The translations under genes and the position numbers were made by a program. The notes under the pieces were generated by a model. It saw only the letters and a program-made list of their open reading frames with translations. It was not told the DNA's origin and did no database searches. From Bryobacterales bacterium (GTDB lineage: Bacteria > Acidobacteriota > Terriglobia > Bryobacterales > Bryobacteraceae), in contig JBDIBK010000003.1 in assembly GCA_039812845.1 (NCBI GenBank), positions 1,054 through 65,053 of the forward strand: a DNA stretch of 64,000 bases. Direction: 5' to 3'. Below, piece after piece: positions 1 through 64,000 of this stretch; positions within the stretch are counted from its first letter, which is position 1; each line of letters starts with the position of its first letter.

Positions 1-1158
1 AACATCCTCGCCGCCCTCGCGGTGAAGAAACTCATGGAACGCGAGAAGATCCCGGGCACGCTGATGCTCTGGCCGGGGGTGGCCGAGGAACAGCTTGGAA
101 CTAAGGCGTACTTCGTGCGCGCGGGCCTGTTCAAAGACGTGGACGCGGTGATCTTCTCCCACGTCGCGAGCAATTTCGGCGTCTCCAGCGGACCCGGCGC
201 GGGCAGCGGGCTGATCTCGGTGGAATACCACTTTCGCGGGGAAAGCGCGCACTCGGCGGTGGCGCCCTGGCGCGGGCGAAGCGCTCTCGATGCGGTGGAA
301 CTGATGAACATCGGCATGAACTTCCGCCGCGAACACCTGCCGCTGGCGCAGCGCACGCACTACGTCATCACCGACGGCGGAGACCAGCCGAACGTGGTTC
401 CCCCGAATGCCACGGTCTGGTATTACTTCCGCCAGCTCACCTACGACTCGATTATGAACCTGTGGAAGATCGGGGACCGTATGGCCGAAGGGGCCACTCT
501 GATGACGGACACGTCGGTGACCTCCCGCGTGCTGGGCTCGGCTTGGCCGGGGCACTTCAGCAAACCCATCGCCGCGGCCGTGAAAGCGAACATTCAGGCA
601 GTGGGATTGCCGGAATGGAGCAATGAGGATCAGACCCTCGCCAAAGCGCTGCAGAAGGATCTGGGCGTGGAACAGGAAGGGCTGCCGGCCAAGCTGGACG
701 AGGACGCAAACCGCGACCAGGAACCGGACCCGCGCACGCGCCTTGGCGGCGGCTCGGACGATATCGGTGACGTCTCCTGGAACGTGCCCACGGTGGTGCT
801 GCGTTACCCCTCCAACATTCCAGGGCTTCCCGGCCACAACTGGGCGAACGCGGTCGCTATGGCCACGCCCATTGCGCATAAGGGGGTGGTTGCCGGAGCG
901 AAAGTGGAGGCGATGAGCATTCTCGACCTGCTCACCAACCCGGATCTGGTGAGCGCCGCCTGGGACTACTTCAAGAATGTCCAGACGAAAAACGAGACTT
1001 ACAAGCCGCTCATCCGTCCCGGAGACCAGCCCGCCATCTGGCTCAACGAGAAGATCATGCGGGAATACCGACCGCGCATGAAGGAGTTTTACTACAACCC
1101 GGAGAAGTACGGCACCTATCTCGAACAGCTCGGCGTGAAGTACCCGACGGTGCGGTGA
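1..1158 (+). CDS. M20-family amidohydrolase/peptidase (AbgB-like), 5' end outside window
   Basis: Frame 1 is open from nt 1 (NILAALAVKKLM...), so the gene starts upstream of the window. M20-like sequence HFRGESAHSAVAPWRGRSALDAVELMNIGMNFRREH and ITDGGDQPNVVP. Stop at 1156-1158. Confidence 0.85.
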   Translation, partial: NILAALAVKKLMEREKIPGTLMLWPGVAEEQLGTKAYFVRAGLFKDVDAVIFSHVASNFGVSSGPGAGSGLISVEYHFRGESAHSAVAPWRGRSALDAVELMNIGMNFRREHLPLAQRTHYVITDGGDQPNVVPPNATVWYYFRQLTYDSIMNLWKIGDRMAEGATLMTDTSVTSRVLGSAWPGHFSKPIAAAVKANIQAVGLPEWSNEDQTLAKALQKDLGVEQEGLPAKLDEDANRDQEPDPRTRLGGGSDDIGDVSWNVPTVVLRYPSNIPGLPGHNWANAVAMATPIAHKGVVAGAKVEAMSILDLLTNPDLVSAAWDYFKNVQTKNETYKPLIRPGDQPAIWLNEKIMREYRPRMKEFYYNPEKYGTYLEQLGVKYPTVR

Positions 1159-1191
1159 GGCGCTATCGGATAATGGTCTCAGGAATACGGC

Positions 1192-1524
1192 ATGCTTGAC
1201 GACCTAAGCTTTCCGCTGAAATGCGATGAATCGATCGACGCGCTCTACCAATCGCTGGCAGCCGCCGCGGAGGACCACGACTTCGAGGCCGATATGAACG
1301 GCGGCGCGCTGACGGTGGAGTTTGACGATCCGCCCGCGAAGTTCGTGGTGAGCCCGAACTCGCCGGTCCGGCAGATCTGGGTGTCGGCCCATTCCCGCAG
1401 CTTCAAGTTTGAGTGGGATGCCGGGCGCGAGGCCTTCGTTCTTCCGGACACAGGCGAGGACCTCAAGGCTATGATGAGCCGCGCGATCTCTCAACAGTTG
1501 GACGAAACCGTCGTGCTGAGTTAA
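1192..1524 (+). CDS. cyaY: Frataxin homologue CyaY (iron donor for Fe-S assembly)
   Basis: 110 aa, typical CyaY size. Core ALTVEFDDPPAKFVVSPNSPVRQIWVSAHSRSFKFEW matches the CyaY/frataxin beta-sheet motif (QIWLA-type). Confidence 0.85.
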   Translation: MLDDLSFPLKCDESIDALYQSLAAAAEDHDFEADMNGGALTVEFDDPPAKFVVSPNSPVRQIWVSAHSRSFKFEWDAGREAFVLPDTGEDLKAMMSRAISQQLDETVVLS

Positions 1525-1571
1525 ACGTGCTGGGCTAAACGAGAAGGACACGGGTTAAGACAGGAACTGCC

Positions 1572-2732
1572 ATGGCGGGAGTTTACATATCCTGGCCGTT
1601 CTGTGCGCAAAAATGCACGTACTGTAACTTCGCTTCCGGCGTGGAGAAGCCGGAGATCCAGGCCCGCTACCTTGACGCTCTCTGCGCGCACCTCGCCGGG
1701 CAGGAATGGCCTTTTGTCCCGGAAACGGTCTATTTCGGGGGAGGCACCCCGAGCCTGCTGCGGCCGGAAGACCTGGCGCGGATCGCCGAGAAGATCCCCG
1801 GCTCCCCATGGCGGGAGTTCACGCTGGAAGCGGCACCCGGTTCTCTGCTTCCAGAGCAAGTGGCCGAGTGGGCGCGCGCGGGTGTGAACCGCGTAAGCCT
1901 GGGCGTGCAATCATTCGTCGAGAAAGAACTGCGGCAAACGGGGCGGCGTCATCTGGCGCGGACCGTCGCGGACGATTGCGGGATGCTTCGCGACGCGGGC
2001 ATTGAGAACTTCAATCTGGACCTCATCGCCGGCCTCCCGTTCCAGACCGCCGCGAGCTGGGAGGAGAGCCTCGCCTGGGTGGAACGCCTGCAGCCGAACC
2101 ATGTGAGCGTCTACATGCTGGAGGTGGACGAGGACAGCCGGCTGGGGCTGGAGATTCTGGGCCAAGGCAATCGTTACGGAGCGGGCGCGGTGGCTCCCGA
2201 TGAGGGAATCGTCGCGAACTACGAGCGGGCCGTCGCGTTCCTCGGCGCCATCGGCCTCCCCCGCTACGAGATATCAAACTTCGCCCGGCCGGGCTTTGCC
2301 TCCGCGCACAACCTGAAGTATTGGCGCATGGAGCCTTACCTCGGCTTTGGCGTGGACGCCCACTCCTTCGACGGTGCGATGCGATGGGGAAGTCCGGAGC
2401 AAGTCCGCGATTATGTAACCTACGTCGAACGCGGCGCGCCTCGCGAGGTTGCCGCGGAGACCGTGCGGCCGCTTGAGGAGCGATTCCTCACCGGTTTGCG
2501 CCTGGACGAAGGCTTGGCGTTGGATCTCGTTGAGCTCCCTGAATCGGTTCGTTCCCGCGTGGATGCAGCGATTGCACGGGAACTCCTCGTTTGGAACGGA
2601 GATCGACTTCGATTTACGCCCAGGGGCGTTCTCCTTTCGAATGAGGTATTTGAAGGATTCCTTGGGGTGGACGACGAAAAATTCGCAAGAAACTCCATTG
2701 ACTCAATAGGGATTCAAAGCCATAATCTCTAA
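1572..2732 (+). CDS. hemW: Radical SAM family heme chaperone HemW (HemN-like)
   Basis: N-terminal CxxxCxxC radical SAM motif (YISWPFCAQKCTYCNFAS), GGGTPS motif, and HemN C-terminal domain. 386 aa. Confidence 0.85.
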   Translation: MAGVYISWPFCAQKCTYCNFASGVEKPEIQARYLDALCAHLAGQEWPFVPETVYFGGGTPSLLRPEDLARIAEKIPGSPWREFTLEAAPGSLLPEQVAEWARAGVNRVSLGVQSFVEKELRQTGRRHLARTVADDCGMLRDAGIENFNLDLIAGLPFQTAASWEESLAWVERLQPNHVSVYMLEVDEDSRLGLEILGQGNRYGAGAVAPDEGIVANYERAVAFLGAIGLPRYEISNFARPGFASAHNLKYWRMEPYLGFGVDAHSFDGAMRWGSPEQVRDYVTYVERGAPREVAAETVRPLEERFLTGLRLDEGLALDLVELPESVRSRVDAAIARELLVWNGDRLRFTPRGVLLSNEVFEGFLGVDDEKFARNSIDSIGIQSHNL

Positions 2733-2750
2733 TAGGAATTAGGTGATTAG

Positions 2751-3176
2751 ATGCAAAGCTCCGTTAAAGGAGAGTACGCGTTGCGCGCCATCTTCGATCT
2801 GGCCGAGCAGCCGCCCGGAACCGCAATCCGCATTGCGGACATCGCACAACGCCAGGATATCCCCCAAAAGTTTCTCGAACTGATTCTGGCCGCTCTGAAG
2901 CAGGGCGGCTTTGTGGAGTCACGCCGGGGCGCGGAGGGCGGGTATATGCTGGCTCGAGCCCCGGAACTGATTTCGGTCGGGGAAGTCCTGCGCTTTCTCG
3001 AAGGCGCTAAGCAGCGCAAACGCACTCAACGGACGGCAAGACACGATCCTTTCCATGGCGTATGGGAGCAAGTGGATAGCGCCATTGCCGACATCCTGGA
3101 TAGCACGAACTTCGCATCGTTGGTGCGGGAGTGGCGGGAACGCCGCTCGTCGTACGTGCCGGACTGGCAAATATAA
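2751..3176 (+). CDS. Rrf2-family transcriptional regulator, cysteine-free (CymR-like)
   Basis: Winged-helix Rrf2 N-terminus ([14 protein letters not shown]...[44 protein letters not shown]). No Cys residues in the 141 aa. Lies immediately upstream of cysK. Confidence 0.85.
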
Positions 3177-3240
3177 CTCCGCATCGGGCGGAGCGCTCTC
3201 GCGGCACGCGGCACCTGAGGCCGAATGGAGGAGAAACCAG

Positions 3241-4197
3241 ATGACTTTTCTAGACAACTCCCTTGCGATCGGGCGCACGCCGCTCGTGAAGCTGAACCGC
3301 GTCACGGATGGGGCAAAGGCCACGGTCCTGGCGAAAATTGAAGGACGCAATCCCGCGTATTCGGTGAAATGCCGGATTGGCGCGGCCATGGTGTGGGATG
3401 CCGAGAAGCGCGGCGCTCTGGGTCCCGGCAAGGAGATCGTAGAGGCGACCAGCGGAAACACCGGCATCGCGCTGGCGTTCGTGGCGGCGGCGCGGGGATA
3501 CAAGATCACGCTCACGATGCCGGAAACCATGTCCCTGGAACGGCGGAAGGTATTGAAGGCGTTCGGCGCGAATCTGGTTTTGACCGAAGGAGCCGGTGGC
3601 ATGAAGTCCGCCATCGCGAAAGCGGAAGAACTGGTGGCTTCGGACCCGCAGCGCTATGTGATGATGCAGCAGTTCAAGAACCCCGCCAACCCCGACATTC
3701 ACTACAAGACCACGGGCGCGGAGATCTGGGACGATACGGATGGGAACGTGGACGTTCTGGTGAGCGGCGTTGGAACCGGAGGCACCATCACGGGGGTAGC
3801 CCGCTACTTCAAGCAGGGAAAGAACAAGAATCTGCTGGCGGTGGCCGTGGAACCGGACAACAGCCCGGTGATCAAGCAGAAGCTGGCGGGCGAGGAGCTG
3901 AAGCCGGGGCCGCACAAGATCCAGGGTCTGGGCGCGGGCTTCATTCCCGACACGCTGGATCTCTCGATTGTGGACCGGGTGGAGCTGGTGAGCAACGAGG
4001 AAGCCATCGAGATGGCGCGGAGGCTGGCGAGAGAAGAGGGCATTCTTTCCGGCATCTCTTGCGGGGCGGCCGTGGCGGCGGCGGTGCGTTTGGCGCATCT
4101 GCCGGAATTTGAAGGCAAGACGATCGCCACCGTGCTGCCCGATTCCGGGGAACGCTACCTTAGCACGATCCTTTTTGAGGGATTATTCGCGGATTAA
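3241..4197 (+). CDS. cysK: Cysteine synthase A (O-acetylserine sulfhydrylase)
   Basis: Start taken at the internal ATG ([21 protein letters not shown]). The track ORF start at 3055 overlaps the Rrf2 gene. PLP-lysine region [11 protein letters not shown] and [10 protein letters not shown] motifs are present. Confidence 0.9.
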
Positions 4198-4212
4198 ATG
4201 GAAAATCAAAGG

Positions 4213-4239
4213 AAAAGGCCGCCATTCCGGCGGCCTTTT
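4213..4239. terminator. Bidirectional intrinsic terminator hairpin downstream of cysK
   Basis: AAAA-GGCCGCC-ATTCC-GGCGGCC-TTTT. The 7-bp GC stem is flanked by an A-run and a T-run, so it could terminate transcripts from either strand. Confidence 0.6.
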
Positions 4240-4621
4240 CCTCGCGAATTAATAACACTCCTCGCTAAAACAATTCAAATTCACTCAAAAACGGGCGACC
4301 ACAATAATTCTGACCGACATTTTCACGGGGACTCGCGCGCTTTTGAGCCCGCAGTTTCCCAAGCTGCCAAAACGCCGAAGCGGTAAGAACCGTGGTGCAT
4401 CGCGGTCCCATCCAGGGTACCGAAACGATGCGGGTGATGGCGGTGCAGCCCTCAGCCAGAAGTCGTGATCGCCCCGCGATCAATGACTAATTCCGTTTTT
4501 GTTTCCTCCTTCAATCGCTGTCTAACCCCTTTCTATCACCGCTTGGCAAAGATTACAAGCACTTTTTTTCCTAATGAAATTGACAGAACTAGTCCGCCAA
4601 GTTCGCGCAGCGCCCGGCGAA

Positions 4622-5545
4622 TTACTGAAATTTCCCGATTAAATCCCGCAGAACGGAAAATGCGGCGTCTTCGCCGTGTTCATACGGAATCTCCGCAGCC
4701 GGAGTGCCCTTCCCGGCCGGGCCAACCAGCCGCACGAGAGCGCCCCTTGGGGACCATACACGCGGGCTCTCCGGACCGAAGAACACGAGGCACGGGACGC
4801 CCAGGATGGCGGCCAGATGCGTGATTCCGGAATCGTTCCCAATAAAAAGGAACGCGCCGGCCAGCGCGCGGGCCAGATCGTCGAGGCGCTCGAATCGCCA
4901 GGCGCCGCGGACGAGGTCCTCCGGCAGGGCATCCTCCGGCCCGGCGCACCACTGGATGGAGATGCCGCCCTGGGCGAATGCGCCGATTGATTGGGCAAGC
5001 CGCCGGTACCGTTCCAGAGGCCAGTTCTTCCGCGCATTTCCCGAAAACGGGTGCATCACCACACGAAGCGGCGTACCGGGGGTGCCGCCCTCAGCCAGAG
5101 AAGGCAGCAGAAAGCGGCGGCCGCCCTCGCTGCACCATGCAGCCGGTTCCGCGCCAAGACCATGCCAGGCGCTCGTCTGGCACAGAAACCAGTCGCTCAC
5201 ATGGTGGGTTGAATCCCGATGGGGAAGAGCCTCAAAGAAGTGAATCGGCAACTGGAGACGTTCGCATTCCTCCCTCAACTCCGGCCGGTTTGCGCCGTGC
5301 CAGCTCAGAATTTCGTTGAAGCCCCGCAGCGTTTCCACCAAGCCAAGCGGGAGACGGGCACCGGGGATCCCCAGTAAGGAAAATCCTGTGGAAACCAGAT
5401 TCCGGCGGCGCGGCGCGAGTTCCATCAGCGGCAGCACCGGTCCGGGGGCCCATACTTCGGCCTCCTTCGGACCCATCGCGGCCAGCGTTGGCAGCCAGCA
5501 CAGGCAATCCCCGATTGCTCCGGGGCGGATGAAGAGGCGGCGCAT
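4622..5545 (-). CDS. Glycosyltransferase family 9 (ADP-heptose:LPS heptosyltransferase-like)
   Basis: N-terminus MRRLFIRPGAIGDCL, HPFSGNARKNWPLERY, and C-terminal IGNDSGITHLAAILGVPCLVFFGP are typical GT9 motifs. Confidence 0.8.
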   Translation of the reverse strand: MRRLFIRPGAIGDCLCWLPTLAAMGPKEAEVWAPGPVLPLMELAPRRRNLVSTGFSLLGIPGARLPLGLVETLRGFNEILSWHGANRPELREECERLQLPIHFFEALPHRDSTHHVSDWFLCQTSAWHGLGAEPAAWCSEGGRRFLLPSLAEGGTPGTPLRVVMHPFSGNARKNWPLERYRRLAQSIGAFAQGGISIQWCAGPEDALPEDLVRGAWRFERLDDLARALAGAFLFIGNDSGITHLAAILGVPCLVFFGPESPRVWSPRGALVRLVGPAGKGTPAAEIPYEHGEDAAFSVLRDLIGKFQ

Positions 5546-5560
5546 GGCGAGGGCGCTGGT

Positions 5561-6028
5561 CTAGCGGATGTCGTAGCTCAGGCGAACCGGCAGTGCCGCC
5601 GGGGGCAGGCATTCCTTATCGGTACAGGCCTGGTAATGGAGCTTTCCGGTGATGGCTCCGAAGCCCTGTGCAGTGGTTGCGGGCACCTTGAAATCCTGAT
5701 CGATGGTGAACGTCCCTTCGAGCACGGAAAGTTTGCCTTCCGAGAAGGGATAGCTGCGCAGGACCGCTTTCGGATAACGCGGCGTTTCGGGCGAAAGCGC
5801 ACCCTTCTCCCAGGAGAGACGCAGCGGCTTCAGATAGCGGTCTCCGGGTGTGGCGCTCGTGACATGGTAGCCCTTGGCAACGGTCACGGTCACGGGCACC
5901 GTAACCAGATCCCCTCGCTTGGCGGCAACCGGACCCTTCACGGCAACGCTGGCGACATTCGGTTTTGCGCCGGCCGCTGGGCTAATTTGCCCCGGCAGCC
6001 ACCATGCCCACAGGCAAAGGAGCGCCAT
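5561..6028 (-). CDS. DsbD N-terminal (DsbD-alpha/DsbC-like) domain protein, secreted
   Basis: C-terminal GKLHYQACTDKECLPPAALPVRL is the DsbD-alpha-type motif. Start placed at MALLCLWAWW (signal-like). The alternative upstream start at 6106 would deepen the overlap with the TlpA gene. Confidence 0.6.
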   Translation of the reverse strand: MALLCLWAWWLPGQISPAAGAKPNVASVAVKGPVAAKRGDLVTVPVTVTVAKGYHVTSATPGDRYLKPLRLSWEKGALSPETPRYPKAVLRSYPFSEGKLSVLEGTFTIDQDFKVPATTAQGFGAITGKLHYQACTDKECLPPAALPVRLSYDIR

Positions 6029-6614
6029 CAGCGCCCGCTGCCGCCGCTGTGGCCTTCGCTTCCAGTAATGCACGGATTTCCTCCTCAAACACTTTTCGGC
6101 TGACAATCCCCATGTGGACGCTGGCTACTTTGCCATTCCGGTCGAGGATATAGCTGGTGGGCAGCGCCTCCACTCCTCCGTAAAGTTGCGCCATCTCTTC
6201 GGTTCCCAGCACCATGCGGTAGTTCACCTTCATGTCCTGCATGAACGGCTTTACCGCCTTCCAGCCATCCTCGTCCATGGAGACGCCCACGACGGCGAAG
6301 CCCCGATCCTTGAACTCGCGCTCCATCTCGACGAACCAGGGAATCTCCACTTTGCAGGGCCCGCACCAGGTGGCCCAGAAGTTCAGCAGCACCACTTTGC
6401 CCCGGAGGTCGGAGAGCTTCAGGGTCTGCCCGTTGGCGTCTTCCAGCGCGAAGTCGGCCGCCTCATTCCGGGTATGCTCCGCCTTGAGTTTGGCCGTGGC
6501 CGCGGGTTCCTCCGTCTTCGTGCAGGAAAAGAGCCCGATTGCCAATACGGTTGCCATCAGGACTTTGAGCTTTCTCACGATGCCTCCTTTGCCCAGCGCT
6601 TCTCTCTCCGCCAC
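5982..6614 (-). CDS. TlpA/ResA-family thiol:disulfide oxidoreductase (lipoprotein-type signal)
   Basis: Thioredoxin motif FWATWCGPCKVEIP. N-terminal KLKVLMATVLAIGLFSC lipobox-like signal. The Ala/Gly-rich C-terminal tail overlaps the next gene. Confidence 0.85.
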   Translation of the reverse strand: MAEREALGKGGIVRKLKVLMATVLAIGLFSCTKTEEPAATAKLKAEHTRNEAADFALEDANGQTLKLSDLRGKVVLLNFWATWCGPCKVEIPWFVEMEREFKDRGFAVVGVSMDEDGWKAVKPFMQDMKVNYRMVLGTEEMAQLYGGVEALPTSYILDRNGKVASVHMGIVSRKVFEEEIRALLEAKATAAAAGADGAPLPVGMVAAGAN

Positions 6615-6644
6615 AGCCGCGCATGCCGATAGCCGGCGCGAAAA

Positions 6645-7565
6645 CTACTTGATCAATTCCGGGCGGATGTCTTTGATTTGGATGGCATCGCGCATCGCGT
6701 CCATCTTCTTGCGAAACTTCTCGTCGTGAATGCGCGTGTTGATCCGGGCTGCCACGCTCAGATACTCAGGCTGCGTGACGGATTCGGCTCGAAAGATGTA
6801 AAAGCCGTTCGGCTGACGAACCGGACCTCCGATTTCGTGCTCCTTTAGCTTGAACACGACGGCCCGGACCTCCGCCGGAATGTTATCCGTCTTCTTGAGC
6901 GTGGCAAAATCGCCGTTTCGGTTCGCGCTCGCTTCGTCCTTGGAATACTTCTTCACCATGGCGACGAAATCCGCGCCGGCGCGCAGTTCGGTTACCAATT
7001 TCTCCGCCAGAGCAAGCGCCTCACTCTCCGTCATCGTCGTCCGGGTCTCTCCGGCCTTTGGAAGTGCATTGCTGAAAGGCAGGTAAATCACTTTAGTGGC
7101 GACTTCCACAAAGTCGTCCTTATGCGCCTCGAAGTACGCTTGTGCCTCCGCGCTCTCAACGCGCACTTCCTGGCTCAGGACGTTCAGCCCGGCCGTCGAG
7201 AGCAGCATCGCCCGTTGATAGGCAAGCTGTTCCTTATACGGCGATTGCCGGTCAAGATGCCGGTCTTCGGCCTCCTTGCTCAGCCGGTGCATGAGGGCGA
7301 ACTGGCGAAGGAAGCTCTCCGGATCCTTGGTGGCCGCGGCGCGGCTCTGCGGCGGCATCGCCGCCAGAAAGCTCTGCAACTCACCGTAGGTAACTGGCGC
7401 GCCGTCGACAACGGCCACCACGGTGCCGGCCTCCGGCACGCGCTCCAGCACCGATGGCGAATGGTCCGATTGCGGATGGGCGGGCTGCGAAGCGGCGGGA
7501 GCCTGGCCCCACAGAGGGGCACCGATGCAAGTGATTCCAAGGAAAAAGAGGTGAGTTGCTTTCAT
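6645..7565 (-). CDS. Peptidyl-prolyl cis-trans isomerase, parvulin/SurA-like, secreted
   Basis: Start at MKATHLFFLGITCIGAPLWGQ (signal peptide). C-terminal PpiC-type rotamase region (ANRNGDFATLKK...GGPVRQPNGFYIFRAES). Confidence 0.8.
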   Translation of the reverse strand: MKATHLFFLGITCIGAPLWGQAPAASQPAHPQSDHSPSVLERVPEAGTVVAVVDGAPVTYGELQSFLAAMPPQSRAAATKDPESFLRQFALMHRLSKEAEDRHLDRQSPYKEQLAYQRAMLLSTAGLNVLSQEVRVESAEAQAYFEAHKDDFVEVATKVIYLPFSNALPKAGETRTTMTESEALALAEKLVTELRAGADFVAMVKKYSKDEASANRNGDFATLKKTDNIPAEVRAVVFKLKEHEIGGPVRQPNGFYIFRAESVTQPEYLSVAARINTRIHDEKFRKKMDAMRDAIQIKDIRPELIK

Positions 7566-8504
7566 CCAACAATCCAGATTCAAGAGAGAGTGAAAACGGG
7601 AGCCACGTTCGCGCACGACGCACCGCGCAGGCGATCCGCGCGCCGTTAAGTCCATTATCGTCCAAGGCCCGCCGCTGTGTCCGTCCCGTCACCGTGTCCG
7701 TCCCGCTGGGCGCTCCATCGGTTCGGGCGCCAGCCGGCCCCTCATGGGAAACAAGACTTCCTCCCGCGGTTCCGACACAAGAACGGCGACGGCAGATTCA
7801 CGGCCGGCCGACTGCACCTGCCCATCCCATAGACGATGAAGGTTTGATTGGGTTTCGCCCGTGGCGTTCGATGGACGACCGGGATGCTCCCAAATCATAC
7901 CGAAACAGGTAACATTGTTGCCCCGAAGCATTATCGAAGGAGCGTGTTTCGATTGCAAACTGAGATTCTATCCATAAGTATCAATTATGACCGTTCGGCA
8001 TTTTGATGCCCATTACACCAGCGGGAATCTGTACATCCCCTGCAAGATTCCTTGGATTGCAAGAAAAAGTGTGTCATTCCGAAAGATCCTGTGCTAATCT
8101 CTCTTCTTGACTGGCATACTCCCAACATTTTAGTAGGCTTTGTCATTGATGACCATATTGGGGTTCCCATCGGAGGGTCTCTGCACGTCAGCCCGCAGGG
8201 AGTGGCCACTCCCGGCTCAGTGTATTCAAGCACGAATACATAGAAAGAAGATTCACCCGAATTATCCCTCGCGATTGGGGCGATTCCCTGGATTACCAAT
8301 CTGGTTATACAAGCTTGTTGATCGATTCACTTGACTTTGGTACACGACGATTCTCTGAATCCGCATTAGCGGATTGAGTGTCAGATAGTCAGATCCCTTG
8401 TTGCTTACCTCGAACCAAGGACTCGACACAGAGTTTATGCGTTCTGGGTTGTCTCGAACTGATTTGTTTTGAAAGATTCAGGTCGATCTTTAGAGGAAAT
8501 TCCA

Positions 8505-11500
8505 ATGAAACACCATTTCGTTCGGCTACGGACGATGCGGGCCTTCGACGCCAGTATGTGGCGCGAATCCTCCTGCATCGCTGCATTTTCGCTTTTCATT
8601 CTCCTGCTAGCATCCGTAATGCAAGTGGGAGCGCAGGAGCGTTTTGGCACCATCTCCGGGACGGTTACGGACTCCACCAAGGCGCCGATGGTCGGCGTTA
8701 AGGTAAGCGTCACCAACCGGAGCACATCAAGAGTATCGACGACCACGACAGGCGGCGACGGCAGCTATATTCTTCGCGGTTTGGAGCCGGGAACGTATAT
8801 GGCACGATTTGAGAATGCCGGCTTCACGACCGCGGAAGTCCCCGGCATCAGCCTGACGGCCGGCGCGCAGTTGCAGGTCAACACCGCGCTCACCGTCGGG
8901 GCGACGACGGAAACGATCGAGGTGACCGACAGCGCTCCCCTTATCGACGTCTCCAGCGCCAGAATCGCGCACAACGTGACGGCGGAAGAATTTGACCGCC
9001 TCCCGAAAGGGCGCTCCTTCCAGGCGCTCGCACTTACCTCCACCTCCGTGAACTCGGGGGAAGTCGAGGGCGGGTTCCAGGTGAACGGCGCGAGCGGCGC
9101 GGAGAACCAGTTCACCATTGACGGCGTATCCACGACAAGCCTGATCAACGGCAAGTCCCGGCAGAACGCCCTGTACGAAATTCTCCAGGAAGTGCAAGTG
9201 AAAACCGGCGGAATCGACGCCGAGTTCGGCGGAGCGATGGGCGGTGTGATCAGCGCCATCACCAAGTCCGGCGGCAACGATTTCCACGGAGATCTGCACT
9301 ACTATCTCTCCGGGAACAAGCTCAGCGCGGGACCGGTAAAGCGCCTGCTGCTGGACCCCTCCGACGAGAAAACCGTCAGCTATGTGCAGGACAGCAAGTT
9401 CAAGAACAACTCGAACGAAATCGGCGGTTCGTTCAGCGGCCCCCTCGTCAAAAACCAACTCTTCTTCTTTAGCGCCTTCTCCCCCCGTTTCACTCGCGAA
9501 TCCCGCGATTACGGATTCTCGAGCGGCAAGGAGCAGGGCACCCTGGACCGCTCCACCAACGCATGGATGATGTTCCACAAGGTGAACTGGGTCCCCACGG
9601 AACGGGTGCGCACCAACTTCACTTATCTCTGGTCCCCAACCACCGTGGACGGAACGCTCCTCAGCTATTCCGTGGGACCGAATCAATCGGCGCAAACGCT
9701 GGCCTCGGCGAACTACAACAAGGCGATCGGGACGTTCTCTCCGCAATCGAGCTACACCGGCCAAGTGGACATTACCACCAGCCCCACCACGCTGCTCTCT
9801 TTCCGCGCGGGCCGCTTCTGGGACAACTACAAAACAGTTGGCATCCCCGGCGCCAGTTCGATCGAATATGGCTCCTCCGCCACGGCGCTGCCATTTGCCA
9901 TTCCGGATGCGCTTAAACAGCCCCAGGGCTATGCCACTACGCCGCGCCGCCAGAATACGTTCCACGATCTGGCGACCCGAACCTACTTCCAGGTGGATGG
10001 CAGCGCCTTCTTCCGGGGACTCGGAACGCACGACTTCAAAGCGGGTTGGGGCGTTTCGAAGACAGTCAACAACGTCCTTGAAGCCTACCCTGGGCAGGGA
10101 TTCGTGCGCATCTTCTGGAACAGCACGTTCAACAGCCCCACGCTTGGCAAGCAGACGGGCCAATACGGCTACTACGAGGTGAACAATATCGGAACCGGCG
10201 GAACCACCGGCGGAACGATGCAGAACTTCTACTTCCAGGATCAGTGGCGCATCATCCCCCGCTTGAGCATCGGTCTTGGACTTCGGCTGGAGAATGAACA
10301 CGTTCCTTCGTTCCGGCGCGACATCCGCGATTACGCGTTCTCTTTCGGGTTCGGAGACAAGATCGCTCCCCGCCTGAGCGCCACCTACGATCTCTACGGC
10401 AACGGCAAGGTGAAACTGTATGGGTCCTTCGGACGCACCTTCGATTGGGTGAAGTACGAACTCTCCCGCGGCACCTTCGGCGCGCAGTTCTGGAAGATCG
10501 ATTACCGGTCCCTGGACACCCTGGATGTGCTCTCCCTGAGCGGCACCAACAAGCCGGGCAGGAACATCTGGGCCGCGGATCCGGCATCCCAGCGGGATCG
10601 CCGCATACCCGCCTTCGATCTGGTTGCCAAGGACCTGAAGCCGATGAGCTCCGATCTGATCAGCCTCGGCACGGAAGTCCAGCTTATGTCTGAAACCGTG
10701 CTGCGTGTGGGATACAAACACAACAACCTGCGCCGCACCATTGAGGACCTGGGCGCGCTTGACGCCGAAGGGAACGAAGTTTACCTTTACGGCAATCCCG
10801 GCGAGGGCGATGCGAAAACGCAGCCAACCTCCGGCTTAACCAAACCGTTCCCCATGCCGAAACCCGTGCGGAAATACGACGCGCTCGAATTGCAATTGAG
10901 CCGCCGCTTTTCGAACGACTTCTTCGCGAGCATCAGCTATGTCTACAGCCGTCTCTACGGAAACTACGCCGGGCTGGCAAACTCCGATGAAATCACTTTG
11001 CCCTCCACGAACGTGGGCTCTTCAACCGCGCAGCAGCTTGGCGGAAGCGTTTCCCGGCAGGGCGGCAACGCCAACCGATCCTGGGACCTCGATGAGATCC
11101 TCTTCGACTCCCACGGCCATGCCGACATCAAGGGCCGCCTGAATACAGACCGTCCGCACGTGTTCAAGATCTACGGCGCCAAGCAGTTCTCCTTTGGCAC
11201 CAACCTAGGCTTGTTCTTCTACGGCGGAAGCGGCACCCCCGTCAGCACGCTGGTGAACACCCGCAATCAGATCCCAGTGTTCGTCAATGGCCGCGGCGAT
11301 CTTGGGCGGACTCCGTTCCTCACACAAACCGACCTGAACGTCTTCCACGACGTCAAACTCGGCGAGAACAAGACGCTGCGTTTTGAGATGAACATGCTCA
11401 ACCTCTTCAACCAGAAGACATCCAGGGCGATCTTCAATTACGTGAATCGTGGCGCGGGCACGGCCGTGCCGAGTTCGGCAATCAACCTCTCGGGTGTCGA

Positions 11501-11648
11501 TTTGTTCCAGGGCTACGATTACATGGCGCTGATCAATGCGACGCCGGACGCCAGTGCAGCCCGCGGCGCGCTGGATCCGCGCTTCGGAAGGGAAGACCTG
11601 TTCAACCCCGGCTTCGCCGGAAGGTTCGGCATCAAGTTCATCTTCTAA
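8505..11648 (+). CDS. TonB-dependent outer-membrane receptor with N-terminal carboxypeptidase-regulatory-like domain
   Basis: ATG at 8505 preceded by GAGGA. Signal peptide, then GTISGTVTDSTKAPMVGVKVSVTN...GSYILRGLEPGTY (CarboxypepD_reg). Plug region (NQFTIDGVS) and C-terminal barrel ending ...FGIKFIF. Confidence 0.85.
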   Translation: MKHHFVRLRTMRAFDASMWRESSCIAAFSLFILLLASVMQVGAQERFGTISGTVTDSTKAPMVGVKVSVTNRSTSRVSTTTTGGDGSYILRGLEPGTYMARFENAGFTTAEVPGISLTAGAQLQVNTALTVGATTETIEVTDSAPLIDVSSARIAHNVTAEEFDRLPKGRSFQALALTSTSVNSGEVEGGFQVNGASGAENQFTIDGVSTTSLINGKSRQNALYEILQEVQVKTGGIDAEFGGAMGGVISAITKSGGNDFHGDLHYYLSGNKLSAGPVKRLLLDPSDEKTVSYVQDSKFKNNSNEIGGSFSGPLVKNQLFFFSAFSPRFTRESRDYGFSSGKEQGTLDRSTNAWMMFHKVNWVPTERVRTNFTYLWSPTTVDGTLLSYSVGPNQSAQTLASANYNKAIGTFSPQSSYTGQVDITTSPTTLLSFRAGRFWDNYKTVGIPGASSIEYGSSATALPFAIPDALKQPQGYATTPRRQNTFHDLATRTYFQVDGSAFFRGLGTHDFKAGWGVSKTVNNVLEAYPGQGFVRIFWNSTFNSPTLGKQTGQYGYYEVNNIGTGGTTGGTMQNFYFQDQWRIIPRLSIGLGLRLENEHVPSFRRDIRDYAFSFGFGDKIAPRLSATYDLYGNGKVKLYGSFGRTFDWVKYELSRGTFGAQFWKIDYRSLDTLDVLSLSGTNKPGRNIWAADPASQRDRRIPAFDLVAKDLKPMSSDLISLGTEVQLMSETVLRVGYKHNNLRRTIEDLGALDAEGNEVYLYGNPGEGDAKTQPTSGLTKPFPMPKPVRKYDALELQLSRRFSNDFFASISYVYSRLYGNYAGLANSDEITLPSTNVGSSTAQQLGGSVSRQGGNANRSWDLDEILFDSHGHADIKGRLNTDRPHVFKIYGAKQFSFGTNLGLFFYGGSGTPVSTLVNTRNQIPVFVNGRGDLGRTPFLTQTDLNVFHDVKLGENKTLRFEMNMLNLFNQKTSRAIFNYVNRGAGTAVPSSAINLSGVDLFQGYDYMALINATPDASAARGALDPRFGREDLFNPGFAGRFGIKFIF

Positions 11649-11746
11649 GCGGAGCTTGACCGGCCAGTAACCGGGCCGGAAGCGGGCGGCTGCGAACTCC
11701 ACACAGCCAGCCCGCTTGCGGCTGGGAAGCACAACCAAAACCCACA

Positions 11747-11782
11747 ACGTCCCTGGAACCGAACGCGGTCCCAGGGACGTTC
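11747..11782 (+). terminator. Hairpin downstream of the TonB receptor gene (candidate terminator)
   Basis: AACGTCCCTGG (11747-11757) pairs perfectly with CCAGGGACGTT (11772-11782). The 14-nt loop is large and the T-tract that follows is weak. Confidence 0.35.
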
Positions 11783-11970
11783 GCTCTTATTGCACATAGC
11801 CTGGTAATTGCCCGCCCCACCGGGCCATACACCCGCCCGCGGAGAGCCTCTCCGCAACGGCCAGACGACAACGTACACTGTGAAGAGTGCCCGGGTGGCA
11901 AGATCGGCGGACCCAACGGGCTTGAAAATCTGCCGGAGTCAGCCGCTCATTCGTGGTAACTTGAAACCGT

Positions 11971-12295
11971 GCGGGCGTGGCGAAATCGGCAGACGCAACG
12001 GACTTAAGCGAGAAACTTGAGTGCTCGCCGGGAAACCGGCGATGCAGAACTGCTCAAATTCGGGGAACCCTGTAGCATGGCGATCCCGAGCCAAGCCCGG
12101 CCCGAAACGGCTGGGAAGGTGTAGAGACTAGACGGGCAGCACCGGACACCCGAGGGTAGGATTCGGGTGCGGTGAAGGGATAGTCCAGACCCCAAACCCT
12201 GGCCGCACGGCCAGGGGCGGCGAAAGCCGTAGCCGGGTACGAAAATCCGTTTTTCCGCAAGGAGAGTGAGGGTTCAAGTCCCTCCGCCCGCACCA
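11971..12295 (+). tRNA. tRNA-Leu(UAA) gene interrupted by a group I intron (exons 11971-12005 and 12242-12295)
   Basis: Acceptor GCGGGCG/CGCCCGC, D-arm GCG-AAATCGGCAGA-CGC, and anticodon stem ACGGA/TCCGT. The spliced loop reads CTTAAAA (anticodon UAA). Long variable arm with a GCAA loop, T-arm GAGGG-TTCAAGT-CCCTC, discriminator A and encoded CCA. Spliced length is 89 nt. Confidence 0.9.
12006..12241 (+). ncRNA. Group I self-splicing intron (IC3-like) inserted between U34 and A35 of tRNA-Leu(UAA)
   Basis: P1: ACUU|AAG pairs with CUUGAGU (12016-12022), giving a U-G wobble at the 5' splice site. GAAA-capped hairpins lie at 12026-12041 and 12218-12229. R-like element GUAGAGACUAGACGG (12121-12135) and S-like GGGAUAGUCCAG (12177-12188) form P7 (GACUA/UAGUC). 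P9-like hairpin at 12197-12216. Terminal G at 12241. No ORF-coding capacity. Confidence 0.85.
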
Positions 12296-12594
12296 GGTTC
12301 ACCGTGGTCTTGCGCCGACGTCGAGATCGCTTCCATGATGCGGCAGTTCGCGATGAGCCCGTCGCCGCGGCAGCTCTCGCTGATACGCCGCAGTTCGTCG
12401 GCGAGCCGTGAAAGGTCCGAGACCTTCGCTTCGATGTCGGCCAAATGTTGCATCGTGATTCGGTTCACTTCGGAACATTCCTCGTTTTTCCGGGACGCCA
12501 GCCGCAGCAAGTCCCGCACCGGCTCAAGCGTGAAGCCCAGATCCCGGCAACGTCGAGTGAACCTTAGGCCGCATCGGCGTGGCACACCGTTCAT
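12274..12594 (-). pseudogene. MerR-family (CadR/ZntR/CueR-like) metal regulator remnant lacking the N-terminal HTH
   Basis: Retains the dimerisation helix and metal loop (LRFTRRCRDLGFTLEPVRDLLRL ... SCRGDGLIANC), but the roughly 50-aa HTH is absent. The 3' end reads into the tRNA-Leu 3' exon (12274-12295). Confidence 0.65.
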
Positions 12595-12600
12595 GGAACC

Positions 12601-12894
12601 GTGCCCGAGACCGTCACGATGAGGACAGTCGGGTTTGCGGCGCGACTTGCCAATCTGGCGTCGTTCGTCTTGTTGTGGGCTTATCGAGCGGGCGACAGCA
12701 ACATGCGGTCCGTCTGGCTCTGTTCGCGAAACGACGTGATCGGGAACTGTGCGGTGCTGCTGGCCGCTCTTGGCGTATTCGGCACCGGTACCGGCTGGCC
12801 GGACGTGACCGTCGCCTCCATTATGGGCTTGCTCGCCCTGCAGGGCGCTTGGCGTATCGTAATGCAGGCCCGTGATGAACTGCGGGCGATATGA
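12601..12894 (+). pseudogene. Cation-efflux (CDF-like short cation transporter) remnant, C-terminal half only
   Basis: LLWAYRAGDSNMRSVWLCSRNDVIGNCAVLLAALGVFGTGTGWPDVTVASIMGLLALQG matches the last two TM helices of the roughly 200-aa MerR-associated cation transporters. The N-terminal TM helices are missing. It lies head-to-head with the MerR remnant. Confidence 0.55.
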
Positions 12895-12963
12895 AGCACG
12901 ATGGCCCGGATTCTCTTTCTCATCGGTACAGTAAATCCCGCGCTCCGCCAGGATCTCCGCCTC

Positions 12964-13326
12964 TCAGGCCCTCGCGCGGCTGCGCTTCCGACCGCTAGGG
13001 TTGTGTGGCGGCTCATCCTCGGCGATGCCGGACAGCACGACCGGCGCCCGGTCAGGGAATTTCGCGACGAGAGAGAGATTCCCGCCCATCGCTTCGACGG
13101 TTTTCCGCAATGTCGAAAGCAACAGATCGCTGCGCTTTTCGAGACGCGAGACGCTGTCCTGCTGGATGCCGAGCGCCTTGGCCAAGCGGACTTGGGTCAG
13201 CTTGCGCGCCTTGCGGAGCTCGCACAGGGTCATTTCCTCGGCTATCAGTTCCTTCGCGCGGGTCTCGACCATCTTGCGCCGGGCGGGGCTCAGCTTCCTG
13301 ATTTTGTCGTTCACATTCACAGGCAT
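12964..13326 (-). CDS. XRE-family HTH antitoxin (HigA-like)
   Basis: Start at MPVNVNDKIRK, 2 nt after the toxin stop. HTH_3 core MTLCELRKARKLTQVRLAKALGIQQDSVSRLEKR. Confidence 0.8.
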   Translation of the reverse strand: MPVNVNDKIRKLSPARRKMVETRAKELIAEEMTLCELRKARKLTQVRLAKALGIQQDSVSRLEKRSDLLLSTLRKTVEAMGGNLSLVAKFPDRAPVVLSGIAEDEPPHNPSGRKRSRARA

Positions 13327-13328
13327 GG

Positions 13329-13691
13329 CTACCTCCCTTCCTTTTTCAGCCGGGCGAGATGGGCTCCGAAACGCGCATCGGCCTTGCGGATCAGTTCCCG
13401 GTAAAAACGCGTCTCGCTGCCGCCCGACTTGTCGCCCGCCACGAGCAGGATCGCCCGGCGTTTCGCGTCGAATGCGAAAGCCACGCGCCATTCGCCGTTC
13501 GCCACGCTGAACCGCAGTTCCTTCATGCTCGCGTAACGCGACCCGTTCAACGTATCCACGCGGGGCCGGCCCAGTTGCGGCCCGAACTGCTGGAGCAGCC
13601 GCGACAAAGCCAGAATCTCCGTCTGCACATCCTCGTGCAGCGCGTCGAACTCCTGCTCGAACTCGTCGCCGATCTCAACAGCCCAGCTCAA
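13329..13691 (-). CDS. RelE/ParE-superfamily toxin (HigB/Gp49-like addiction module killer)
   Basis: 120 aa. ELRFSVANGEWRVAFAFDAKRRAILLVAGDKSG is the typical core of this toxin family. TTG start. Toxin-first order, as in higBA. Confidence 0.75.
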   Translation of the reverse strand: MSWAVEIGDEFEQEFDALHEDVQTEILALSRLLQQFGPQLGRPRVDTLNGSRYASMKELRFSVANGEWRVAFAFDAKRRAILLVAGDKSGGSETRFYRELIRKADARFGAHLARLKKEGR

Positions 13692-13696
13692 CTTTC

Positions 13697-13736
13697 AAAT
13701 ATGGCATGCAATCAATATGCTGTCAAATCCATATAG
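13697..13736. promoter_or_regulatory. Palindromic candidate operator upstream of the HigB-like/XRE module
   Basis: ATATGG (13699-13704) and CCATAT (13729-13734) are inverted arms enclosing the GCATGC palindrome (13704-13709). AT-rich, and lies 6-45 nt upstream of the toxin start. Confidence 0.3.
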
Positions 13737-14038
13737 AGGAAGCTCCCCACTTCGCCGCCTTGCGCGCTTTTACTTGGCAGGGCGGGTCGGGACGCATCCC
13801 GCGACAGGGGAAGGCATTTCTCAGTCCTTGGCTTGCTGCTTCGCCGAGGCTTCCGCGCGGGCAATGAGAAGGAAGCCTCCCTCCCTAAGCTACGTGCGCG
13901 GTTCACTCAATCAGCGCCAGGGCGCGCTGCCGGGCGCTCTTTCCAGGGCAATCCGCGCTCTCTACTGTAGCCGCTTCGTTCAAGAACTCCCGCGAATTCA
14001 TTCCATCGTCCCGCCGGCTATCCGGATCACTTTGGAAC

Positions 14039-14500
14039 GTGGCCAGAATGATTGGCGGCGGAGCGGAAGGAGGAGATCCATTGGAATATCTCGTGGCCGT
14101 GATCCGGGGACTTGCAGTGGCTGGCTTTGCCGCCGCGAGCGGCTTCGACCGTGACCGCGCGTTTTGCCCGACAGTCCTAGTCGTGATTGCCTCCTACTAT
14201 TCGCTGTTTGCCTTGATGGGTGCGTCGAGCTACTCGACATTGACGAGCGAGGTTGTCACTAGGCTAGTGTTTTCCGTTCTGGCACTGCTCGGCTTCAAGA
14301 AGAGCGTGTGGCTGGCCGCGGCCGGTATCGCGGGACACGTTTTTTTTGATTTCTTCGTCCATCACGCACTTGTCACAAACCCTGGCATGCCCGTTTTCTG
14401 GCCGGGCTTCCGCGGCACGATAGACATTGTGCTCGGCGGATGGCTGGCGCTCCGCCTCTGGAAATTTCCAGAAACGAACGGCGGCAGGTACGCGGGATGA
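14039..14500 (+). CDS. Hypothetical integral membrane protein (about 4 TM)
   Basis: Hydrophobic segments (LVAVIRGLAVAGFAAA, VLVVIASYYSLFALMG, LVFSVLALLGF, VWLAAAGIAGHVFFDFFV, IDIVLGGWLALRLW). No family recognised. Confidence 0.45.
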   Translation: MARMIGGGAEGGDPLEYLVAVIRGLAVAGFAAASGFDRDRAFCPTVLVVIASYYSLFALMGASSYSTLTSEVVTRLVFSVLALLGFKKSVWLAAAGIAGHVFFDFFVHHALVTNPGMPVFWPGFRGTIDIVLGGWLALRLWKFPETNGGRYAG

Positions 14501-14521
14501 ACACCCTCAAGATCATAGTGA

Positions 14522-15055
14522 AGACCCGCGAAGCATCTGGCATGGGCTGGCTTTCCGATCACGGGCGGCGTCGGAACGTTCGCGGTGCAAATCGCCAAGG
14601 CGTTTGGCGCGAAAGTGACAGGCGTCCGCGGAACGAAACATTGTGAGATGGTTCACTCGATTGGCGCCGATTGCGTGCTTGACTACACGCGCACGGATTT
14701 TGCGAGTCACGGAGAGAAGTTCGACCCGATTTTGGCCGTGAACGGCGACAGACCGATTTGAGACTACAGACGCACGCTCACTCCGGCAGGACGGTACGTG
14801 ATGTGCGGGGGATCGAACCGCCAGTTGCTTGAGGCATTGTGCCTCGGTCCGCTGCTTTCGAGCGGCAAGCGGAAGTTTGGAAATCTGCTGGCGAAGCCCA
14901 CCCAGCCGGACCTGCTGGTATTGAAGGATCTTGTTGAAACCGGAAAGGTCCGGCCCGCCATCGAGCGCCGCTGCCAACTGAACGAAGTGCCCGAGGCTAT
15001 CCGTCACCTCGAAACCGGGCATGCGAGCGGAAAGCTGGTGGTTTTCATCCGGTGA
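14522..15055 (+). pseudogene. Zinc-type/MDR NAD(P)-dependent dehydrogenase (quinone oxidoreductase-like) remnant
   Basis: Only the Rossmann half remains (ITGGVGTFAVQIAKAFGAKVTGV...GADCVLDYTRTDF...). There is an in-frame TGA at 14759-14761, then RYVMCGGS...GKVRPAIERRCQLNEVPEAIRHLETGHASGKLVV. The N-terminal GroES-like domain is absent, with stops at 14516-14521. Confidence 0.7.
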
Positions 15056-15352
15056 TGACGTCCCCTCGCAATACGGGGCTGCCGCGCGGAGAAATGCGCG
15101 AGTTCCCTCTGTACGGCTGGGATCACTTACGGAACACAAGCGAAGCCGAAGATGATGGAAGCCCCAGGCAATTGCATTTGCCTCGCTGAATCTCCTCGGC
15201 AAAACAAGGAGACTCCGCTGCCCACCCTGGGATCGATGCACAGGATCGGCTTAGATTTCGAAGCGTTCCATCTCAGCCTCAAGAATGCCGACTTCGGCTG
15301 TCTTGGTCCAAGTTTCCGGCGCATTCGTCCCTCTGGAAACTCCGCCCCTCTT

Positions 15353-16429
15353 TCACGCCCGCAAGATCTCGCGCACGAATTGGGCGGTCTGCCCGATCTG
15401 GTCGTTGTAGCGCTGGTAGAGGCCGATGATCATCGCGTCGTTCGGCTTGATGCCTTCGAGCGCCACCGTCATGCGTTCCTTCACCTGTTTCGGGGAGTTC
15501 ACCGTGCGTCCCGCCGCCAGTACCTTGTACACCAGGCACGGCTTCTTGGTCCGCCGCACGGTGGCCAGCATCTTCGGCACGTCCGAAGGCAGATAAATTT
15601 CGCCCAGCGGCAATTCCCCGAGCATCTTCTCGAACACCGCTCGCGGCCGGATCAGGTAGTACAAAGAGGCCATGTAGTAGTCCACGTCCCAGCCCTTCTC
15701 CTCCGCGTACTCGATTTCCTCCGGGTTATGACAGGAAAGCCCCACCATCGCGCCCGTGTCGCGGATGCGCTTGAGGTAGTCCTTGGATTTGTCGAACTGC
15801 CCGGCGTCCCACAGCCGGTTGGTGGCTCCGCCGTGCTGCGCGATGCCCATCGGCTTTAGCTTCGCCGCGCGCGCCGCCATCTCGGGCTTTTCGTTGAAAT
15901 CGGGCCGGGAGAGCACCAGCAGTTGCAGCTTGCCTCCCTGCTCCTTGTATTTCAGCCAGTCCATTTCCAGGCGCTCGCTCCAACTCGCCTGCCACGTGTT
16001 CAACCCGCCGCGCTCCAGTTCCTTGAGGAACGCCAGCACGCGCTCCGTGGTGTGATACTCGCCCATCGTCGCGGAGAAAACGTAGTTGAAGTGCGAGTAG
16101 CCGTAGATGGGGTTGGCGCCCGCGATCAGGCGCGTGATGCGGTGTTTTCCGAAATCCGCCAGAGGGAGCAGCGGCCCCGCTTTGGCCTCGGGCATCGGCG
16201 CGCCAGCGGGCGTTGGCTGGGCCGCGGCGTAGTTTGCCGCCGCCAGGAAGCCCGCGACCGTGCCCCCGCCCTTCAGCAAATCTCGCCGCGCAAGCACGGT
16301 GTCGTCGGTGTGTTCGAGTTCCACCATCCCGTTGGTGCCGGGAGTGTAGGGAAAGGTTGCGCCGTCGTCGTGTTCCATATCGCGGAGTATATCGGATCGC
16401 CTCCCCGATTCGAAGGCACATTGGGGCAT
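15353..16429 (-). CDS. Hypothetical Tat-signal exported protein
   Basis: Twin-arginine motif ARRDLLKGGGTVAGFLAAANYAAAQ. About 300 aa of non-repetitive, well-balanced sequence. No family recognised. The true start may be the internal ATG at 16378. Confidence 0.6.
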   Translation of the reverse strand: MPQCAFESGRRSDILRDMEHDDGATFPYTPGTNGMVELEHTDDTVLARRDLLKGGGTVAGFLAAANYAAAQPTPAGAPMPEAKAGPLLPLADFGKHRITRLIAGANPIYGYSHFNYVFSATMGEYHTTERVLAFLKELERGGLNTWQASWSERLEMDWLKYKEQGGKLQLLVLSRPDFNEKPEMAARAAKLKPMGIAQHGGATNRLWDAGQFDKSKDYLKRIRDTGAMVGLSCHNPEEIEYAEEKGWDVDYYMASLYYLIRPRAVFEKMLGELPLGEIYLPSDVPKMLATVRRTKKPCLVYKVLAAGRTVNSPKQVKERMTVALEGIKPNDAMIIGLYQRYNDQIGQTAQFVREILRA

Positions 16430-16525
16430 CGTGCCAGAGGATCGTGTCGTAGCATCGCCTCCGGTTCGGAGAGTCCTCCGCGGAGCAAGCCCACCGGGTA
16501 AGCGGGAACGGGCGAAGTAGAGCCG

Positions 16526-17095
16526 TTATTCCACAGACAGATATTTTCGCAACACGGAGGCAGTTCGAGGCAGACCCTGTCGTTCCAGCGTATCCAGGTA
16601 CTCAATCTCCGTCTTCGATGGATTCTTCAGGCTGAGGCGGTGATCCTGGGCGGCCTGAATGACTTCTTCCGGAGATTTGCGAACGAGGGAGAGGATGAAT
16701 TTGTCCGGATGCTGGGCCTCGATACCAAACCGGCTAAGTTCGTTGCCGGGAAAGTCTTTCAGATTGGCGGTAACGATGACATTGGCGCGCCCGTGGATTG
16801 CGGCCGCCAGTACATGGCGGTCATTCTCGTCTGGCAGATGCAAGCCTGAGATGAGGCTTTCGTAGCCCGTGACGAGGCAACCGAGAGCGTGTTTGTTCAT
16901 CAAGTCCCGCGTTCGCTCCAGTTGTTGTCGCGTAAGGTCGGGCCTCTTGTTCAGAAGATTGCCAATCCACTCCTCATGCACCTGGTTCGACCACCTCGCG
17001 GAAAACAGGCCGGTTAGGGCCCGGTGCATCAAGAAACTCCTCAGTTCCGCCGGGTACAGGACATTCGCGTCGTAAAAGACGGTGAGAGCCTCCAT
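16526..17095 (-). CDS. PIN-domain ribonuclease toxin (VapC-like, long form)
   Basis: N-terminal acidic motif VFYDANVLY, central DENDRHVLAAAIHGRANVIVTANLKDF. Lies 9 nt downstream of the HTH partner gene. Confidence 0.8.
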   Translation of the reverse strand: MEALTVFYDANVLYPAELRSFLMHRALTGLFSARWSNQVHEEWIGNLLNKRPDLTRQQLERTRDLMNKHALGCLVTGYESLISGLHLPDENDRHVLAAAIHGRANVIVTANLKDFPGNELSRFGIEAQHPDKFILSLVRKSPEEVIQAAQDHRLSLKNPSKTEIEYLDTLERQGLPRTASVLRKYLSVE

Positions 17096-17104
17096 GCGGC
17101 GATC

Positions 17105-17554
17105 CTATAGACCAAGCTCCTGATCATAGGCGGAGAGCTCCGCGAGTGCCGACTTCCGGGCTGCATCGTTCTTGCGTTTGAAAGCCACGACGGCATCAAA
17201 TCGAACACGGCGGTGCGTCCCCGCTTTGCGAAACGCGATTTCACCCGTTTCCAGAAGTTGTATCAGGGTAGGCCGTGAAATCCCGAGCAAATCCGCAGCC
17301 TCCTGCGTCGTCAATTCGGCATGCATGGGAATCAGCGCAACTGCATTCCCTCTTGCCATTTCCTCCAGAACCCGCATTAGCATCCGCACCGCCGCGGGTG
17401 GAACCTGGATGGTCTGGTTCCGAATGTCGCCAAGAACCTGCAACGATAGCGCGGCCCCAGAGTGGACATGCGGAGCGAGTGCGCGGCTTGTTTCCCTGGC
17501 CAGGATGACATCCGCCTCCGAAGGTGGGCCTGTGGCCGCGCGTGTGAGCGTCAT
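17105..17554 (-). CDS. Excisionase-type HTH (HTH_17/MerR-like) antitoxin partner of the PIN protein
   Basis: ELTTQEAADLLGISRPTLIQLLETGEIAFRKAGTHRRVRFDAVVAF is the excisionase-family DNA-binding domain. Lies upstream of, and co-oriented with, the PIN gene. Confidence 0.75.
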   Translation of the reverse strand: MTLTRAATGPPSEADVILARETSRALAPHVHSGAALSLQVLGDIRNQTIQVPPAAVRMLMRVLEEMARGNAVALIPMHAELTTQEAADLLGISRPTLIQLLETGEIAFRKAGTHRRVRFDAVVAFKRKNDAARKSALAELSAYDQELGL

Positions 17555-17588
17555 GGTCGTGCCTGCCCTCCACCCTCAATCTGCCACA

Positions 17589-17626
17589 CAATCGATGCAA
17601 ACGCAACCAATCGAAGCAATCGCAAC
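17589..17626. repeat. 19-bp tandem direct repeat x2 (2 mismatches) upstream of the HTH/PIN operon; candidate operator
   Basis: CAATCGATGCAAACGCAAC (17589-17607) and CAATCGAAGCAATCGCAAC (17608-17626), 35-72 nt upstream of the antitoxin start. Confidence 0.6.
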
Positions 17627-17938
17627 CCTTGAGGCGGAATGAATGCTTGCCGCCCGCAGCGGCGCAGCGACCTCGCCGAGCCCATCCCCATTCCAAATTG
17701 TTAGAGCAAATCGCATCGCAAGACCTCGAATCCCCCTTTCCCCGGTGTGCTCGGCGATTCGCACGTGTCTGGCAAAAGGCTCCCCAAGCTCTCACATCTC
17801 CGGTATCCAAATGAAAAGGCATGCCTTACATTGCCTCAAGTGCATGGTTTCCCGCTTCGCTGCCAGACCTCAAGTCGCCCCGGCGACCCAGCCTCACCCT
17901 CAGCCCCTCATCTTCGGACAACCCGAGTAAAAACTCTC

Positions 17939-17967
17939 TTGACAGGATTTCGATTCAAGCGCATAAT
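17939..17967 (+). promoter_or_regulatory. Near-consensus sigma70-type promoter ahead of the TetR-led cluster
   Basis: TTGACA (17939-17944), 17-nt spacer, CATAAT (17962-17967). Followed by inverted arms TCAATT...AATTGA (about 17968-18003), which could be the TetR operator. Confidence 0.5.
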
Positions 17968-18022
17968 TCAATTGCTTACTTGAAGTCATCGCTTTAATTG
18001 ATAAACGGATGTGAGGCCTGAG

Positions 18023-18673
18023 ATGGACACGGTGGAAACGGCTAGCAAGCCGACAACGGAACGGATCCTGGAGGCGGCGGAGGAATTGTTTGCCGCACGG
18101 GGCTTCCGGGGAACATCGCTCAAGGAGATTACCGAACTGGCGGAAGTGAACATCGCGGCCGTGAACTATCACTTTCGCTCCAAGGACGCGCTGGTTCGCG
18201 CCGTGTTTGAGCGCAGTTTCGAGCCGCTCAACGCGGAACGTTTGCGCATGCTGGGAGAGGCTGAGAATGGCGGCGGACCGCTCACGCTGGAACGCGTGCT
18301 CCGCGCACTCTTTGAGCCGATGCTGCGAACCTGGCAGACGAACCGGAACTTCATCCTGCTGGTCGGACGGCTGCAAAGCGAACCGGACGCGGATTTGGCT
18401 AACCATATTCACGGGCTTTATGCGCCACTCATCGAGCGCTTTCTCCGGGCAGCCGTGCGCGCGGCGCCGGACGTGCCGGAGACCGACCTGTTCTTCTGGA
18501 TCCACTTTCTCTTCGGAGGCGTGGTCTATACGCTGCTCAACAGCCAGGACATGGAGAAGATGCACCCTGGCCAAAACCCCATCGACACTGCCGAGGCGTT
18601 CCTGCGGGATCTGATTGCATTCGGCACCGCGGGACTTCGTTCACGGAGCCAGTCACAACCCATAAGGAGTTAA
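18023..18673 (+). CDS. TetR/AcrR-family transcriptional regulator
   Basis: HTH region ERILEAAEELFAARGFRGTSLKEITELAEVNIAAVNYHFRSKDALV. ATG at 18023, with a GTG alternative at 18011. Confidence 0.85.
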   Translation: MDTVETASKPTTERILEAAEELFAARGFRGTSLKEITELAEVNIAAVNYHFRSKDALVRAVFERSFEPLNAERLRMLGEAENGGGPLTLERVLRALFEPMLRTWQTNRNFILLVGRLQSEPDADLANHIHGLYAPLIERFLRAAVRAAPDVPETDLFFWIHFLFGGVVYTLLNSQDMEKMHPGQNPIDTAEAFLRDLIAFGTAGLRSRSQSQPIRS

Positions 18674-18678
18674 CCAAA

Positions 18679-21600
18679 ATGGTTCCCCATTTCCTTCGTC
18701 TCGCTCCACGCCGGTATGGGCTGGCCATACTGGCTCTGCTGATGTTCTTCACGCTTCCGATGCGCGCACAGGAATACCGGGCTAAAGTGCAAGGCGTCGT
18801 GATGGATCCCAGCCAGGCGGCGGTGCCCGGGGCCAGGGTAACGCTCACCAACCGGAATACGGGAGTATCCGCCAGCGCGGAATCCGACGTGCAGGGCCGT
18901 TACAGTTTCGATCTCGTGACTCCCGGCGTCTATCAGCTTCAAGCGGAGGCCGACGGATTCGAGCCGTACGTGGTGAGCGATATCCAGGTTCAGGTACGGG
19001 CCGATATTACCATTGACCCCAAACTCCAGTTGCAAGGCACGGCCACCTCAGTCACCGTGACGGGCACAGCCACGGTCCTGACCCTCAATACGAGTTCGGT
19101 CGATATGACCATCAACCAGACCATGCTCAAGGAGTTGCCGGTGATGGCGCGCAACCCCTTCCAACTCGCGACGCTGGACCCTCTGGTGGTCAACAAGTAC
19201 ACCGGCGCTTACGCCTCCGCGAACGCCAACCCCTTCTTCATGTGGTCTTCGAGCACGATCGACGTGGGGGGCAGCAATGCGCGCCAGAACGATCTCTATG
19301 TGGACGGGACGCCGGTGCAGATCGGCCCCAAGGGTTCGTACACACCTCCCATGGATGCCGTGCAGGAGTTCAGCGTGCAGCAAAACAGCGTGGATGCCGA
19401 GTATGGGCACAGCGCGGGCGGCATTCTGAGCGTGGGCATGAAATCGGGAACGAACGAGTTCCACGGAACGGCGTACTATTTCGGCCGCAATCCTGCGCTG
19501 AACGCCGCGGTGAACTCGATCACGCACGAGACCAGCACGTCGCGCAACCACATCTGGGGCGGCACTCTGGGCAATCCGATTGTCCGGAACAAGCTCTTTG
19601 CATTCACTTCCTACGAACAGTGGAAGATGAATGAGCCGCTCAACAACCTCTTCACCCTGCCGACGGACCTCGAACGCACCGGTGACTTCTCAAAATCGCT
19701 GAATGCCATCGGCGGATTGCAGTTGATCTACGATCCCTGGTCCACCACCGTGAATCCGGTGACGGGCAGCGTCTATCGCGCACCCTTTGCGGGAAATATC
19801 ATCCCGTCCGGCAAACTGGATCCGACCGCGGTGCGGTTCATGCGGGACATCTGGAGCCCGAATAATCCGGGCGATTCCCTGATGGGCCTGCAGAACTTCA
19901 AGAAGACGTTCCCCATGCGGACCAAGTACATCAACTTCAGCGAGCGGGTGGATTGGAACCCCAGCGATTCCTGGCGCCTCTTTGGCCGCTTGAGCTTCGT
20001 GAATACCGACCTCGCACCCGAGAGGTATTCGGGCTCCGTGGCCCAGCGCGACGCGAACGGGGGCGTGATGGACAACCGCAACTTCGCGGCGGACGCCGTC
20101 TGGGTGAAAGATCCGCGCACCATCTTCAGCTTCCGCTTTGGGTATGCCAGTCTTTCAGACAACTATGCTTCCCCGCCCTCTGAAATCACGGAGCAGCAAC
20201 TGACGGAGTTCTGGCCGAACAACCCCTGGTACAAGCCCTATCTCAAGGACCTGCCCAAGCTGTACTATCCGGCACTCTATGTGGGTGACGCCGTTTTCGG
20301 CCAAGACCTCTACTGGCTGCAGACTCCCCGGCATTACAGCGGCCACGCCAGCGTGCGCCGCTCCCAAGGCTCGCACGACCTCAAGGCCGGGCTGGAAACG
20401 CGCTTCCATTTCGGAAAGGTTCACTTGCCGAATCTGATGGGCTTCGGATTCTCGCCCAACCCCACCGCGAACACGTTCCAGAATCCGAACTGGGGCCTGA
20501 CCGGAGATTCCTGGGCCACTTTCCTGGTGGGTGCGCCGGAAGCGGCCGCCGCTTCCTACATTGCCCCGCAGGACAACCGGGTCAACTTCTACAGTCTCTA
20601 CTTCCAGGACGACTTCAAGCTGGGCCGGCGCGTGACGCTGAATCTCGGATTGCGCTATGAGTACGAGACCGCGCCGCTCGATCCCGACAACCGCCTCACG
20701 CGTATGCTGGACCTCACGGATCCGATTCCGGAGATGCAGGCGAACGCTCCCCAGTTTCATCCGCTGGTGCAGCAGATGTTCGGGAAGCCGTTCACGTTCA
20801 ACGGAGCGTTCCATTTCACGGACAGCGATCACCCCCGCAAGTACGATGCGAACCCGCACGTGTTTCTGCCCAGGATCGGCGCGACCTTCCGCGTGAACGA
20901 CCGCACGTCGCTGCGAGCCGGGTGGGCGCGCTTCGTGGTTCCGCCTCTGGTGGTGAGCAAGACCATCACGGATGACCCCGGCTTCTATGGCTTCAGCCAG
21001 TCCACCTTCCTGCCGCCGGAGATTCTGGGCGTCCCCGGAGCGCCTCTGAACAAGCCGTTCCCCACGCTGCTCGACCCCCCCGGGAAGGCTTATGGGCGCT
21101 ACACCCAGCTTGGCGATTCCGTCACCTGGGACAGCCCGACGTTCCGGACCGGCGTGAACGACCGGCTGAATTTTTCATTCCAGCGTCTGCTTGGTTCCGG
21201 CATTCTCGCGGAAGCGAGCTATTTCCTGAACATTGGGCGAGGATTGCCCTACAACAAGAACTTCAACCTGATGGATCCGCAACTGCTTTACACCTACAAG
21301 GCCGCGGCGGAGCAGGGCGCGCCGAACCCATTCTTCGGCGCGTACCCGGTGGAGAAGTTTCCCGGCCTGTTGCGGAACTATCCCTACGTGCCGGCCACCT
21401 ACCAACTGCGCCCGTATCCGCAGTATCTCGACCTGATTCAGCGCAATACGCCAGGCATCGAGGACCGCTATCACGCGCTCTCCATCAGCTTGCGCAAACA
21501 GTTCAGCCAGGGCTACCAGTTCATGTGGAACTATGGCTACGTCCGGCAAAGAACGGGCGCGTTTTTCAACGATCTCGACGAGTACGCGGACCGCTTCACC

Positions 21601-22125
21601 ATGATGGAGAGCAGGGAGCCTCGCCACAGAACCTCTCTCGCCGCAACGGTCGATCTGCCCTTCGGCAAGGGCCGCAAGTTCGGGCCAACCATGCCTAAAG
21701 CGATGGAACTCCTGGCCGGAGGGTGGTCCGTGAGCCCGGTGTGGAAGTTCAGTTCAGGTGAGTATCTGCGCTTCGGGCCGGCGCTCGTCAGCGGAAACGA
21801 TCCGTCGATCGAGAATCCTGGACGAGAGCGTTACTTCGATACGAGCATGTTCCAACTGCTGCCGCCCTACACGCCAAGAACGAACCCGTGGCAATACGAC
21901 GGCGTCAAGGGATCTCCCAACTGGAACATCGATGTGAGCGTCGCCAAGTATTTTCCGTTGCACGAAGACATCCGCATCGAGCTTCGGATGGAAGCGTACA
22001 ACCTCACCAACAGCTTTATCCCGGGCCTGCCGGTGATGGATGTGGGGAACCCGCAGTTCGGCCGCTCCGTAACCCAGGCCAACCTGGGCCGCCAGATGCA
22101 GTATACATTGCGGCTGCACTTCTGA
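18679..22125 (+). CDS. TonB-dependent outer-membrane receptor with carboxypeptidase-regulatory-like domain
   Basis: Signal peptide, then YRAKVQGVVMDPSQAAVPGARVTLTNRNTG...GRYSFDLVTPGVYQLQAEADGFEP. Plug-like region and 1148-aa barrel ending YTLRLHF. Starts 5 nt after the TetR stop. Confidence 0.85.
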   Translation: MVPHFLRLAPRRYGLAILALLMFFTLPMRAQEYRAKVQGVVMDPSQAAVPGARVTLTNRNTGVSASAESDVQGRYSFDLVTPGVYQLQAEADGFEPYVVSDIQVQVRADITIDPKLQLQGTATSVTVTGTATVLTLNTSSVDMTINQTMLKELPVMARNPFQLATLDPLVVNKYTGAYASANANPFFMWSSSTIDVGGSNARQNDLYVDGTPVQIGPKGSYTPPMDAVQEFSVQQNSVDAEYGHSAGGILSVGMKSGTNEFHGTAYYFGRNPALNAAVNSITHETSTSRNHIWGGTLGNPIVRNKLFAFTSYEQWKMNEPLNNLFTLPTDLERTGDFSKSLNAIGGLQLIYDPWSTTVNPVTGSVYRAPFAGNIIPSGKLDPTAVRFMRDIWSPNNPGDSLMGLQNFKKTFPMRTKYINFSERVDWNPSDSWRLFGRLSFVNTDLAPERYSGSVAQRDANGGVMDNRNFAADAVWVKDPRTIFSFRFGYASLSDNYASPPSEITEQQLTEFWPNNPWYKPYLKDLPKLYYPALYVGDAVFGQDLYWLQTPRHYSGHASVRRSQGSHDLKAGLETRFHFGKVHLPNLMGFGFSPNPTANTFQNPNWGLTGDSWATFLVGAPEAAAASYIAPQDNRVNFYSLYFQDDFKLGRRVTLNLGLRYEYETAPLDPDNRLTRMLDLTDPIPEMQANAPQFHPLVQQMFGKPFTFNGAFHFTDSDHPRKYDANPHVFLPRIGATFRVNDRTSLRAGWARFVVPPLVVSKTITDDPGFYGFSQSTFLPPEILGVPGAPLNKPFPTLLDPPGKAYGRYTQLGDSVTWDSPTFRTGVNDRLNFSFQRLLGSGILAEASYFLNIGRGLPYNKNFNLMDPQLLYTYKAAAEQGAPNPFFGAYPVEKFPGLLRNYPYVPATYQLRPYPQYLDLIQRNTPGIEDRYHALSISLRKQFSQGYQFMWNYGYVRQRTGAFFNDLDEYADRFTMMESREPRHRTSLAATVDLPFGKGRKFGPTMPKAMELLAGGWSVSPVWKFSSGEYLRFGPALVSGNDPSIENPGRERYFDTSMFQLLPPYTPRTNPWQYDGVKGSPNWNIDVSVAKYFPLHEDIRIELRMEAYNLTNSFIPGLPVMDVGNPQFGRSVTQANLGRQMQYTLRLHF

Positions 22126-22212
22126 GATCCGCACCGGGGCGTGGCACTCCACCGCGCTCCGGCGCTTTCTCTATCCAGTTGACTAGCCACAAACATCGAG
22201 GAGAATTGCAGG

Positions 22213-23358
22213 ATGTCGAGACGCACCCAGCGACCCGCGAAATGGCTGCCCGCCACGATTCTGGCCCTCGCGCTTGGGACGCCGCTGCTGGCGCAAGCAC
22301 CGGCACCGCCCGCGCAGGGGCTGTTCGGAATCGCCTCCCTGCCCGAACTCCGGGAGGCGGAAACCCGCTCCATCTCGGCTGAAAACCCCACGGGAGAACG
22401 GGGTGGAGGGGCGCGGATGGCGCCCACACCGCTGAGCGACGCATCCGACCTCGGCACCGGATGGAAGGTAAGCCCGGACATCGTCCTTCCGCGGCGGAGA
22501 ACCGTGACCATCGCGGATATCGAGGGGCCGGGTGTGATTCAGCACATCTGGATCACCGTTCACGAGGCCGCTTACCGCGATGCGGTCTTTCGGGTGTACT
22601 GGGACGGGGAGACGGAGCCTTCCATTGAATCCCCGCTCGGCGATTTCTTCGCCAACGCGCACGGAATGCGCTATCCGGTGAACTCGATGATGATGGCCGT
22701 CAACCCGAGCGGCGGCTTCAATTCCTACTGGCCGATGCCGTTTCGAAAGCGCGCGCGGATCACGGTGGAGAATCAGCGGCCGGAGGACATCCCCGGCTTC
22801 TTCTACCAGATCACCTATTCCCTCGAACCCGTCCCGGAGAACGCCGCCTACTTCCACGCGTCCTGGCGGCGATCCCTCACCACCCGCGAGCACCCCGAGC
22901 ACACGATCATCGACGGCATCGAGGGCCGCGGCCACTACGTGGGCACCTTCATCGGATGGGAGCAGCTTTCCAACGGCTGGTGGGGAGAGGGGGAGGTGAA
23001 ATTCTACCTGGACGGCGACGGTGAGTTCCCCACGATCTGCTACACCGGAACGGAAGACTATTTCGGCGGTGCCTGGAACTTCGGCGACACCACATTCTCA
23101 ACGCCCTTCCTGGGTTACCCGCTCTTCCACAAGCCCGCGGGGCAGATTCCCAAACACGCCATCTACCGATGGCATGTGCCAGATCCGATCCGGTTCAAGA
23201 AGAACCTGCGCGTCACCATCCAGGCCCTGGGCCACTGGCCGAACACGAAGTTTCAACCCCTGACGGACGATATTTCGTCGGTTGCCTATTGGTATCAGAC
23301 CGAGCCGCACAAACCGTTCCCCGCGCTGCCGCCGCGAGAAGCGCGCTTCCCGAGGTAG
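22213..23358 (+). CDS. DUF2961 / GH172-family glycoside hydrolase, secreted
   Basis: Signal peptide. Motifs DIEGPGVIQHIWITV, FRVYWDGETEPSIESPLGDFF and GTEDYFGGAW are characteristic of DUF2961 (GH172). Confidence 0.8.
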   Translation: MSRRTQRPAKWLPATILALALGTPLLAQAPAPPAQGLFGIASLPELREAETRSISAENPTGERGGGARMAPTPLSDASDLGTGWKVSPDIVLPRRRTVTIADIEGPGVIQHIWITVHEAAYRDAVFRVYWDGETEPSIESPLGDFFANAHGMRYPVNSMMMAVNPSGGFNSYWPMPFRKRARITVENQRPEDIPGFFYQITYSLEPVPENAAYFHASWRRSLTTREHPEHTIIDGIEGRGHYVGTFIGWEQLSNGWWGEGEVKFYLDGDGEFPTICYTGTEDYFGGAWNFGDTTFSTPFLGYPLFHKPAGQIPKHAIYRWHVPDPIRFKKNLRVTIQALGHWPNTKFQPLTDDISSVAYWYQTEPHKPFPALPPREARFPR

Positions 23359-23360
23359 CC

Positions 23361-25094
23361 ATGAAGAAGCTGGCAATCATCCTCCTGGCCGCGGCATCCC
23401 TGCCGCTTTGCGCGCAGCCGGCGTTCGAGCGAATTGACGCCCATGTGCATCTCGCTCCGCCGCCACCGGTATTCATTGAAATGCTGGATCGGGCGAAGAT
23501 ACGGCTGCTCAATGTGACGCTCGTCGACCCCACCGCCCCCGGCTTTGACAAGCCGGAGCCGCAGAGCACCTGGGCGGCGGGAATCGCCAAGGCAAGCGGC
23601 GGCCGCATCGGCTGGATCGCCCCGCTCGACCCCTCGGGTTTCGAATCCCCGGGATTCGCGCGCCAGGAAACGGAGAGGCTGAGCGGGGACTTTGCACGCG
23701 GCGCTCTCGCGGTGAAGATCTACAAGTCCGTCGGTCTGCACATCCGCGACAGCTCGGGAAAGTATCTGATGCCGGATGATGCCACGCTCAGCCCGGTGTT
23801 TGCCTTCCTCGCGAGGAATGGAAAACCGCTGCTGGCGCACTTGGGCGAGCCACGTTCAAGCTGGATGCCTCTCGATCCGGCGGACCCGCACTATCGCTAT
23901 TACAAAGAGAACCCAGAATGGCACATGCACCGGCACCCGGAGGCGCCTTCGTGGGAGGCAATCATCGCCGCCCGGGACCGCATGCTGGGGGCTCATCCAA
24001 ACCTCAAGGTGATTGGCGCGCACCTCGGCAGCATGGAGCACGATGTGGATGAAGTGGCACGCCGCCTCGACAAGTACCCGAATTTCGCGGTCGATACCGC
24101 GGCGCGGGTGCCGAACCTCATGCGCCAGCCGCGCGAAAAGGTGCGCACCTTTCTGATTCGCTATCAGGACCGCGTGATCTGGGCGACGGACTCGCTGGAA
24201 CTGAACTGGAGCAACCCGGCGGAGGCAGCCGCGCGCTGGGAGGCCGCCTACGAACGCGACTGGAAGTATTTCGCGACGAACGAGACCATTCAGGAAGGAG
24301 CAGGCGCTGTGCAAGGATTGGCGCTGCCGGATGCGGTCTTACGAAAACTCTTTCGAGAGAATGCGCTTCGCTGGATACCCGGATTAGACGCGGCACTCAC
24401 GCCGCGCCCAGATCTCTCGGCAGAGGCCCCGCTTCCCACGGCGGACGCCGTGCTCGAGCGCTACCTCGCTGCGATGGGCGGCAAAGAGGCCCTGCTGAAG
24501 ATCGAATCCCGCGCATTCTCCGGAACGATCTCGGTTTCCACCTACGGAGTTCGAGGGGGGTATCAGGAGTTCGCGAAGGCACCCAATCAATATCAGAGAA
24601 TCTTTCGCTTCCCCGGATACGGCGTGTTTGAGCGCGGTTACGACGGCAAGCGAGGCTGGGAAGAGAGCCCAGAATACGGGGTGGAATCTCTTTCGGGCGA
24701 GCGTCTCTCGCAGGTGCGGCGCCAGGCCGTGTTCCATTTCCCGCTGGCAATTCGGTCCATCTACCGACACATCACGGTAACCCGCCTCGACCGCATCGAC
24801 GGCCAGCCGGCGTTGCGTCTCCAGGCGGTGACGCCGAACGGCGAGGACGATACGCTCTGGTTCGGCACGGAACATGGCCTTCTGCTCGGCATCGAATCCA
24901 CGGAGACGTTTGCCAACGGGGTAAAACAGCGGGTGCGAACGCTGTTTGAAGACTACAGGCCGGTGGATGGCATTCCGGTGGCCCACCGCGTGCGCTACGA
25001 GAGCCCCCGGATGATCTGGGTTCTGATGAGGCAGGTGGTGCAGAACCAGGGCCTTGCGGACATGCGCTTTCAGCCGCCGAACGATGGGCACTGA
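23361..25094 (+). CDS. Secreted amidohydrolase-2-type metal hydrolase fused to a C-terminal LolA-like/unknown domain
   Basis: Start at MKKLAIILLAAASLPLCAQ. IDAHVHL metal-binding motif and TIM-barrel-like N-terminal half (about 340 aa). The C-terminal roughly 220 aa (ERYLAAMGGKEALLKIESRAF...) resembles lipoprotein-sorting-fold domains. Confidence 0.65.
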   Translation: MKKLAIILLAAASLPLCAQPAFERIDAHVHLAPPPPVFIEMLDRAKIRLLNVTLVDPTAPGFDKPEPQSTWAAGIAKASGGRIGWIAPLDPSGFESPGFARQETERLSGDFARGALAVKIYKSVGLHIRDSSGKYLMPDDATLSPVFAFLARNGKPLLAHLGEPRSSWMPLDPADPHYRYYKENPEWHMHRHPEAPSWEAIIAARDRMLGAHPNLKVIGAHLGSMEHDVDEVARRLDKYPNFAVDTAARVPNLMRQPREKVRTFLIRYQDRVIWATDSLELNWSNPAEAAARWEAAYERDWKYFATNETIQEGAGAVQGLALPDAVLRKLFRENALRWIPGLDAALTPRPDLSAEAPLPTADAVLERYLAAMGGKEALLKIESRAFSGTISVSTYGVRGGYQEFAKAPNQYQRIFRFPGYGVFERGYDGKRGWEESPEYGVESLSGERLSQVRRQAVFHFPLAIRSIYRHITVTRLDRIDGQPALRLQAVTPNGEDDTLWFGTEHGLLLGIESTETFANGVKQRVRTLFEDYRPVDGIPVAHRVRYESPRMIWVLMRQVVQNQGLADMRFQPPNDGH

Positions 25095-25096
25095 AC

Positions 25097-26995
25097 ATGG
25101 TCCCCGACCTCCTTTCGCCGAGCGGCAAACAGCGGAAGCGCGTGAGGCGCGCGAAGCGGTTTCTGCGTTGGGCGGGGGCGCCGCTGCTCATTCTGGCCGT
25201 ATTGGTGGCGGGCTTCCGTTACCTCTTTCCGCGGGAAGCGCGGCAATGGGCCGATGCGTCCGCGGCGCAGTTGCTTGTTCGCGCCGTGGCGCTGCGCGCG
25301 GGAACCGGGTGGGCGGGCGAGGGAGTTCGGCTGCGGGAAACCGTCCTCGTGCCGATGCGCGATGGGGTGAATCTTGCCACCGATTTCTACCTGCCGAACT
25401 CTCAAGGGCCCTGGCCAGCGATCCTCATTCGCACGCCCTACTCGCGGCGAGAAGGAAACATCGTCGGCGAGTTCTTCTGCCGATACGGGTATGCCGTTGC
25501 CGTGCAGGATACCCGGGGACGATTCGATTCGGAAGGCGAGTTCTATCCCTTTCGTGCGGAACGGGAAGATGGCGAGGATTTCGCCCAATGGACACGCCGT
25601 CAGCCCTGGTGCAACGGGAAGCTTGGGGGATTCGGCCCATCGTACCTCGGCTATACCCAGTGGGCGGCCTCCAGGCCCGGAGCGCTCGATTCCATCGCGC
25701 CCACCTTCATCGCATCCGATCTCTACCACGGCATCTACAAAGGCGGCGTGTTCGGGTTGCTCACCTATCTGCACTGGAGCCTCACCAGCTATGGCCGCGA
25801 AGGCGACTGGAATGGCGCAAGGAACATCCAGCGCGGCTACTCCCACTTCCCTTTGATCGAAAGCGATGACGTTTCCTTGCGGGACATCGGGTTCTACAAC
25901 GACTGGGTGAAGCATCCCCGCCCCGAATCGTATTGGCGTGAGAGGAACGCCACCGGCGGGATGGAAGATCTTGCCGCCCCCGCCTTCCTGGTCGCCGGGT
26001 GGTACGACTTCATGCTCGACGGCGAGATGCGCGATTTCGAGTGGATTCGCAAGCATGCCACCAGTCACGTCAAGCGCAACAGCAAAATGCTGATCGGCCC
26101 TTGGAGCCATGGCTTCTTTAACGCCAATCTCAAGAACTACGGCATCCGGAAGCGCTGGCTGGAGGAGATCCCCTTTGACTACGTCAAGGAAACGAAAGAC
26201 TGGCTGGACTTCACGCTCAAGGGTCTCGACAACGGATGGGCCGCGCGTCCGGCGGTGAAGGCTTACGTCCTCGGGGAGAATGCGTGGAGGTACGAAGAGG
26301 AGTGGCCCCCGAGCGCGGCCAGAGATCAAAGCTACTATCTGCACTCCGGCGGGAATGCCCGGACTCTCTATGGCGATGGCGCTCTGCGCCTCGAAATGCC
26401 TCCCAACGCCCAGCCAGAAGACTCGTTTGTATTCGACCCGCGCCGTCCCGTTCCAACACGAGGCGGAAGCCATGGAGACGCCTGGCATGTGGGCCCAGCC
26501 GACCAGCGAGAGATCGAAGCGCGCCCGGATGTGTTGGTCTATTCAACGGAAGTCCTCAAAGAATCCGTGCTCGCGATGGGCCAGGTGCGCGTGCAACTGT
26601 ACGCCGCCTCTACCGCGCCCGACACGGACTTCACGGCCAAGCTCGTGGACGTCTTCCCGGACGGGCGCGCGCTGATCGTGAGCGAAGGCATCCTGCGCGC
26701 GCGTTATCGCGAAGGACTGGATAGAGAAGTGCTCATGCAACCGGGAACGGTCTACTCGCTCCCAATCGAGGTGGGCCAGGTGGCGGTGCGCTTTCACGCG
26801 GGGCACCGCATCCGGCTGGAGATCAGTTCCTCAAACGCCCCGCGCTATGACGTGAACCCGAACACCGGCCGCGAGATCGCCACGGAGCGAAATCCCGTCC
26901 CCGCCACCCAGCGAATCCGGCACGATGCGGAGCACCGTTCGGCGCTGATTCTTCCGGTGATCGCCGAGGAGGCACCGGGCGTGAAGGAAGATTGA
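25097..26995 (+). CDS. CocE/NonD-family hydrolase (S15 X-Pro dipeptidyl-peptidase-like), membrane-anchored
   Basis: RDGVNLATDFYLP...WPAILIRTPYSR, nucleophile region GGFGPSYLGYTQW, and C-terminal PepX_C-like RIRLEISSSNAPRYDVNPNTG. Confidence 0.85.
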   Translation: MVPDLLSPSGKQRKRVRRAKRFLRWAGAPLLILAVLVAGFRYLFPREARQWADASAAQLLVRAVALRAGTGWAGEGVRLRETVLVPMRDGVNLATDFYLPNSQGPWPAILIRTPYSRREGNIVGEFFCRYGYAVAVQDTRGRFDSEGEFYPFRAEREDGEDFAQWTRRQPWCNGKLGGFGPSYLGYTQWAASRPGALDSIAPTFIASDLYHGIYKGGVFGLLTYLHWSLTSYGREGDWNGARNIQRGYSHFPLIESDDVSLRDIGFYNDWVKHPRPESYWRERNATGGMEDLAAPAFLVAGWYDFMLDGEMRDFEWIRKHATSHVKRNSKMLIGPWSHGFFNANLKNYGIRKRWLEEIPFDYVKETKDWLDFTLKGLDNGWAARPAVKAYVLGENAWRYEEEWPPSAARDQSYYLHSGGNARTLYGDGALRLEMPPNAQPEDSFVFDPRRPVPTRGGSHGDAWHVGPADQREIEARPDVLVYSTEVLKESVLAMGQVRVQLYAASTAPDTDFTAKLVDVFPDGRALIVSEGILRARYREGLDREVLMQPGTVYSLPIEVGQVAVRFHAGHRIRLEISSSNAPRYDVNPNTGREIATERNPVPATQRIRHDAEHRSALILPVIAEEAPGVKED

Positions 26996-27176
26996 ACCGC
27001 CGGTACGGAGGCAAGGCGCCGGACGACCGCGTTTCCATCCAATGCCGCCTTCGGGCATTGCCGAGACTGCGATATGCTGGACGTTGCCCGAAACGCGGTC
27101 CGGCTGTAATGCCGCCACCGGTGTGTGTAAAATCCCCTTTTCCATAACTCCCAAGCACAGCTTCGAACGACGCACT

Positions 27177-28628
27177 ATGTCAGCCATCGATACCACGACT
27201 TCCGACGTTCCCGCGGCGAGCAAAGGCGGCATGTTTACGCTCGCGGACGGGCGCAATCTCCTCTTCACCTTCATTCTGTTGAGTTCGCTCTTTCTGCTCT
27301 GGGGCTTCTGCAACGGGATGATCGACGTGATGGACAAGCACTTCCAGGACGAGTTGCACCTCAGCAAGGCGCAATCGGCCTGGGTGCAGTTCGCGCACTA
27401 TCTGGGCTACTTCCTGATGGCGATCCCCGCCGGATGGCTCGCGGCCAAGCTGGGCTACAAGGGCGGCATCATCGTCGGGCTGCTGATTGTCGCGCTGGGG
27501 GGAGTCTGGTTCATCCCGGCGACGGAAGTGAGCATGATGGCCAAGCAGGGCGCGGTTTCGAACAACCTGGCGTTCGCGGCCTTCCTGGCCGGAGTCTGTT
27601 TGATCGCCACCGGCCTCACTTTTCTCGAAACGGTGGCCAACCCGTACGCGACGGTGCTCGGAGACCGGAAGTACGCCGCCACGCGCATCAACCTCGCGCA
27701 ATCCTGCAACGGCGTCGGGTGGATCTTCGGGCCCATTGTCGGCAGCATGTTCTTCTATTCCACCGATGCCGCTGGCAACAGCACCGGGGCGGAAAACCTC
27801 TACATCCCCTACGTGAGCGTCGCCGTGGTGGTGGCGATTCTGGCGGTCATCTTTTACTTCGCCTCGATTCCGGACCTCAAGCCCGCGGAGGACTATGCGC
27901 CCGTGGATGACGCGGAAGAAAAGCACCATTCCGTGTGGAAGCACCCACACTTTTCTCTCTCCGTGCTGGCGCAGTTTTTGTATGTCGCCGCGCAGGCCGG
28001 TATCTTCAGCTTCTTCATCAACTACATCACGGAGGAATTGCCCGCGATTCCCGCAGCCTGGCGGAACGGCTTCGACAGCTTTGCATCCAATGCCGGGATC
28101 CTCAGTTCCTGGCTCTCCGGCTGGTTTGAGACCGTGAACGGGGCTGTTGCCTTTACGGACAAGGGCGCTTCGAATCTGGCTTCCCTCGGTTTCGTTCTGT
28201 TTCTGCTCGGCCGCTTCTCCGGCTCTCTGCTGCTGAAGCGCTTTCAGGCACATTCCGTGCTCGGCCTCTACGGCTTCCTGTGCGCTCTCGCTTCGCTGCT
28301 CGTTTTCCTGAAGCTTGGCTGGGCCTCCGCCGTTTGCGTGCTGCTCACCTTCTTCTTCATGTCGATCATGTTCCCCACCATTTTCGCGCTGGGTATCTAC
28401 GGCTTGGGTGGCAGAGCGAAACGCGCCTCCGCTTTCCTCGTGATGGCGGTCTCGGGCGGCGCGGTGGTGCCGAAGATCATGGGCGCGATCGCGGATCACT
28501 ACGATATGTCCCGCGGCTTCATCGTTCCGGCGCTTTGTTTTGCGGTGGTAGGCCTCTATGGCCTCTATTGGCGGAAGCTGAGCCATGCGCCCGCGGTGGC
28601 CCATATTCAGACCAGCGGAGGCCACTGA
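27177..28628 (+). CDS. MFS sugar:H+ symporter, L-fucose permease (FucP)-like
   Basis: Start at MSAIDTT. FucP-type N-terminus LSSLFLLWGFCNGMIDVMDKHFQDELHLSKAQSAWVQFAHYLGYFLMAIPAG. 12-TM pattern. Confidence 0.85.
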   Translation: MSAIDTTTSDVPAASKGGMFTLADGRNLLFTFILLSSLFLLWGFCNGMIDVMDKHFQDELHLSKAQSAWVQFAHYLGYFLMAIPAGWLAAKLGYKGGIIVGLLIVALGGVWFIPATEVSMMAKQGAVSNNLAFAAFLAGVCLIATGLTFLETVANPYATVLGDRKYAATRINLAQSCNGVGWIFGPIVGSMFFYSTDAAGNSTGAENLYIPYVSVAVVVAILAVIFYFASIPDLKPAEDYAPVDDAEEKHHSVWKHPHFSLSVLAQFLYVAAQAGIFSFFINYITEELPAIPAAWRNGFDSFASNAGILSSWLSGWFETVNGAVAFTDKGASNLASLGFVLFLLGRFSGSLLLKRFQAHSVLGLYGFLCALASLLVFLKLGWASAVCVLLTFFFMSIMFPTIFALGIYGLGGRAKRASAFLVMAVSGGAVVPKIMGAIADHYDMSRGFIVPALCFAVVGLYGLYWRKLSHAPAVAHIQTSGGH

Positions 28629-28699
28629 CGCAGGGCTGGAATACGATAAGCTCTTGGCGGCGGAACAGGCTTTCCCTGCCCGTCCTCTGGAGGTGTGAC

Positions 28700-30085
28700 T
28701 TGCGATTTCTCTCCCTGGCCGTGCTTGCGCTGTTCGCGCTGCCCCTCTCCGCGCAAACGGATACGGTCCTCATCAAGCCGAAGCCGATCGAGGATACGCT
28801 CCGGAATCCAGGCCGCGGAATTCAGACCTTCCAGCGCTTCGAAGGCCAGGCGCTGAACCCGCCCACCACGTGGTCCGAGGTGGGTCCGGAAGGCCCTCTG
28901 CCCTCAGCCGAAGGAGTGATCTTTCCGGAATCCACCGTCGCTTACGTGCGCTGGTTCTGGTCGCAGATCGAACCAAAGCCTGGCGTCTATGCCTGGGAGA
29001 TTATCGACAGCGCACTCAGCGAGGCGAAACGCCACGGCCAGAAACTGGCCATTCGCATCATGCCTTATGATCCGAAATCGCCGCTGCCGGAGTGGTACCG
29101 CAATTCCAGCGCGCGGCGCGCCAACAAGCCCGGCGACAAGGACGGCGCCGTTTGGTCCCCGGATTCCGACGACGCCTATTACGTCACCCGCTGGTCCGCG
29201 CTGGTGCGCAAACTGGGCGAGCGCTACGACGGCCATCCGGACCTCGACACCGTGGATATCTCCACCTTCGGCTATTGGGGCGAAGGCTGGGGTCCGTATC
29301 CCCCATCGAAGGAAGTGCAGCAAGCCCTCGTGGACTTGCACTTCGAGGTCTTCCGCAAGACCAAGCTGCTGATGAATTTTGACGTAGAGGAGATGCTCGA
29401 ATACGGGACCGGCCGCGGCGCGGGCTGGCGCGCGGATTGCTGGGGAGATTTCGGCCGCCCGAGCAAGCCCAACTTCGCGCACATGATCGACATGTACCCC
29501 CGCTATCTTGCTTCGGAGGGCGTGCGCGACGCGTGGATGCGTGGCCCGGTATCGCTCGAAGTCTGCGGCACCACCGCGAGTTGGAAGCGGCTGAACTACC
29601 CGCTGCAAAAGATCTTTGACGCAGCCATGCGCTGGCACGCCAGCACCGTCAATTTGAAGTCCGCGCCCATCCCGGAGGAATGGCGGCCGGCGTTCGAGGA
29701 ATTCGAAAAACGCCTGGGGTACCGCTACTCGCTGCGGCGAGTGGAATACCCGCGCCGTACCGCAGCCGGCGTCCCCTTCCCGCTGAAAACACTGTGGCTG
29801 AATGAGGGAGTCGCGCCCGCCTATGACCGGTATCAGGTGCAACTGGAACTGGCGTCCGGCCAGACCCGCGCGAAGGTGCCGCTGCCAATCGAACTCATCA
29901 AATGGGGGCCGGGCGATTGGGTGTATGAAGGCCCGGTGCTGCTGCCGGAGAACCTGCCCGCGGGCCGCTACAATCTTCGAATCGCCATTGTGGACCCTGC
30001 AACGGACCATCCGGCGATCCACCTTGCGAACGAGGGCCGGGAGAACGACGGGTGGTACGGGATCGGCGTCATCGAACTGCAATGA
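28700..30085 (+). CDS. Secreted putative glycoside hydrolase-like protein (DUF4832-like)
   Basis: TTG start 7 nt after GGAGG. Signal RFLSLAVLALFALPLSAQ. NPGRGIQTF and YVRWFWSQIEPKPGVYAW resemble TIM-barrel glycosidase N-termini. The track ORF start at 28280 overlaps fucP. Confidence 0.55.
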   Translation: MRFLSLAVLALFALPLSAQTDTVLIKPKPIEDTLRNPGRGIQTFQRFEGQALNPPTTWSEVGPEGPLPSAEGVIFPESTVAYVRWFWSQIEPKPGVYAWEIIDSALSEAKRHGQKLAIRIMPYDPKSPLPEWYRNSSARRANKPGDKDGAVWSPDSDDAYYVTRWSALVRKLGERYDGHPDLDTVDISTFGYWGEGWGPYPPSKEVQQALVDLHFEVFRKTKLLMNFDVEEMLEYGTGRGAGWRADCWGDFGRPSKPNFAHMIDMYPRYLASEGVRDAWMRGPVSLEVCGTTASWKRLNYPLQKIFDAAMRWHASTVNLKSAPIPEEWRPAFEEFEKRLGYRYSLRRVEYPRRTAAGVPFPLKTLWLNEGVAPAYDRYQVQLELASGQTRAKVPLPIELIKWGPGDWVYEGPVLLPENLPAGRYNLRIAIVDPATDHPAIHLANEGRENDGWYGIGVIELQ

Positions 30086-30186
30086 ACGCGCTGGCGCGGG
30101 AGGGAAAGGCGCGCATTTCCAGCCTCGCCCGTTGTTGCGGATGCGCCACCGTCATGCTAATTTGAAAAGGTTGGACACGCGTCTGT

Positions 30187-30263
30187 GGGGACGTAGTTCA
30201 GTTGGTTAGAACGCCTGCCTGTCACGCAGGAGGCCGCGGGTTCGAGCCCCGTCGTCCCCGCCA
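30187..30263 (+). tRNA. tRNA-Asp(GUC)
   Basis: GGGGACG/CGTCCCC acceptor, D-arm GTTC-AGTTGGTTA-GAAC, anticodon arm CCTGC-CTGTCAC-GCAGG (GTC), T-arm GCGGG-TTCGAGC-CCCGT, and encoded CCA. Confidence 0.95.
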
Positions 30264-30448
30264 CCCTTTCCGGGATCTCTTCTCCGCATCCTCCCGCAAT
30301 ATCGTTGATTCGTTCGTCGGCTTTCATGGTCCCTCGCCTTCGGAGGCAGCGAAGGTTGCCGATCGCTTCATGCCCGTTGGGAGCGTTCAAATTTGATTGG
30401 GCGGCAGCGTTCCTGTACAGTTTGAATAGGTACAAGGAAGGTTTCATC

Positions 30449-30727
30449 ATGCCCCGTGCCGCCATTGAAGACAACAAGCGGATGTCTCTCCGAATTCGGC
30501 CGGAGGAGAAGAGGCTTCTTTTGCGAGCCGCCACGCTCCGGAACACCGATCTGACGGACTTTATCCGTAAGCACAGCTTGGATGCCGCGAGAGCAATCAT
30601 CCGCGAAGAGGAACGCGTCCGGTTGAGCGAGCGAGACAGCCTGCGCGTCCTGGAACTCCTCGAAAGCCCTCCCGCACCGAACGAGAAACTTCTTGCTGCG
30701 GCAAAGACGCGGCCTAAGCCTCAATGA
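30449..30727 (+). CDS. DUF1778 (TacA-like) RHH antitoxin
   Basis: ATG after AAGGAAGG. MSLRIRPEEKRLLLRAATLRNTDLTDFIRKHSLDAA is the typical DUF1778 core. Overlaps the toxin gene by 4 nt. Confidence 0.8.
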   Translation: MPRAAIEDNKRMSLRIRPEEKRLLLRAATLRNTDLTDFIRKHSLDAARAIIREEERVRLSERDSLRVLELLESPPAPNEKLLAAAKTRPKPQ

Positions 30728-31251
30728 ACATTTCGGCATGGCATGAGGAGCCCATCGGCAGGCACCATCACCGGGACAGTTTCGACTGCGGCGAGGAGCC
30801 GCTGAACGAATTCTTGCGGAGGCATGCGCGCAAGAGCCATGAGGCGGGTGGAGCGAAGACATTCCTGGCGATTGGCGATGCCGGGGAGGAGAAGATCCTG
30901 GGCTACTACAGCCTCGCACCGGTTTCCTTCGAGTACGCGCGGACGCCGGGAATCATCAAGCGTGGCCTCACTCGGCACGATGTGCCTGGCTTCCGGTTGG
31001 CGCGCCTCGGCGTCGCCAAAGACTATCAAGGCCGGGGATTTGGAACAAAACTTCTGCTTCTTGCCGGCAAGCGGTGTCTTGCCGCGGCAAAAGAAGTCGG
31101 GGGCGTCATGATGATGATCGACGCCAAGAATGACCGTGCGGCGAAGTGGTACGCGGATCGCGGTGCCGTTCCTCTTCCCGATTCCCCATTGACCCTGATG
31201 CTGCACTTGGATACGGTCGCAACGGCTTTGTGGGCCGCGGGGCGGATCTAA
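30724..31251 (+). CDS. GNAT-family acetyltransferase toxin (TacT-like)
   Basis: HHRDSFDCGEEPLNEFLRRHA N-terminus and acetyl-CoA motif LARLGVAKDYQGRGFGTKLL. Classic pairing with DUF1778. Confidence 0.8.
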   Translation: MNISAWHEEPIGRHHHRDSFDCGEEPLNEFLRRHARKSHEAGGAKTFLAIGDAGEEKILGYYSLAPVSFEYARTPGIIKRGLTRHDVPGFRLARLGVAKDYQGRGFGTKLLLLAGKRCLAAAKEVGGVMMMIDAKNDRAAKWYADRGAVPLPDSPLTLMLHLDTVATALWAAGRI

Positions 31252-31540
31252 ATTTCGTTTCTGCTTTTCCTGCCGCAAAGTCTTTCTGGTTCGGTTTCCT
31301 TGGGGCAAATTGCGGATCGAGAAGCGCTTGTCCCCGACACCTTTGGGAGAAATACCGGACTATAGGGTGGCTTACGGATCAGCGCCAATAGACGGCGAGG
31401 AACGGCACCGCTTCATCTAGCCAAACTCGCAGCGGTCCGGTTTGAGCGCCAGCGGATTGCCTAGCCGAGCATCTCCATCGCTAGAAGCTTCCCCACTGGA
31501 AGCTCAAAATGCCGTCCGGCCCGGGAGTGCGTCACAATAG

Positions 31541-32935
<1,395 letters not shown>

Positions 32936-32958
32936 TCTCGGTCATGTCGCTGAAAGGA

Positions 32959-32986
32959 GGGCCGCCCGCGAAGGGCGGCCCTTTTT
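32959..32986 (+). terminator. Intrinsic terminator after eno
   Basis: GGGCCGCCC-GCGAA-GGGCGGCCC followed by TTTTT. Confidence 0.75.
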
Positions 32987-33192
32987 CCTTTTCCTGGCCG
33001 CGGAAGAACCGTGAATGCGCACCGGAAGATCTCACAACAAGCTGTGCGGCGGTGAGAGAATACCAAGTAAGTGCGGATTGCCTCCGCCGCCGCGTGTCCC
33101 TTCAGAGATCTCCCTGCAGGCATGTCGATCCCCGAGGATGCCAATCGATTACATCAGGAAGGCTCGCCACGCGGGCGGATAGGGGGATTTCG

Positions 33193-33573
33193 ATGAAGTA
33201 TTTGTGCCTCGTTTACGGAGAAGAGCTGGCCATGTCTCAAGTGGATCCCGCGCACTGCGTCGCATTTGACGAAGAGTTGCGCGCCAAGGAAATCTGCATT
33301 GCGTCGGAAGCGCTGCTTCCGGTGGAAAGCGCCACCTCGGTACGGGTGCGCAATGGCCGGGTCTCCGTCACCGATGGGCCGTTCGCCGAAACGCACGAAA
33401 CTCTGGCCGGTTTCTATCTCATCGAGGCGCGCGATCTGAACGCGGCGATTCAGGTGGCCACGCAGATTCCGCCGGCGCGCATCGGCACCATTGAGATCCG
33501 CCCCGTGCGGCAACTTCCCGGCCGGGTCCTGGGCGCGGATACCCGGAACGAAACGGCCGCGCGGAACGTTTGA
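33193..33573 (+). CDS. YciI-like / DGPF-domain protein
   Basis: [11 protein letters not shown]...[31 protein letters not shown] contains the DGPF motif. The stop overlaps the next gene. Confidence 0.8.
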
Positions 33574-33596
33574 TTCCCAGCGGCACTTCGCACCCT

Positions 33597-34874
33597 ATGA
33601 ATGGAATCTCTCAAAGCGACCCTCAGCGCGCGGTGGAAGAGATCTACCGAAGCCAGTCCCGGCGCGTGCTGGCAACGCTGATTCGGCTGCTGGGCGATTT
33701 CGAACTGGCGGAAGAAGCGATGCACGACGCCTTCATGGCGGCGGTGGAGAAGTGGCCGCGCGACGGCATCCCTTCGAACCCCTCGGCCTGGCTGATCTCG
33801 GCCGGAAGGTTCAAGGCGATCGACGTCCTCCGACGCCGCAAGCGTTTCGAAACCGGGCTTCCGGGTGAGCCGGAACTGCTGGGTGCTTACGTCGAGACCC
33901 CCGTTTACGAGGAAAACTCCGTGGTGGACGATCGCCTGCGGTTGATCTTCACCTGCTGTCACCCGGCGCTGCCCGCCGACGCCCAGACAGCCCTCACCCT
34001 GCGGGAGGTCTGCGGCCTCACCACCGAAGCGATCGCCTGCGCGTTCTTTACCAGCCCCACCACCATGGCACAGCGCATTGTGCGGGCAAAGGCAAAGATT
34101 CGGGACGCGCGGATCCCCTACGAAGTGCCCGAGCGCGAAGCGCTGCCCGAGCGCCTGGACGCCGTCTTGCGGGTAGTTTATCTGGTCTACAACGAAGGCT
34201 ATACCGCATCCTCCGGAGAGTCTCTCACCCGCGTCGAACTCTCCATGGAGGCCATTCGCCTGGGTCGCCTGCTGGCCGAGATGCTCCCCGAACCCGAAGT
34301 ATTGGGATTGCTGGCTCTGATGCTGCTGCACGAATCGCGGCGTCCGGCGCGGCTCGATGAAGCCGGGGAACTCGTGCTGCTTGAGAACCAGGATCGCACC
34401 CAATGGAACCGCGCCCAGATCCAGGAAGGCAAGCAATTGCTCGAACGCGCGCTCGTCTCCCGCCGCTTCGGACCCTATTCGATTCAAGCCGCGATTGCGG
34501 CCGTGCATTCCGATGCGCCCAGCGTCGCCGCGACGGATTGGAGCCAGATTGTAGGGTTATATGACGTGCTGCTGCGGCTGGAGCCCTCCGTGGTGGTGGA
34601 ACTGAATCGCGCGGTGGCTCTGGCAATGCGCGATGGGCCGCTGGCCGGCCTGGCGGCGCTGGATGCGATATTCGACCGCGACGAACTGAAGGATTACCAC
34701 CGGGCACACGCCGCGCGCGGGGAGCTGTGCGTTCGAGCGGGGCGGATCAAGGAAGGCTGCGCGTGTTACGAGCGCGCGCTGGAGCTGGCCAAGCAGGCTC
34801 CGGAACGGCGCTTCCTGGAGCGGCGTCTCAAGGATATTTCCTGGGACGGAACCGGCCGGCCGCGCTCAGCCTGA
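33597..34874 (+). CDS. ECF sigma factor with long C-terminal TPR-like extension (ECF42-type)
   Basis: Sigma-2 region ([60 protein letters not shown]), sigma-4 region ([18 protein letters not shown]), and a roughly 200-aa helical extension. The alternative TTG start at 33570 overlaps the YciI stop. Confidence 0.8.
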
Positions 34875-35348
34875 TTTTTCCCGGCCGATCTCCGCCATGG
34901 TCGCGCCGGTGGCGCGAAGAAAATCCTCGGGCGCGAGCAGCAACTGCAGCCCGCGCTGGCCCGCCGAAACGGAGATGCGGTCAAAGAGAATCGCGGTTTC
35001 GTCGAGGTAAGCCGGGTAGGCTTTGCGCGCGCCCAAAACCGTGACGCCTCCGCGAATGTAGCCCGTGAGCGGCTGCACCTCCTTGAGCGGGACAACCTCC
35101 GTCGAACGATTGCCACTGACGCGGGCGAGGGCCTTCAGATCCAGCTCGCTGTTGCCCGGTATCACGGCAAAACAGACGCCGTTGCGGTCTCCGCGGGCAA
35201 CCAGCGTCTTGAACACCCGCTCCGGAGGCAGCCCGATCTTTGCCGCCACCGATTCCGCGGCCAGGTGCTCGGGATCCACTTCGTACTCGACGATCTCATA
35301 CGCGATGTTTGCCGCATCGAGGAGCCGCGCGGCATTCGTTCTCGTCAT
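34866..35348 (-). CDS. ybaK: Cys-tRNA(Pro)/Cys-tRNA(Cys) deacylase YbaK
   Basis: [18 protein letters not shown]...FKTLVARGD...[11 protein letters not shown]. YbaK/EbsC pattern, 160 aa. Confidence 0.85.
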
Positions 35349-35356
35349 CCCTCGCC

Positions 35357-36565
35357 TCAGCCCAGGGCTTGTGCCAGATCGTTGACAATATCGGCCGCGT
35401 CTTCAATACCCACCGAGAGGCGCACGAGATTCTCGCGAACCCCCGTGCGCGCCTTATGCTTCGGAGCGACGTCGCGATGGGAGGCCGTCCAGGGATGCAG
35501 CACCATACTGTGCACATCGCCCAGGGAGGTCGCGCCAACCACCAGCTTCAGGCGGTCTATGAACGCAAATACTCCGTGCTTATCCAAGCCCTTGATTTCG
35601 AAGCTGACCATCGCGCCGTAGAGGCCGTCGGGGAACAGTTTGTCGATGCTCGCCCGGTCCGGGTGAGCGGGATCGTCGAGGTAATAGACCTGCTCGATCG
35701 CCGGATGCGTGCGCAGGAATGCCGCCACCGTGGCCGCGTTGCGGCATTGCCGCTCCATACGAAGCGGGAACGTCTTGATCCCGCGCATGGCGAGATAGGC
35801 CTCAAACGGTCCCAGAATGGGGCCGACGACTCTCGACATCGCACGGATCTCTTCGATCTTCTCTCCGCGCGCGACGATGGCCCCGCCCATCACGTCGCCG
35901 TGGCCCGAAAGATACTTCGTAAGGCTGTGAACCACATAGTCCGCGCCGTGTTCGAGCGGCCGCACCAGAAGCGGGGTCGCGAACGTGTTGTCCACGATCA
36001 GAGGCGCTTTTGCCGCATGGGAAAGCTCCGCAATCCGGCCGAGATCGCCCACGCGCAGGATCGGGTTTGAAACCGTTTCCATCAGCACGCAGCCGGGCTG
36101 GAAGGTTTCGAGCGCTTTCGCCAGCGCCGCTTCGTCGCAGATATCCACGAAGCGGGTTTCGATGCCGAAGGGTTCCAGCATGTTCATCAACAGCTTGACG
36201 GTTGCACCGTAAAGCGCCTCCGCGCACAGCACTTTCTTGCGGCGTTCGGCCAGGCATGTGAGCAGGGTTGCCTGCAGCGCCACCATTCCGGACGAGGTGG
36301 CAAGCGCGCCGCCCCTCGCTTCGGGAGATGCGGCCGAGGGCGCGGCGCCTTCAAGCGACGCCAGCAGTTCTTCGAGCGCGGAGTTGGTGGGGTTGTCGTA
36401 TCGCGCGTACGCGTACCCTTCCACTTCATGCCCGAAAACTTTGTCCAGGATTTCGCTTTCCCCGTAGAAGTAAGAAGCAGCGGTGTGGATGGGGGTGGTA
36501 ACCGGGATGTGCTTTCCCGGTTTCTTGCGGTCCCCGGCGTGGACCGCGGCGGTATGAATCTTCAA
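35357..36565 (-). CDS. Cys/Met-metabolism PLP-dependent enzyme (cystathionine gamma-synthase/beta-lyase or O-acetylhomoserine sulfhydrylase family)
   Basis: TAAVHAGD N-terminus. PLP-lysine region VVHSLTKYLSGHGDVMGGAIV. 402 aa. Confidence 0.85.
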   Translation of the reverse strand: MKIHTAAVHAGDRKKPGKHIPVTTPIHTAASYFYGESEILDKVFGHEVEGYAYARYDNPTNSALEELLASLEGAAPSAASPEARGGALATSSGMVALQATLLTCLAERRKKVLCAEALYGATVKLLMNMLEPFGIETRFVDICDEAALAKALETFQPGCVLMETVSNPILRVGDLGRIAELSHAAKAPLIVDNTFATPLLVRPLEHGADYVVHSLTKYLSGHGDVMGGAIVARGEKIEEIRAMSRVVGPILGPFEAYLAMRGIKTFPLRMERQCRNAATVAAFLRTHPAIEQVYYLDDPAHPDRASIDKLFPDGLYGAMVSFEIKGLDKHGVFAFIDRLKLVVGATSLGDVHSMVLHPWTASHRDVAPKHKARTGVRENLVRLSVGIEDAADIVNDLAQALG

Positions 36566-36647
36566 AGCGGAGTGCCTCTTTTCGTGGTGACTATTTTTAT
36601 TATCCGACGACTGGCCCCGTCGCCGCGCGGAACCGCTGGGCGCCTGT

Positions 36648-37433
36648 TCAGCGCGTGGCGCTGATGCGGAAATCCGGCACGGCGGGCATGCGAAGAACGG
36701 TGCACATCTCGAAGAGCCTCGAACGCGCCCGAGAGCCGATGCGGTCCGCGAGGGAGGTGCGAATCATCGATTGCGCCGGCAGATGCGGATTGCGCTCGCG
36801 AAGGCTGTCGCCGGCGTCCGGGTCCGGGAGGTTGGTGGTCAGAATCGTGGGCTTCTGGTGATTGCAGCGGTAGGTGACGATGCCGGTGATGGTGTCTTCA
36901 ATCCAATCTGAAACGCGGTGGCTGCCGAGATCGTCGAGCATAAGGACTTCCACTTCAAGAGCCGTGCTGTACGCATCGCGGGTGGAAGCGCCCGAGAGCG
37001 GATCGAAGCTCGAGCGAATCATTTCGAGAAGCTGCTGATAGTCGAAAAAGCGGCACTGATACCCGGCGGCAACCAGTTCCTTGAGCACGGCAACCGCAAG
37101 ATGGGTCTTCCCGGTTCCCGGCGGGCCCACCAGCAGCAATCCGTTCGGGTTTTTCATGGGGACGTTCCGGGAACGGCGGGCAAGATCCTTGGCGTAGCGG
37201 CTCACCTGAAATAAGGTGTCCCGCAGCGCTTTCTCCCAGGCCGGATTTCCCCTCACAGTGGCAAAGTTGTCGAAGGACGCTTCCCGGTAAAGGGGCGGAA
37301 TGCCGGCGCGCTGATAGAGCGATTCCGGTGAAACGGTCTCCCCGCAGCCGCAGGCGCTGACCCCTTCGAGGCCATGGCGCTCTTCCACAATCCATCCTGT
37401 TCCGCCGCATCGCGGGCAATCGGGTCGGGGCAT
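36648..37433 (-). CDS. DnaC/IstB-like AAA+ ATPase with N-terminal Cys-rich (zinc-ribbon-like) motif
   Basis: Start at MPRPDCPRCGGTGW...ACGCGE. Walker A LLLVGPPGTGKTHLAVAV and Walker B VLMLDDLG. The track ORF's 128-aa upstream extension runs through the ackA divergent promoter and has no support. Confidence 0.7.
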   Translation of the reverse strand: MPRPDCPRCGGTGWIVEERHGLEGVSACGCGETVSPESLYQRAGIPPLYREASFDNFATVRGNPAWEKALRDTLFQVSRYAKDLARRSRNVPMKNPNGLLLVGPPGTGKTHLAVAVLKELVAAGYQCRFFDYQQLLEMIRSSFDPLSGASTRDAYSTALEVEVLMLDDLGSHRVSDWIEDTITGIVTYRCNHQKPTILTTNLPDPDAGDSLRERNPHLPAQSMIRTSLADRIGSRARSRLFEMCTVLRMPAVPDFRISATR

Positions 37434-37550
37434 CGGTATTTCTTCATTATCGCGCCGGATCCGCCCTTGCGGGGCTCTCGAATTTGCGATACTCATGAAT
37501 CTTGCCAATTCCGCTGACCCGGTGCGGGCGAGATGCCGGGAAAGGATTTC

Positions 37551-38678
37551 ATGAATATTCTGGTAGCGAATCTTGGCTCCACCTCGGTGAAGTATCAGCT
37601 TCTCGATATGCCATCCGAGACCGTGCTTGCCAAGGGAAAAATCGAGCGGGTTACAGATTATCGCACGGCCGTCGAGGAGGTGCGCAAACTGGATGCGCCC
37701 GTCGATGCCGTCGCGTTCAAAGCGGTACACGCCGGGCCGGACTATTGCGGCACCTACCTTGTGGACGATGGCGTTCTGCAGGCAATGGAGGAATACTGCT
37801 CCGTCGCGCCCCTGCACAACCGCATTTACCTCGATGGAATTCGTGCGTTCCAGGAATCAATGGCGGGGACGCCGCTGATCGCCGCGTTTGAAACGGAGTT
37901 TCACGCCAACCGCCCTGCCTGGGCCAAGCGCTATGGCATCCCCCAGGAATGGTGCGAGAAATATGGCATCCTGCGCTACGGCTTCCACGGAGCCTCGCAC
38001 GAGTGGGTCAGCGAGCGCAGCGCGGAATTGCTCGACCGGCCGAAGGCGGAATTGCGGGTGGTGAGCTGCCATCTGGGCGGCAGTTCTTCGGTCTGCGCCA
38101 TCCGGGGGGGCGTAAGCATCGATTGCTCCATGGGATTTTCTCCCCAGTCCGGCCTCGAAAATGCCACCCGCCACGGAGAGCTCGATCCGTTTGCCGTGTT
38201 CTATCTCCAGAAGAAACTGAACTTGACCACCGAAGAACTGGTTGCCCGCCTGCTCGAAGAAGGGGGGCTCGCGGGCCTCTCCGGCGTGGAAGGCGGAGAC
38301 ATTCGGGACATCGTGAAGGCGGCCGAACGCGGAGACCCGAAGGCGATGGAGACCTTCGATCTGTTCTGCTATTCGGTGAAAAAATACGTCGGCGCTTACG
38401 CGGCGGCGCTGGAAGGGCTGGATGCCATCGCCTTCACGGGCGGCATCGGCGAGAATGGCTTCCGCGTGCGGTCCATGGTCTGCCTCGGCCTGGCGTTTCT
38501 GGGTGTGGAACTCGACGAGGCCGTCAACGTCTCCCAGAGCGGAGACCGCATCATCTCCACGCCGGGGAGCAAGACCAAGGTCCTGGTGGTGGAAGCAAAC
38601 GAGGAGCGCATTGTGGCCCGGCGCGCCACCCGCGTGCTGCGGCGTCTGGAGAAACCGCCCGTCGCCATCCGGGCGTAG
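37551..38678 (+). CDS. ackA: Acetate kinase
   Basis: MNILVANLGSTSVKYQL, GFHGASHEW and FTGGIGEN motifs. The ATG at 37551 is preferred over 37533. Confidence 0.9.
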   Translation: MNILVANLGSTSVKYQLLDMPSETVLAKGKIERVTDYRTAVEEVRKLDAPVDAVAFKAVHAGPDYCGTYLVDDGVLQAMEEYCSVAPLHNRIYLDGIRAFQESMAGTPLIAAFETEFHANRPAWAKRYGIPQEWCEKYGILRYGFHGASHEWVSERSAELLDRPKAELRVVSCHLGGSSSVCAIRGGVSIDCSMGFSPQSGLENATRHGELDPFAVFYLQKKLNLTTEELVARLLEEGGLAGLSGVEGGDIRDIVKAAERGDPKAMETFDLFCYSVKKYVGAYAAALEGLDAIAFTGGIGENGFRVRSMVCLGLAFLGVELDEAVNVSQSGDRIISTPGSKTKVLVVEANEERIVARRATRVLRRLEKPPVAIRA

Positions 38679-38702
38679 GCGCGGGGCAACCCGGCAAGCC
38701 GC

Positions 38703-39164
38703 TTACTTCACGGGCGGGAACGGCACCAGCATGTCTTCTTTTCGCATGACGAGCGTGCTCGTGTTGTAGCTGGCCAGTTCGAAATCGTGCCCGTGCGTGA
38801 TCGCATCCGTCGGGCAGGCCTCCACGCAGTATCCGCAGAAGATGCAGCGGCTGTAATCGATGTTGTAGACGCTCGCGTAGCGTTCCCCGCCGCTGATCCG
38901 TTCCTGGTCTTTGTTCTCTTCGGCCTCAATGTAAATGCAATGCACGGGGCATGCGGCCGAGCACAGAAAACAGGCGACGCATTTTTCCATTCCGTTCGCG
39001 TCGCGCTGCAGCACATGCTTGCCGCGATAGCGCTCCTGGAGTTTCGCCGGGCCGTCCGGATAATCTTCCGTCACGGTGGGCGACATCATTTCCTTGAAAG
39101 TGACGCCCATCCCCTTGGCGATGGCGGACGCGCCTCCCAGAATGTCGGTGACCTTGTTACCCAT
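38703..39164 (-). CDS. nuoI: NuoI-like 2x[4Fe-4S] ferredoxin subunit (NADH-quinone oxidoreductase subunit I homologue), not in a nuo operon
   Basis: YRGKHVLQRDANGMEKCVACFLCSAACP and YSRCIFCGYCVEACPTDAI cluster motifs with NuoI-type spacing. No other nuo genes are in the window. Confidence 0.8.
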   Translation of the reverse strand: MGNKVTDILGGASAIAKGMGVTFKEMMSPTVTEDYPDGPAKLQERYRGKHVLQRDANGMEKCVACFLCSAACPVHCIYIEAEENKDQERISGGERYASVYNIDYSRCIFCGYCVEACPTDAITHGHDFELASYNTSTLVMRKEDMLVPFPPVK

Positions 39165-39215
39165 GGTTATCTCCTAGCTTAGCGAAACACAGCCGGCAAT
39201 GTGGCCGCATGGCGC

Positions 39216-40520
39216 TCAACCGGTCTCCTTCAGCAACTGCTGTGCGGCGATCAGCAGCGGATCCCACACCGCGGCGTAGGGCGGCGCGTAACAGAGATCC
39301 GCAAACTGAAACTCCTCCACGCACAGGCCCGCCGTGAGCGCGGTGGCCAGCACATTGATGCGGCCTTCCACGCCATCCGTTCCAACCAGCGCGCCACCGA
39401 GCAGCCTGCCGTTGTCGCGGTTGGCGATCAGCTTGACCTTCACCGATTCCCCACCGAAATATGAGGCGCGCGTGTGGGCCTCCACCGTGGCCGAGACCGG
39501 CCGAAAGCCCGCCTCCCGCGCCGCCGCTTCGGATAGGCCCGTCACGCCCACCGCAAGGCCGCACACGCGCAGGATCGAAGTGCCCAGCACGCCGGGGAAA
39601 CGCTCCCGCCGCCCGGCAACATTCGCGCCCGCAACGCGGCCCATCTTGTTCGCCGTCGTGCCCAGCGGAATCCAGGCGGGTGCGTGCAGAAGCAGGTGAT
39701 GCGTTTCCGCGCAATCGCCTGCCGCATAGATGCCGGGGATGCTGGTCTCGAGATATTCATTCACCGCGATGGCGCCGCTGCGCCCCAGGGCGATCCCGGC
39801 CGAGGCGGCAATTTCCGAATTGGGCCGAATCCCAGGGGCTAAGATCACGACATCCGCCGGGAATTCATTCACCGCGCCCTCGCGGATCTCCCGCACCGGC
39901 TGCCCAAGATGCAGCGCGACACCCGCCAGTTCGAGGCGCTCTCGAATCCGCTCCGCGAGCCACTCGTCCCGCCAGCCCAGGAAGTGGCTGGACCGGTCGA
40001 ACAGGCGCACTTCGAGGCCGCGGGCCAGCAGCGATTCCGCCATTTCCAGCCCCACGAAACCGGCGCCCACAATCGCCGCGCGCCGCGGCTTGCGCGCCTC
40101 AAGAAACGCCTCCAGGCGCTGCGCATCCTCCCACGTGTGGAACGGGAAGCAATGGGGCAGATGGTCGCCCACAATCGGAGGAGTGGCGGTTCGCGCACCG
40201 GTGGCGATCACCAGCCGGTCATAGGCCAGTTCTTCCCCGCCCTTCAGCAGCACCCGGCGGCGCGACGGAAGAATCTCTCCCACCCCGGTGTTCAGGCGCA
40301 CCCGGATATCCCGCTCGCGCTCGAAAAACGCGACCGGGCGCGCGATCAGCATGTTGGGGTCTTTGACCGTGCCGCCAATCCAATAAGGGAGTCCACAGGC
40401 ACCGTAGGAAACCACCGGGCCACGTTCAAGTACGGTGATCTTCAGTTCGCGGGAGATCCGTCGCGCCCGGGAGGCCGCGCTCATTCCGGCCGCCACGCCT
40501 CCGATCACCACAAGGTTCAT
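39216..40520 (-). CDS. FAD-dependent pyridine nucleotide-disulfide oxidoreductase (NADH oxidase / CoA-disulfide reductase family)
   Basis: MNLVVIGGVAAGMSAA FAD fold, SYGACGLPYWIGG redox-Cys region, and second Rossmann fold AAIVGAGFVGLEMAE. Confidence 0.8.
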   Translation of the reverse strand: MNLVVIGGVAAGMSAASRARRISRELKITVLERGPVVSYGACGLPYWIGGTVKDPNMLIARPVAFFERERDIRVRLNTGVGEILPSRRRVLLKGGEELAYDRLVIATGARTATPPIVGDHLPHCFPFHTWEDAQRLEAFLEARKPRRAAIVGAGFVGLEMAESLLARGLEVRLFDRSSHFLGWRDEWLAERIRERLELAGVALHLGQPVREIREGAVNEFPADVVILAPGIRPNSEIAASAGIALGRSGAIAVNEYLETSIPGIYAAGDCAETHHLLLHAPAWIPLGTTANKMGRVAGANVAGRRERFPGVLGTSILRVCGLAVGVTGLSEAAAREAGFRPVSATVEAHTRASYFGGESVKVKLIANRDNGRLLGGALVGTDGVEGRINVLATALTAGLCVEEFQFADLCYAPPYAAVWDPLLIAAQQLLKETG

Positions 40521-40523
40521 GCC

Positions 40524-40922
40524 CTAGACCTGATTCTGCCCGCGAAGGAATTCGAGAATATCGAACTTGCGGACTTCGCGCCCTGGGAAAAAGCTGTCCA
40601 CCGCGGCCTGCTCCTGGTCAAAGACCTCAAAGACGGTTTCGAGCTTCGTGAGCAGCATCAGTTCGATATTGCGCCGGGTAAGCCGCATCAGCTTGAGCGT
40701 GCCGCCGTTCTTCCGGAACGTGGAGAAGCAGTAAACCAGCGTTCCCAGGCCGGAGCTGTCGATGTAGTCCACGTCCGCGAGGTCGAGGATGAGCTTCTTC
40801 ACCCCTTCGTCGCTGAGCTTCTTGATGAGTTCCTTCAGCGACGCCGTGGCTTCGCCCACAATGAGCTTGCCGCTCAGGGCGACGATGGTGATTCCATCCG
40901 ATGTTCTTCGCTCAAAATGCAT
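40524..40922 (-). CDS. STAS-domain anti-sigma-factor antagonist (SpoIIAA-like)
   Basis: ITIVALSGKLIVGEA...LILDLADVDYIDSSGLGTLV contains the conserved phosphorylatable DSSG motif. Confidence 0.8.
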   Translation of the reverse strand: MHFERRTSDGITIVALSGKLIVGEATASLKELIKKLSDEGVKKLILDLADVDYIDSSGLGTLVYCFSTFRKNGGTLKLMRLTRRNIELMLLTKLETVFEVFDQEQAAVDSFFPGREVRKFDILEFLRGQNQV

Positions 40923-41068
40923 GACTGGGCATCCCGGACGGTCTTCTCGCGCCTCGGCACCGCGCGAGAGCCCTCATGCCAAGGATAGCGTACAGACCGG
41001 CCCGACGACCTTCCGCCCGGCGCGCAAACGGAGCCGCCGCTCCGAATCGGAATGCCTCCGCGGGCCGA

Positions 41069-41767
41069 TTATGCCCCGACCCTGGAAGGCTGCGCCGCTT
41101 CTTTTGGTTCGATCGTATAGCCGATGCCGCGCACGGTCTGGATCAGCCGGACGGGGTGAGAGTCGTCCACTTTGCTCCGCAGGTGCCGGATGTAAACGTC
41201 CACAATGTTGGTGAGGCCGTCGTAATCCCGTTCCCAGACATGCTGCACAATCTGCGTGCGGCTCAAATGGTGGTTCGCGTTCCGCATCAGGTATTCGAGG
41301 ATGTCGAATTCCTTTGGAGCCAGGTCAATCTGGCGCCCGCCCCGGCTCACCCGGCGGCGCACGCAATCGAGGATCAGGTCGGCCACCTGAAGCCGGTCCT
41401 GGTTCGGTTTGGACCTTCGCAGCACCGCGCGGATCCGGGCCTGCAGTTCGATCAGGGCGAAGGGCTTCACCATGTAGTCGTCGGCCCCCAGTTCCAGGCC
41501 GCGCACCCGTTCTTCCACCGCGGCGCGCCCGCTCAGCACAATCACGGGAATGTCACCCTTGCGATTGCGGACCTTCTCGAGAAGCCGGAGCCCGTCAATA
41601 TCCGGCAGGGTCAATTCCAGGATGAGGAGGTCGAATTGGTCCGCCGCCAGTTTGGCAAGCGCTTCTTCCCCTGTGCCAACGCACTCCACCTGGTAGCCGA
41701 CGCCGGCCAGAGAGTGGGCAAGAAATTCGGAGATCCCCTTCTCGCCATCAACGATGAGAAGCCTCAT
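41069..41767 (-). CDS. OmpR/PhoB-family response regulator
   Basis: Start at MRLLIVDGEK. Receiver (DLLILELTLPDIDG, K in MVKPF) plus winged-helix output (LAPKEFDILEYLM...VRGIGY). Confidence 0.85.
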   Translation of the reverse strand: MRLLIVDGEKGISEFLAHSLAGVGYQVECVGTGEEALAKLAADQFDLLILELTLPDIDGLRLLEKVRNRKGDIPVIVLSGRAAVEERVRGLELGADDYMVKPFALIELQARIRAVLRRSKPNQDRLQVADLILDCVRRRVSRGGRQIDLAPKEFDILEYLMRNANHHLSRTQIVQHVWERDYDGLTNIVDVYIRHLRSKVDDSHPVRLIQTVRGIGYTIEPKEAAQPSRVGA

Positions 41768-41996
41768 GGTGAGACTGCTGCCTTTCCAGGTGCGGCCGCA
41801 TTGAACACGCCGGCCCATACCTGAGCGATTTAGACGACCATTGTGAAGGAAAAGTTACCCGCCGCACCACAACAAAGCAATGTTTGCGATCAAGCGACGA
41901 TAGTGGCATAGCATCGATTGCGACAGCCCAACAATCCCAGCCTAATTAGAGAACGGAATCACCAGGACGTTGCATAAACGTGGAGCTCCGTTCCCG

Positions 41997-43166
41997 CTAG
42001 CTCTCCGCCTCGGTCTCCGGAATGGGCGACCGTCCCGGCAGACGCAGCGTGCCCACCCAAGCCCAGACTTCCCGACGCCTTCGCCAAGCCAATGCCAAAC
42101 CCACCATGGCCGCAACCAGCCCCAGGCTGAAAACCGCAGTTTCGGTTACCGACAACTGCTCTTTCCAGAACCAAAGCCAGCGCCCATACACGATCTCCAG
42201 GTGAACCCAGTAAACAAGCAGCGAAGACGTGCCCATCAGCGTCACGAAACTAAAGTTACGCGACGGCAGGCAATTGAGCCAAAGATAGGCAAAGCAAATT
42301 ACAAGCAGTATAACGCCAATCTTAATAAATACCAATGATGGACTGTTTAGCCAGAAATCCGAGGCGCGGTAGACGGAATAGGGAAGCGATGCGATGTAAC
42401 TCGCGCCGAGAATCATCGTGAGGCCGGCGAGGCAGGTCCACTGCATGAAGCGGTCCAGTTCCGCTTTGGGAGAAAGCCGCAGCATGCTGCCGAATGCCAC
42501 GCCAAAGGCCGTGAACGCCGCCCAGGGGAAGAGACCGAAGATCTCCGTGCTCGGTGCCAGATAAGCCCGCAGCAGCGGGTGGGATCCGTCCCATGGCAGG
42601 CCGGAGACCACAGGGGCCAGCAGGGAAATCGCCGCGCCGATCAGCAGCGAAACCTTGATTCGTTCGGCGGTGGTGAAGAAGGCGGTAAAGGCCATCAGCG
42701 CCAGCGAAATTCCCATGCAGTTCAGCACGTCCACTTTCAGAATGTCGTCCGGGCGCGCCCATGGCCAGGCGAACAGAAAGGCTTGCAGGCGGACGCCCAG
42801 GGCCAGCAGCATCAAGTATCCGGCGCGGCGAAGTCCGGCGGCCAGACGCCCCATGCCATCCATGCCGCGGCGCTCCCGGCTGTCCAGCAAAAACGACAGG
42901 GTGACGCCGGTCAGAAACAGGAAAATCGCTGCCGGTATCCCGCCAACGAACTGGGAGAGCGTATAGACGTCGCCCTTGCGGTCTTCGGGGTTCAGCAGGG
43001 AATGAAAACTGTGCCCCTGCAGCATGATCAGGGCTGCAACGCCGCGGGTCCAGTCGATAAAGGTGAGGCGGCCTTCCGTGCTTGCTTTCGCTTGCTGGCC
43101 GCCGGAAGAGGGGAGCGCGGACGGTGCATCCGCAACGCCGCTGGTGGTTTGAATGTTGGTAGGCAA
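41997..43166 (-). CDS. DUF1624 / heparan-alpha-glucosaminide N-acetyltransferase-like polytopic membrane acyltransferase
   Basis: RLTFIDWTRGVAALIMLQGHSFH N-terminal motif. About 10 TM segments. Confidence 0.65.
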   Translation of the reverse strand: MPTNIQTTSGVADAPSALPSSGGQQAKASTEGRLTFIDWTRGVAALIMLQGHSFHSLLNPEDRKGDVYTLSQFVGGIPAAIFLFLTGVTLSFLLDSRERRGMDGMGRLAAGLRRAGYLMLLALGVRLQAFLFAWPWARPDDILKVDVLNCMGISLALMAFTAFFTTAERIKVSLLIGAAISLLAPVVSGLPWDGSHPLLRAYLAPSTEIFGLFPWAAFTAFGVAFGSMLRLSPKAELDRFMQWTCLAGLTMILGASYIASLPYSVYRASDFWLNSPSLVFIKIGVILLVICFAYLWLNCLPSRNFSFVTLMGTSSLLVYWVHLEIVYGRWLWFWKEQLSVTETAVFSLGLVAAMVGLALAWRRRREVWAWVGTLRLPGRSPIPETEAES

Positions 43167-43169
43167 CGC

Positions 43170-43859
43170 TTACTTTTGCGGGTACTCCCGCTTCACTCCT
43201 GGAGGGAGGTCAAGTTTTAGATCCGCGGGCGTCAGGCCCGGATTCACCTTACTATTGCGGTAGGTGACTTCCATATAGTCGTCGGAAGGCTCCACGAACT
43301 TTTGCCGGACCGGATAGGCTTGCCCATCGGGGATCCACATTTCGACGCTCTTTAACGATTCTCGCACTTTTGCCGACTTTGGTGTAAGCACGATCTTCGT
43401 CGTGTCAATACCATGGATCTTTTCCTGGCCGGCGACCTTCACGTTATACGCTTTCGCAATATCTTTTCCGCTGCTCCCAAAGCCCAGCAGCAGAAATTGG
43501 TCGATCAGTCCCCGGTTCTTGCCCACATCGAAAATCTGAACGGTATTGATCTTGGGATAGAAAATCTCCACCTCGTCGCCCTGAAAGGAGACGGCACGCT
43601 CATTCGGCTTCGTGATCAGGATGCGCGCCCGCATGTCCTTGCCGGAGCGCAGGATTGCCATGGATCCGCTCTCTTCGGAACGGTCGTCCAGAATCGCGGT
43701 ATATTTCACCCGAACGATATCGGCGCGCAGGCTCTTAAACGTGGCCGCGGCCGCATCCAGCCGGGAGAGAATTTCCTTTTCCGTGGCGGCATGCGCCGGC
43801 TGGGAAACGGCAACGCCGAGGCTGGCAAGCGCGAGCAGGGTCAGTATCCAATTGCGCAT
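43170..43859 (-). CDS. LolA-like outer-membrane lipoprotein carrier family protein
   Basis: Start at MRNWILTLLALASLGVAVSQPAHA (signal). LDAAAATFKSLRADIVRVKYTAILDDRSEESGSMAI resembles the LolA family N-terminus. Confidence 0.6.
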   Translation of the reverse strand: MRNWILTLLALASLGVAVSQPAHAATEKEILSRLDAAAATFKSLRADIVRVKYTAILDDRSEESGSMAILRSGKDMRARILITKPNERAVSFQGDEVEIFYPKINTVQIFDVGKNRGLIDQFLLLGFGSSGKDIAKAYNVKVAGQEKIHGIDTTKIVLTPKSAKVRESLKSVEMWIPDGQAYPVRQKFVEPSDDYMEVTYRNSKVNPGLTPADLKLDLPPGVKREYPQK

Positions 43860-43904
43860 CGGTTTAGTCCCTCCGAATGGGTTTGTCAAAAGGCTGGCCG
43901 CGGA

Positions 43905-43942
43905 GTCCGCGCTAGGGTGCGGTGTCCGCGCTAGGGTGCGGT
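43905..43942. repeat. Perfect 19-bp tandem duplication
   Basis: GTCCGCGCTAGGGTGCGGT occurs at 43905-43923 and again at 43924-43942. The second copy contains the stop codon of the 43931..44371 ORF. Confidence 0.95.
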
Positions 43943-44263
43943 GATCGCAACATAGCCATGAACGGCGCCGTCGCCCGAATTCATGGCGTCGATTCGAACC
44001 ACATGCCGTGCGCGCCCGGTACGGTCGCTGAGGATAGAGGACACGCGCTCCGTGCGCTGCTGCGGGGGAATCGCCTCCACCAGACTGCCCTCCAGCCAGT
44101 AACGCTCACCGGCGTCCGACGGAGGCAGCATCACGATATTGTCCTTCGACTTGTCCAGCGTCGGCTGGTCCCGAAAGACGTAGGCGGGAGTGAGGAAGAT
44201 AAATGCCAGAATCGCGCCTACCTTGATATCGTAGGCGACGCTGCCCCTGGGGAAATCCCACAT
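43931..44263 (-). CDS. Hypothetical small membrane-anchored protein
   Basis: Start placed at MWDFPRGSVAYDIKVGAILAFIFLTPAYVF (single TM). No family recognised. Confidence 0.4.
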   Translation of the reverse strand: MWDFPRGSVAYDIKVGAILAFIFLTPAYVFRDQPTLDKSKDNIVMLPPSDAGERYWLEGSLVEAIPPQQRTERVSSILSDRTGRARHVVRIDAMNSGDGAVHGYVAITAP

Positions 44264-44526
44264 GAACAGGCGCTTCCATCCGGAGACACGACTTTCGTTC
44301 ACAGCTACCACGATATCATGCCCCCTTCCCCGCCCAAGCCCGCCAACGCCGCCCGTGAAGGCCATTCGCAAGGGCCACGCGCCAAGGCCACTGCGTTGAG
44401 GCCGGACAGTCGTAGGACGGTATGGCGTCTGGCAAGGTTTCCCCTACGCGCCCGGCCACATCTTGCAGCACCGTGGCTCACAGTGGCCCGCCTGAAAGGC
44501 GGGGGGATGCGGCCCGGCGGATGGAA

Positions 44527-46557
44527 CTAAAACTGGGTGCTCTCGATGAGGCCGTCCAGTTCCTGCTGCAAGGTGAGCCCGTTCTCCCGCAACCGCTCCA
44601 TCTCCGCTTCCCTTCCCGCGGCGTCCGTCTGCAGGACGCCCAGTTCCGCGGCGAGTTTCTGCACCTGAGCCTGTTGCCCGGCGATATTATTGAGGCTCCC
44701 CATGTTCCGGCGCACGCGCTCCATCTGGTTGTTGAGGCTGTTCACGCGGGCCTGCACGCTGCTCATCTGCCGCGCGTTCTCCGCGATCTGCCGCTTCTTC
44801 GCGACAATCCGCTCCAATGCCTGCCGCGCTGCCGCCGGGAGCGCCTGATTGCGGACGTACACCCCCAACTGGTCCTCATTGAGATTCGTCACCTGCTGCG
44901 ATTCATAGAACGGGAATTCTTCCACGATTTCGAAGGAAGCGGCGCCGCTCGCGGGCAACTGCACCCGGAAGCGATTGGCCGTCGATGTCTTTTCGCTCAC
45001 CGCCGGCGTCACCGTCTCGTAGTTCGGGCGGATCAGGCGCTCAATCACCAGCGTTTTCGCGCGCGCATCGGCATTCGAGAGGGTGTACTTGATGGCGGTT
45101 CTTTGCTTCGACTTCACCGAGAGAATCCCGCGCTGCATCGAGATCTCCTGCACCGTGCGCGTGCCGCTCGACGGCTCCGTGCGCAGCGACGTGCCCAGGT
45201 CGATCCCGTAGCTCATCAGCCGCTTCTCGCCCTCTTTCGTGGTTTCAAACAGCGCCTCTCCGGCATACTCGCCCCCGTCGAAAACCGTGACCGGTCCCCC
45301 GTCCAGCGTCAGGCCCGAATCGTTGGTCATCTCGAAGGCGAGCATGGGGTGGTTGCTGACGGGCTGGCGTTCCGTAAAAATCAGCAGGCGCTGCGCCGAA
45401 ACGGGCTTTTGAAGAAACGGCAGCATCACGGATTCGCCCTTGCGGACGTTCACATGGCCGGGGAAGTGGTACGCAAACAGCGCGCCCGCCTCGATGCCGG
45501 CAGCCACGGAGGCAAGCCCGCTTGGCCGCGCCTCCAGCCTCTGGGCGGAATCGGCCGCCATGTCCTGTCTCTCAAATCTGGCACTCGACGCACCGGCCGC
45601 CAACGCCTTCTCCATCGCCGGAGCGGGCGCGGCCATGGGAGCCATCGCGGCCTGCACGCGCATCTCGCTTTCATACGTCACCGGAGCCGTGCTGCCGATA
45701 CCCGGCAGGGGCACAAACGGCCGCTCCACGTTGACGGGCGGATAAATGTTCGTCAGGAAGGATACCGGCTTGCCGGAAATCAGAGAGAGGTTGACGCCGT
45801 TCCAGTCTTCGCCGGAGGTATTGTCCACCACCGCCCACCCTTCAAGTGTTGGTTTACCTTCTTTTCCGAAGATCATGCGGTAACTGGATTTCCATACCGG
45901 CATGGGAGTCATGTAGCGGGCTGAGAGCTGCGTATTTCCGCTCCGGACCACATCAATCGAAACGCTGCGCCGGTTCTGGTTGCGTGCTTCCGCGACGATG
46001 CGCAGGTAGTCCGTCACCTGCTGCTGCAGCTTCGCGTTCGCGAATCGCAGCCGACCCAGCGATGCAATTTCGTAGCTGTTCATCGCGCCGCCGTCTTCGA
46101 GCAGCGTTACGTACTCTCTCGCGGGAGTCTGGTTCGTCGCGGGAACCGTCTGGGCGGAGAGAATCGCGCCCCGCACGTTCTCCGCTCCGCGCACGGCCTC
46201 AATCCGCTCTCCCCGCAGTGCATCCAGAAGCGAAGCCATGTTCTCTCCGGGATTGATGCGAAATGGAAACGACTTGAGCTTCTGTTCGAGGCTTTCGTCC
46301 GTGGAAAACCGCACCCGCTCCACGCTCCCATTCGTCGCGCTGACGCTGAGGGACTTGAGCACATCCGTCATCTCATCGGCACCAAAAGTGAGCGAGACGG
46401 GGCCGGACGCGCTTACCTCGCCGCCCCTCTCCACATAGCCCACTCCGTTCTTATAAAGAACCACCCGCTTCACCGGAAGTTCCTGCGCGCACACCCCGAC
46501 GGACACGGCGAACAGAGCGGCGGCAATGCCTGGGATCGCACAATACAGTCGTTTCAT
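44527..46557 (-). CDS. Secreted DUF4139-like protein with C-terminal coiled coil
   Basis: Signal peptide MKRLYCAIPGIAAALFAVSVGVCAQ. N-terminus VVLYKNGVGYVERGGEV is typical of DUF4139/DUF4140 proteins. C-terminal heptad-rich region. Confidence 0.55.
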   Translation of the reverse strand: MKRLYCAIPGIAAALFAVSVGVCAQELPVKRVVLYKNGVGYVERGGEVSASGPVSLTFGADEMTDVLKSLSVSATNGSVERVRFSTDESLEQKLKSFPFRINPGENMASLLDALRGERIEAVRGAENVRGAILSAQTVPATNQTPAREYVTLLEDGGAMNSYEIASLGRLRFANAKLQQQVTDYLRIVAEARNQNRRSVSIDVVRSGNTQLSARYMTPMPVWKSSYRMIFGKEGKPTLEGWAVVDNTSGEDWNGVNLSLISGKPVSFLTNIYPPVNVERPFVPLPGIGSTAPVTYESEMRVQAAMAPMAAPAPAMEKALAAGASSARFERQDMAADSAQRLEARPSGLASVAAGIEAGALFAYHFPGHVNVRKGESVMLPFLQKPVSAQRLLIFTERQPVSNHPMLAFEMTNDSGLTLDGGPVTVFDGGEYAGEALFETTKEGEKRLMSYGIDLGTSLRTEPSSGTRTVQEISMQRGILSVKSKQRTAIKYTLSNADARAKTLVIERLIRPNYETVTPAVSEKTSTANRFRVQLPASGAASFEIVEEFPFYESQQVTNLNEDQLGVYVRNQALPAAARQALERIVAKKRQIAENARQMSSVQARVNSLNNQMERVRRNMGSLNNIAGQQAQVQKLAAELGVLQTDAAGREAEMERLRENGLTLQQELDGLIESTQF

Positions 46558-46675
46558 AAATGGTTATCTCTTCTTACGAGGTGGAAGCGCGCGCGGTTTC
46601 CGCAAGCCGGCGGAAAGCTCCGGCCCGGCCGCATGCGGAATACAGTCCCCTCACTCGATTATGGCGGAACTCCCG

Positions 46676-47089
46676 CTATTCCCCCATCACTTTAATCAAG
46701 ACGCGTTTAGGGCGCCGTCCGTCGAATTCGGCGTAATACACCTGCTGCCAGGGTCCCAGATCCAGCTTCCCGTCCGTGACCGGCACGATTACCTGATGAT
46801 GCACGATCATGCTCTTGAGGTGAGCGTCCCCGTTGGTTTCTCCCGTGCGGTGATGCCGGTAATTTTCCCGGAACGGAGCCAGTTGCTCCAGCCATTCGTC
46901 AATGTCCGAGATGAGCCCATCCTCGGCGTCATTCACATACACCCCAGCCGTGATGTGCATGGCGGAAACCAAAATCATGCCCTCGGTGATGCCGCTCTTG
47001 CCCAGCGCGGCGTTCACTTCGCCCGTGATGTTGATATAGTCGCGCTTCGATTTCGTATGAAACGTATGGTATTCGGTATGAAACTTCAT
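46676..47089 (-). CDS. yjbQ: YjbQ/UPF0047-family protein (secondary thiamine-phosphate synthase)
   Basis: Start at [21 protein letters not shown]...[17 protein letters not shown]...[19 protein letters not shown]...[14 protein letters not shown]. Confidence 0.8.
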
Positions 47090-47364
47090 ATCCGGGGATG
47101 ATATCAGCCGGCACGGGCGGAAGCGGCCATTTGGCGTCAACGCCCGCCGGAGCATCTGTTTCCGGCGGGCCATGTTACTCAAGATAAACGGAATGGATCT
47201 TGACAGCGTTCCTGGCCTTCGTCAGACTCGAAATGTCCGGGTTTGGCGTCCGCACAGCGTTTCCAGGCGATGCGCCATGGCGGCGACAGATCCGGCGGCA
47301 GCTATTGTCTTCGGACAAATGGGATTCATTCCGTTTGCATCCTTGCATGCTTTGGGGGTAGAAA

Positions 47365-48870
47365 TTGCGTTATCAGACCGTCAGCCGTTGCGCGGCGTTG
47401 ATGATATGGGTGTTGGCGGGCGCTTACGCCGGTTTGCCCTTGGCGCACGCGGGCCCCGCCTCGCTGGCTGGCGCTTCCGCTTCCATTGCCATCGGCACCC
47501 GTCCGCTTCTGAATTTGAGCGCTTCCCAAGCGCCGCAGACCGCGGTCTCCACGACGCCCCCGGATAGAGAGAATGAAATTCCCGTTTACCTTCCTGGAGG
47601 AGATGAGGCAGGCCCCACGCTGCCCTCCCAGCGGGGAATCGGAGCGATCCGCTCCGCCGAGGGACTGTTCCGGATCGCCCCGTATCTGGGCATCAATGGC
47701 ATTTACGATACCGGCCTGGCCCCGCTCACCCTGGGAGCGGACGGAGTTTTTCCTTCCCGATCCGCCGCGGGCGTGGACTTGTCCTTCGGGCTAACCGGGA
47801 GCAAGGCATTCCGCCGGACGCTGATGAGTCTGATGTACCGCGGCGGCTACTCCCACTATCCGAAGATCTCGTACCTGTCTAATTCGAACCATCAGGGTGC
47901 CCTGGGGGTGACTCACGCTTTCAGCCGCCGTCTCCAACTCAGTTCGCAGAACACCTTCGGAATCACGAACAACGCCTTCTTTGGGAATTTTGGGTTTGAG
48001 AATTTGGGAAACGCGGGCAATATCGTTCCCGACAATGAGTTCTTCAACTCGCCGGTGCTGTTCCTGCAATCGAACCAGACGCTCAGCTACCAGAGCACAG
48101 CCCGGCTCTCCTTTGCGGTCGGCGGCGGGGGCAGCATGCAGTGGCGCAGGTCGAGCGCCCTGGCCGGGGTGAAGGCCGGCAACCTGCTCGCCAACACGTC
48201 TTACCGGATCTCCGCGAGGCAGACCATCGGCGTCACCTATTTATTCAACCAGTTCTTCTTCACGAACCAGTACGGGAGCTCGAACGTGCATACCATCAAC
48301 GTGGAATACGGAGCCAAGCTGTCCCGCACCGTGGACCTCGCCCTTTCCGCGGGCGGCGCGCGTGTCGAATCCCAGTCCCTCGAGCGCGTGGAAGTGGATC
48401 CGCTGATCGCGGAACTTTTTGGCACGAGCGGCGGAATTGCGGCCGTCTACCGTAACTCGTATTTGCCAACTTTTCAAGGCAGCCTCCGTTACAGCAAGCG
48501 GAACTGGTCCGCCGAGGTGAACGCGGGACGGGCGATCAACTCTGGCAACGGAATTGTGTTAACCAACCGGAACACCACCGCTGGCGCAAGCATTAGTTAC
48601 AACGCCCGCCGCTGGAACGCCGGCGGAGGCGTACACTACAACGAGATGAAGTCGCTTAAGCTGGACTACGGCGATTACAAGAGCAGTTCCGTCGATATTG
48701 GGTTTTCCGTAGTGATGGGACGCGGTTTTTCCTGGATGAATAATTTCTCCGTGCGCCGGTACGGCGGTGACGGTTCCGTCATCTCGAACTCGTTTCTTGA
48801 CCGGAACCAATACCGGGTGTCCACCGGCATTTTTTGGTCCCCGTCCGCGTTCCCGTTGCCCTTGTTCTAA
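47365..48870 (+). CDS. Putative outer-membrane beta-barrel protein
   Basis: Signal peptide. Alternating-polarity strands rich in Y/G/S/N, with C-terminal ...PLPLF (terminal Phe signature). TTG start after GGGGG, with an alternative ATG at 47401. Confidence 0.55.
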   Translation: MRYQTVSRCAALMIWVLAGAYAGLPLAHAGPASLAGASASIAIGTRPLLNLSASQAPQTAVSTTPPDRENEIPVYLPGGDEAGPTLPSQRGIGAIRSAEGLFRIAPYLGINGIYDTGLAPLTLGADGVFPSRSAAGVDLSFGLTGSKAFRRTLMSLMYRGGYSHYPKISYLSNSNHQGALGVTHAFSRRLQLSSQNTFGITNNAFFGNFGFENLGNAGNIVPDNEFFNSPVLFLQSNQTLSYQSTARLSFAVGGGGSMQWRRSSALAGVKAGNLLANTSYRISARQTIGVTYLFNQFFFTNQYGSSNVHTINVEYGAKLSRTVDLALSAGGARVESQSLERVEVDPLIAELFGTSGGIAAVYRNSYLPTFQGSLRYSKRNWSAEVNAGRAINSGNGIVLTNRNTTAGASISYNARRWNAGGGVHYNEMKSLKLDYGDYKSSSVDIGFSVVMGRGFSWMNNFSVRRYGGDGSVISNSFLDRNQYRVSTGIFWSPSAFPLPLF

Positions 48871-48944
48871 GTTCCAAGGGCGGGTGAATCTGCCCCGGAA
48901 GTCGGCCGCGAACGCCGGCGGATTTCCGGCACATCCAGAACGCT

Positions 48945-49325
48945 ATGCTGCCGATTCTCATCGCCGAGGACGACGAACAACTGGGAAGAGCGCTTGAGCT
49001 CTACCTGACCTCTCTCGGCTTCGAGGTCTCGTTGCATCGCGCGGCCGCCTCGGCAAAGAAAGCGGTGCTCACGCATCCCGGAAACTTTGCCTTTGCCGTG
49101 ATCGACTATCAGCTCGGCGTTGACTGTGGGGTCGATCTCGCCAAGTGGATTCTGGCCAGGGAACCGGAGATCCGGCTGGTGTTCATGAGCGGATTCCCTC
49201 CCGGCGAACAGATGGATTTGTCGGCCCTTGGCGACCGAGCCGTCTTTCTCCAGAAGCCGTTTCACCCCAGGGAAGTAATCACCTGCTTCCGCTTCCTCCA
49301 CCCGGTGCGGATGATGAGCGTGTAA
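48945..49325 (+). CDS. Stand-alone receiver-domain response regulator
   Basis: MLPILIAEDDEQ, phospho-acceptor context AVIDYQLG, and FLQKPF. Confidence 0.75.
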   Translation: MLPILIAEDDEQLGRALELYLTSLGFEVSLHRAAASAKKAVLTHPGNFAFAVIDYQLGVDCGVDLAKWILAREPEIRLVFMSGFPPGEQMDLSALGDRAVFLQKPFHPREVITCFRFLHPVRMMSV

Positions 49326-49422
49326 GGCGAACGCGTCCCTGCATTCCTTCCGCCGCTTCGATCGCGAGCGGCCACAAGCGGCAACCCGGACGGGGAGCGA
49401 GCCGTACAATTGGTGTATCTTT

Positions 49423-50865
49423 ATGGCAAAACTCCCCTTCGCGTGTCTGCTGGCCTTCTGTCTCCCGGTCCTGCATCTCCCTCTCTTTGCGCAGACCGCA
49501 CCGGGAACGGCCCCGTCCGTGGCCCGGCGGCCCGCCCCCGTGAAGCCCGCGGCCGCGCCCGCGCCGGAGGTGAACATCCCCAAAGTGCACGCGGAGAAAT
49601 CGGGCAACACCATTGACCCCGCAACGCGCCTCCCTCTGCTGAGCGTGCGCGTCGAAGGCAGCCACCGGTTGGATGCCGCGAAGGTGACCGCGCTGAGCGG
49701 CTTGCGGGTTGGCACTTCCGTGAACCGGGATTCCTTCGCCGCGGCGCACAAGGCCCTCATGGACACCGGCCTGTTTGAGAGCGTCGCCTACCGCTTTGAA
49801 AAGCCCGCCGCGAAGCACGGCTATATCGCCACTTTTGAGGTCCAGGAAACGAAGCTCTTCTACCCCATCCGCTTCGAGGAGATCCCCGCGGAACGGGACG
49901 ACTTGCTCGCACACCTCAAAGGGGCGGACCCGGCATTTGACGGCGAATCGGCCGCCACCGAACCCGCCCTGCGGCGCTACAGCCAGATGATTGAGGAGTA
50001 CCTGGCCGCAAACGGCAAGGCGATGAAAGTGCGCGGGCAGGTGTGGGCGGAGCAGGGCGGCGACCTTTCCGTGATGTACCGCCCGGATACGCCCGTGCCC
50101 TCCATTTCCGATGTGCGTTTTGAAGGCTCGGTCAAAATCGACCCGCTGGAATTGCGGCGCATCCTCATTCAGACCGCAACGGGGCTGCTCTTCACCGAAG
50201 AGCGCTTCCGCACCGTGCTCAACAACGAGATCGTTCCCGCCTACTGGGCGGTTGGACGCCTGGGCGTTACGTTTCCAAAGATTGAAGCCGTGCCGCTGGC
50301 CGAGGAGAAGGGTGTCCGCGTCCAGGTGACGGTGGACGAAGGCCCGGAATTTGTGCTGAATGCCGCGCACGTGGATTCCCACGTGTTCCCGGAAGCGGAG
50401 TTATTGAAGCTGGGCAAGTTCCCCATCGGAGAGCCGGCCCTGATGAAGACCGTCGCCGACGGCGTCAAGGAGATCCTCAATCGCTACAAGAAGCAGGGCT
50501 ACATCAAGGCAGATGCCAAGTTCGACCCCAAGCTTGATTTTCAGGCGAAGACGGCGGACGTTACCGTGGTGATCGGCGAAGGCCCGCAGTATCTGTTCCA
50601 GGAGCTGAAAATCGAGGGCCTGGATCTGGTTGCGGAAGCGGGAATCCGGAAACTCTGGGCCATGGAACCGGGCAAACCCTTCAACTCGCTGTACCCCGAC
50701 TTCTTCCTGGACCAGGTTCGGGAACGGCAATTGTTTGACTCGCTTGGTTCAAGCAAAGCCCGAGTGGATCTCGACGACGAGAAGCACCTCGCCACCGTTA
50801 CGCTGAGCTTCAAACCGGAAGACAAGACGCCGCCGCCCAGGGTGCCGCTCGTGCGCCCGCAATAG
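49423..50865 (+). CDS. Secreted POTRA-repeat protein without a beta-barrel domain
   Basis: Signal peptide. Repeated POTRA-like units (LLSVRVEGSHRLDAAKVTALSGLRVGTSV...ALMDTGLFESVAYRFE; VTVDEGPEF; VVIGEGPQYLFQELKIEGLD). Ends after 480 aa with a Pro-rich tail. Confidence 0.6.
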   Translation: MAKLPFACLLAFCLPVLHLPLFAQTAPGTAPSVARRPAPVKPAAAPAPEVNIPKVHAEKSGNTIDPATRLPLLSVRVEGSHRLDAAKVTALSGLRVGTSVNRDSFAAAHKALMDTGLFESVAYRFEKPAAKHGYIATFEVQETKLFYPIRFEEIPAERDDLLAHLKGADPAFDGESAATEPALRRYSQMIEEYLAANGKAMKVRGQVWAEQGGDLSVMYRPDTPVPSISDVRFEGSVKIDPLELRRILIQTATGLLFTEERFRTVLNNEIVPAYWAVGRLGVTFPKIEAVPLAEEKGVRVQVTVDEGPEFVLNAAHVDSHVFPEAELLKLGKFPIGEPALMKTVADGVKEILNRYKKQGYIKADAKFDPKLDFQAKTADVTVVIGEGPQYLFQELKIEGLDLVAEAGIRKLWAMEPGKPFNSLYPDFFLDQVRERQLFDSLGSSKARVDLDDEKHLATVTLSFKPEDKTPPPRVPLVRPQ

Positions 50866-50979
50866 GCGCGGAAGGCTGGATTCTCCATTCCGCGAGCGCC
50901 GCCGCGCCGATGCGGTTGTATTCTGGTTCTTCAGGATGCCACCGGCCGCATCCGCCCTTCGTTCCGGGAATTGCTAGCC

Positions 50980-53169
50980 ATGACAAGACTGCGAAATTTT
51001 CTTCCCCTTGCCCTCCTCTGCACGGTACTCGGTTTGCTGGGTGCCGCCTTCCTTCCCGCCCAGAACGCGCCGATGCGCGGGTTCCCGGCCGGCGCGGTTG
51101 CCCCGGAGCGCGCCCTCGAGGAGAAAGCGCGGCGGCTGGCCAGCGCGGCGAAGGTGAAGGAATACATGCACGCCATGGCGGCCGAGCCTCACCTTGCGGG
51201 CACCGCCGCGTCGCGCAAGGTGGCGGAATATATCGTGGAGAACTTGCGCCGCTGGGGCTGGAAGGCGGAGCTGGAGCGCTTCGATGTGCTGCTGCCGTTC
51301 CCCAAAGAGCGCCATCTGGAAATGCTGTCTCCCAAGCCCTACGTGGCTTCCATCTCCGAACCGGCGATCGACCAGGATAGCGACACGGACGATGCCAACC
51401 AGTTGGCAACCTTCAACGCCTACGGCGGCAATGGCGACGTCACCGCGCCGCTCGTTTACGTGAACTACGGCACGCCGGAAGATTACGCATCGCTCCAGGC
51501 GATGGGCGTTTCGCTCAAGGGGAAAATCGTGATCGCCCGCTATGGGCAATGCTGGCGCGGCATCAAGGCGAAACTGGCGCAGGAGCATGGCGCTCTCGGC
51601 TGCCTCATCTATTCCGACCCCGCCGACGACGGCTACGGAAAGGGCGCCACCTACCCCGAGGGTCCGTACCGCCCTCCACAAGGGGTGCAGCGCGGAAGCG
51701 TGATGGATATGCCGATCTACCCCGGCGACCCAACCACGCCATTCGTCGCAAGCGTGCCCGGCGTGGAACGGCTGAGCGTGCAAGCGGCCCCCACGATTCT
51801 GAAGATACCGGTGCTGCCGATTTCCCACCACGACGCGCGCCCGCTGCTGGAAGCGCTCCACGGCAGGGAAGCGCCAAGAGGGTGGCAGGGAGGGCTTCGC
51901 TTCACTTACCGGCTCGGCGCGCCGGAAGGGGAACACGCGGTCCGGGTGCGCTTGCAGGTCGAAAACGACTTCGCCATTCGGCCGATCTATAACGTCATCG
52001 CCACAATGGCCGGGAATGATTTCCCCGACGAATGGGTGCTCTACGGCAATCACCATGACGCCTGGGTGAACGGGGCGAACGACCCCGTGAGCGGCAGCGC
52101 GGTTGTCCTCGAAACCGCGCGCGTGCTGGGGGAATTGCGCCGCGGCGGCTGGCAGCCCTCGCGCACGATCAAGCTCGCATTCTGGGACGGTGAGGAATTC
52201 GGGATCATCGGCAGCACGGAGTGGGTGGAAAAGCACGGCCCCGAACTCCAGCGCAAGCTGGTTGCCTATTTCAACTCCGATTCGAACGGCCGCGGGCAGA
52301 TCCGCGCCGCCGGATCTCATCATCTGGCGCCCTTTCTGCGCGAGGTGCTCGCCGATGTGCCGGACCCCTCGGGCGGCCGTTCGGTGCTGGAGGCCCGGAT
52401 TCAGGCCCAGAGCCAAACCGATGGAGAATCGCGGCCCTTCACCGTGGAAGCGGCGGGCTCGGGCTCGGACTACGCACCGTTCCTGCATCACATCATGATG
52501 CCTTCCTTGAATCTCGGGTTCAGCGGCGGATGCCCAGGGGCGGGCGTCTACCACTCGGTCTACGACACGCTCGCCTGGTATGAGAAGTTCTGTGACCCCG
52601 GTCATCTTTACGGAAAGGCGTTTAGCGACGTAATGCTCACGGCGCTGCTGCGGATCTCCGCCGCGCCGCTTCTCCCTTATGACTTTGAAGAGCTTTCCAC
52701 AACGGTGAAAGGCTACCGCGCCGGCATCGCCAAACTGGCGAGAGAGAGCCGCGTGTCGCTCGACTTCGAACGCTTTGACCGGGCGGTGGACGGTCTTGCG
52801 CGCGAAAGCGTGGAATGGAATGCCTGGTCACGGCGTCACCTCAACGATCTGGCCGCGGACCGCGCCAGCCAGGCCGCTCTGAATAAGCACCTGATCGCGG
52901 CCGAACGGCAACTGGCGCTGGCGAAGGGCTTGCCCGGCCGTCCCTGGTACCGGCATCCAATCTATGCTCCCGGGCTCTACACCGGATACGGGGTGAAGAC
53001 GCTGCCGGGCATTCGCGAATCCCTGGAGCGGCGGCAGCCGCAACTGGCGCGCGAGCAGCTTGTGCTTGCCGCGGAGGCGATCGAACGGCTCACTGCGCAT
53101 CTGCGGGTTCTGCGGACCGAGGCGGAGTCCCGGCGGACGAACGGGCCGGGGCAGGCGCCCGGGAACTGA
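50980..53169 (+). CDS. M28-family peptidase, glutamate carboxypeptidase II / transferrin-receptor-like (PA + M28 + TFR dimer domains)
   Basis: Signal peptide. HLAGTAASRKVAEYI, PA-domain region GKIVIARYG, zinc ligands context YGNHHDAWVNGANDPVSG...FWDGEEFGIIGSTEW, and C-terminal helical dimerisation-like domain. Confidence 0.85.
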   Translation: MTRLRNFLPLALLCTVLGLLGAAFLPAQNAPMRGFPAGAVAPERALEEKARRLASAAKVKEYMHAMAAEPHLAGTAASRKVAEYIVENLRRWGWKAELERFDVLLPFPKERHLEMLSPKPYVASISEPAIDQDSDTDDANQLATFNAYGGNGDVTAPLVYVNYGTPEDYASLQAMGVSLKGKIVIARYGQCWRGIKAKLAQEHGALGCLIYSDPADDGYGKGATYPEGPYRPPQGVQRGSVMDMPIYPGDPTTPFVASVPGVERLSVQAAPTILKIPVLPISHHDARPLLEALHGREAPRGWQGGLRFTYRLGAPEGEHAVRVRLQVENDFAIRPIYNVIATMAGNDFPDEWVLYGNHHDAWVNGANDPVSGSAVVLETARVLGELRRGGWQPSRTIKLAFWDGEEFGIIGSTEWVEKHGPELQRKLVAYFNSDSNGRGQIRAAGSHHLAPFLREVLADVPDPSGGRSVLEARIQAQSQTDGESRPFTVEAAGSGSDYAPFLHHIMMPSLNLGFSGGCPGAGVYHSVYDTLAWYEKFCDPGHLYGKAFSDVMLTALLRISAAPLLPYDFEELSTTVKGYRAGIAKLARESRVSLDFERFDRAVDGLARESVEWNAWSRRHLNDLAADRASQAALNKHLIAAERQLALAKGLPGRPWYRHPIYAPGLYTGYGVKTLPGIRESLERRQPQLAREQLVLAAEAIERLTAHLRVLRTEAESRRTNGPGQAPGN

Positions 53170-53611
53170 GCGCCAGCCGGCGCTGGGTGAGCCGGCCCAG
53201 GTAGCTTTCCGTGGCATCCGCCTCTTCCTGCCGGTTGACGTCCTTGAGCCATTCCGCATAGCGCTTTTCGCGCAGCCGTGCCACGAGTTCGTAGTTGCGG
53301 CGCGCATCGAGAAAGGCCCGTTGCTGTTCGACGATCTTTGCGTGCAGGCTAGCCAGTTGGGTTGCGATCTCGCGGACCGCTTCGCGGGAACTGGCATGCG
53401 CAAGGCGAAACTCGGCCACACTCTCGCTGGAAACCCAGACGGCACCCGCAAGCTGATTCACTGCCTCCTCCATGGACGTCTCCACCCGCCGCCGTTCCGA
53501 TTCGAGGTGCGCCCGGTTCGCGATGAGCGATTCCAGAATTGCCGCCTCCGCCTCCCATTGGCGCTTGCGAAACGCCAGCACTTTCTCTAGCGGGAATTGA
53601 AACGACTTCAT
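53090..53611 (-). CDS. fliJ: Flagellar export chaperone FliJ
   Basis: MKSFQFPLEKVLAFRKRQWEAEA is a typical FliJ N-terminus. Coiled coil. Position after fliI. The last roughly 26 aa are low-complexity and overlap the converging M28 gene. Confidence 0.65.
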   Translation of the reverse strand: MKSFQFPLEKVLAFRKRQWEAEAAILESLIANRAHLESERRRVETSMEEAVNQLAGAVWVSSESVAEFRLAHASSREAVREIATQLASLHAKIVEQQRAFLDARRNYELVARLREKRYAEWLKDVNRQEEADATESYLGRLTQRRLALSSRAPAPARSSAGTPPRSAEPADAQ

Positions 53612-53614
53612 CGC

Positions 53615-55030
53615 CTATCCTCTTTCGAGCAGCGCGGCGAGCCTCCCGAGGCCGTTCAGCGTCTCCTCGCGCGGGGACGCCACATCCGGCTCCTGGCACA
53701 GGAAGCGCTCAATCTCCGGCTTCACCGCCAGCACGGTGTCGAGCTTTGGGTTGGCGCCTTTGCTGTAGGCCCCGAGGTTGATCAGATCCTGCGCCTGCTC
53801 GTAGCGGGAAAGCGATTCTCGCAAGGCGCGGGCATGCTGCAGCTGTGGGCGCTCGCTGATCTGCGAGGAGAGCCGGCTTACGGAGCGAAGCACGTCGATG
53901 GCCGGATAGTGGCCAGCCGACCCAAGGTCGCGCGAGAGCACCACGTGCCCGTCGAGAATGGCCCGAACGGCGTCGCAGATGGGCTCATTGAAGTCGTCGC
54001 CTTCCACAAGCACCGTGAAGAAGCCGGTAATAGAGCCTCGCGGGAAATTGCCCGCGCGTTCAAACACTTTGGGCAGCAGATTGAACACCGAAGGGGTATA
54101 CCCTTTCTGGCTGGGCGGTTCTCCGGCGGCAAGGCCGATCTCGCGCTGCGCCATCGCGAGGCGGGTAACCGAATCCATCACCATCAGCACATTCGCGCCC
54201 TGGTCCCGAAAGTATTCCGCCACCGCCATCGCCACAAAGCAGGCCCGCACACGGAGCGGCGCGGGACGGTCGGAAGTCGCCACCACCACGACGGACCGCC
54301 TCAGACCGTCCGGGCCAAGATCGTTCTCGATGAACTCGCGCACCTCCCGGTTGCGCTCACCGATGAGGGCGATCACGGAGACGTCGGCCGCGTTGTGCCG
54401 CGCCATGGCCCCAAGCAGCGTGCTCTTGCCAACCCCGGATCCGCCGAAGATCCCGATCCGCTGGCCTTGCCCGCATGGGAGCAAGCCATCGATCACCCGA
54501 ATGCCGGTGGCCAGAGGCTTCCGGATATTCTCCCGGTCAAGCGGGTTCGAGGGTTGGCGGTAGAGATCGTAAAGCTGGCGCGATCCATGAGAAAACTCGG
54601 GCGGCGCGGCCCCGCCCCGTTTGTGCGGTGCGCTTTCCGGTTCCCCGCGCGGCGTCGCGGGAAAGTCTCCTCCGCCCGGAATGTCCAGAAAATTTCCAAA
54701 GCCGTCGAGCACCCGGCCGAGCAGATGCGGCCCCACTTCGACGCGCGCCGCCTCCGGCCTTGCCACGACGGTGTCTCCCAGGTGAATGCCGTCGGTCTCT
54801 TCAAGCGGGATGGAGAGCACCCGCTGGTCGCGGAAGCCCACGACCTGTACCCGGATTCGGCGTCCCGTGGCGGTCTCCACTTCACAGAAATCGCCCAGGG
54901 CGGCCATCGGGCCGATCGATTCGATCAGCAAGCCAACCGCCTGTGTCACCGTTCCCGTCCAGCGGCTGAACTGGCGGCTGGCGAGAAAGCTCTGGCCGGC
55001 GTTCGCTTCAAATAGCCGGGAGCGAATCAT
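53615..55030 (-). CDS. fliI: Flagellum-specific ATP synthase FliI
   Basis: Start at MIRSRL (ATGA overlap with the fliH stop). Walker A GIFGGSGVGKSTLLG and Walker B VLMVMDSVTR. T3SS ATPase C-terminus. Confidence 0.9.
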   Translation of the reverse strand: MIRSRLFEANAGQSFLASRQFSRWTGTVTQAVGLLIESIGPMAALGDFCEVETATGRRIRVQVVGFRDQRVLSIPLEETDGIHLGDTVVARPEAARVEVGPHLLGRVLDGFGNFLDIPGGGDFPATPRGEPESAPHKRGGAAPPEFSHGSRQLYDLYRQPSNPLDRENIRKPLATGIRVIDGLLPCGQGQRIGIFGGSGVGKSTLLGAMARHNAADVSVIALIGERNREVREFIENDLGPDGLRRSVVVVATSDRPAPLRVRACFVAMAVAEYFRDQGANVLMVMDSVTRLAMAQREIGLAAGEPPSQKGYTPSVFNLLPKVFERAGNFPRGSITGFFTVLVEGDDFNEPICDAVRAILDGHVVLSRDLGSAGHYPAIDVLRSVSRLSSQISERPQLQHARALRESLSRYEQAQDLINLGAYSKGANPKLDTVLAVKPEIERFLCQEPDVASPREETLNGLGRLAALLERG

Positions 55031-55746
55031 GGAGCGCTCCTTCGAAGCCGGTCCACCAGCCCGCACTCAATCTCTTCCAACTGGGTGGCGATCGAGCCAT
55101 CCAGCGTCCCGTAGTCGGTATCGAACAGCAGCGCGCCCCGTGCCAGCGACGCATCCGCTTCCACACGAATGGCCCGTTTGGAAGAGTGAGTCGCCAGCGC
55201 TTCCTCCACCGCGCCGCGATCGGCCGGATGAATGCGCACGCACTGCACCGTTTTTCCGGCGAGCCGTTGCAGCGCGGACCGGGTGAGGCCCTGGAGCGCC
55301 TCCGGGTCGATCTGAATTTGGCGGTTAAGAATCTTCTCGGCGATCGCGATTGAGAGCCTGGCCAGATCGGCATCCGCCGTTTCCAGCAATTCGCGCCGCG
55401 CCGCCTCCGCCGCGCGAAGGGTCTCGGCAATCTGGTTCCGGAAACGGTCCATCTCTCCCTGGTTCTCCGCGATCCCCTTTCGAAAACCCGCATCGAAGCC
55501 GGACTGGTACGATGCGCCGATGTTTGATTCGGCTTCTGCTCGCGCACGCTGCAGTTCGGCCTGAGCGGCAGCCAGTTCCCGCGAAAACTCAGCCTGCGGC
55601 GCGTCCTCCGCGCTGCGAACCGGCGCGGTGCCGCGTGTTCCGCCGCCGTCCGCCGCCCCGGCCAGGGCCATCCAGCCCGAAGCGTCTCCCGGATGCGCCG
55701 TTTCGCGCACGATTCCCGCGGGCAACAGCCTAGCTGACATACTCAT
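55027..55746 (-). CDS. fliH: Flagellar assembly protein FliH
   Basis: FliH/YscL-like region LSIAIAEKILNRQIQIDPEAL...GALLFDTDYGTLDGSIATQLEEI. The start overlaps the fliG stop. Confidence 0.75.
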   Translation of the reverse strand: MSMSARLLPAGIVRETAHPGDASGWMALAGAADGGGTRGTAPVRSAEDAPQAEFSRELAAAQAELQRARAEAESNIGASYQSGFDAGFRKGIAENQGEMDRFRNQIAETLRAAEAARRELLETADADLARLSIAIAEKILNRQIQIDPEALQGLTRSALQRLAGKTVQCVRIHPADRGAVEEALATHSSKRAIRVEADASLARGALLFDTDYGTLDGSIATQLEEIECGLVDRLRRSAP

Positions 55747-56812
55747 CTCCGCCCGTGCCGCCAAGGTTGATCGCGCCCTCCGTCTCCAGTTGCCGGACCA
55801 CTTCGATAATCTGCTGCTGCGCTTCGTCGACGTCGCGGATCTTCACCGGGCCCAGCGCATCCATGTCCTCGCGCAGCATATCAGCGGCGCGCCCGGACAT
55901 CACTTTGATGAAGTGCTGCCGGAGCACCTCGCTCGTGCCTTTGAGGGCGACGGTCAGCAGCTTGCGGTCCACCCTGGACAGGATCTCCCGGATCGCGTTG
56001 GCGTCGAGCTTGATGATGTCCTCGAAGACAAACATCAGGTGCCGGATGCTCTTGCCCAGCGTCTCGTCGTTGCTCTCGATCTGTTCGAGGATCTCCTTCG
56101 TGGAGTTGGCGTCCAGCCGGTTGAACAGTTCCGCGACCGCCTGTATGCCCCCGTAAGATTCCCGGCTGTATTCCCCCAGTTCCTGAATCTTCTGGCCGAT
56201 GATGGCAGCGATGCGGGAAACGATCTCGGGCGAAATGCGGTCGAGATTGGCCATGCGGGTGGCGATATCGGCATGGCACTCCGGCGGCAGCGACGTAAGC
56301 AGCGCCGCCGCCTGCGTTGTGTTCAGGTGCGAGAGGATCAGGGCAATCGTCTGCGGATGTTCATTCTGAATGAACTTGGCAAGCTGCTGCGGGTCCGCTT
56401 TCTGCAGCGGATCGAAGGTGGCGGCATCCTCGCCGATCGTCTGCGCCAGCCGCTCGAGAATGCGCCGCGCCGGCTCATTTCCGAAGGCGCCCACGAGCAT
56501 CTTCCGCGCGTAATCCATGCCGCCCTTCACCACGTACTCGCGGGCGACGGTCATCTGATAGAACTCTTCGAGAATGTCGTCCGCGTTCTGGGACGTGATA
56601 GTCGAGGATCGCGCAATTTCCTTGGAGATGGTTTGCACCTCATCCTCACTCAGATGCCGCACGATCTCCGCACCGGCCTTCTCGCCAAGAATCACCAGAA
56701 GCATGGCGGCCTTGCGCGCGCCGCTGAACTTGTCGGTGCTGCGCTTCTTCGCTCCGGTTTCCGGCGGAGGCAGTACCGCCAGTTCCGTGCCGGTCTCGGG
56801 CGCGGCGCTCAT
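55730..56812 (-). CDS. fliG: Flagellar motor switch protein FliG
   Basis: ATG overlaps the fliF stop (ATGA), with GGAGGA upstream. GARKAAMLLVILGEKAGAEIVRHLSEDEV and MFVFEDI motifs. Confidence 0.9.
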   Translation of the reverse strand: MSAAPETGTELAVLPPPETGAKKRSTDKFSGARKAAMLLVILGEKAGAEIVRHLSEDEVQTISKEIARSSTITSQNADDILEEFYQMTVAREYVVKGGMDYARKMLVGAFGNEPARRILERLAQTIGEDAATFDPLQKADPQQLAKFIQNEHPQTIALILSHLNTTQAAALLTSLPPECHADIATRMANLDRISPEIVSRIAAIIGQKIQELGEYSRESYGGIQAVAELFNRLDANSTKEILEQIESNDETLGKSIRHLMFVFEDIIKLDANAIREILSRVDRKLLTVALKGTSEVLRQHFIKVMSGRAADMLREDMDALGPVKIRDVDEAQQQIIEVVRQLETEGAINLGGTGGDEYVS

Positions 56813-58548
56813 CGGCGGTCCTCCGTCAGCCAAGTGCGCAGGATCTGCGCCGCTCCCGCCGGGTCTTTGCTCACCGTATCGATCAGGTGGCCGGTGAGCA
56901 CCTCGCTGTCACTCCGCGGTTTCACCCCCTTGAGCGATGCGAGCGCGGCATTCTCCTTCAATTTCAGGCGCTCCTGCTGCTCCTGAATGAAGGCCTCCAG
57001 GTTCCCGTTGCTGGCGTCAAAGCCGTCTGGAATGGCAATCTCTCCCCCTGTTCCGCGGGGGACGGCATGGGCTGCCCCCGACGCCCCCAGGGCGGGCGGC
57101 GTTGGCACCGCAGTCACTTTGCGGAGCTTCTTCCTCTTCCTCAGCAGCAGGAAACCCGCCATCGGCAGCAGGAGCAGCACCGCGCCGGCGCCCGCGCCCC
57201 AAACCCAGAGCGGCACCCCCTGCGGCAGGAAGGAAAGCCATCCTGGCAGCGGCGAATCCGTTGTCGAACCGGGAGTCGGCGCGACGCCCGGAGGCGGAGG
57301 TTCGGAAATGGTTGCGTCGAAAGGAAGCGCCTCCACCACCAGCTGATCGCCGCGGTCTTCCTGCAGGCCCAGCGCGCCGGTGACGAGTTCCCGGATGCTG
57401 TCGATTGTCTGCTGGCTGGGCGCTTCAAGGATGCGCTTGGCGTCCTTGCCCGAGCCCTCCCATCGCAGTTTGTGGTCCACCAGCACCGCCACGGAAACGC
57501 GCTTGAGCACGCCGCGCGGAACCACCGTGTTTCGAACGGTGCGGCTGGTTTGGAAGTTCACTGCTTCCGACCGGCGCACCACTCCACCCGCCGCCGGGCG
57601 GGCGCCGCCGCCGCTCCTGGGCAGGTTGGAAGCCGTTCCCGGAACTCCCCCGCCGCGGACGCCATTCGCCACGTCCTCCTGCTTCTGGGTGCTCGTCATC
57701 ACCGAGGTTTCCGGGTCGAAGGTTTCCGCGCTCTCGTTCCCGCTGGTCATGTCCAGATCCGCGGAAACATTGGCGCGGTAGCGCCCCGGCCCCAGCAGCG
57801 GATCGAGCGTCGAGCTGAGCTTCGATTCCAGGTCCGCTTCCACTCGATGGCGATACTGAAGAATGGCTTCGGGCGGCTCCTGCCCGTCGTCCCCGTCTTC
57901 CTTCTTGGGGCGGCTGAGCAGGTTGCCGCGCATGTCGATAATCGATACCTGATCCGGCCGCAGCCCCTCCACCGCGCTGGCCACCAGATGCGCGATGGCG
58001 GCCGATTGCTTCGGGTCCATCGTCGCGCCCGGCCGCAGCTTCACCATCACGCTGCCCTTCGCCGGTTCCTTGTTCTCGAGGAAGACGGAGTTCTTCGCGA
58101 AGGTGACATGCACGCGAGCCTGTTCAATGGCCTGAATAGTGCGCAAGCTGCGCTCCAGTTCCCCCTCGATCGCCCGTTTGTAATTGATGTGCTCGGTGAA
58201 ATCGGTCGCGCCGAAGTTGGTTTTGTCGAAGATCTCAAAACCGATGCGGCCGGTTTGCGGCAGGCCTTGCGCGGCCAAGCTCAGGCGCTGTTCCGCCACC
58301 TGCGCGGAGGGCACGGAGATCCGCGTCCCCGCGTCGTTCAAGCGCACCGGAATGCCCGCTTCCTTGAGCCGGGTCACGATCTGCCCGGCCTCTTCGGGGT
58401 TCAGATTGTCGAACAGCGGCTGAAAATCCCGCTCCGTCTGCCATTGAACGAAGGAGTACAGCCCGGCCACCAGCACCACCGCGGCAATGCCGATCACCAG
58501 ACGCTGGCGGAGGCTGAGCTTGGCAAAGAGTTGGAGCAGTTGCGTCAT
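56809..58548 (-). CDS. fliF: Flagellar MS-ring protein FliF
   Basis: N-terminal TM, YscJ/FliF domain (LFDNLNPEEAGQIVTRLKEAGIPVRL...), second TM (WVWGAGAGAVLLLLP), and C-terminal FliG-binding tail. Confidence 0.9.
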   Translation of the reverse strand: MTQLLQLFAKLSLRQRLVIGIAAVVLVAGLYSFVQWQTERDFQPLFDNLNPEEAGQIVTRLKEAGIPVRLNDAGTRISVPSAQVAEQRLSLAAQGLPQTGRIGFEIFDKTNFGATDFTEHINYKRAIEGELERSLRTIQAIEQARVHVTFAKNSVFLENKEPAKGSVMVKLRPGATMDPKQSAAIAHLVASAVEGLRPDQVSIIDMRGNLLSRPKKEDGDDGQEPPEAILQYRHRVEADLESKLSSTLDPLLGPGRYRANVSADLDMTSGNESAETFDPETSVMTSTQKQEDVANGVRGGGVPGTASNLPRSGGGARPAAGGVVRRSEAVNFQTSRTVRNTVVPRGVLKRVSVAVLVDHKLRWEGSGKDAKRILEAPSQQTIDSIRELVTGALGLQEDRGDQLVVEALPFDATISEPPPPGVAPTPGSTTDSPLPGWLSFLPQGVPLWVWGAGAGAVLLLLPMAGFLLLRKRKKLRKVTAVPTPPALGASGAAHAVPRGTGGEIAIPDGFDASNGNLEAFIQEQQERLKLKENAALASLKGVKPRSDSEVLTGHLIDTVSKDPAGAAQILRTWLTEDRR

Positions 58549-58845
58549 AGCGCCTTCACCCGAACGTCCGGCTCCCTAAGCGGCTTCCGGCTCCTCCTCC
58601 GATCGCCTTCGCAATTGCCCCCGAGATCCATAGCCGCCCCGCAATCACACGATGGAGATGTCCCCCGTGCCGGGCTCCCGCCACGCACCGGGCAATTTGC
58701 CGGTGCCTCGAAATCCCACGCGGTTACTCCGTCTCCCGCCCGTTGCGGGTGCCCTGGGGTTTGGCTCCTTACCAGCATTCAAGCGTTTATCGGCGGATGC
58801 GCGAAAGAACTTGAGATGAATCTTGCCGAGATTCGCACGCGAAAT

Positions 58846-59181
58846 CTAAATTTGCATGCGCATGATCTCCTGGTAACCCTGAATGAGCTTGTTTCTTACC
58901 TGCAGCAGCAGCTCAAACGACATCTGGGCCTCCTGCGCCTGAATGGCGACCGTGTGCAATTCCACGTTCTCTCCCCGCAGCAGCTTTTCCCGCAGTTCGC
59001 CCGATGCGCGCGCGCTGTTCTCCACCTTTGCCATCGCGCTTGCGAGTTCCGTGGCGAAAGAGGCTTCGGCGGCATCGCCCGGTCGCTTGGCGCTCCCGGC
59101 CCCACGGGGGGTATTGTTCAGGTTGGCCAGCGCTTCCAGCCCTGCAAGGCCGGAGGCGGCACTGGGAATCGAGGGGATCAT
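58846..59181 (-). CDS. fliE: Flagellar hook-basal body protein FliE
   Basis: Start at MIPSIPS after AAGGAGA. C-terminal HTVAIQAQEAQMSFELLLQVRNKLIQGYQEIMRMQI is the FliE signature. Confidence 0.8.
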   Translation of the reverse strand: MIPSIPSAASGLAGLEALANLNNTPRGAGSAKRPGDAAEASFATELASAMAKVENSARASGELREKLLRGENVELHTVAIQAQEAQMSFELLLQVRNKLIQGYQEIMRMQI

Positions 59182-59293
59182 ACGAAATTCGTCTCCTTTC
59201 GAGCTTGGCGAACGGGGATCTCGGAATACGAACGCGCGCGGCCGCAAAAAGCGCTTTTTCAACGGCGGAGCCGCCCGTCACGAACGGTCTTCC

Positions 59294-59737
59294 CTAAGTG
59301 CGGAAGAGTTCAAGGGAGCGGCGCACCATGTCCTTGGTAACGGTCATGGCCGCGATATTCGCCTCATACGCCCGCGCGGCTCCCTGCAGGTTCACCATCT
59401 CTTCCGCGGGCTGGATGCTGGGATAGGCCACGTAGCCATTGGCGTCCGCATCCGGATGCCCGGGCTGGTAGCGCAGTTCCACGGCTTCCGGGTCTTCCCG
59501 CACTTCGCTTACCGCCACGCCCATCCGCGGCGCGTCCAGCGCGGAGGCAAAAATGTCCTGAAACGAACCGCCCGAAATGGCGCTCGATTCGAAGACCACG
59601 TCCTTGCGCAGATACGGGCCGCCGCCCGGCGTTCGCGTGGTCTCCGCGTTGGCGAGGTTTTCGGCCAGCGCCTGCAGACGCGCGCGCTGGGCATCCATTC
59701 CGGATGCGCTGATCGAGAGAGAATTCATCAGGCTCAT
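59294..59737 (-). CDS. flgC: Flagellar basal-body rod protein FlgC
   Basis: SISASGMDAQRARLQALAENLANAETTRT and C-terminal YVAYPSIQPAEEMVNLQGAARAYEANI. Confidence 0.9.
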   Translation of the reverse strand: MSLMNSLSISASGMDAQRARLQALAENLANAETTRTPGGGPYLRKDVVFESSAISGGSFQDIFASALDAPRMGVAVSEVREDPEAVELRYQPGHPDADANGYVAYPSIQPAEEMVNLQGAARAYEANIAAMTVTKDMVRRSLELFRT

Positions 59738-60105
59738 TAGGAGTTCCCTTCCTTGATCGCGAGGCGAATCGTGCGGTAGCGGCTGGCCAGCAGAGCCGAG
59801 CCCAGCTCAAAGCGCATGGCATTCTCGGCCATCATCCGCGCTTCCCGGTCCAGGCTCACATTGTTCCCGTCGTTGTTCAGCGCGAGGCCCTCCACCTCCG
59901 CGGCGGCGGGCGATGCGGATCGAGGCACGGCCGCGCTGCCCGTCCTCGCGCGGGAGAGCGCGGAAGCGAGTTCGTTCTGGAAATCAATGTCCCGGGTCCG
60001 GTATCCGGGCGTATCGAGGTTGGCGACGTTCGATGCCACCAGTTTCTGGCGGGTGGCGACGAGATCAAGGTAGACTTCAAGCGATTGCGCGACGCGGTCA
60101 ATCAT
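59737..60105 (-). CDS. flgB: Flagellar basal-body rod protein FlgB
   Basis: RQKLVASNVANLDTPGYRTRDIDF rod N-terminal motif. 1-nt TAATG overlap with flgC. Confidence 0.85.
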   Translation of the reverse strand: MIDRVAQSLEVYLDLVATRQKLVASNVANLDTPGYRTRDIDFQNELASALSRARTGSAAVPRSASPAAAEVEGLALNNDGNNVSLDREARMMAENAMRFELGSALLASRYRTIRLAIKEGNS

Positions 60106-60209
60106 GATGCCACAACGGCAGCAATTGTCACACCAATCTGAAATTCACTGAAAACAAGTGGGTTACCGGGGAGGGAAGGAAGACGCGATATCGCCACTGA
60201 CAAGAACTT

Positions 60210-60248
60210 GCCGGGCCGCTCCCGTCACCTGGACGGGAGCGGCCCGGC
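60210..60248 (-). terminator. Very strong hairpin between the PPIase gene and the flagellar operon (candidate terminator/insulator)
   Basis: 17-bp perfect stem GCCGGGCCGCTCCCGTC / GACGGGAGCGGCCCGGC with 5-nt loop ACCTG. The T-tract is poor on both strands. Confidence 0.5.
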
Positions 60249-60329
60249 TTCACCTAAGACTCAAGCATGCGAGACCCGGGGTCCGCGAAACCCTTCACTT
60301 AACGCACAACACCAGGGAAACTGGCGTGC

Positions 60330-61316
60330 TTACTCGCCCGCCGGACCCGCCGGCTTCGCCCCTTCGGGCTCCTGCGCGGCCGCGAAGTACGTGTCGTTCA
60401 GCGTAACGCCCTTCGATTCGGTGAGCGTCTTGAGTTGCTCCCGCGCCACGGCCGGCTTCAATTGCTCCGTGATCTCGTCCTTCACTTCCGGGAGCGTCTT
60501 CGACTTCCGGTTCTCCACCAGAATCAAGTGGTAGCCAAACGCGGTCTTCACCGGGTCGCTCACTTGGCCAATCGCCTGGGTAAAGGCGACATTCTCGAAT
60601 TCAGGGATCATTTGCCCCTTGCCGAACGTGCCCAGGCTTCCGCCGCCCTGGCCGGAACCCGTGTCGTCCGATTCCGCCTTGGCAAGATCTTCGAACTTCT
60701 CCCCGGCGGCGAGGCGCGCCTTCAGGGCCGTTGCCTTGGCCAGCGCCTCTTCCTCGCTCAACTCGGGAGCGTCCTTGCGCGCCGGAACCTGGGAGCCCTT
60801 GAATCGCACCAGAATGTGCCGCGCCGTCACTTCTTCAAACGAATCTTTGTTCTCGTTGTAAAATTTCTCCACCTGCGCGGGGTCCACCCGCGCCTCCCGC
60901 ACCAGCTGCTGATAGAGGAATCCGGCCAGCACATTGTCCCGCTGGTACTTGAGCCGCATCTGCAGCTCCGGCTCGGCGTCCAGCTTGCGCTTCTCCGCTT
61001 CATCCGCCACGGCGAACAGCTCGGCGATCTGCCGGGCGAATTCCCGCTTCTGCGGGCCGCGGGCGGCTGCTTGCAATTGCGGCGGCAGCGCCAGAATCAG
61101 ATTCTCAAATTGCTGCCGCGTAAAGCTTTGCCCGCCCACGCGAAGCACAACGGCATCTGGAGCGACGGCGTCGGCGGGGTCTGGCGGCGCTTTCGCCGCG
61201 GGGGCTGTGGCGGCGGGTGCCGGCGTCGCGGAGGAGGCGGGCGGCGCATCCTGCGCGAATGCAGCCATCGCGCACACGGCCAAGCCGCCGATAAAGAAAG
61301 AGCTTAGTCTCAACAA
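60330..61316 (-). CDS. Peptidyl-prolyl cis-trans isomerase, parvulin/SurA-like, secreted (second paralogue)
   Basis: TTG start 8 nt after AAGGA gives the signal LRLSSFFIGGLAVCAMAAFAQ. PpiC domain ARHILVRFKG...GGSLGTFGKGQMIPEFENVAF...AFGYHLILVENR. The track start at 61427 adds an unsupported 37 aa. Confidence 0.8.
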   Translation of the reverse strand: MLRLSSFFIGGLAVCAMAAFAQDAPPASSATPAPAATAPAAKAPPDPADAVAPDAVVLRVGGQSFTRQQFENLILALPPQLQAAARGPQKREFARQIAELFAVADEAEKRKLDAEPELQMRLKYQRDNVLAGFLYQQLVREARVDPAQVEKFYNENKDSFEEVTARHILVRFKGSQVPARKDAPELSEEEALAKATALKARLAAGEKFEDLAKAESDDTGSGQGGGSLGTFGKGQMIPEFENVAFTQAIGQVSDPVKTAFGYHLILVENRKSKTLPEVKDEITEQLKPAVAREQLKTLTESKGVTLNDTYFAAAQEPEGAKPAGPAGE

Positions 61317-61600
61317 CGGGGGAATCCTTTCGAAATGAGGAGCACTTCCTGTTATTGTCGCAAAGAAGCGCTGCCAGGATAGACGCGCGCCGGGAATCAC
61401 GGGTTTACGCGCGATTCGAAGATCCATCCGGACCGGATCCTTGCCCGAATCGCCCCGGTTTCTCGCACGGAATTTCGAGGCATTCCGGGTGGATGCTCTA
61501 CACTGAGATTGACGCGAGGCGCGTGTCGCCGGACAGCGATGTGGATAACCTTTCGAAGCCTTCCTCCGCGCACTCTCATCTGAACAGACTGGTTAGACGT

Positions 61601-63193
61601 ATGGAATCACACTGCCTGCGACACGATCGCTTACCCGGATCCAGCCGCCTCTTGCTCGATTACGTCTACCGGTTTGAGAATCTCTCGTCGTTTTACACAT
61701 ACGCCCCCTTCGATCCCGATTCGCCGCGGCGTGCCGCGGAAGCCATCCGTTTCCCTTCCGAACGGCGTCGCGGCATTGTCCAAGCGCTCGCCGCGCTGAA
61801 CCCGGAGTCTCCGCTGCTTGCGAAGCTCGCGAGCGAGGGGACCGTCGCGGTCGCCACCGGGCAGCAAGTGGGGTATCTGGGCGGCCCCGCCTATACCGTC
61901 TATAAAGCGCTGACCGCAATTCGCGTGGCGGAAACCCTGGAGGCGGCGGGCATCCCCTCCGTGCCCGTGTTTTGGCTCGCCAGCGAAGACCATGACCTCG
62001 AAGAGGTCGATCACGCCTGGCTCTTCGACGGCTGCCGGGAACCGCTGCGATACCAGGCAAGGGCCGGCGCGACAGACCGCGAGCCGCACGCCTCACGGCC
62101 GGTGGGGTCGCTTCCCATCCCCCCGCTGCGCCGCGAAGAGTTGGAGCGGGCGTTCGCCGATCTGCCCTTTGGAGCGATGGCCGCCGCGGTCGCCGAGGAG
62201 ACCTACCGGGAAGGCCGGACCTACGCCCAAGCTTTCCGTGCGCTTCTGGAGCGCCTGCTCGGGAGCCACCGGATGCTCTTTCTCGATCCCCTCGCCGAGG
62301 AGATTCGCGCTCTCGCCGCGCCCCTGCTGGCACGGGCCGTTGAACAATTCCCGCTGCTTTCCACACGGGCTATCGAGCGCGGCGTCGCTCTCGAAAAAGC
62401 CGGCTATCACACGCAAGTGCATCTGGAAGCGGAGACCTCCTTCTTTTTTCTGCTGAGCGAAGGCGAGCGGCTGAGCCTGAAAGCGCGCAACGGCGGGTTT
62501 TCAAACGGCAAACACGCGTGGAGCCCGGCGGAACTTGCCGCGAGTGCCGCTTCGATCTCGCCCAACGCGCTGCTGCGGCCCGTCTTGCAGGATTACTTGC
62601 TCCCCACGGCCTGCCTGGTTGGCGGAGCCGCCGAAATTGCGTATCTGGCCCAATCGGCACCGCTCTATGAGGAGTTGCTCGGGCGGGAACCGGTGTTTCT
62701 GCCGCGCAACGGCTTCACCCTGGTCGATGGGAAGGCCGCGCGCAATCTCGATCGCTACGGGCTCACCATCCCGGATTGCTTCACCACGGGTGAGGCATTC
62801 GAGGAACGCCTGGGCCGCACGCGCATTCCCGCCGAACTGAAGAGCACCATGGCGAGTTCCGTGAGTGAGGCGGAAGCGTTGCTCAATCGGTTGCGCCGGG
62901 AACTGCTGGCGTTCGATCCCACGCTCGCGGCCGCGGCCGAGCGAAGCAGAACGCGCGTGCTCTATCAGTTCCAGAAACTGGAGCGCAAGACCGCCCGCGA
63001 AGCGGCACGCCGCGAAGGCCGCGCGCGCGCCGATGCGCACTACCTGAGCGGCCTCCTCTACCCAGGGAAGCATCTGCAGGAACGAGTCTATTCCTTCCTG
63101 CCATTTCTGGCCGCGCACGGCGACGGCCTCGTGGATTTCATTTACTCGCGCACCCACGACCATTGCCAGGATCATCACGTGCTGCTCGTGTAG
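61601..63193 (+). CDS. bshC: Bacillithiol biosynthesis cysteine-adding enzyme BshC
   Basis: Start at MESHCLRHDRLPG. The hallmark VATGQQVGYLGGPAYTVYKALTAIRVAE and VFWLASEDHDLEEV motifs are present. About 530 aa, as expected for BshC. Confidence 0.8.
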   Translation: MESHCLRHDRLPGSSRLLLDYVYRFENLSSFYTYAPFDPDSPRRAAEAIRFPSERRRGIVQALAALNPESPLLAKLASEGTVAVATGQQVGYLGGPAYTVYKALTAIRVAETLEAAGIPSVPVFWLASEDHDLEEVDHAWLFDGCREPLRYQARAGATDREPHASRPVGSLPIPPLRREELERAFADLPFGAMAAAVAEETYREGRTYAQAFRALLERLLGSHRMLFLDPLAEEIRALAAPLLARAVEQFPLLSTRAIERGVALEKAGYHTQVHLEAETSFFFLLSEGERLSLKARNGGFSNGKHAWSPAELAASAASISPNALLRPVLQDYLLPTACLVGGAAEIAYLAQSAPLYEELLGREPVFLPRNGFTLVDGKAARNLDRYGLTIPDCFTTGEAFEERLGRTRIPAELKSTMASSVSEAEALLNRLRRELLAFDPTLAAAAERSRTRVLYQFQKLERKTAREAARREGRARADAHYLSGLLYPGKHLQERVYSFLPFLAAHGDGLVDFIYSRTHDHCQDHHVLLV

Positions 63194-63317
63194 AACAGCC
63201 GTCCCCGCCCCTCATTGCGTCAGCTTCGTCCCCGGCCATTTGCGGCACTCTGGTATGATTTTTCACACACCCGCGCCGCGGACCGCCGTGATCGGGATTC
63301 CGTTTGGGAGACTCTGA

Positions 63318-64000
63318 ATGAGCCATAACCGCAGAACCTTCTTGCAGTCCGCCGGAGCGTCCTCCGTGCTCTCCGGCGCCCTTTCCTCCACCGCTTCCGC
63401 GCAAACGGCGTCACCCGCGGCCAAACCGGGAGGCACGCAGGCACAGCACTTCGTGCGAATCGCTCACGGCGGCGCGAAGCACTACGGATTGCTCGAAGGC
63501 GACCGGGTGCGCCTCCTCGCGGGGGGCTTGTTCGGAGACCGCCGCCCCACCGGACAGGCAGTGCCGCTGAAAGGCGCAAAGCTCCTGGTCCCCTGCGAAC
63601 CGAAGCAGGTGATCGCCTGCGGGCTCAACTATCGCAGCCATCTGGCCGGCGCGCCCGTCCCCACGCGGCCGGAGATCTTCTTTAAGTCCATTTCCTGCCT
63701 GCAGAATCCCGGCGATCCCATTCTGATTCCCCCCGGCGCGAAGAACGTGCACTTCGAGGCCGAGATTGTGATCGTGGTGGGCAAGCAGATCCGGAACGCC
63801 ACGCGCGCCCAGGCCGAGGCCGCCATCTTCGGCGTCACCTGCGGCAACGACGTTTCCGAGCGCGATTGGCAGGGCGGGCCGGACAAGGACCTGCAGTGGT
63901 GGCGCGCGAAAGGCGCGGCTACGTTCGGGCCGCTCGGGCCGTCCATCGCCCGCGGAGTGAACTACGGCAACCTGCTCGTGCAAATGCGCCTCAACGGCAA
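63318..64000 (+). CDS. Fumarylacetoacetate hydrolase (FAH)-family protein with Tat-type signal, 3' end outside window
   Basis: Not in the ORF track because no stop is reached. Hand translation gives MSHNRRTFLQSAGASSVLSGAL... then GLNYRSHLAG...EIFFKS...HFEAEIVIVVGK...GVTCGNDVSERDWQ, which are FAH-fold motifs. Confidence 0.8.
   Translation, partial: MSHNRRTFLQSAGASSVLSGALSSTASAQTASPAAKPGGTQAQHFVRIAHGGAKHYGLLEGDRVRLLAGGLFGDRRPTGQAVPLKGAKLLVPCEPKQVIACGLNYRSHLAGAPVPTRPEIFFKSISCLQNPGDPILIPPGAKNVHFEAEIVIVVGKQIRNATRAQAEAAIFGVTCGNDVSERDWQGGPDKDLQWWRAKGAATFGPLGPSIARGVNYGNLLVQMRLNG

Follow-up and report, generated by a model that had tools for sequence, protein, structure and literature searches.

The window, that is the whole 64-kb stretch of DNA that was analysed, carries on its forward (+) strand a tRNA-Leu(UAA) gene that is split by an intron (11971-12295; all features described below lie on this strand unless stated otherwise). 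ARAGORN with intron detection returned exactly these coordinates, as tRNA-Leu(taa) i(36,236). The 5' exon of 35 nt (11971-12005) supplies the 5' strand of the acceptor stem, the D arm, the 5' strand of the anticodon stem and the loop residues C32, U33 and U34, with the wobble base U34 as its 3'-terminal nucleotide at 12005. The 3' exon of 54 nt (12242-12295) begins with A35 and A36 and continues through the 3' strand of the anticodon stem, a long variable arm, the T arm, the 3' strand of the acceptor stem, the discriminator A and an encoded CCA at 12293-12295. Between the exons lies a non-coding insert of 236 nt (12006-12241) in the context ...GGACUU/AAGCG...GGUACG/AAAAUCCG, so that the insertion falls between U34 and A35 with U at position -1 and G at the omega position. 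When the two exons were joined, ARAGORN recognised an 89-nt class II tRNA-Leu with anticodon UAA, the long variable arm and the encoded CCA. The exon boundaries, the size of the insert and its position had all been read from the sequence in the original prediction, and the program agrees with them to the nucleotide.

The gene is easily overlooked, as had been foreseen. ARAGORN without its intron mode made no call at 11971-12295, and an Rfam search at the gathering threshold reported nothing at the tRNA-Leu locus. A local search with the RF00028 (Intron_gpI) model did match the insert across the full model (1-253) with E=8.6e-11. The covariance check that had been proposed is thus borne out by its E-value, though not by its score of 46.5 bits, which does not reach the curated cut-off of 50 bits. 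A score below the threshold is expected because, according to Williams (2020), the seed sequences of RF00028 include no bacterial one. A covariance model built from 24 cyanobacterial-type tRNA-Leu intron cores only (model R1) gave, over the whole window, a single full-model match at 12048-12188 with 79.3 bits (E~3.5e-20 on a rough calibration). No sense-strand ORF of at least 80 aa overlaps the intron, the sole overlapping ORF being a mechanical 82-aa antisense frame (12054-12302), and no homing endonuclease ORF is present inside its 236 nt. A simple sigma-70 scan found no promoter near the gene. A 'terminator-like' site at 12234-12249, across the 3' splice junction, was discarded as a chance match built from the anticodon stem and the U-run of the variable arm. 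The long high-GC3 ORFs of the window contain 16 UUA codons in about 14,200, and since these codons are in use the genome needs a tRNA-Leu with U34. With default finders and the Rfam threshold both blank, the genome would appear to be without the only tRNA that reads UUA codons, and the same gap in annotation probably exists in many assemblies of Acidobacteriota and Pseudomonadota.

The insert can be folded helix by helix as a group I intron, and the principal elements named in the original prediction are all present. P1 (12003-12021) pairs exon CUU and intron AAG (12003-12008) with CUUGAG (12016-12021) and is placed here by the Rfam alignment also; the pairing extends to A12002-U12022, so that ACUU/AAG does face CUUGAGU (12016-12022) as had been proposed. 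Within P1 the wobble pair U12005·G12019 sets the 5' splice site and is UG in 90/90 homologues (columns 35/55), and the pairs beside it covary in the same set (helix 4). P2 (12025-12042) is a 7-bp hairpin capped by a GAAA tetraloop (12032-12035), the first of the two GAAA-capped hairpins that had been noticed, and shows changes on both sides in 7/7 pairs (helix 5). P3 is formed by CUGCUC (12050-12055) and GGGCAG (12134-12139), with 99.8% of cells paired across homologues and pair types that include UA:61 / CG:28 and GC:80 / CG:6 (helix 6). P4 (12060-12065 with 12084-12089) encloses a short P5 (12068-12069 with 12079-12080) and its loop. Across the 90 homologues P4 is paired in 100% of cells and mostly invariant (helix 7). 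The value for P5 is 56.7%, reflecting poor MAFFT alignment at this point, and P5 fits the curated consensus of Williams (2020). P6 (GCC 12090-12092 with GGU 12118-12120) carries P6a (12096-12102 with 12109-12115, loop CGAAAC), the whole spanning 12090-12120; P6a covaries in 5/7 pairs (helix 9), and the outer P6 is assigned on the curated gpI.sto consensus and is visible in the sequence itself.

P7, which is expected to be the guanosine-binding helix and is pseudoknotted with P3, consists of a 5' strand with G12124, the bulged A12125 and GACUA at 12126-12130 (12124-12130), and a 3' strand UAGUCC (12181-12186) in which UAGUC (12181-12185) pairs with GACUA. This is the pairing that had been predicted. 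In the genome set the 5' strand does not vary, having been fixed by the search pattern (helix 10). In an independent set the combinations were GACUA/UAGUC 64 times, GACUU/AAGUC 46 times and GACUG/CAGUC once, with no mismatched combination, and the changes are thus compensatory. The P8 hairpin (12140-12174) has a proximal stem (12140-12143 with 12171-12174) that is paired in 99.7% of cells and covaries in 3/4 pairs (helix 11), and a distal stem (12147-12153 with 12163-12169) paired in 44% of cells (helix 12), which is variable in length and misaligned across homologues. The P9 domain (12189-12238) comprises a P9 stem (12189-12192 with 12235-12238) around P9a (12197-12216) and P9b (12217-12230), the latter with the second GAAA loop at 12222-12225; all three covary (helices 13-15) in a layout that agrees with the curated consensus. 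The intron ends, as had been noted, in a guanosine, the omega-G at 12241 immediately before the 3' splice site G/AAAAUCC, which corresponds to pre-tRNA G271 and does not vary in alignment A1. The four core strings quoted in the original prediction, CAAAUUCGGGGAACCC, GAUCCCGAGCCAAGCC, GGAAGGUGUAGAGACUAGACGGG and GCGAAAGC, are likewise all in the sequence.

Standard pairs are found in every helix from P1 to P9 of the window, and these helices match the curated consensus of Williams (2020). A column-by-column comparison with the IC3 seed alignment and its consensus structure shows the intron to have the IC3 architecture: a P5abc extension is lacking, P5 is short, P2 is present and P9 has a GNRA hairpin inside it. 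In the 90 homologues the proposed helices are paired in 90.4% of cells, compared with 34-46% in controls with slid partners. Changes on both sides occur in 61/93 pairs, and 0/500 shuffles reach the observed values. Covariation extends to the exons, where it was seen in the cloverleaf helices of the 5' exon (helices 1-3) and in the variable arm and T arm (helices 16-17). In anatomy and in conservation the intron belongs to the group I IC3 family, in agreement with the RF00028 and R1 matches. A splicing-dead relic, in which this gene copy would be a pseudogene and its task would fall to a second, intact tRNA-Leu(UAA) gene, might be suspected from an Rfam score slightly below the gathering threshold and from the rarity of UUA codons, which implies low demand for this tRNA. 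All core helices are intact, however, as are the U·G pair, P7 with its bulged A and the omega-G, and where the intron differs from its relatives the pairing is kept by compensatory change and not disrupted. Joined, the exons give a canonical tRNA with CCA encoded, and a stretch of approximately 83 nt upstream of the gene is conserved in the nearest relative, the locus L122. The low Rfam score is itself expected of a model that, according to Williams (2020), has no bacterial seeds, and the tRNA-Leu core model gives 79 bits. We consider a relic very unlikely. The locus is in all probability an intact tRNA-Leu(UAA) gene of an acidobacterium (Terriglobia-like), split at U34/A35 by an ORF-less 236-nt group I IC3 intron of the 'Leu.3Ug' type.

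From the intact anatomy, the conservation and the established mechanism of group I introns we infer that the intron catalyses its own removal. The gene would be transcribed into a precursor of 325 nt in which the intron would fold as the P1-P9 core. A free guanosine bound in P7 would then attack the phosphate after U12005, held in P1 as the U·G wobble, after which the intron's own G12241 would move into the same guanosine site. Attack of the 3'-OH of U34 on the 3' splice site would join the exons and yield the mature 89-nt tRNA.

The original prediction took the intron to have been reported only sporadically outside cyanobacteria and plastids, and this part of it is not supported. A single scan with the window's own core motif as the pattern found the same core variant in at least 120 species-representative genomes, a sample that is therefore biased toward close relatives. 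Among the matches listed, at least 91 are tRNA-Leu(UAA) genes split at the same site, about 30 are from Acidobacteriota with the remainder mostly from Pseudomonadota, and none is from a genome labelled as a cyanobacterium. This intron type occurs at the identical site, again among the matches listed, in Acidobacteriota, in Alpha-, Beta- and Gammaproteobacteria and in Binatia. Closely related cores are found also in other tRNAs, namely Arg-CCU and Thr-GGU. Intron-bearing tRNA-Leu(UAA) genes lie within the tRNA clusters of many IMG/VR viral contigs, their number being a lower bound, and GenBank phages gave weak partial matches only. An intact-looking intron-bearing tRNA-Leu gene was also found on more than 1,200 conjugative resistance plasmids, together with an aac(3)-IId gentamicin-resistance module; this plasmid-borne copy may help to trace the chromosomal donor of the aac(3)-IId resistance region. 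A gammaproteobacterial tRNA-Leu(UAA) intron is said to have been described by Vepritskiy and colleagues in J Bacteriol in 2002. A survey of 80,413 genomes (Williams, bioRxiv 2020, doi 10.1101/2020.01.27.920355) lists 'Leu.3Ug' among four classical types, defined there by the anticodon loop CUU/intron/AAAA with U at -1 and G at omega. Reviews of 2014 and 2024 still give the range as 'cyanobacteria and some alpha/beta-proteobacteria'. The intron of the window is thus an ordinary representative, most often left unannotated, of a known and already catalogued family.

The relationships of the window's intron were examined by core distance and by a neighbour-joining tree, the latter made from approximately 200 alignment columns and without bootstrap. 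The nearest introns, among the matches listed, are the Leu introns of Acidobacteriota at distances of 0.07-0.21. Those of proteobacterial tRNA-Arg(CCU) lie at 0.28-0.33, viral Leu introns at 0.30-0.45 and cyanobacterial-type Leu introns, the most distant tRNA-Leu group, at 0.36-0.43. The window falls in a clade of 22 Acidobacteriota and 1 Binatia that holds 22 of the 25 acidobacterial introns sampled, and the cyanobacterial-type introns form a separate, pure clade (41/41). The latter set consists of metagenome contigs recovered with a GCAGAGACUC pattern, and a search of the plasmid collection for a labelled cyanobacterial record gave no match. Its label rests on the clustering with it of a documented cyanobacterial seed, Sel1.Leu.3Ug, and on identity to the Anabaena intron, which we take to be 86-94%. 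The locus has its nearest relatives in MAGs of Acidobacteriota and the GC content of the window is 61.9%, in keeping with the non-cyanobacterial host that had been proposed. Of two other ORFs of the window that were looked up, the one at 18679-22125 had no record and the one at 1572-2732, whose protein cluster has no named members, matched only the Logan assemblies SRR19427039, SRR25569717 and SRR19427028, so that the host is assigned from the relatives of the tRNA locus. The likeness to the cyanobacterial and plastid intron that had been proposed is real as regards the insertion site, the IC3 subgroup and the shared core strings. It does not extend to the specific lineage, given that the introns of proteobacterial tRNA-Arg(CCU) are closer in core distance. 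A recent transfer from a cyanobacterium or plastid could account for the shared site, subgroup and many core strings, but it is given hardly any weight here: the cyanobacterial-type introns are the group farthest removed and keep to their own clade, both the exons and the intron of the window resemble those of other Acidobacteriota, and the identity to the window is 62% for Sel1.Leu.3Ug compared with 79% for the non-cyanobacterial Ncf2.Leu.3Ug. On these sequence comparisons such a transfer appears unlikely.

A further explanation is that the locus, or the intron alone, entered horizontally from Pseudomonadota or from phage-borne tRNA genes, the family being mobile across phyla and not strictly vertical. 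The occurrence of the same type at the same site in Acidobacteriota, three classes of Proteobacteria and Binatia would be consistent with this, as would the presence within or beside the acidobacterial clade of a few Alphaproteobacteria, one Gammaproteobacterium and one Binatia member. The viral contigs and the single copy spread over conjugative plasmids provide possible vehicles, and the related cores in Arg-CCU and Thr-GGU tRNAs suggest past transposition between sites. Against horizontal entry, 22/25 acidobacterial introns share one clade with the window, the viral Leu introns are distant and the 236-nt intron has no homing endonuclease gene. Moreover, exon distances rise with intron distances (Mantel r=0.73, 0/999 permutations), and exon and intron divergence thus appear coupled. 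We regard horizontal entry as improbable, if worth keeping in mind, and suggest that the locus has been carried mainly vertically in the host lineage. Flanking synteny gives no help in this respect. Comparison of 4-20 kb of the window with the seven nearest loci by blastn detected the tRNA gene only, plus the approximately 83 nt upstream in L122, and none of seven flanking ORFs had a tblastn match in any of the 120 genome loci; conserved context is therefore unusable as an argument for vertical inheritance.

For the evolution of the intron a single locus adds little and the comparative picture is more useful. In that picture the Leu.3Ug intron is frequent outside cyanobacteria and appears to follow the lineages of its hosts. 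It might be proposed that the tRNA-Leu(UAA) U34/A35 intron is a long-standing resident of Terriglobia, many Alphaproteobacteria, the Burkholderia group and Binatia that has diverged together with its host tRNA, and not a sporadic leak from cyanobacteria, although we hold this broader proposal to be doubtful. If it is true, the insertion may have happened before these phyla diverged, and the 'oldest known intron' would then be older still; alternatively the site may have been occupied again and again, phage tRNA clusters and plasmids serving as vehicles. Host-tracking clades, the coupling of exon and intron, the abundant viral copies and the plasmid copy fit early insertion and repeated colonisation equally.

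Among known systems the closest is Ncf2.Leu.3Ug, a non-cyanobacterial seed of Williams (2020), which is 79% identical to the window's intron when all aligned columns are counted and 91% identical when only ungapped columns are. It shares the tRNA-Leu(UAA) host, the splice site CUU/a...g/AAAA, P1, P2 with GAAA, P3-P8, P9 with the GCGAAAGC hairpin, and P7 as GUAGAGACUA / GAUAGUCC, and differs in the length and sequence of the P1 loop, P6a, distal P8 and P9a. The nearest neighbours of Ncf2 in the set are Novosphingobium and Sphingomonas, which makes Ncf2 alphaproteobacterial and the window's intron acidobacterial. The cyanobacterial and plastid tRNA-Leu(UAA) intron (Kuhsel et al., 1990) has in common with the window the U34/A35 site, the IC3 architecture, the core strings J3/4-P4, P4'-P6 and J6/7-P7 and the same P9 hairpin, but in core distance cyanobacterial-type introns are no nearer than introns of other tRNAs. 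The metagenome set of this type has GACUC/GAGUC in P7 and AU-rich peripheral helices, the P7 of seed Sel1 having GACUA, and its host exons, unlike those of the window, are of the cyanobacterial type with the acceptor stem GGGGG...CCCCCA; the identity quoted above for Sel1.Leu.3Ug is over all aligned columns. The alphaproteobacterial tRNA-Arg(CCU) intron 'Arg.5Ug' of Agrobacterium (Reinhold-Hurek and Shub, 1992) shares the IC3 core, the seed Rur1.Arg.5Ug being 69% identical to the window over all columns, and is nearer to it in core distance than are the cyanobacterial Leu introns, although it resides in another tRNA at another position of the anticodon loop with a P1 fitted to a different exon. 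The Azoarcus tRNA-Ile(CAU) intron 'Ile2.5Ug', a structurally solved IC3 ribozyme that has also been the subject of cryo-EM work, serves as the mechanistic model for pre-tRNA splicing that is started by guanosine and uses two metal ions. It has the same subgroup and overall plan of folding as the window's intron, from which it differs in its core distance of 0.42, its shorter and simpler P9 and its different tRNA and insertion site.

With intron detection on, ARAGORN called a tRNA-Leu(taa) i(36,236) at exactly 11971-12295 on the forward strand, its exons of 35 and 54 nt joining to give an 89-nt class II tRNA-Leu(UAA) with CCA encoded. This agrees with a re-reading of the sequence, and the split gene described in the original prediction is real. 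The accompanying warning that automated finders overlook the gene was borne out over the whole window, where default ARAGORN reported only a tRNA-Asp at 30187, with no call at 11971-12295, and Rfam at the gathering threshold reported the same tRNA-Asp only and no Leu locus. A sensitive Rfam search of 11900-12400 returned the expected group I match, to the full Intron_gpI model (RF00028) at 11996-12202 (46.5 bits, E=8.6e-11), slightly under the curated cut-off of 50 bits; this is the only formal membership test that the window element fails. The Rfam seed used by Williams (bioRxiv 2020) is described in that preprint as holding 0 bacterial sequences. The chief practical use of the locus is annotation correction.

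A helix model was written explicitly onto the window sequence, all elements lying on the forward strand. In P1 (12003-12008/12016-12021) the 5' splice site is marked by a U12005·G12019 wobble, and this helix is followed by P2 (12025-12042), with a GAAA loop, P3 (12050-12055/12134-12139), P4 (12060-12065/12084-12089), a short P5 (12068-12069/12079-12080) and P6a (12096-12102/12109-12115). P7 (12124 and 12126-12130/12181-12186, with A12125 bulged) forms a pseudoknot with P3, P8 spans 12140-12174, and P9 (12189-12192/12235-12238) contains P9a (12197-12216) and P9b (12217-12230), the latter with a GAAA loop; omega-G is at 12241. The modelled helices have standard pairs throughout in the window. 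In the Williams 2020 seed alignment, the curated consensus structure has the same helices plus a short outer P6, which is present in the window as GCC (12090-12092) and GGU (12118-12120). On the sense strand the intron holds no ORF; the sole overlapping frame is a mechanical antisense ORF of 82 aa.

Scanning of species-representative genomes with the window's own variant of P5/P6 and J6/7-P7 gave at least 120 matches, and in 89 of the 120 listed ARAGORN -i called a tRNA-Leu(taa) whose intron occupies the same position. One of two 'Ile(tat)' calls (genome locus L153) and one of eight 'Phe(gaa)' calls (L179) were inspected and both were mis-called copies of tRNA-Leu(UAA), so that verified split genes number at least 91 among the 120 matches listed, or about 99 if the other eight Ile and Phe calls are also mis-called. 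The original prediction had held the intron to be rare outside cyanobacteria and plastids, a view that these 91 or more same-site genes and the cataloguing of Leu.3Ug in 2020 do not sustain. In evolutionary terms the wider distribution pointed to is what has value, rather than the window copy itself. When the window structure was counted on a MAFFT alignment of the window and the 89 called sequences, 90.4% of cells were paired, against 34-46% with the 3' partners slid by 1-3 columns; changes on both sides were seen in 61 of 93 pairs, and 0 of 500 shuffles attained the observed value of any measure. The U·G at the splice site was kept in 90/90, and covariation was found in P2 (7/7 pairs), P3, P6a, proximal P8, P9, P9a and P9b, while P5 and distal P8, poorly aligned by MAFFT, carry no information. 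P7 is invariant in this alignment because the search pattern fixed its 5' strand. In an independent set of viral contigs, found with one P7 position left free, P7 covaries perfectly among the matches listed (GACUA/UAGUC 64, GACUU/AAGUC 46, GACUG/CAGUC 1, mismatched combinations 0). The anatomy of the intron and its conservation are established.

The cyanobacterial-type core GCAGAGACUCGACGG recovered 56 metagenome contigs, in 49 of which a tRNA-Leu(taa) is interrupted at the same site. Introns with this core are 86-94% identical to the presumed sequence of the Anabaena PCC 7120 intron, and the documented cyanobacterial seed Sel1.Leu.3Ug falls in a cluster with them. When a covariance model was trained for the P3-to-P7 core on 24 of these cyanobacterial-type sequences only, it gave a single match in the 64-kb window, at 12048-12188 on the forward strand (full model, 79.3 bits, E~3.5e-20 on a rough calibration). 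The element thus belongs to the family of IC3 tRNA introns and occupies the classical Leu.3Ug site; the core identification in the original prediction is correct. On the model of the homologous IC3 pre-tRNA introns studied in Anabaena (tRNA-Leu) and Azoarcus (tRNA-Ile), the window precursor would be self-splicing: an exogenous guanosine held in P7 would attack after U34, omega-G (12241) would take its place in the binding site and U34 would then attack the 3' splice site, joining the exons. This chemistry is inferred from the homology. UUA is rare but present in the long high-GC3 ORFs of the window (16/1,443 leucine codons), and since such codons are in use a U34 tRNA-Leu is required.

The GC content of the window is 61.9%. 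In a comparison of whole pre-tRNAs with the genome loci, the closest relatives among the matches listed were all Acidobacteriota MAGs: L122 (Acidobacteriaceae, 89% identity), L199 (Terriglobia, 88.5%), L141 (Acidobacteriota, 87%), L148 and L171 (both Bryobacterales, 86% and 83%). On a short alignment whose genome loci were picked by the window's own motif, intron-only core distances from the window among the matches listed were 0.07-0.21 for Acidobacteriota Leu introns, about 0.13 for Binatia, a median of 0.20 for Gammaproteobacteria and 0.24 for Alphaproteobacteria, about 0.31 for the Burkholderia group and a median of 0.35 for viral Leu introns; values were 0.28-0.32 for tRNA-Arg(CCU) introns, 0.36-0.43 for cyanobacterial-type Leu introns and 0.39-0.42 for the fMet and Ile2 seeds. 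A neighbour-joining tree (no bootstrap) placed the window in a clade of 22 Acidobacteriota and 1 Binatia, with pure cyanobacterial-type (41/41) and Burkholderia-group (6/6) clades, among the matches listed. Exon and intron distances were coupled (Mantel r=0.73, 0/999 permutations). Because of these distances, clades and coupling, the whole locus appears to have descended mainly vertically in the host lineage, and these data speak strongly against its having been acquired recently from cyanobacteria. No flanking synteny with the relatives was detectable around the tRNA locus.

On the reverse strand at 12274-12594, a 106-aa ORF overlaps the 3' end of the tRNA gene by 22 nt. By eye it looks like the C-terminal two thirds of a regulator of the MerR family (motif ...FTRRCRDLGFTLEPVRDLLRL...), apparently without the N-terminal helix-turn-helix, and may represent either a gene cut short or a mechanical ORF. 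Further downstream, about 0.7 kb from the tRNA, is a pair of small ORFs (12964-13691, reverse strand), by eye a HigB-type toxin-like ORF (13329-13691) followed by an XRE/HigA-type antitoxin-like ORF (from an internal start near 13323 to 12964). Where toxin-antitoxin pairs lie beside tRNA genes they are often a sign of integrated elements.

Complete-looking, unannotated tRNA-Leu(UAA) genes split by an IC3 intron of roughly 222 nt were seen in 1,279 PLSDB plasmid records (926 predicted conjugative) from E. coli, Klebsiella, Salmonella, Acinetobacter and others. Their P7 is a compensated GACUG/CAGUC. In pCTX-M3 (L241:4001-4299; NC_004464.2 61823-62121) and Acinetobacter pBDT2044-7 (L242:4001-4298) the tRNA adjoins aac(3)-IId and an 'AAA family ATPase' gene, which we take to be tmrB-like, with IS26 copies in the region. 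Among the matches listed, the plasmid intron is closest to that of L123, an alphaproteobacterial Stellaceae MAG (core distance 0.089), a likeness that hints at a chromosomal donor of the aac(3)-IId resistance region. A literature search found no paper tying tmrB or gentamicin resistance to group I introns of tRNA genes. At least 120 putatively viral IMG/VR contigs (phage or misclassified cellular DNA) also contain the IC3 core motif AAGGUGYAGAGACUNGACGG. About 60 of those listed carry the split tRNA-Leu(UAA), often in tRNA clusters beside Ile(UAU), Met(CAU) and Arg(UCU), and in others this core is found in tRNAs for Arg, Lys, Met, Pro, Gln, Thr and Ser. According to a 2014 review the phage group I introns then known were all in protein-coding genes.

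For an appreciable fraction of the genome loci L121-L240, ARAGORN in its long-intron mode put the splice site or the anticodon in the wrong place, and it mis-called the plasmid tRNA-Leu(UAA) as tRNA-Stop(tta); L153, L179 and the plasmid locus L241 are on inspection split tRNA-Leu(UAA) genes. A 'tRNA-Stop' call in viral contig L007 may be the same artefact and not a suppressor tRNA, and intron-aware isotype labels need manual checking. In the Acidobacteriota MAG MFD10064.bin.2.95 (L225:~3730, forward strand) a related intron interrupts a tRNA-Leu(CAA) at the same position and has C instead of U at -1 (GGACUC before the splice site, AGACC... after it), where P1 would have a C:G pair in place of the U·G wobble. 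Williams 2020 gives 72 cases of this Leu.3Cg type, in Proteobacteria only, and flags its splicing as untested. The 'Proteobacteria bacterium' MAG SZAS LIN-13 (L127) has on one contig two tRNA-Leu(UAA) genes with introns, differing in subtype, at 5517-5826 (forward) and about 6000-6300 (reverse), ~500 bp apart. In one, P1 reads ...CUU followed across the splice site by AGGCAAAUUGUUUGAG, and in the other ...CUU followed by CAAUUGGAG, the type of the Stellaceae and the plasmids; either a genuine duplication or acquisition event or a chimeric assembly could account for the pair.

In reviews of 2014 and 2024 the group I introns of bacterial tRNAs are still said to be cyanobacterial apart from a few cases in alpha- and beta-proteobacteria, and the Leu(UAA) intron to be cyanobacterial/plastid. 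Our literature search found no paper naming Acidobacteria as carriers, the by-phylum counts of Williams 2020 aside. That survey covered 80,413 bacterial genomes, found 5,292 tRNA genes split by group I introns, counted Leu.3Ug as one of four classical IC3 types and gave a tabulation by phylum. Its pipeline took Intron_gpI scores above roughly 20 bits inside an ARAGORN split-tRNA call and then scored a U at -1 and a G at omega; on that description the window element would be called. The locus is an ordinary Leu.3Ug IC3 intron, probably functional, in the tRNA gene of an acidobacterium. In the Williams seed alignment, the non-cyanobacterial seed Ncf2.Leu.3Ug shares its GUAGAGACUA core with the window intron, the two being 79% identical when all columns are counted and 91% when only ungapped ones are.
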